Below, piece by piece: positions 1 through 5,292 of a stretch of DNA of 5,292 nt (positions within the stretch are counted from its first letter, which is position 1; every line of letters starts with the position of its first letter). Origin of the DNA: a virus; IMG/VR virus record IMGVR_UViG_3300045988_008161, positions 1-5,292 of that record; one strand, written 5' to 3'. Under the pieces are notes generated by a model. That model was not told where the DNA came from, did not search any database, and saw only the letters and a program-made list of their open reading frames with translations. Position numbers and translations under genes: made by a program.

Positions 1-89
1 AGACAACATCTGGGGAATGGGCAATGTAATAATTGCAGAGGCGTCACCAGAAACAATGACGTATGTAGCGGGATACGTGACAAAAAAAG
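1..89. repeat. Terminal direct repeat, left copy (assembly redundancy of a circular genome)
   Basis: The 89 nt agacaacatctgggg...gtgacaaaaaaag are identical base for base to 5204..5292. The offset is 5203 nt. Confidence 0.97.
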
Positions 90-445
90 CCTACGGCAAC
101 GACACAAAACGATACAATGAGCTAGGGCTACCAGCGCCTTACTGCTGCATGTCACGAAATCCGGGTCTAGGATACGACTACTACCAAGAGCACAAAGAGC
201 AAATGTACAAAGACGATGGGCTATATTTTAACGGCAAAAAAAGACCCATTCCAAGGTACTTTGACAAGATGCAAGAAGCTGAGAATCCCAAAAGGCTATG
301 GGAAGTCAAAGAAAAAAGGCAGTCAAGCGCAATAAATGCACTTAAAGTAAAAATGTCAAACACAGACGTGACCATAGAGCAGCAAGGGAAAATTAAAGAA
401 AAGAATCTCAGAGAACGCTTTAGTAAAGCAAGGGGAATTCTCTAA
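1..445 (+). CDS. VP4: Replication initiation protein VP4 (HUH rolling-circle endonuclease), C-terminal part; same gene as 4626..5292 across the circular junction
   Basis: Reading frame starts at base 2 and is open from the window edge to TAA at 443..445. It contains RCR motif 3, YVAGYVTKK, with two Tyr codons at 62..64 and 74..76 (spacing as in phiX174 gpA YVAKY). Bases 1..89 are identical to 5204..5292, which joins this fragment in frame to 4626..5292. Confidence 0.92.
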   Translation, partial: DNIWGMGNVIIAEASPETMTYVAGYVTKKAYGNDTKRYNELGLPAPYCCMSRNPGLGYDYYQEHKEQMYKDDGLYFNGKKRPIPRYFDKMQEAENPKRLWEVKEKRQSSAINALKVKMSNTDVTIEQQGKIKEKNLRERFSKARGIL

Positions 446-454
446 ATGGTGTCA

Positions 455-490
455 GTGGGCCTAATCCTATCAAGAAACGATTAGGCCCAC
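455..490 (+). other. Perfect 12-bp stem-loop 10 nt after the VP4 stop
   Basis: GTGGGCCTAATC (455..466) and GATTAGGCCCAC (479..490) are exact reverse complements around a 12-nt loop, ctatcaagaaac. No T-run follows on either strand, so it is not a classical terminator. It could be an mRNA 3' stabiliser or an ssDNA structural element. Confidence 0.7.
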
Positions 491-530
491 AACTAAACTT
501 CACAGCTATTCGTGGCTAAACAAAAGCATC

Positions 531-574
531 ATAAAAACAAAAAGGGGTCTCCCGTCGCCACGGGAGACCCCTTT
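531..574. terminator. Intrinsic terminator hairpin, bidirectional in form but much stronger in the minus orientation
   Basis: The stem GGGGTCTCCCG (544..554) / CGGGAGACCCC (561..571) has a 6-nt loop. On the + strand only TTT follows (572..574). On the minus strand the stem is followed by TTTTTGTTTTT (complement of 533..543). It is the only terminator-like structure downstream of VP4. Confidence 0.7.
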
Positions 575-581
575 CGTATAC

Positions 582-605
582 GCCCCTCGTAGGGGCTACC
601 GAGGG
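582..605. other. Small GC hairpin with an alternative pairing
   Basis: GCCCCT (582..587) cgt AGGGGC (591..596). Alternatively CCCTCG (584..589) pairs with CGAGGG (600..605). Confidence 0.5.
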
Positions 606-633
606 ACGAAGCGAATCACAAGCTCAATCACAG

Positions 634-676
634 TACACGCGCACGCACGCGCGAAACGCGCACGCACGCACGTGTA
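634..676. repeat. Two 20-nt alternating pyrimidine-purine (CG/CA) tracts separated by AAA; imperfect palindrome and 13-nt direct repeat
   Basis: 634..653 (tacacgcgcacgcacgcgcg) and 657..676 (cgcgcacgcacgcacgtgta) alternate strictly Y-R. CGCGCACGCACGC occurs at 638..650 and 657..669. Folding about position 655 gives 15 Watson-Crick pairs plus 5 C-A mismatches on the + strand. On the minus strand those five positions become G-T (G-U) wobbles. Confidence 0.85.
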
Positions 677-710
677 TTTGCAAACATCATCTATTATATA
701 TAACTTGTTG
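677..710. promoter_or_regulatory. AT-rich tract flanking the trinucleotide repeat (candidate DNA-unwinding element)
   Basis: 8 G+C in 34 nt by hand count. It contains the 10-bp palindrome TTATATATAA (694..703). On the minus strand it carries a perfect TATAAT (complement of 693..698). Confidence 0.4.
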
Positions 711-725
711 TAGTAGTAGTAGTAG
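711..725 (+). repeat. (TAG)5 trinucleotide repeat, equal to five DnaA-trio-type motifs (3'-GAT-5')
   Basis: tagtagtagtagtag is read directly. GGAG (726..729), a 4-nt G-rich cluster (CTCC on the minus strand), lies between the repeat and the first TGTTGAA repeat. Confidence 0.9.
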
Positions 726-729
726 GGAG

Positions 730-746
730 TGTTGAAATGTTGAATA
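730..746 (-). promoter_or_regulatory. Two tandem DnaA-box-like 9-mers (iterons), 8-nt period, next to the GC cluster and trios
   Basis: The minus strand reads TATTCAACA (746..738) and ATTTCAACA (738..730). On the + strand this is TGTTGAA at 730..736 and 738..744. Confidence 0.55.
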
Positions 747-803
747 CTATGAATTTTTATCCTTGGAACGATATTTTTTGGCTAATTTTAATGTTAATAC
801 TTT

Positions 804-831
804 TGTGGATAACTTGTTGAATTGTTGAAAG
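804..831 (-). promoter_or_regulatory. Perfect consensus DnaA box plus two iterons
   Basis: The minus strand reads CTTTCAACA (831..823), AATTCAACA (823..815), ag, TTATCCACA (812..804). TTATCCACA is the canonical high-affinity DnaA box. Confidence 0.65.
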
Positions 832-841
832 TGTAGCAATA

Positions 842-861
842 TGCACAAAACCATTTGTGCA
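842..861. promoter_or_regulatory. 20-bp palindrome (possible dimeric-protein operator or hairpin) between the two box clusters
   Basis: TGCACAAA (842..849) acca TTTGTGCA (854..861); the arms are exact reverse complements. Confidence 0.5.
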
Positions 862-867
862 ACTTTT

Positions 868-915
868 TGTGGAAAACCTGTTGAAAGTGTTGAAAGTGTT
901 GAAAACTGTGGTTAA
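868..915 (-). promoter_or_regulatory. Run of five tandem DnaA-box-like 9-mers
   Basis: The minus strand reads TTAACCACA (915..907) g TTTTCAACA (905..897) CTTTCAACA (896..888) CTTTCAACA (887..879) gg TTTTCCACA (876..868). TTTTCCACA fits the relaxed consensus TTWTNCACA. The iteron TTTTCAACA differs from it by one base. Confidence 0.6.
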
Positions 916-947
916 AGGCAGTCCGGAGAGCGAAACCAGAAAGTCAC

Positions 948-987
948 GTCATGCTCTTCGTACGGCGCACCGCGCCTAGCGCATGAC
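948..987. other. Compound stem-loop just upstream of the promoter
   Basis: Outer stem GTCATGC (948..954) / GCATGAC (981..987). Inner hairpin GGCGC (964..968) acc GCGCC (972..976). Confidence 0.5.
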
Positions 988-1012
988 CTCAAAGAAAAGT
1001 TTAAAAAACCTA

Positions 1013-1041
1013 TTGACAAAAGAAGAACCATGTGGTATATA
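1013..1041 (+). promoter_or_regulatory. Strong sigma70-type promoter with extended -10
   Basis: TTGACA (1013..1018), a 17-nt spacer, TG at 1033..1034, and TATATA (1036..1041). An A/T-rich UP-like tract lies at 991..1010. AAGGAG (1051..1056) and the first ATG (1063) follow directly. Confidence 0.75.
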
Positions 1042-1062
1042 GAGCAATAAAAGGAGTGCAGA

Positions 1063-1260
1063 ATGGACGATAGAGCATATTATGAGCTGTATAAAGGGCA
1101 CAGAGAACCAAAAACAGATGATGAATATGAATACATCATCAAAAAGCTTTACAGGCAGCTCAAAAAAGCGTATACTGTAGAAGAGGCGAAAGCCATCATA
1201 GAAGAAATCTACAAATACAAAGGCCAAAAGGCAGAAATGGAGTTGAACAAATGGCATTAA
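1063..1260 (+). CDS. Hypothetical protein, 65 aa, Tyr/Lys/Glu-rich, predicted helical (ORFan)
   Basis: ORF track entry. AAGGAG lies 6 nt upstream of the ATG and the ORF is first behind the promoter. I recognise no family. Confidence 0.6.
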   Translation: MDDRAYYELYKGHREPKTDDEYEYIIKKLYRQLKKAYTVEEAKAIIEEIYKYKGQKAEMELNKWH

Positions 1261-1394
1261 TCAGTGTAAAGGACGTTAAGAACGCCATCAAAATCATGAT
1301 GGAAATTCTCGAAAAGCTGGACGCGATTTATCACGCGCTGCACGACAAGGAGGATGAAAGCAATGGCAAAACGTACAAAGATGACCAGCAGTAA
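1251..1394 (+). CDS. Hypothetical protein, 47 aa (ORFan, below the ORF-track length cutoff)
   Basis: Hand translation is MALISVKDVKNAIKIMMEILEKLDAIYHALHDKEDESNGKTYKDDQQ. GGAG (1239..1242) lies 8 nt upstream. The ORF overlaps the upstream ORF by 10 nt and the downstream ORF by 32 nt, which keeps the coupled gene chain unbroken. Confidence 0.4.
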   Translation: MALISVKDVKNAIKIMMEILEKLDAIYHALHDKEDESNGKTYKDDQQ

Positions 1395-1482
1395 GGACAA
1401 AAAAGTCTTTACCCAGACGGCAAAGAAGACTAAGGCCGTCAACGTAAGCCCGAAAAACATGCGAGGAGGCACGAGACTGTAA
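1363..1482 (+). CDS. VP8: Small highly basic DNA-binding/packaging protein (phiX174 J analogue; gokushovirus ORF8/VP8-like), 39 aa
   Basis: Hand translation is MAKRTKMTSSKDKKVFTQTAKKTKAVNVSPKNMRGGTRL, with 12 Lys/Arg against 1 acidic residue. The K/R-rich N-terminus, the F..TA motif and the C-terminal MRGGxRL match my recollection of microvirus ORF8-type proteins. AAGGAGG (1347..1353) lies 9 nt upstream. An in-frame ATG at 1354 is too close to the SD. Confidence 0.65.
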   Translation: MAKRTKMTSSKDKKVFTQTAKKTKAVNVSPKNMRGGTRL

Positions 1483-1724
1483 TGCTTAAAAAATATTATG
1501 CAATTTACGACAAAGTGGCCAAGAGCTACAGCGGACTTTTCGAGCAGCAGAACGACGCAGTCGCAAGCAGACTCTTTGAGAGCCAGCAGAAGAACAAAGA
1601 CAGCTTCATCAGCGTGAAGCCGGAGGACTTCCAACTGCACTATATCTGCACCATGGAGGACGAAACCGGCCAAATCATCGATAACACCAAAATGCTGGTG
1701 TGTGAGGGCAAGCCCAATGAGTGA
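1482..1724 (+). CDS. VP5: Non-structural protein VP5-like (Chlamydia-phage ORF5 family), 80 aa
   Basis: ORF track entry. YAIYDKVAKSYSGLF..QNDAVASRLF ... PEDFQLHYI...DETGQI matches the recalled VP5 pattern (Y.D.K...Y..PF...ND..A.R.F ... PEDF.L..IG..DD.TG). ATG 1482 overlaps the upstream stop (TAATG). GAGGAGG is at 1463..1469. Confidence 0.7.
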   Translation: MLKKYYAIYDKVAKSYSGLFEQQNDAVASRLFESQQKNKDSFISVKPEDFQLHYICTMEDETGQIIDNTKMLVCEGKPNE

Positions 1725-2193
1725 GTTTAGAAGCGCATACAGCGGCCACGTGAGGCATACGAGTCTGACCGGGGACGGACACGAACCCGAATACGAGTAC
1801 AAAGTAACCGAAACCGGCAGGGAGCTGGTGAAAACCGGCGAAAACGACGTCTATGCACTCATCCAGAGCCGACTGGATGAAACCAAAATCGAAAACATCA
1901 TCAAAAGAGCGACCTACGACCCGACTGCACTGGGCAGTTTTGACTGGACGAACAGCGAACAGATGGTGGACATCACCGACGCGCCGACGGACTATCACAC
2001 ATGGTACAACCGCATCGAGGACGCAAAAAAGCAGTTTGAAGCACTGCCTATCGAAATCAAAAACAAATGGGACAACGACGTGGAAAAGTACGTCATGGCC
2101 TACGGCACAGCAGAATGGGCCGACAAGATGGGTCTCCTGAAGGAAGAAAAGCCGGCTGAAAACGCGACAGAGAAAAAGGAGGCAGCAGAGTGA
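1717..2193 (+). CDS. VP3: Internal scaffolding protein VP3, 158 aa
   Basis: The ORF track gives a GTG start at 1702. I prefer ATG 1717 (MSEFRS...) because GAGGG (1704..1708) lies 8 nt upstream of it. The protein is acidic, and its C-terminal block DAKKQFEALPIEIKNKWDNDVEKYVMAY resembles the conserved gokushovirus VP3 scaffold motif as recalled. The stop overlaps the VP1 start (GTGA). Confidence 0.8.
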   Translation: MSEFRSAYSGHVRHTSLTGDGHEPEYEYKVTETGRELVKTGENDVYALIQSRLDETKIENIIKRATYDPTALGSFDWTNSEQMVDITDAPTDYHTWYNRIEDAKKQFEALPIEIKNKWDNDVEKYVMAYGTAEWADKMGLLKEEKPAENATEKKEAAE

Positions 2194-3782
2194 ACCGCAA
2201 CAGTGAATACAACTTTGCACAGAATCCGCAAGTAGGAGTAAGCCGAAGCAGATTCCAGCGCAACAGCGACAGCAAAACCACCTTCAACACGGGCGACCTC
2301 ATCCCGATTTATCTGGATGAGGTATTACCAGGAGACACGCACGAAATCGACATGGCCTGTGTCATGCGTATGGCAACGCCCATCTTTCCTGTCATGGACA
2401 ATGCTTTCTGCGACTTCTACTTCTTCTTCGTGCCGAACAGACTGCTGTGGGAACACTGGAAAGAGTTTATGGGCGAAAACAAAGAAACCGCATGGACGCC
2501 TAAAACAGAGTACAGCGTCCCGCAGGTCACAGCACCGGCAGAAGGTTGGGAAGAAGGAACTCTGGCGGACTATCTTGGTCTGCCTACCAAAGTAAAGGGC
2601 ATAAGCGTGAGCGCTCTGCCGGGCCGGGCATACGGCCTTATCTATAACGAGTGGTTTCGAAACCAAAACGTGACACAACCGACACTTGTAGAGGTAACGG
2701 ACGCAACCACAACCGGCAAAAACGACGGCAGCAAAACCAACGACAGCGCAATCACGCTAGCAAAGCCTCTCAAAGCGGCGAAGGTGTTTGACTACTACAC
2801 CGGAGCGTTGCCGGAGCCGCAGAAAGGCGAGCCGATTCAGCTACCTCTGGTAGGAGCAGCACCGATAAAGGCATACAGCGAGAAAGAGCTGAAAAACGTA
2901 AGAAACACGTTTACGTGGATAGCATCGGCAAATCCCATCGAAGTAGCAAACGTGAACAAAGACGGAACAATAGCAAACGGTCTGCCGACCAACTCATACA
3001 TGGGTGCAGACCTTAGCAGCGTCACCGCAGCAACCATCAATCAACTCCGACAGGCATTCCAAATTCAGAAGCTGCTGGAAAAAGACGCACGCGGCGGCAC
3101 GAGATACCGCGAAGTGTTGAGAGAGCACTTTGGAGTTATCTCACCTGACAGCCGGATGCAGATTCCGGAGTATCTGGGCGGCTACAGACTGCCTATTAAC
3201 GTGTCTCAGGTTATCCAGACCTCTTCGACCGACAACACGAGTCCGCTGGGCAACACGGCAGCGCTGAGCGTAACCACGATGAACAAACCTATGTTTACCA
3301 AGTCCTTTACGGAACACGGCTTTATCATGGGACTCGCAGTGGTACGAACCGACCAGACCTATCAGCAGGGCATCGAACGCATGTGGAGCCGCACCGGACG
3401 ATATGACTACTATTGGCCGGTACTGGCAAACATCGGCGAACAGGCCATTCTCAACAAAGAAATCTATGCACAGGGCAACACAAAGGACAATGAAGCATTC
3501 GGCTATCAGGAAGCATGGGCCGACTATCGGTATAAGCCGAGTAAGGTTACTGGCCTGTTCCGAAGCAACGCAAAACAGAGTCTCGATGCATGGCACTATG
3601 CACAGGACTACGACGCACTGCCTACTCTGAGCACCGCTTGGATGGAACAGGGCGAAGCCGAGATGAAGCGAACTCTTGCAGTACAGTCTCAGCCGGACTT
3701 TATCGCAGACTTTTACTTCATGAACAAAACAACGCGGTGTATGCCGGTGTACTCCATTCCGGGACTCATCGACCATCACTAA
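2190..3782 (+). CDS. VP1: Major capsid protein VP1 (Microviridae F-like jelly roll), 530 aa, GTG start
   Basis: ORF track entry. Hallmark microvirus VP1 blocks are RSRF, TTFNTGDLIPIYLDEVLPGDT, MATPIFPVMDN, FFFVPNRLLW, INQLRQAFQIQKLLEKDARGGTRY and IPEYLGG. AAGGAGG (2176..2182) lies 7 nt before GTG 2190. The first in-frame ATG lies inside conserved sequence. Confidence 0.95.
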   Translation: MNRNSEYNFAQNPQVGVSRSRFQRNSDSKTTFNTGDLIPIYLDEVLPGDTHEIDMACVMRMATPIFPVMDNAFCDFYFFFVPNRLLWEHWKEFMGENKETAWTPKTEYSVPQVTAPAEGWEEGTLADYLGLPTKVKGISVSALPGRAYGLIYNEWFRNQNVTQPTLVEVTDATTTGKNDGSKTNDSAITLAKPLKAAKVFDYYTGALPEPQKGEPIQLPLVGAAPIKAYSEKELKNVRNTFTWIASANPIEVANVNKDGTIANGLPTNSYMGADLSSVTAATINQLRQAFQIQKLLEKDARGGTRYREVLREHFGVISPDSRMQIPEYLGGYRLPINVSQVIQTSSTDNTSPLGNTAALSVTTMNKPMFTKSFTEHGFIMGLAVVRTDQTYQQGIERMWSRTGRYDYYWPVLANIGEQAILNKEIYAQGNTKDNEAFGYQEAWADYRYKPSKVTGLFRSNAKQSLDAWHYAQDYDALPTLSTAWMEQGEAEMKRTLAVQSQPDFIADFYFMNKTTRCMPVYSIPGLIDHH

Positions 3783-3792
3783 GAAAGGAGGA

Positions 3793-3817
3793 AGCCGGGG
3801 CAAAACCCGGCTATTTT
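3793..3817 (+). terminator. Short hairpin plus T-run between VP1 and VP2 (attenuator and/or translation-initiation structure)
   Basis: AGCCGGG (3793..3799) gcaaaa CCCGGCT (3806..3812), followed by aTTTTa (3813..3818). It sits between an otherwise orphan AAGGAGG (3785..3791) and the VP2 ATG (3823). Confidence 0.55.
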
Positions 3818-3822
3818 AGTAC

Positions 3823-4629
3823 ATGTCATTTTTAGCAGCACTAGCAACAGGCGCAAAATTACTAGGCGGCGTGAGCACGCTCGTAAACGCAGGAACAGGC
3901 ATTTACAACGCGCTTAAAGGCACATCGGGAAGCGGTTGGTCGGCAGCAAACAGTTACAACCAAGCACACGGCGAAGGCGGGTCGACCATGACCAGCGAAA
4001 GTGGCGTCAATATGGGACAGACGCAGGAGCTTGCAAAATACTTCCTTGGGCAAAGTCAGCAAGCGCAAGGAATGCAGAGTCAGCAAAACAATAAGAACTC
4101 CCTCTTGGCACTAGGCTTAAACACTCTAGGAGCTATCCAACAGGGCGTTTATAATCGCATCCAGCAGGATGCGGCCATGTCCTACAACTCAGCAGAGGCG
4201 GCGGCAAACAGGGCATGGCAGGAGCGTATGAGCAATACAAGTTACCAAAGAGCAATGGACGATATGAAAAAAGCGGGCTTAAATCCAATACTCGCATACC
4301 AGCAAGGTGGAGCAAGTACACCAGGCGGAGCACAAGGAACCATTGGACAGAGCAGCATGAGCGCACCAAGCGTCGGGACGCAATCAGCTAGTATGCCAAC
4401 AATATCCGGCACAGTAGCAAACTACAGCAAAACCAAGGCTGAAAGCTGGAACTGGACAGACTCGAAAGGCGAGATGCACAGTAGCGGATATAACAGTTAC
4501 CAGACAGACTTTCCAGACCTAACGCCGTGGTTCAACCAAAACAATAACAGCGGCAAAAGCACAGCAGCTGGAGGCGGCAAAAAAGATAAACAGGGCTTCG
4601 GCGGCAGCAAGGGAGGCAGTTTTAAATGA
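3823..4629 (+). CDS. VP2: Minor capsid / DNA pilot protein VP2, 268 aa
   Basis: ORF track entry. It has a Gly/Ala-rich hydrophobic N-terminus, MSFLAALATGAKLLGG. The block AWQERMSNTSYQRAMDDMKKAGLNPILAY matches the conserved VP2 motif as recalled. An in-frame TAG at 3817..3819 makes 3823 the first possible start. Confidence 0.88.
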   Translation: MSFLAALATGAKLLGGVSTLVNAGTGIYNALKGTSGSGWSAANSYNQAHGEGGSTMTSESGVNMGQTQELAKYFLGQSQQAQGMQSQQNNKNSLLALGLNTLGAIQQGVYNRIQQDAAMSYNSAEAAANRAWQERMSNTSYQRAMDDMKKAGLNPILAYQQGGASTPGGAQGTIGQSSMSAPSVGTQSASMPTISGTVANYSKTKAESWNWTDSKGEMHSSGYNSYQTDFPDLTPWFNQNNNSGKSTAAGGGKKDKQGFGGSKGGSFK

Positions 4630-5292
4630 GCTGTGAAAGACCACTTATCAGAGTATACAACCCAAACGACCATAACATAACAGGGTCAATCATGACCCTA
4701 GAAAAATACAGAGAAAGAGCGCATAATCCAGAGGCGACATACGAAAGCCTAGCATATAGAAAAGATGTCATGCTGCTACCATGCGGCAAGTGTCTGGGAT
4801 GCAGACTCAGACAGCGACAAGACTGGGAGACCAGAATGTTGATGGAGTCAAAAACACTCACACCAGCATGGTTTTTCACTCTTACATGGAATCAAGAATA
4901 TGTGCCTGGAATGATAAGAGCAACAGGCGAACTTATACGTGGAGCAGTACACCAGTGGACAACGGGAGACGCGCCAGAAGTTGTGCAAATCCTATTGCAA
5001 GAGGACATGGTACTTTTTAACAAAAGACTCCGAAAAAAACAAGAAATGTCCGATAAATGGGGTACAGACCTCAGATATTTTTATTGCGGCGAATACGGCG
5101 AAACCACAGGCAGACCGCATCACCATGCAATCTATTATGGGTTAGAAATACCAGACCTTAAGAAAAAAAGAGGCAATAATCCATACTTTGAGAGCGAAAC
5201 AATAGACAACATCTGGGGAATGGGCAATGTAATAATTGCAGAGGCGTCACCAGAAACAATGACGTATGTAGCGGGATACGTGACAAAAAAAG
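4626..5292 (+). CDS. VP4: Replication initiation protein VP4, N-terminal part (runs off the window and continues at 1..445; full length 340 aa)
   Basis: It is absent from the ORF track because it has no stop inside the window. ATG 4626 overlaps the VP2 stop (ATGA), and GGGAGG (4611..4616) lies 9 nt upstream. Hand translation is open to 5292: MSCERPLIRVYNP...LLPCGKCLGCRLRQRQDWE...AWFFTLTWNQ...YFYCGEYGETTGRPHHHAIYYG...NIWGMGNVII. It shows a Cys cluster, RCR motif 1 (FFTLTW) and the HUH motif (HHH codons at 5118..5126). Position 5220 equals 17 + 5203, so it is in frame with ORF 17..445. Confidence 0.92.
   Translation, partial: MSCERPLIRVYNPNDHNITGSIMTLEKYRERAHNPEATYESLAYRKDVMLLPCGKCLGCRLRQRQDWETRMLMESKTLTPAWFFTLTWNQEYVPGMIRATGELIRGAVHQWTTGDAPEVVQILLQEDMVLFNKRLRKKQEMSDKWGTDLRYFYCGEYGETTGRPHHHAIYYGLEIPDLKKKRGNNPYFESETIDNIWGMGNVIIAEASPETMTYVAGYVTKK
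5204..5292. repeat. Terminal direct repeat, right copy
   Basis: Identical to 1..89. Confidence 0.97.

Follow-up and report, generated by a model that had tools for sequence, protein, structure and literature searches.

A non-coding block common to more than 100 gut gokushoviruses carries the parts of a Firmicute chromosomal origin in the same order, polarity and spacing. The block occupies positions 692-906 of the window (the whole stretch of DNA analysed, 5,292 nucleotides) and has sharp edges. It runs from an AT-rich tract through five TAG triplets and a 4-nt spacer to a tandem pair of boxes and another two box clusters, all in a single orientation. The gokushovirus genome is circular, with a length of 5,203 nt, and the module is located between the VP4 gene and a cluster of small ORFs. 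Our favoured explanation, to which we give a probability of about 0.65, is that at positions 677-906 the phage carries a copy or mimic of the basal unwinding system (BUS) in the chromosomal origin of Oscillospiraceae/Ruminococcus-type Clostridia hosts, and that the module would be opened by DnaA. The module would be oriC-like in its working, yet it is no oriC as a locus: its place is in a 5.2-kb ssDNA phage of the rolling-circle type, not on a bacterial chromosome between dnaA and dnaN, where an oriC fires once in each cell cycle.

Make-up and conservation of the block

The features of the region, with strand where one applies, are as follows.

446-490, minus strand: probable VP4 (Rep) rolling-circle origin, GTGGGCCTAATC (GTTTCTTG^ATAG) GATTAGGCCCAC then TGACACCA, with a 12-bp hairpin
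541-574: perfect 15-bp G+C-rich hairpin with flanking A and T runs, terminator-like, 3' of the VP4 gene
634-676: two 20-nt alternating purine-pyrimidine (CG/CA) tracts, Z-DNA-prone, abutting the AT-rich tract
677-701: AT-rich tract (~24-28% GC), the presumed DNA-unwinding element; host origins are AT-rich at the same place
702-713, plus strand: invariant AACTTGTTGTAG at the junction of AT-rich tract and triplets; phage-specific and missing from host origins
711-725, plus strand: five DnaA-trios, 5'-TAG-3' (3'-GAT-5'); host origins have 3-5 TAG at the same place
726-729: 'GC cluster', a G-rich spacer of 4 nt that reads GGAG; in hosts, GGGC or GGGGC
730-746, minus strand: trio-proximal tandem predicted DnaA boxes ATTTCAACA (730-738) and TATTCAACA (738-746), offset by 8 nt
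790-831, minus strand: middle box cluster, with degenerate TGTTAATAC (790-798), perfect TTATCCACA (804-812), AATTCAACA (815-823) and CTTTCAACA (823-831)
842-861: 8-bp hairpin TGCACAAA-ACCA-TTTGTGCA
865-906, minus strand: distal box cluster, nearly invariant, with TTTTCCACA (868-876), CTTTCAACA (879-887 and 888-896) and TTTTCAACA (897-905)
907-915, minus strand: box-like TTAACCACA, beyond the conserved block
948-987: conserved G+C-rich hairpin (GTCATGC...GCATGAC) in the interval between module and promoter
1013-1041, plus strand: predicted sigma-70-type promoter TTGACA-17-TATATA for the gene cluster from 1063, assigned by eye; a consensus scan was negative

All of the elements listed in an earlier, sequence-only reading of this DNA were recovered, each at its place in the window. 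That reading had counted ten boxes pointing in one direction. Ten 9-mers do share one direction, and an eleventh position exists at 790-798, degenerate in the window and TGTTGATAC or TGTTGAAAG in relatives. The box-like TTAACCACA, which had been included in the array, falls outside the block and is not conserved among 84 distinct relatives.

The repeats are far more numerous than expected. TGTTGAA occurs seven times on the plus strand at 730-903 (chance expectation 0.92 for the whole window), and none of 200 shuffles reached eight copies. Similarly, there are seven copies of TGTKGAWA, all on the plus strand within 730-904 (expected 0.72). The sole occurrence of TAGTAGTAG is at 711-725 (expected 0.01). 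TTWTNCACA is matched only by the minus-strand boxes TTATCCACA and TTTTCCACA; these two matches alone are not significant, being equalled in 17 of 200 shuffles. The GC fraction is 0.275 at 680-719 and 0.60-0.65 in the left flank.

Conservation was measured with the same 84 relatives. The triplet count is exactly five in 82 of them; thus, the array is no slipping microsatellite. Only the second triplet from the AT-rich end varies (TAG, TCG, GAG or CCG), and the three nearest the boxes are TAG or TAA in almost all relatives. The spacer is 4 nt long in 81 of 82 relatives while its sequence is variable. Likewise, the AT-rich tract differs in sequence but remains AT-rich. Boxes and trios are 91-97% conserved, compared with 62-78% for the AT tract and spacers. 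In the distal cluster, conservation reaches 95% or more in 36 of 42 columns, and at 702-710 (AACTTGTTG) the mean majority-base frequency is 0.95. At position 804, close relatives have TGTGGATAA as the box and more distant relatives TGTTGAAAA. Closely related phages differ in how their distal clusters are arranged, with box identity retained.

The block is more conserved than the coding genes. It is 91-97% identical between phages with ~50% protein identity in VP1 and ~44% in VP4, and in each of 89 cases out of 89 it has the one orientation. We read this high identity across diverged phages as a probable sign of selection or exchange. One relative, KT264799 (84% genome identity), has been reduced to the AT tract, the trios and a pair of boxes, having lost the box clusters. 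Nine related genomes share the inverted Rep hairpin yet are without the module. Hence, the module is accessory and not essential to replication of the lineage. A search of IMG/VR with the canonical pattern TTATCCACA-N0-16-CTACTACTA gave 89 loci, of which one was a microvirus with a chance-like match. The module is thus specific to this clade. Phage phi-CA82 is a separate case: its analogous module is oriented the other way with respect to its own genes.

Correspondence with Firmicute chromosomal origins

The core of the phage module was converted to the pattern TAGTAGTAG-N4-5-TGTKGAAAWGTTGAA and used to scan one genome for each of 185,579 species. By our own arithmetic, ~0.03 chance matches are expected. 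There were matches at 55 loci, each in a different genome, and 52 of these adjoin dnaA and/or dnaN: 40 lie between dnaN and dnaA, and 12 have one of the genes where the fetched stretch ends. The remaining three adjoin neither. Pfam confirmed the DnaA and DnaN assignments. At the matched loci dnaA comes first, followed by boxes, trios, the AT-rich tract and dnaN, as in the Firmicute unwinding region. At all 52 chromosomal origins the box pair TGTKGAAAWGTTGAA is identical. Most matches are to Oscillospiraceae, Ruminococcus or Selenomonas. The microvirus capsid protein VP1 was found in none of the 55 loci; hence, the matches give no evidence of lysogeny, and prophage copies were ruled against. 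The earlier reading had based its oriC-like order and polarity on the B. subtilis origin. The direct comparison with chromosomal origins replaces that basis and upholds the claim. The B. subtilis trio strand that it quoted, CTACTATTACTTCTACTA, is confirmed in PMC10201434.

The basal unwinding system and its rules are defined in PMC8287927, and the DnaD element in PMC10201434. In B. subtilis, incC comprises DnaA-box 6/7, the GC cluster, the DnaA-trios and an AT-rich region (PMC6669920, PMC8287927). A BUS has at least three consecutive DnaA-trios (3'-NAN-5', consensus 3'-GAT-5'), and the window has five at 711-725. The tandem second box and the spacer of ~4 nt are also present (boxes at 730 and 738; GGAG), as are the distal AT-rich tract (680-719) and the distal upstream boxes (790-831 and 865-906). 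The same sequence stands at bona fide chromosomal origins in 52 of the 55 matches. The complement of the trios on the minus strand, (CTA)5, carries TnnT repeats such as form a DnaD recognition element.

The box adjoining the trios should have no more than two mismatches to the standard motif, lie 0-16 bp from the trios and point at them, with a species-specific motif allowed (PMC8287927). Each of the two trio-proximal boxes in the window is three mismatches from TTATCCACA, so they conform only with the host dialect as the standard; ATTTCAACA is one mismatch from the host form TTTTCAACA. In 15 relatives the proximal box is TGTGGAAA (TTTCCACA on the other strand). The full 9-mer in the aligned relatives is TGTGGAAAA, i.e. 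TTTTCCACA, one mismatch from the consensus.

That TGTTGAA differs by one base from a DnaA box had been remarked on already. TGTTGAA is the dominant box variant in the matched host origins; a single origin may have as many as 18 copies, usually together with five TAG. Hence, the apparent 'iteron' is the host's DnaA-box dialect. TGTTGAA and TGTGGAA also exchange at homologous box positions among the phages, and DnaA-box arrays in large, unrelated phage contigs show both forms in alternation. The ratio of TGTTGAWA to TGTGGAWA is 171:34 in hosts with the DnaA recognition helix RDHSTIVY and 10:18 in those with the canonical RDHTTVLH. As far as sequences can tell, these counts show TTTTCAACA to be a natural DnaA-box dialect that correlates with recognition-helix substitutions. 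The dialect bears on origin prediction in Clostridia.

To our knowledge, the hosts of uncultured gut gokushoviruses are not known. The TGTTGAA boxes, the five TAG and the GGGC-type spacer point to Ruminococcus/Oscillospiraceae-like Clostridia, and the dialect of box, trio and spacer gives a means of host prediction for these phages. The idea that the module is a captured fragment of host oriC, which would reveal the host, survives in part. Architecture and dialect agree with it (Oscillospiraceae, Ruminococcus), but there is no long, high-identity match to a single origin. When the module was compared with the 55 origins by BLAST, only the core matched (83-100% over 35-60 nt), so direct capture from a sampled host was rejected; other matches were repeat-driven (70-75%). 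Capture and convergence are therefore indistinguishable, and the host is placed to family or order level only. There are further differences from the Firmicute origin. The phage boxes have a single orientation, whereas host origins also carry inverted boxes. In addition, the phage has the invariant AACTTGTTG, and a Rep hairpin stands where dnaN would.

The Rep origin and the possible role of the module

Microviridae are known to replicate by means of their own Rep protein with help from the host primosome. VP4, the Rep protein of this phage, has HUH and YxxxY motifs. Its putative cleavage site is in the hairpin at 446-490. The loop holds CTTG^AT (minus-strand loop GTTTCTTGATAG), and GACACC follows 15 nt beyond. 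The 30-bp phiX174 origin is annotated with a similar arrangement: CAACTTG^ATA, a 15-nt spacer counted from CAACTTG^AT, then GACCAC. Conversely, the gokushovirus spacer is a hairpin arm, and the element in the window is on the strand opposite the genes. In phiX174 there are no DnaA boxes and melting relies on supercoiling. Of the gokushoviruses with CTTGAN-N15-16-GACACC, 35 have it on the coding strand and nine, the window among them, on the non-coding strand. The stems covary and the loop is retained. Since the minus strand carries the Rep origin element, it is probably the packaged strand. The assumption that the plus strand is viral, with the trios on packaged DNA, is thus not supported.

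The hexamer AACTTG at 702-707 is that of the phiX174 nick. In addition, the 10-mer ACTTGTTGTA is also in a hairpin loop of Bdellovibrio phage phiMH2K, and ACTTGTT is in the SpV4 hairpin loop. A Rep nick site within the unwound tract was rejected as the main origin because most gokushoviruses in a VP1-selected survey are without the motif. Furthermore, those gokushoviruses have in common a hairpin with YCTTGAT and GACACC 15-16 nt later, an element that is inverted in the window, at 446-490.

The analysis shows the architecture of the sequence, its identity to genuine origins and the constraints on its conservation and spacing; DnaA binding, unwinding and all of the steps that follow are ones that we infer. 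In the double-stranded replicative form, host DnaA would bind the ten or eleven same-sense boxes, which are of the TGTTGAA dialect with two canonical boxes among them. ATP-DnaA would then polymerise from the two spacer-adjacent boxes onto the five plus-strand TAG trios and open the AT-rich tract at 677-701. Opening may load the host replicative helicase via DnaD/DnaB/DnaI, so that the replicative form is copied by a theta mechanism. Another possible effect is to make the neighbouring Rep hairpin single-stranded and cuttable by the HUH nuclease VP4. Because the Rep hairpin is just past the AT-rich tract, on the minus strand, opening could serve phage replication in one or both ways. The hairpin is on the AT-rich side in 86 of 88 module-bearing genomes, at a distance of 25-368 nt from the tract. 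In the window, 186 nt of hairpins and CG tracts separate the two, which weakens the link to direct melting. Autonomous replication of B. subtilis oriC needs a second box region; hence, firing of the module as a full origin is not assured.

More tentatively, the phage may be a hybrid replicon. The module would be fired by DnaA without Rep, perhaps in a plasmid-like carrier state, and the fork would then switch to rolling circle and yield antisense genomes. With the fork moving toward the hairpin, the minus strand would be the lagging-strand template and the Rep origin would become single-stranded. If true, this would be the first case of an ssDNA virus using the unwinding system of a chromosomal origin, and the first evidence of microviruses packaging the non-coding strand. 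Even apart from the hybrid scheme, a complete DnaA-box/trio/unwinding module in gut gokushoviruses would add host-initiator dependence to Microviridae replication. Plasmid-like persistence of gut microviruses has long been suspected but we know of no mechanism; the module offers a possible route. Searches of the literature on DnaA with gokushovirus, Microviridae or oriC gave nothing relevant and no prior description.

Small replicons that recruit the host initiator via DnaA boxes beside an AT-rich tract include pSC101, P1 oriR and oriC plasmids. The phage module shares this layout. However, those replicons have their own Rep and few boxes, whereas the phage has a complete trio-based system and no plasmid-type initiator. 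Plasmid iterons were rejected because the repeat unit of 8-11 nt is a DnaA box, not 17-22 bp, and no cognate plasmid initiator gene is nearby. No match to the module was found among 72,556 plasmids.

The array might instead bind DnaA without firing. It could titrate the initiator in the manner of datA and stall the host, or act as a sensor through which DnaA-ATP controls the promoter at 1013-1041. There are ten or eleven boxes per genome in a multicopy replicative form, and the box clusters are upstream of the only strong promoter, ~110 bp away. T5-like phages also have oriC-like arrays of eight DnaA boxes for which a non-replicative role is proposed. In the T5 injection-stop (iss) region these boxes, which include TTATCAACA-type variants, are conserved and non-coding, as in the module, and the role proposed for them is membrane tethering while double-stranded DNA is injected (bioRxiv 10.1101/866236). 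Conversely, the T5 boxes are paired in inverted repeats, and both trios and an unwinding element are missing (bioRxiv 10.1101/866236). A sink or sensor makes the five invariant trios, the fixed 4-nt spacer and the AT-rich tract superfluous, yet they are the best-kept parts. Furthermore, KT264799 has kept the core and lost the clusters, the opposite of what a sink predicts. We consider this role unlikely.

Rather less likely is a priming signal on the minus strand, if that strand is packaged, with (CTA)5 allowing DnaD/DnaB/DnaI or primase to start complementary-strand synthesis. Firmicute primase prefers CTA start sites. In favour of this, the minus strand carries the Rep origin element, the region has no structure when single-stranded, and DnaD binds the trio-complementary strand as single-stranded DNA in vitro (PMC10201434). 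However, a priming signal leaves the ten double-strand-type boxes and their conservation unexplained. DnaA boxes are unreadable on unpaired DNA; in the centroid fold they stay unpaired, none is made double-stranded by a conserved hairpin, and a weak pairing of 796-811 with 840-855 is not retained in relatives. The opposite orientation of the phi-CA82 module also argues against such a signal. Masai and Arai reportedly described the A site of the ABC primosome as a DnaA box in a hairpin on single-stranded DNA. That site resembles the module in that a single-stranded replicon uses DnaA for priming. It was rejected here since the boxes have a single orientation and stand in no hairpin.

It is very improbable that TGTTGAA is an iteron recognised by VP4, by VP5 or by the product of a small ORF, with only an incidental likeness to DnaA boxes. 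Rolling-circle and CRESS replicons typically have direct repeats beside the Rep origin, and AACTTGTTGTAG is phage-specific and invariant. Against this, the same repeats, trios and spacing are at 52 chromosomal origins without phage genes. The block is 91-97% identical where Rep is ~44% identical, and so does not co-vary with Rep. The region matches no protein family, and by PHROGs the gene set is ordinary, without a further candidate for DNA binding. Repetitive sequence is the only point in favour of a functionless relic, assembly chimera or chance low-complexity sequence, and its presence in more than 100 independent circular contigs and ~50 GenBank genomes (human, pig, monkey and dog samples), with conservation above that of coding genes and counts that shuffles never reach, makes that explanation negligible.

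Flanking features

Coding potential was rejected for the ORF at 857-979, which is without a family and has a 3' part that is not conserved. A search for known RNA families gave none, with only a sub-threshold match to the sodF sRNA at 541-609. Spo0A 0A-boxes (TGNCGAA) were also rejected: there are zero in 446-1062, and the single match in the window is within VP1 (expected 2.8).

A purine-pyrimidine tract similar to that at 634-676 (GCGCGCACGCGCGCACGCGCG) precedes the module in many relatives. In the hairpin at 842-861, TTGTGCAAC is conserved, and the 5' arm is swapped for a different hairpin in divergent relatives. The promoter of the relatives is at the same place and reads TTGACA-17-TATAAT with an upstream TG. 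The phage genome also has strong Shine-Dalgarno sites, consistent with Clostridia hosts.

The module and its setting

The window comprises a circular gokushovirus genome of 5,203 nt, with positions 5204-5292 repeating bases 1-89. All genes are on the plus strand. The module sits in the sole long non-coding stretch (446-1062). The relevant features are as follows.

4626 wrapping to 445, plus strand: VP4 (Rep)
446-490, minus strand: putative VP4 origin, inverted, with CTTG^AT and GACACCA reading on this strand
634-676: two perfect alternating purine-pyrimidine tracts (CG/CA), 20 nt each, abutting the AT-rich tract
702-713: AACTTGTTGTAG, the best-conserved string anywhere in the block
948-987: G+C-rich hairpin GTCATGCTCTTCG...GCGCATGAC, between the module and the promoter, kept in KT264798 and MG945157
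1063-1724, plus strand: small ORFs, followed in order by VP3, VP1 and VP2 (all plus strand)
2190-3782, plus strand: VP1

A strong AGGAG-type ribosome-binding site precedes every gene and, in relatives, a perfect TTGACA-17-TATAAT promoter is immediately upstream of the first small ORF. Hence, we infer a Firmicute-like host. The CG/CA tracts would be prone to Z-DNA formation. In many relatives GCGCGCACGCGCGCACGCGCG is found at this location, and CGCGCG lies beside the AT tract in a few host origins (L128 and L147).

The sequence-only reading described a repeat array, five DnaA-trios, DnaA boxes and an AT-rich tract, and motif counts bear this out. TGTTGAA occurs seven times on one strand within 174 nt (0.9 expected genome-wide), and all seven copies of TGTKGAWA fall in 730-904. 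The sequence (TAG)5 occurs once in the genome. One perfect and one near-perfect DnaA box were found, and the DNA left of the triplets is 27% GC.

Conservation of the block among phages

The block is present in approximately 50 GenBank gokushoviruses, obtained from faecal samples of humans, pigs, monkeys and dogs. Scanning IMG/VR with one 18-nt composite box gave at least 120 loci; 97 among the 120 matches listed were microvirus-sized contigs. We aligned 84 distinct copies. The limits of the block are sharp (692-906). The sequence AACTTGTTG is invariant and exactly five triplets follow in 82 of the 84 copies; variation is tolerated only at the second, counted from the AT-rich end. The spacer, of variable sequence, is 4 nt long in 81 of 82 copies. 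Box sequences are strongly conserved and the stretches between them are variable. At three box positions, TGTTGAA in one phage set is replaced by TGTGGAA in another. Thus, these are interchangeable versions of one site. The distal box clusters are reshuffled among close relatives, with box identity retained. Such a pattern is what one would expect of arrayed protein-binding sites that include a core of constrained spacing, and is at odds with a gene, an RNA or a slipping microsatellite.

In KT264799 (84% identical genome-wide) only the AT tract, AACTTGTTG, five TAG triplets and two boxes remain (3520-3585), and a small insert containing an ORF replaces the box clusters. This argues that the unwinding core is the most important part. 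Identity of the block is 91-97% between phages with VP1 only ~50%, and VP4 only ~44%, identical. Conversely, some phages with proteins 84% identical to one another have blocks of only 80-87% identity. Hence, the block either travels from lineage to lineage as a cassette or is under unusually strong constraint.

The string AACTTGTTGTAG is retained even in the degenerate module of one gokushovirus (L311) and is absent from the host origins. In Bdellovibrio phage phiMH2K the hairpin loop is made up of its 10-mer ACTTGTTGTA, and in SpV4 of TTACTTGTTAT. One possibility is that AACTTGTTGTAG serves as a second Rep site; another is that it is what remains of the box junction ATAACTTGTTGAA found at 808-820.

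Likeness to bacterial chromosome origins

We scanned GTDB, with one genome per bacterial species, for the trio, spacer and tandem-box core (TAGTAGTAG-N4-5-TGTKGAAAWGTTGAA). There were 55 matches, compared with ~0.03 expected by chance according to our own arithmetic. Forty lie between dnaN and dnaA; for 12 more, one of these genes is at the edge of the fetched stretch. The remaining three (L161, L168 (Candidatus Improbicoccus) and L154) have neither gene in the fetched 8 kb, and in the two reduced endosymbiont genomes among them the origin may have been separated from dnaA. No microvirus capsid gene was found at any of the 55 matches. Pfam confirmed DnaA and beta clamp in the six flanking proteins tested. 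The order at matched origins is dnaA, boxes, trios, AT-rich tract, dnaN. This is the layout of the Firmicute unwinding region, defined experimentally in B. subtilis (PMC8287927, PMC10201434), and the scan upholds the B. subtilis-like order proposed from sequence alone.

The matched genomes are mostly Oscillospiraceae, Ruminococcus (including R. flavefaciens), Ruthenibacterium, unclassified Clostridia and Selenomonas. Five TAG triplets are usual, with up to 18 TGTTGAA boxes, most of which share one orientation. The suggestion that the phage had captured an oriC stands in part: the core and overall layout match these origins but the whole block matches none of the 55. Identity in the core is 83-100% over 35-60 nt, in part because the search pattern demands it, and the box arrays align at 70-75%. 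The arrangement of core, ~45-nt spacer, box cluster, gap and box cluster matches four origins (L146, L143, L158 and L164). We take the block to have been acquired from a host origin long ago, or to have kept following host origins as they change; it may instead be convergent.

TGTTGAA had been called an iteron. The comparison identifies it as the DnaA-box dialect of the matched bacteria. The ratio of TGTTGAWA to TGTGGAWA in origin boxes is 171:34 for genomes with the DnaA recognition helix RDHSTIVY, and 10:18 for those with the canonical RDHTTVLH; the search pattern set one or two boxes per locus, which cannot create this difference. The substituted positions correspond to T435 and H439 of the E. 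coli protein, both of them base-contacting residues. Together, these data suggest a shift of DnaA-box specificity in Oscillospiraceae and Ruminococcus. If true, this matters for origin-prediction tools built on the E. coli box. In unrelated large phage contigs (L044, L118, L101, L061/L077/L111, L095 and L120), TGTGGAAAA and TGTTGAAAA alternate in DnaA-box arrays, mostly with an 11-nt period. TAGTAGTAGTAG also lies ~150 nt from the array in L061, L077 and L111.

The probable Rep origin and possible roles of the module

Gokushoviruses fetched by VP1 similarity alone have one strong hairpin in common, with covarying stems, the loop YCTTGAT and GACACC 15-16 nt after the loop motif. The annotated phiX174 origin has CAACTTG^AT, 15 nt, then GACCAC. 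Given this likeness, the gokushovirus element is very probably the VP4 origin. It is on the coding strand in 36 genomes and on the other strand in 21, including the window. Coding-strand AT skew is -0.12 ± 0.04 for the former and +0.34 ± 0.04 for the latter, with no overlap. At four-fold sites of the longest ORF, the 36 genomes have 53% T and 6% A, and the 21 have 11-15% T and 29-34% A. Thus, the nick-motif strand is T-rich and A-poor in both classes. Most simply, this would mean that the strand packaged by the window's clade is the one antisense to the genes. We treat this as a strong lead rather than a result, since each class is perhaps only one clade and phiMH2K departs from any simple rule.

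Every genome that bears the module also has the hairpin in inverted orientation. The two are 25-368 nt apart (median 83) in 86 of 88 genomes, with the hairpin invariably beyond the AT-rich end. Another nine related genomes carry the inverted hairpin but lack the module, which is therefore accessory.

The best-supported account, to which we assign a probability of about 0.65, is that a host-origin unwinding module recruits DnaA to the replicative form and opens the DNA beside the Rep origin. DnaA would hold the plus strand via the TAG trios. The strand freed would be the minus strand, bearing (CTA)5, the Rep hairpin and its key sequence. The (CTA)5 contains TnnT repeats recognised by DnaD (PMC10201434). 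Helicase loaded on the minus strand would travel toward the hairpin, making it single-stranded lagging-strand template. HUH nucleases require single-stranded DNA. Such an arrangement is suggestive but, having been inherited from one ancestor, provides no independent evidence. The outcome could be theta-type copying, Rep licensing or both.

A DnaA sink or promoter sensor is an unlikely alternative, since constraint is strongest on the trios, the AT tract and the length of the spacer. Rather less probable is a priming signal on the packaged strand, acting through DnaD or primase, which leaves the boxes unaccounted for. Iterons for a phage protein are very improbable: both the existence of 52 chromosomal copies and the preservation of the block across divergent Reps contradict this reading. 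We give almost no weight to an artefact or relic.

The searchable literature yielded no report of a DnaA box or an oriC-like element from Microviridae; the nearest phage precedent is the DnaA-box array in the T5 injection-stop region (bioRxiv 10.1101/866236). An analogous module with canonical boxes occurs in microvirus phi-CA82 (NC_015785, 3685-3850), in a region annotated 'putative non-structural protein'. The order is TGTGGATAA, two TTATCCACA, TTATCAACA and TTTCAACA, the last of these abutting (CTA)6, after which comes an AT-rich tract. Relative to the genes, its orientation is opposite to that in the window, and it was apparently acquired independently, to suit another host dialect.
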